The notes under the pieces: model-generated
What the model saw: only the letters and a program-made list of their open reading frames with translations
Databases searched by the model: none
What the model was told of the DNA's origin: nothing
Shown: one piece after another, positions 1 to 10,200 of the stretch
How the letters are laid out: each line of letters starts with the position of its first letter
Position numbering within the stretch: the stretch's first letter is position 1
Made by a program: the position numbers and the translations under genes
Source: Trichoplax adhaerens
Taxonomy: Eukaryota > Animalia > Placozoa
Direction of reading: 5' to 3'
DNA length: 10,200 nucleotides
Assembly: GCF_000150275.1 (NCBI RefSeq)
Contig: NW_002061111.1
Coordinates: 1 to 10,200 of the forward strand

Positions 1-69
1 TCATTATAAGCATAGCAAAGTTTTAATCTAATTCACGGAAATAGGTAGTAACTATAGCTCAATGTTGAT
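1..69. repeat. Copy of about 8370-8440 (continuation of the CARD gene's first intron)
   Basis: Exact AGTAACTATAGCTCAATGTT at 47-66 and 8418-8437, with similarity extending to the window's left edge. Confidence 0.85.
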
Positions 70-1084
70 GTATTAGTACAGTGTATTGGGGATAGGGAGA
101 AAGCTCAGTCATATTTACTGCATACATGGTGCCATTTATACGAGTAACTAACAAGTTATATTGTAAGGATAGCAGAATTAAGAATCTTAAGTTCAACGCG
201 ACTCATTCGCCAATTTAGACTGCTGATGATTATAAATACAGCGATATGCTAAAATAATTCCTAAAAAGTGATTTAAAATATTAAAGTCGTTTCAAAGTCG
301 TTAATTATCGGTTGCAATCCCTACTATCACTGTATTTATTGATTTCATCAATAAATTTATACCTAAGAGATGTCGGTGAATCAAGCAACTAAAACAGCGT
401 TATGCACAAATGGCAGTCTATAGTTACAATATAACTCCAGTTGGCGGCAGCGGCTATTTACTTACAGTAAATCTAATCTTACTGATGGGATAATTTCAAG
501 TAAGATAGAACATCATTTAATTAATCGTAATTTATTTTAGTTTAGCAATGATAACTTTTAGTACGAAGTTTCTTCCAAATTAAAGACAACTTTGTTATAG
601 GTAGACTGTAAACTTCGTAAAAAGTAATTTTGAAGGATATAGCTAAAATGGTTAAGTTGCATTACTCACGGTAATTAAATAGTCAGATTATAAATCTACA
701 AGAGCCCTAAGTTAGCTTAAGTATAGAAATAATATACTAGTTACCTCGATTATTAGTAGTCGGTGCAGGCTTAACTGAGCTATTAATTGTAGTATTTGTA
801 TACGTAGTCAAAGAGACCGACAAAGTCCTTTGGTTATCGATTTTAGGGTTGTCTAGGATGAAGTGCAAGCGCCTTTAACCAACTATAATCACTAGTTACG
901 ATGTAGTATATTAGATCGTATATATCTAGTTGTTACGATTTTGTATATCGTAAATGACTTAACCAAATCTTATAAAGATATAAATTCTCTTACTGAATCT
1001 GGAAGTTGTCAATGGAAGAGCCGTACTCGCTTTTCTTTGCAATTACACTACTATCTTAACAATTAGATTCGACTATGAAATTAC

Positions 1085-2460
1085 TCTTTGTTGAGCATTA
1101 CTTTAGGCAAAATGTCAACTAGCACACAGACTACTAAAAGGCTGAGCAATTAATCGATTGGTCATTATTATACACTTCTATTGCAACACAATGCTGCACT
1201 GGCATGTAATTGACGCCTGACAATTTAATATGCTTGTTACGCTGTGATAACATAAATTCCGTCAGAAAATTTATCTAGGAATGTATTTACATACCGTCAT
1301 TTATGATGTTTTTCATGCTTTTAATAGATAACTGCATAGCTTAATAATATTATCTATAAACAGATAATTAATATTTATTTCCATTCACTATAAAATGACT
1401 GACTTTTTAACAAAGTTTGGATTCAGTTATGTCTAAGACAGACGAGTATTGTGTCACTGTCTTTCCCGACGAAAGGAGATCGTCAGTATTTAGAGTCGTA
1501 CTGTAGGTTAATGTCAAGAAAACTAACTAGTCAGTAGACTTATAGTATACTTTCTATAATAGTTTAGCATTTTTCTCGTTATAAATGTCGACTTGTAACA
1601 ATGCTATTATGATATTTGCTCGTAGAGGAGTAATATGGCTTAGCATAAGAATCAGTAATATGCAGCACTAGTTAAAGTAACTGTTACATCTGTAGTTGCA
1701 AAATGTGTACGATTACGGTATTCAGACGAGAGTTGAGGAGTCTATGAGTTAATGCATATTACTCGTCACAGGGCAGTTCTTAACAGTAACGACGAATTAT
1801 TAAGAGACAATTATGCTTATTCAAAAGGCGTAAATTTATCTTTAATTGTTTGAGATGTAACGATGTTATATACTTAGTGAGAAGTAGCAATGATAATTAA
1901 TAGACAATAAAAAGTAAAAGTATATAAGGTTCGCAAAGTATAACGAACATGAGTTGTACTATTAATGATTATCATTCAAAAAAGTTTGATTTAAGATAAT
2001 TTTATGTCCATTGCGACTCTAGTAGCTAATTTTTGTAAATTATAATTACTTGTTGGAACGTATTTATTTCACGTTAAAGTATCTATATAGCTAAATATAT
2101 AACACAAACATAACTTAAAGTACAGTATAATAAATTCTTTTAAGAACTAAATTTTAACGAGCTTAGCAAAGAATATAATACTCTTAAAATTGTATTGAAT
2201 CCACGAGAGCATTAAAATGTTTCTATAGTTGCAATTACCCGTGCATTCTAATATACCATTGGTCTGCACAAATGTCAAACTTATAAATTGAAAATCTACC
2301 GTAATTTGTGGACTATAAATAAAGTCTTTCATTGTCTTTATAATGGATATAGTTAGATTACGATTACGACATATAATATAGGATATGATGCTAATCCTTA
2401 TTTCATCTTGTCAAAACGACATATCGCTATTGTTTCTCACAAGTTTTCGTATCGATTACT
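1085..2460 (-). pseudogene. Diverged, degenerate paralog of the CARD-TIR linker region (6242-7396)
   Basis: Colinear homologous blocks: 1085-1290 with 6242-6445; 1795-1900 with 6460-6625; 2050-2242 with 6640-6835; 2407-2460 with 7341-7396. The copy of the 54-nt exon has a 1-nt insertion, CGA>TGA and donor GT>AT. Confidence 0.7.
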
Positions 2461-2727
2461 ATAGAAAAGTTTTTAAGTAGTTCATTATTGAAAAGTTGAT
2501 CGCGTTATATTCAGTAATGTGGTATAGGATTTTGTGATGGTATATATTCTAATATTTAATATTTTTTGTATGAGCTATACTATAATGAACAAATTTTGTA
2601 TCTCAAATACGTAGATAAGTAGAAAAATGTTAGCAATTGCCTATTCTAAAGAAAGATCGATAGATGGCTTTTTTGGATTAAAATTTAAAAACCGTAGCAA
2701 AACACTATCCTTTTAGAAGCTTCGACT

Positions 2728-3426
2728 ATGAAGCATACCCTATTTACGCTAGCGACGGAAATTTATTTTATAGATTAACTTTTAGTTTTTCTTAAAGTTT
2801 ACTTACTAGAAAAAGTGTTTAAGGTAGAAAAAACTGATCTATCGTTATACCATAGTTTGCTTGTTAAATTTATAGCGTTCTGTACAGAAATCGTAGGTAA
2901 ATTGTGTCTACGCTTTGTACGATATTTACTTTCAGAAATGATGCACAGTAGAATTCTGGGTATAACGGTATAACCCAAAACTGAGTTCGATGTTAAGAAA
3001 TGTTTAATTTTGATAGCGCTAGTTCTATTCTACTTATCTATAGTAACTAGTCCTACAATGAGACTAGACTCGATTTTTTAAGAGTTATACCTTCATATTA
3101 ACAGACTAATTGAGTAATTTAATCGATTTAGAATGGGAAGAACAGCAGTTGCTGCTCCATTTCCTTACCCGGTAATGAAGCATACTCTGTTTACGCTAAC
3201 GACCGAAATCTATCTTATAGATTAACTTATAGTTTTTCTTGAAGTTTAATTGCCCAAAAAAATGTTAAAAAATAAAAAATGTAATAAAAATTGATCTACT
3301 GTTATATCATAGCTCGTTTGTTAAATTTATAGCGTTCTGTACAGAAATCGTAGGTAAATTGTGTCTGAGCTTTTGTATGATGTGTACTTTCATAAATGAT
3401 GCACAGTAGAATTCCCAAGTAATAAC
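2728..3426. repeat. Direct repeat pair of about 240 bp (2728-2966 and 3175-3426)
   Basis: Both start ATGAAGCATAC and end near GCACAGTAGAATTC; an exact 49-nt match at 2861-2909 and 3318-3366. Confidence 0.95.
3013..3169. repeat. Copy of 8439-8595 (5' part of the CARD gene's first intron, including the donor)
   Basis: Ungapped 157-nt alignment with 16 mismatches by hand count (about 90% identity). Confidence 0.95.
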
Positions 3427-4221
3427 TTCTAAAATATTACTTAATTAGTATTTAACTAGATTAACAACTCATTTGAGGTACTATTAACAGTTTAGGATAT
3501 CTTCCTGAAGAAGTTTTCAGTTACATAGTGTCAAGCATCGGCTATCTTGGCTTTACCATGATAGCTATGAGGTATTACGAATGATTTAAGAGCAACTAGT
3601 ACGTAATCTACACGTTTCAAATGTGTTATTAGTCTACAGAGTAGTTGGTACCTTTCGTATTTTGAACTATGTTTATACTGATCTTTGGTAAATCAATAAG
3701 TCAGCAATATCAATAAATGACGTCGAAATAGGGTAGTTAAAATAGGAGTGGAGTAAAGATAATTTTCATTATGTTATCATCAAAATTTACTTTAATTAGA
3801 TAGATCTTGGATAAGAAGTAAATAAGAAGTAAGTACAATGCTAAATTGGCAATAATATTACTGATTAGAAATTATAAAAGTCTGTAAAGCATACTTTCTC
3901 AAACGGTAGTATAATAAATCTAATAACGCCCTTCAACCCCAAAAGTAAATAATTAATTATAATTATTAACCTTTCTTCAATAAACAAAGATTTCTACAGT
4001 TACAATTAATATCCTGTAACTGAGATACTAAGAAATTATTTTTGCTGAAATTATCAATAGATTAATGAAATTGAGTAGAGTGATTCATGAAGTGAAAATG
4101 AAAGAATTAGTTTCAGATGTTTATTGTCATATATTCGTTGTTTTGAAAGGCGCGAAGCATAAATTTATCATCACTTTACTATTCTGTTATTTACTGAGAA
4201 AATACATGAGTTATAATTTAC

Positions 4222-4320
4222 CTGGAGTCGTTCCTGTATCCATCTTGTCAACTTCGTCTTTCGCAGGGCTAAGTTGTTGTTGACTCGATTTGGTCTCTGG
4301 CTTAGGTTTGACGATACTTT
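4222..4320 (-). CDS. 99-nt symmetric exon, low-complexity C-terminal tail (SIVKPKPETKSSQQQLSPAKDEVDKMDTGTTP)
   Basis: gaaattttag|AA...CCAG|gtaaat; phase 1-1, higher GC than flanks, open frame. The downstream terminal exon is not resolved. Confidence 0.55.
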
Positions 4321-4472
4321 CTAAAATTTCAAGATATAACATAAATTTATATTCGTCAAATTTATAGCTCGGTGAAAATAAGTACTTTTGCATGACGATA
4401 TTTTATGATCTTTACCACTCATACTGCTACTTAAAGATCATTTAAAGCAAACGCAAGTGATTAGAATATTTC

Positions 4473-4793
4473 TTATACGGATACTAAGAATACACAAATC
4501 ATGTTACAAATGTAATGACCCGTATTTCTTTGTTTAACAGTACCATATAGTTTCTCTAATTTTTTCTTGAATTCATCATCTGTTTGTTTTTGACGAAGAA
4601 TTTTAGTGTAGACCTTAGTACTAATTAAAAAATAGAAATCTCTCTTGCCATCTGAACTTATCAAATCCTTCTTTGGATCAATATCTTTGATGATGACAGG
4701 TTTTATTGTCTTTTGATGCAAATGTGCGTAATTAAATTCCAGGTAACAATTGTATGAATTTGCGTAATCCTTGCTCAAAAACGGCATAAACAT
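4473..4793 (-). CDS. TIR domain, second exon; 3' end uncertain (stop at 4473 or a phase-1 donor after 4544, 4520 or 4508)
   Basis: Phase-0 acceptor attatctttcatag|ATG. MFMPFLSKDYANSYNCYLEFNYAHLHQKTIKPVII continues the TIR fold (S..Y..S..C..E...A....K.I.PV). Intron 4794-5316 is GT-AG. Confidence 0.88.
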   Translation of the reverse strand: MFMPFLSKDYANSYNCYLEFNYAHLHQKTIKPVIIKDIDPKKDLISSDGKRDFYFLISTKVYTKILRQKQTDDEFKKKLEKLYGTVKQRNTGHYICNMICVFLVSV

Positions 4794-5316
4794 CTATGAA
4801 AGATAATATCGAGATAATTAGAGAGCAGAATCTTATAATTACTTTAAGATCATAACTCACTTCTGAATTAAAGTTCTATTTTGAAAATAAGCCACTACAA
4901 CAAAATCTAAAAATGTATTATAACTACGAAATTTATAAATCAACAATTAATCTGTAAATGAAGTGAAAAGTATATCTAAAAATTTTACTATCATAATTAA
5001 CTTTACAGTTACAGAATCAAAAAACAGTCTCTATACAGGAAGATATTAAAATTTCGAATCTTTCATTATGTCCTGTGTCGATTTAATTGTATCTCCTCTA
5101 CATCTTATTGAGAAATATTGCCACAGTCTATTCTTGACGTAAAATTTAAGTTCTATTTATTGTATCTCATTTTCGAATTAACAATGGAAGGTACGAGTAA
5201 TTCGGTTAATATGACAATATACCAGTATTTGCTTAAATTTTGCCTTGCTCAACCTGTTTTTCGTCGCAATAACGGATAAGAGGATATATTTATAAGATTA
5301 AAATGTGCCTTCATAC

Positions 5317-5474
5317 CTCAGACGACATGATAGCTTTCGCTATTACAGGGTGAAGTTCATCTCCCACGTAGATTTTCTCTTCATCTATCCAACAGGAAAT
5401 ATTTTTGCTTTCCAAGAATTCTTTTACATATCGGACATCCGCTTTATCACTCCAGCTATAACTTATAAATACTC
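5317..5474 (-). CDS. TIR domain (TIR_2-like), first exon
   Basis: VFISYSWSDKADVRYVKEFLESKNISCWIDEEKIYVGDELHPVIAKAIMSSE has TIR box 1 FISYS, W.D, GD.L...I..AI..S. Phase-1 acceptor gaattag|GA; phase-0 donor GAG|gtatga. An in-frame ATG at 5496 is an alternative start. Confidence 0.9.
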
Positions 5475-5579
5475 CTAATTCATAGATAGCAACCATTTTA
5501 AATATAAATCTCTTGATAAGAAGGAGCAAAGGCATTTTAATTGGAGCCTTTATCTACCGTTATATTTTAAACAACTTAC

Positions 5580-5615
5580 GCTGATTTTTCTTTTGGCTAT
5601 CAGTGGTATCCATTC
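5580..5615 (-). CDS. 36-nt symmetric exon preceding TIR (MDTTDSQKKNQ); its ATG could start a TIR-only protein
   Basis: tactgttaacag|GAATGGAT...CAGC|gtaagt with a consensus donor; phase-1 join gives KKNQR-VFISYSW. Confidence 0.65.
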
Positions 5616-5669
5616 CTGTTAACAGTAAACGTGTTTCATAAGAAAAATATCAAGTTAATTGTTACAAAC

Positions 5670-5698
5670 GTTTCAGATGATATTGTACATTTTTCAGT
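5670..5698 (-). CDS. Candidate 29-nt micro-exon (phase 2 to 1; GLKNVQYHLK)
   Basis: gttcctag|A...AAAC|gtttgt; restores frame after the 16-nt exon (16+29=45). Splice sites are weak. Confidence 0.3.
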
Positions 5699-6241
5699 CT
5701 AGGAACCTATCAACTATAACATTTGTTATATGCATCATGAAAAAAGATATGGCGCCTGGATTAGACTTTGACTTAGAAGCATAGTCTGCAGTTCCGTATG
5801 CAAACAGAATAGAAATCAATTATTTATTACGCACCAAAATTACTGCAATGTCTACTATAGAATAGTCTTGTAGTGAGGCTGTTAGTTCAGTTATAAAATC
5901 TAATTCTAGTCATAAAACTTCGTTCTCATACTAGATTGTGTAAGTATTAAGAGTTATTGTTTGCAATCTTTACGTTGTAAACATGTTAGGGAACGTACTT
6001 AAGTAGTTATTTTATTCTGTTATTATTATTTTAAGTCTTTGTTTCAAAAATCTGCTGTTGTAACAAATTTTTCTATGTCTGTCAGAGCCTATTGTACTAT
6101 TACTTAGTATTTCGATTGTTAGAGTATCAGTAATAAAACTAAACTATCTTTTTATTCCTTGTAGTCTAAATGCAGCTAGTAGAACAGGTTTTATTACATT
6201 TGCATTTATGGAATACGAATCCAAGACGATCTTTACATTAC

Positions 6242-6257
6242 CCATTATTGAGCCTTA
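6242..6257 (-). CDS. Candidate 16-nt micro-exon (phase 1 to 2; VRLNN)
   Basis: Long pyrimidine tract ctatttttcatttttgtcttcag|TAAGGCTCAATAATGG|gtaatg. The paralog at 1085-1100 has the same length and AG/GT borders. Confidence 0.45.
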
Positions 6258-6830
6258 CTGAAGACAAAAATGAAAAATAGCATATAGATTACCAAGAAAC
6301 TGAGCAATTAATCAATTGCTTTTCCTCATAAACTTGTGTTACAACGCAGTGACGCTCGTAGATGTAAATTTATGCCTTATAACTTAATATGTTATTATGA
6401 GACTTACTTTTAGAAGAATAACATAAAATGATCTAGGAAACATTTGTAAGCAACACTAATTATTAAAAACAACTAATTAATCGATTATGCTTGCTCAAAA
6501 GGTGTCAATTCAGCTTTGATTATATTATTTGTAGGTGAAATGGTATTGTGTTTGACTTATATAAAAATTTACGTACCGGGAAGATTTGATCTAATATACT
6601 AAGTGAAAAGCTGCATTGATAACAATCACTGTTACAATCACTAGCTGGAATGTATTCATCTCATGTTACAGTATCTGTACAGCTAAATATCTTGCATAAA
6701 CATAACTTTAAGTAAAGTTTGACAAATCTTAATAATAATTAAATTTTAACGATCATAGAAGGATAACTAATATTCTTAAAATTGTGATGAACCCATAATA
6801 GCATTAAAATGTGTCTATAGTTGTAATTAC

Positions 6831-6872
6831 CTGTGTCTTTTTTAATATCTTCAGAGTTTTTCGGTTTTCGAC
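6831..6872 (-). CDS. 42-nt symmetric linker micro-exon (GRKPKNSEDIKKDT)
   Basis: tctgttatttag|GT...ACAG|gtaatt; open in phase 1-1, hydrophilic linker composition. The donor and downstream intron are conserved in the copy at about 2050-2240. Confidence 0.55.
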
Positions 6873-7340
6873 CTAAATAACAGATACAACAGGTAATTTA
6901 GTTACTACGTAGCTACTTACAAAGAGAATATTTATCAGAAAGATGGATTTATAGCGATATCAAATTGATTACAAATTTAGGATGCAATGATTAAGTAGCG
7001 GCTAAGTTTTAAATGATTATAGCAGGCAATATCAAAAATCATATTTCAATGTAATAAACATAAATCAATCACAAAAGCTCTTAGCTTGATAAATTAATTC
7101 GGTTAATGTCAAATTCAATTCAGTATTTATATACATGTAAAAATTACGTATTACCGATTACCTTAAGGGTTAAGTACTAAATTATGAATAATCTAAATAA
7201 TTGTAACTCTTACACAACATGATTATCATAAATTATAGCCTTTTGTCCTAGTTAAACATGTTATAATTATAGTGGAAACTTAGTTCATTGACAACATACT
7301 AGTATAACAGCATAAAAAGTGATACTGATCTTTAATTTAC

Positions 7341-7394
7341 CTTGTCGAAACGACACATCGCTATTTTTTTAACAAGTTTTCATATCGTCTACTA
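7341..7394 (-). CDS. 54-nt symmetric (phase 1-1) exon with in-frame TAA at 7371-7369
   Basis: ttttcaatttacag|TAGTAG...CGACAAG|gtaaat; reads VVDDMKTC*KNSDVSFRQ. A homologous segment is retained at 2407-2458. Confidence 0.6.
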
Positions 7395-7545
7395 CTGTAA
7401 ATTGAAAATCTAATTTCATTATGTACTTGTCGTACTATTCTCTACTCTGATCGTTTTATTGTTATTTCTACTCGAAAGTGGGATAATCGTGTATCACATC
7501 CTTAAGTCTTAATCGTTAGGTCTATTTGTAAACTTTAATGCTTAC

Positions 7546-7655
7546 CACTATTGAAGTTTTCCACTGTTATTTCACAATATGTTAAAGCATTGCAAAACTC
7601 ATCAAAGGCTCTATCGCCACGCTCAGGCAGAATATTCAATAAAGTCCAAACTTTT
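7546..7655 (-). CDS. CARD domain, second coding exon
   Basis: Acceptor ttttattttacag|A is phase-compatible with the previous exon (AA+A = Lys). Reads KVWTLLNILPERGDRAFDEFCNALTYCEITVENFNS, with the hallmark CARD motif LL..L..RG..AF..F..AL. Phase-1 donor G|gtaagc. Confidence 0.9.
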
Positions 7656-7811
7656 CTGTAAAATAAAATTAAATAATTACAATAACTGCTCTCCGATTAC
7701 AAAATTTATTCTTGCAGTAAATAAACAAACTATTAATTTAGCCTGCCATTGCATATTAGATATAATACTGTTTAACAGTTACTGAACATGTACTATATAA
7801 AAATTCCTTAC

Positions 7812-7984
7812 TTAGAAGACGTCGATTCAGATTCGATTGTTTCTTGGTGGTATGATGTTAATATTCTCGCTTCGAGTAAATATTCACATATCGGTGAGAT
7901 TTGATCCCGACATTTTCGAGCAAGCAACATACGACTGGCTCTTAGGATTTCACGATGTTCTTGAGTCATTAATCCTGAGGACAT
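7812..7984 (-). CDS. CARD domain, first coding exon (exon begins at 7998, ATG at 7984)
   Basis: MSSGLMTQEHREILRASRMLLARKCRDQISPICEYLLEARILTSYHQETIESESTSS matches the CARD N-terminal half (M...HR..L...R..L, L....ILT....E.I....T). Acceptor aatattttag|AT, start context CAAAATG, phase-2 donor AA|gtaagg. Too short for the ORF track. Confidence 0.88.
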
Positions 7985-8594
7985 TTTGGGTAGCTTATCT
8001 AAAATATTAAATGAATGTTTAAGTTCGAGAAAAGCTACAGTTTTGATAGAAGCTGTATCTTTTTTTCTTTTGCGCTAATTCTAATTAAAAGCGATTGTAT
8101 TTAAGATAAGCGCTTTATACTGTTGGGTTGGGTAGTAGGGGATGTGTAATTATTTTGGAATAATCTGTGTTAAAAAACTGGTATCTTATTCATTAATGAT
8201 TATTTTGCTGTTACCCGCGCCAATGCTAAAATTTTTCTTACTTATTAAGAGGTAATGGTTAACAAAAATAGCGCAAAATCTATTTGACGTAAACTGATGC
8301 TTCTGATAGATGTTAGAAAGTTTTAAAATTGATAGTAACCTTCGATTACATTATTTTTCCAAGTCAATTAATTAATAAAGCTATAGCAGAGTTTTAATTT
8401 TATTAGCGGAAAAAGGGAGTAACTATAGCTCAATGTTAATAGCGCTGGTTCTAATCTACTTATCTATAGTAACTAGTCCTGCAATGAGACTAGGCTCGAA
8501 TTTTTATAAGTTATACTTTCATATGAACACACTAATTGAGTAATTTAATCGCTTTACAATGCGAAGAACAGCCATTGCTGCTTCATTTCCTTAC

Positions 8595-8691
8595 CTAACT
8601 GATCTACTGTTTGTCGTTTACGAGCGCTTGATAAATTCTTCGATTCACTATCGTCGCTTCGATACCAATTGCAGGTGCCCAGACCAAGGAA
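8595..8691 (-). other. Putative first (5'UTR) exon of the CARD gene; 5' boundary uncertain
   Basis: Strong donor TTAG|gtaagg at 8595/8594. Phase-1 join to the acceptor at 7998 keeps the CARD frame. No ATG in that frame back to TAG at 8694-8692. Confidence 0.45.
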
Positions 8692-8792
8692 CTACTTCAG
8701 AAAAGGCAGTGAACTACTTCCGAAGTAGAACTAGCTAGTATAAACTAGCAATGTAATATTAGTTACTAGTTCCTGGCAGTGAACTACTTCCG
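8689..8792. repeat. Short direct repeats GGCAGTGAACTACTTCCG x2 plus a third GAACTACTTC core
   Basis: Exact 18-mer at 8705-8722 and 8775-8792; core GAACTACTTC also at 8689-8698; palindrome CTACTTC-C-GAAGTAG at 8714-8728. Confidence 0.9.
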
Positions 8793-9095
8793 GTAGTGCT
8801 AGCCCACGATTAGCTACCTTCACCATACCAATAATATGCAGGCTGATGATTTTACTAGTTATTTCAGCTGTATGGTATGTCTGTAACGGTACACTCTACT
8901 GTATACGATTGACATGCAAATGAGCTGGCAGTGGCCGGCGTGTTTTACTACTTTTGGCGCCAACACAACATACCCATCAAGACTGTTGTTGTCAGCGTTG
9001 AGAGTAGCGTAGTCTATCATACAGCATTTAGCCAATAATGCTGTACACTAACGAGACAGTCTCTCTATAAAATAGCAATAACTCAATATTGGCGT
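8689..9095 (-). promoter_or_regulatory. Candidate promoter region of the CARD(-TIR) gene
   Basis: Visibly more GC-rich than its flanks and directly upstream of the putative first exon. Contains ETS consensus ACCGGAAGT (minus, 8794-8786), E2F-type palindrome TTTTGGCGCCAA (8952-8963), octamer ATGCAAAT (8914-8921) and CCAAT boxes (gccaat 9031-9036, attggc 9088-9093). Motif matches only. Confidence 0.4.
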
Positions 9096-9132
9096 TGCTT
9101 GTGAGTGCGCTGTCATTGCGGGCCTTGGTGGT

Positions 9133-9295
9133 AACATAACTAGGAAAATGTCAATTAACTTCAATATGAATTAATTTTCTAAATTAAAATAAATATAGAT
9201 TTCACAAGCAAAGGCAACATAACTTGGAAAACGTCAATAAACTTCAATATGAATTAATTTTCTAAATTAAAATAATGAATGGTATTTCACAAGCA
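9133..9295. repeat. Tandem duplication, 83-bp period, two copies
   Basis: AACATAACT(A/T)GGAAAA...AACTTCAATATGAATTAATTTTCTAAATTAAAATAA...ATTTCACAAGCA starting at 9133 and 9216. Confidence 0.95.
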
Positions 9296-9621
9296 GGTTT
9301 AAGCACAAGAAACTTTCTCAGTCATCAATTTCTTCATTCTAAGCATCATAGATCGAACTTTAATCCAGTAGAAAATGTTATGACAATGCAGCATGAAGTA
9401 GTAAGCATAAAATCATTCTAAAAATGTAAGGAATGAAATGGTTTGTAAAGCCATAATTTAATTATACTAAATCAAAATATCTAGAGTAGTCCATTCATTC
9501 CACCAGTAAAATTTATGCACATAACATTGTCCGGTCGCCTTTCTAAGTCTATAATTTATCTTTCCAATTCCATTCATACAATCATCACGTAGTGATAATT
9601 TTGGCATCAGCAAAAGTAATT

Positions 9622-9878
9622 TTATTTTAATTCATCGTCTATTAATGTCTCTTTGCAACTTTTCAAAACTGACAGTAATACATCAAATGTCGCTTCTGAA
9701 GCAAATGTAGTATACCATGTTTCCAACAGATGAATACACTTGTCAATTCTGCCATCGCTCGTATCGGCTATGCCATCAACGTCATTAGGCTGTAATTTCA
9801 ATTTTCGACCAAATTCTTTCAACTTCTTTGATTTTATTCTATCAGCTATATACATGAAGGTTTCACGCCTTCTACCCT
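9622..9878 (-). CDS. Terminal coding exon encoding a death domain; upstream exons not identified (probably beyond the right edge)
   Basis: Translation GRRRETFMYIADRIKSKKLKEFGRKLKLQPNDVDGIADTSDGRIDKCIHLLETWYTTFASEATFDVLLSVLKSCKETLIDDELK* fits the death-domain pattern (FGRKL.L..D.I, LL..W, AT...LL..L..C). Phase-1 acceptor tgctctatatag|AG at 9879/9878; TAA at 9624-9622. The track's start at 9894 is a TTG within the likely intron. Confidence 0.8.
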
Positions 9879-10200
9879 CTATATAGAGCATCAAAGCATT
9901 GAAGTAAATCAGTTATTTAGCTGCAATTATCATGGATTCATTTTCATTGCTAAAATTTCTAGCCTAACTTATTAATATCTGTATGTGATCCGAAATACCG
10001 AACATCGTTGGCAATAGTGTAGCCTAGTTTATGTTGTCTATGTTGGTATTGAACTACGGTACTAATACTTGAATGCGACAGGTGTGGTATCTTGATCAGA
10101 ATTCTTCTATGCTACTTATACTATGGCTATGAATTAATCGGGATAAAAACAACTTAATAACTTCGCTACAAATTTGATACTTAGTGAGGATGTAGTATGA

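What the first reader, a model, noticed from the sequence alone, without database searches (positions are those of the whole stretch)
4473..7984. Hidden CARD-linker-TIR fusion gene assembled from micro-exons
Seen: a complete CARD in two exons absent from the ORF track, and a TIR domain 2 kb downstream on the same strand. GT-AG micro-exons between them preserve frame. Splicing 7984-7812, 7655-7546, 6872-6831, 6257-6242, 5698-5670, 5615-5580, 5474-5317, 4793-... gives CARD-GRKPKNSEDIKKDTVRLNNGLKNVQYHLKRMDTTDSQKKNQR-VFISYSW...TIR, about 294 aa if it ends at 4473. The frame also holds without the 16- and 29-nt exons. Established: CARDs polymerise into filaments (ASC, MAVS, RIPK2), TIR activity depends on oligomerisation, and mammalian TIR adaptors use DD-TIR (MyD88) or ARM-SAM-TIR (SARM1) rather than CARD-TIR. 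Inference: a CARD-nucleated TIR adaptor or effector linking a CARD sensor to TIR signalling or NAD+ cleavage. I cannot determine from here whether this family is already described.
Basis: partly seen in the sequence, partly recalled or inferred. Interest (0 to 1): 0.85.

Follow-up and report, generated by a model that had tools for sequence, protein, structure and literature searches.

The report
Annotated Trichoplax CARD-TIR adaptor gene
The window holds a real spliced gene of the placozoan Trichoplax adhaerens that joins a CARD to a TIR domain, but it is already in the public annotation (TRIADDRAFT_62605, 292 aa) and placozoan CARD+TIR proteins were described in 2019 as "MyD88-like" in the sister strain Trichoplax sp. 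H2, so it is ordinary as a discovery and untested as to function.

Summary
The core observation holds. On the minus strand a CARD in two exons is spliced through short linker exons to a TIR_2 domain in two exons.

The details need correcting:
- **Exons.** The coding exons are 7984-7812, 7655-7546, 6872-6831, 5615-5580, 5474-5317, 4793-4544 and 4320-4211. All introns are GT-AG and the CDS is 879 nt.
- **Micro-exons.** The proposed 16-nt and 29-nt micro-exons are not used. RNA contigs from three runs join 6831 directly to 5615.
- **3' end.** The gene does not end at 4473. A donor at 4544 leads to a last exon, 4320-4211.

The gene is not hidden. Its product is, residue for residue, the public protein TRIADDRAFT_62605 / XP_002118576.1 / B3SEA7 (292 aa), recorded on a 10,200-bp contig, which is this window. 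It scores above Pfam's cut-offs for CARD (47.5 bits) and TIR_2 (70.5 bits).

Two more CARD-TIR paralogues exist in Trichoplax. Kamm et al. 2019 (PMC6321704) described two such proteins in Trichoplax sp. H2 as "MyD88-like".

The TIR resembles enzymatic TIRs (Cat1, plant TNLs, AbTir, SARM1/TIR-1) more than MyD88. It keeps the catalytic-position Glu but lacks the Trp four residues before it.

The locus lies in a fast-rearranging cluster of CARD, death-domain and TIR exon modules.

Function is inferred, not shown.

The parts
7812..7984 (-). Coding exon 1: start ATG at 7984, first half of the CARD (residues 1-58), ends in phase 2
   Evidence: Pfam CARD 2-45; P0008 residues 1-58 map here at 100%; joint 7812|7655 in X10, in a contig that carries the window's own letters at 7846-7874; donor GTAAGG
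7546..7655 (-). Coding exon 2: second half of the CARD (residues 59-94), phase 2 to 1
   Evidence: Pfam CARD 48-71; tblastn; joint to 6872 in X9, plus an X9 loose end that reads the start of the linker exon
6831..6872 (-). Coding exon 3: 42-nt linker exon (GRKPKNSEDIKKDT), phase 1-1; near-identical copies occur in paralogous CARD-DD genes
   Evidence: tblastn 100%; joints 6831|5615 in X10, X9, X11; copies in P0002, P0011, P0012, P0013
5580..5615 (-). Coding exon 4: 36-nt linker exon (MDTTDSQKKNQ), phase 1-1
   Evidence: Joints 6831|5615 and 5580|5474 in three runs; tblastn
5317..5474 (-). Coding exon 5: first half of TIR_2 (strand A 'VFISYSW' through the BB-loop region), phase 1 to 0
   Evidence: Pfam TIR_2 1-51, 42.3 bits; a contig with 0 mismatches over 5317-5473 in X10, X11, X9 (table 8)
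4544..4793 (-). Coding exon 6: second half of TIR_2, including C189-Y190-x-E192; ends at an internal donor (G|GTACTG), phase 0 to 1
   Evidence: Pfam TIR_2 54-101; joints 5317|4793 and 4544|4320 in three runs; P0008 diverges from the read-through frame exactly at 4544
4211..4320 (-). Coding exon 7: 35-residue Ser/Pro/Lys-rich tail plus stop codon (TAA, 4213-4211); predicted disordered
   Evidence: tblastn of P0008 residues 258-292; joint 4544|4320; pLDDT below 50 for residues 263-292; AATAAA/ATTAAA signal at 4125
8595..8664 (-). Probable non-coding 5' exon, spliced to alternative acceptors at 7998 or 8080. Assignment to this locus rather than to a 95%-identical paralogue is not certain
   Evidence: Joints 8595|7998 (X10) and 8595|8080 (X11), both GT..AG. 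In the window an in-frame TAG lies at 8692-8694 and there is no ATG before 7984. Contigs that continue upstream of 8664 come from a paralogue on C1398

Best explanation
The window is the whole 10.2-kb scaffold of Trichoplax adhaerens that carries gene TRIADDRAFT_62605. This is a minus-strand gene with seven coding exons (7984 to 4211) and probably one 5' untranslated exon. It encodes a 292-aa protein: an N-terminal CARD (about residues 8-93), a roughly 27-residue disordered linker made of two phase 1-1 mini-exons, a TIR_2 domain (about 120-262) and a disordered tail. It belongs to a small placozoan family of CARD-TIR proteins, called 'MyD88-like' in the literature. Shown here: the exon structure, the two domains, transcription and splicing, and the paralogues. 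Inferred: it works as a death-fold/TIR adaptor-effector. The CARD would dock by homotypic CARD-CARD contacts onto oligomerising CARD proteins of the animal (Apaf-1-like NB-ARC-WD40 proteins, CRADD-like CARD-DD proteins, CARD-caspases). That would bring TIR domains together. The TIRs would then either signal by TIR-TIR scaffolding or cleave NAD+.
For: Identity: cluster look-up names P0008 = TRIADDRAFT_62605 / XP_002118576.1 / B3SEA7 on a 10,200-bp contig. tblastn maps it at 100% onto seven window exons. All six introns are GT-AG and the CDS is 879 nt. The lengths of the other contigs match G000 contigs. Domains: CARD 47.5 bits (cut-off 23.9) and TIR_2 70.5 bits (cut-off 28). The AF2 model has a confident helical bundle and a TIR alpha/beta fold, and Foldseek's top hits are TIR domains. 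Transcription: every coding junction is seen in contigs of RNA runs. A 502-nt contig runs from the linker exon through exon 4 and both TIR exons into the tail with 0-1 mismatches. Family: two further CARD-TIR paralogues each in T. adhaerens and in sp. H2 have the TIR intron at the same position. Kamm 2019 describes two CARD+TIR 'MyD88-like' proteins in Trichoplax sp. H2. Mechanism leads: the CARD profile matches the CED-3, RAIDD and Apaf-1 CARDs. The TIR profile matches Cat1, Roq1, L6/L7, AbTir and TIR-1/SARM1 ahead of TLRs, and the invariant E192 aligns with Roq1 E86.
Against: No single contig spans from a CARD exon to a TIR exon. The chain is closed through the 42-nt linker exon, which is shared with paralogues. 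At 90% likeness many laid contigs come from paralogues, and a 98%-identical copy exists at C1398:122-128 kb. All runs were assembled contigs, most only guessed to be RNA. A TIR-skipping, in-frame joint 6831|4320 also exists. Function is untested. The Trp usually found four residues before the catalytic Glu in TIRs is Asn here, or His in one paralogue. No binding partner was examined.
Confidence: 0.85

Rival explanations
1. Two products rather than one. The CARD exons mostly give a CARD-only protein, either by reading through after exon 2 or by splicing the linker exon straight to the tail exon. The TIR part would be made separately, so the CARD-TIR fusion would be a minor form or an annotation artefact.
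For: The joint 6831|4320 (skips both TIR exons, stays in frame) is seen in three runs at depths comparable to the TIR-containing contig. Contigs read across the exon-2 donor into 7394-7611 at about 94% identity. The near-identical copy on C1398 is annotated as TIR-only (P0007, 183 aa) and the H2 orthologue as TIR with a different N-terminus (P0001).
Against: The TIR-containing contig begins inside the linker exon 6831-6860. In the window that exon lies only downstream of the CARD exons and joins CARD exon 2. The intron holding the alternative ATG at 5535 is spliced out in three runs. No contig starts between 5616 and 6830 with meaningful depth. P0007's model is cut by a stretch of N upstream. 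More distant paralogues encode CARD and TIR in one compact gene. The skipping and read-through contigs may come from paralogues.
Confidence: 0.1
2. The gene is a true MyD88 orthologue whose death domain has diverged to look like a CARD. It would act as the canonical scaffold adaptor between a TIR receptor and an IRAK-like kinase.
For: It has the same overall layout (death-fold domain, linker, TIR). Kamm 2019 proposes these proteins for the MyD88 role. An arthropod MyD88 cluster appears among the ESM Atlas feature neighbours at 0.83, which is below the lead threshold.
Against: Pfam calls CARD, not Death, in all three paralogue lineages. The CARD is 85% identical to the CARDs of neighbouring CRADD-like genes, which carry a separate, distinct DD. 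No MyD88 chain is among the 52 PDB sequences matched at E <= 0.01, while enzymatic TIRs lead. By the paper's account, Trichoplax sp. H2 IRAK-like kinases lack a DD and true TLRs are absent. No RDxxPG-type BB-loop motif is visible in P0008 (the motif is from my own knowledge).
Confidence: 0.05

Closest known systems
Placozoan 'MyD88-like' CARD+TIR proteins of Kamm et al. 2019, probably TrispH2_011522 and TrispH2_008615 (the paper's locus tags were not readable here); T. adhaerens TRIADDRAFT_59582 and 62327
   Same: N-terminal CARD, disordered linker, C-terminal TIR_2, about 270-290 aa. They align over both domains (26-43% identity). They share invariant C-Y-x-E in the TIR and the same intron position inside the TIR.
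   Different: This paralogue's CARD and linker exons are about 85% identical to those of neighbouring CRADD-like CARD-DD genes. It has a longer Ser/Pro/Lys tail. It sits in a rearranging tandem cluster. Its H2 orthologue is annotated without the CARD (P0001).
MyD88 (DD - intermediate domain - TIR)
   Same: A death-fold domain followed by a TIR in one small cytosolic adaptor. The logic is oligomerisation by the death-fold domain plus TIR contacts.
   Different: It has a CARD instead of a DD. By profile search the TIR is nearer to NADase-type TIRs than to MyD88. The presumed partners differ: DD-less IRAK-like kinases and no TLRs in Trichoplax sp. H2.
SARM1 / C. elegans TIR-1 and plant TNL TIR domains (NAD+ hydrolases)
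   Same: TIR_2-type sequence. A Glu sits at the catalytic position: E192 aligns with Roq1 E86. Activity in those proteins depends on induced oligomerisation, which a CARD could supply.
   Different: The oligomerising module is a CARD, not SAM/ARM or NB-ARC. The conserved Trp four residues before the Glu is Asn. No enzymatic evidence.
CRADD/RAIDD (CARD-DD adaptor)
   Same: The CARD matches the RAIDD CARD (3crd, E 7e-7). It is about 85% identical to the CARDs of adjacent genes, and the H2 relatives of those genes are named CRADD by NCBI.
   Different: The second domain is a TIR, not a DD.
Bacterial Death-like (EAD) - TIR effector proteins (Kaur et al. 2021, PMC8195603)
   Same: A death-like adaptor domain is fused to a TIR_2 effector. 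Such clusters are the nearest ESM Atlas feature neighbours (score 0.84, a lead only).
   Different: No detectable sequence homology of the CARD to EAD7/EAD8 was tested or found. The context is eukaryotic and spliced.

Membership tests
Placozoan CARD-TIR ('MyD88-like' sensu Kamm 2019) | N-terminal CARD above Pfam's gathering score | tested here: met
   PF00619 at 47.5 bits against a cut-off of 23.9, residues 12-82 of P0008
Placozoan CARD-TIR ('MyD88-like' sensu Kamm 2019) | C-terminal TIR domain above the gathering score | tested here: met
   PF13676 at 70.5 bits against 28; PF01582 at 27.9 bits against 21.3
Placozoan CARD-TIR ('MyD88-like' sensu Kamm 2019) | Both domains on one transcript | tested here: inconclusive
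   All junctions are seen in RNA-run contigs, but the chain is closed through a 42-nt exon shared with paralogues. No single contig spans CARD to TIR.
Placozoan CARD-TIR ('MyD88-like' sensu Kamm 2019) | Homology to the other family members over both domains | tested here: met
   Alignment A1 has 46 invariant columns across CARD and TIR. The TIR intron position is shared on C1404 and C1376.
MyD88 | N-terminal death domain (PF00531) | tested here: not met
   No Death hit in P0008; CARD instead
MyD88 | TIR specifically related to the MyD88 TIR | tested here: inconclusive
   No MyD88 chain among 52 PDB sequences at E <= 0.01. Foldseek lists the MyD88 TIR (7beq) only at rank 46, behind plant, bacterial, SARM1 and TLR TIRs. 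No phylogeny was made.
NADase-type TIR (SARM1, plant TNL, AbTir, Cat1) | Glu at the catalytic position of helix alpha-C | tested here: met
   E192 is invariant in A1. It aligns with the second E of Roq1 'CLEEL' (E86 by count) and with the E of Cat1 'CWDEL'. That these are the catalytic residues is from my own knowledge.
NADase-type TIR (SARM1, plant TNL, AbTir, Cat1) | Aromatic Trp four residues before the Glu (W-x-x-x-E) | tested here: not met
   N188 in P0008; N or H in the paralogues
NADase-type TIR (SARM1, plant TNL, AbTir, Cat1) | NAD+ cleavage on oligomerisation | not testable with these tools
   Needs a biochemical assay
CARD (death-fold superfamily) | Helical bundle able to make homotypic CARD-CARD assemblies | tested here: inconclusive
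   The AF2 model has helices 8-16, 18-38, 44-51, 56-70 and 72-93 with pLDDT up to 93. The profile matches the CED-3, RAIDD and Apaf-1 CARDs. Assembly was not tested.

The most novel reading that the evidence does not exclude
The placozoan CARD-TIR proteins are not scaffold adaptors. They would be NAD+-consuming death executioners recruited through their CARD onto the expanded Apaf-1-like NB-ARC-WD40 platforms of Trichoplax. That would be an animal counterpart of plant TNL resistosomes and bacterial Death-like-TIR effectors. Cassette splicing of phase 1-1 modules (TIR skipping, 6831|4320) would give a CARD-only decoy that tunes the response.
Probability: 0.15. Interest if true: 0.6.

Novelty: already known. 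Interest (0 to 1): 0.22.

Why it matters
As a discovery it adds little, because the gene model and the domain combination are public. It still matters modestly for early-animal immunity. Placozoans lack TLRs, canonical MyD88 and DD-bearing IRAKs, yet keep several CARD-TIR genes. Their TIR looks more like the NAD+-cleaving kind than like MyD88's. A direct assay would show whether the link between a death-fold domain and an enzymatic TIR, known from bacteria and plants, also operates in a basal animal. The locus also shows domain shuffling by same-phase exon modules.

Tried and rejected
1. **Micro-exons 6257-6242 and 5698-5670.** Rejected. There are no joints at them, the direct joint 6831|5615 is seen in three runs, and they are absent from P0008.

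2. **Read-through C-terminus ending at 4473.** Rejected in favour of donor 4544 and last exon 4320-4211.

3. **A longer DD-CARD-TIR gene.** This would splice the death-domain exon (donor near 9690) to an acceptor at 8691, as in the H2 model P0011.
   - No such joint is present.
   - The DD exon carries its own stop, and contigs run on through a 3' UTR (9193-9879).
   - It matches the C-terminal exon of the CRADD-like TRIADDRAFT_60656 at 94%.
   - I treat it as a separate upstream gene.

4. **Upstream coding extension through exon 8664-8595.** The frame is open into the ATG. However, the window has an in-frame TAG at 8692-8694 and no ATG. The contigs that continue upstream with '...SRFKEQASAD' map to a paralogue on C1398:78-88 kb.

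5. **Independent TIR gene starting at ATG 5535.** That ATG lies in an intron removed in three runs.

6. **Relatives outside Placozoa.**
   - A full HMMER scan with TIR exon 6 gave 6 hits. Four are named Trichoplax proteins, one is an unnamed TIR fragment, and one is an unrelated repeat protein.
   - Word-seeded searches with P0008 and with the family profile gave only Trichoplax proteins plus weak TIR-only hits.
   - The phrase 'CARD-TIR' occurs in no held paper.
   - The amphioxus hybrid-gene paper lists no CARD-TIR.

The joined form was covered by the public protein P0008, which tblastn shows to be identical to the exons.
   - Complex prediction was not used. No specific partner pair was well enough motivated.
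Full report
**What the window is.** The window is the whole contig C1246 (10,200 bp) of a 105.6-Mb assembly in 1,414 contigs with about 30% G+C. Exact cluster look-ups tie its proteins to Trichoplax adhaerens. The public proteins found lie on contigs of 10,200, 1,326,318, 2,399,976, 894,902 and 272,140 bp. These are the lengths of C1246, C1398, C1404, C1392 and C1376 here.

**Check of the observation.**

Exon by exon, Pfam gives the following:

| Stretch (minus strand) | Pfam match | Profile positions |
|---|---|---|
| 7814-7984 | CARD | 2-45 |
| 7547-7654 | CARD | 48-71 |
| 5317-5472 | TIR_2 (42.3 bits) | 1-51 |
| 4476-4793 | TIR_2 | 54-101 |

Each domain continues across its proposed intron, which chance does not produce.

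A HMMER scan of 1.84 billion representatives with the last TIR piece returned six proteins. The cluster look-up then listed P0008 = TRIADDRAFT_62605 / XP_002118576.1 / UniRef100_B3SEA7. It is 292 aa and sits on a 10,200-bp contig.

- tblastn puts P0008 at 100% identity on seven window exons.
- A script confirms the exons 7984-7812, 7655-7546, 6872-6831, 5615-5580, 5474-5317, 4793-4544 and 4320-4211.
- These make 879 nt, that is 292 codons plus a stop, with GT-AG at all six introns.
- The full protein passes Pfam's cut-offs for CARD (47.5 against 23.9 bits) and TIR_2 (70.5 against 28 bits).

The public protein served as the joined form.

**RNA evidence.** I laid contigs of four runs from four studies. 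One is on record as RNA-Seq and three are guessed to be RNA. All joints below are on the minus strand and all are GT..AG.

| Joint | Runs |
|---|---|
| 7812\|7655 | X10, in a contig carrying the window's own letters at the positions where paralogues differ |
| 6872\|~7546 | X9, plus an X9 loose end that reads the start of the linker exon |
| 6831\|5615 | X10, X9, X11 |
| 5580\|5474 | X10, X9, X11 |
| 5317\|4793 | X10, X9, X11 |
| 4544\|4320 | X10, X9, X11 |

One 502-nt contig runs from the linker exon through exon 4 and both TIR exons into the tail, with 0-1 mismatches.

- The two micro-exons (16 nt at 6257-6242 and 29 nt at 5698-5670) are not used.
- The C-terminus is not the read-through to 4473. 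It is a further exon ending at 4211.

The intron that holds the alternative ATG at 5535 is removed. That argues against a TIR-only gene with its own start.

Limits of this evidence:

- No single contig spans CARD to TIR.
- The bridging 42-nt exon is shared with paralogues.
- At 90% likeness many laid contigs are from paralogues. Their loose ends map exactly to C1398:78-88 kb and other copies.

**5' end and neighbours.**

- Joints 8595|7998 and 8595|8080 indicate a 5' exon (about 8664-8595) with two acceptors just upstream of the ATG.
- In the window that exon has an in-frame TAG at 8692-8694 and no ATG, so it is untranslated here.
- The death-domain ORF at 9625-9894 (Pfam Death, 34 bits) is 94% identical to the C-terminal exon of the CRADD-like CARD-DD protein TRIADDRAFT_60656. 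It carries its own stop and a transcribed 3' UTR.
- It is therefore the end of a separate upstream gene whose CARD exons lie beyond the scaffold end.

**The family.**

- T. adhaerens and Trichoplax sp. H2 have two further CARD-TIR lineages: TRIADDRAFT_59582/TrispH2_011522 and TRIADDRAFT_62327/TrispH2_008615. Each has CARD and TIR_2 above threshold.
- They align with P0008 over both domains at 26-43% identity.
- They split the TIR at the same intron position.
- Kamm et al. 2019 report, for Trichoplax sp. [quoted passage not shown] The locus tags sit in a figure that I could not read, so the match to these two lineages is my inference.
- The architecture is thus published, and this gene is annotated.
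- Searches beyond Placozoa found only TIR-only relatives. That is limited evidence for restriction to the phylum.

**Genomic setting.**

- The window is collinear at about 95% with C1398:10-24 kb. There the segment holding exon 4 and the first TIR exon is missing and a DD module is present (model P0002: CARD-DD-half TIR).
- It is collinear at 98% with C1398:122-128 kb. The sequence upstream of that copy reads N, and the model there is a truncated TIR-only protein (P0007).
- The H2 contig NOWV01000460.1 is a further mosaic, with the first TIR exon duplicated and a DD inserted.
- The modules join in phase 1: CARD end, linker exon 1-1, exon 4 1-1, TIR pair 1-1, tail start 1. Cassettes can therefore be swapped or skipped in frame.
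- The in-frame TIR-skipping joint 6831|4320 is an example, from this locus or from a paralogue.
My phase table is independent of it.

**How it probably works (inferred).**

- The AF2 model shows a confident helical bundle (residues 8-93) and a TIR fold (120-262). The linker and tail are disordered.
- The family profile matches the CED-3, RAIDD and Apaf-1 CARDs.
- In the TIR it matches Cat1 (7e-13), Roq1, L6/L7, AbTir and TIR-1/SARM1 ahead of TLR6 and TLR2. No MyD88 chain appears at E <= 0.01. Foldseek agrees in ranking.
- E192, invariant in the family, aligns with Roq1 E86. The usual Trp four residues earlier is Asn.
- I therefore favour a CARD-recruited TIR module. Roughly even odds separate an NAD+-cleaving effector from a TIR scaffold.
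- The CARD partners are most likely among the expanded Apaf-1-like NB-ARC-WD40 proteins and CARD-caspases that Kamm 2019 lists. None of this was tested.

**Verdict.** It is already annotated and its kind is already described. Interest is low to moderate.

Noticed in passing
window 9625-9894 (-), transcribed to about 9193: Terminal death-domain exon of a separate CRADD-like CARD-DD gene. It is 94% identical to the C-terminus of TRIADDRAFT_60656. Its CARD exons lie beyond the scaffold end.
   Followed up: partly
window 6831|4320 joint (-): RNA contigs in three runs join the linker exon straight to the tail exon. This skips both TIR exons and stays in frame, which would give a CARD-only product. 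The locus of origin (this gene or a paralogue) is not resolved, because only 21 nt of the tail exon were in the laid stretch.
   Followed up: partly
window 8705-8722 and 8775-8792, with a 72% third copy at 8683-8700: An exact 18-nt direct repeat lies just upstream of the 5' exon, in the only G+C-rich patch of the window. It contains GGAAGT on the gene's strand and may be a promoter element.
   Followed up: no
window 9130-9192 and 9213-9275: A 63-nt stretch is repeated at 83-nt spacing (94% identity) in the 3' UTR region of the upstream DD gene. RNA contigs break at 9193.
   Followed up: no
window 1901-1975 (-) and 2150-2242 (-): The first is 96% identical to the first 25 residues of the H2 model TrispH2_011687 (DD+TIR_2). 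The second is a degenerate copy of the sequence that follows the linker exon. Remnants or parts of a further module therefore lie downstream of the gene.
   Followed up: no
G000:C1398:112000-121999 (L020) and C1398:122000-128200 (L026): The 98%-identical copy of window 2188-6977 on the 1.3-Mb scaffold is preceded by 10 kb that reads N. This small scaffold may be the allele of that place or the missing sequence. TRIADDRAFT_60667 (TIR-only, 183 aa) may be a model truncated by the gap.
   Followed up: partly
G000:C1398:78000-88000 (L025): A highly expressed paralogue supplies most of the deep contigs laid on the window's 5' exon and linker exon. Its transcripts carry an upstream '...SRFKEQASAD' segment like the CARD-CARD-DD protein TRIADDRAFT_61417.
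   Followed up: partly
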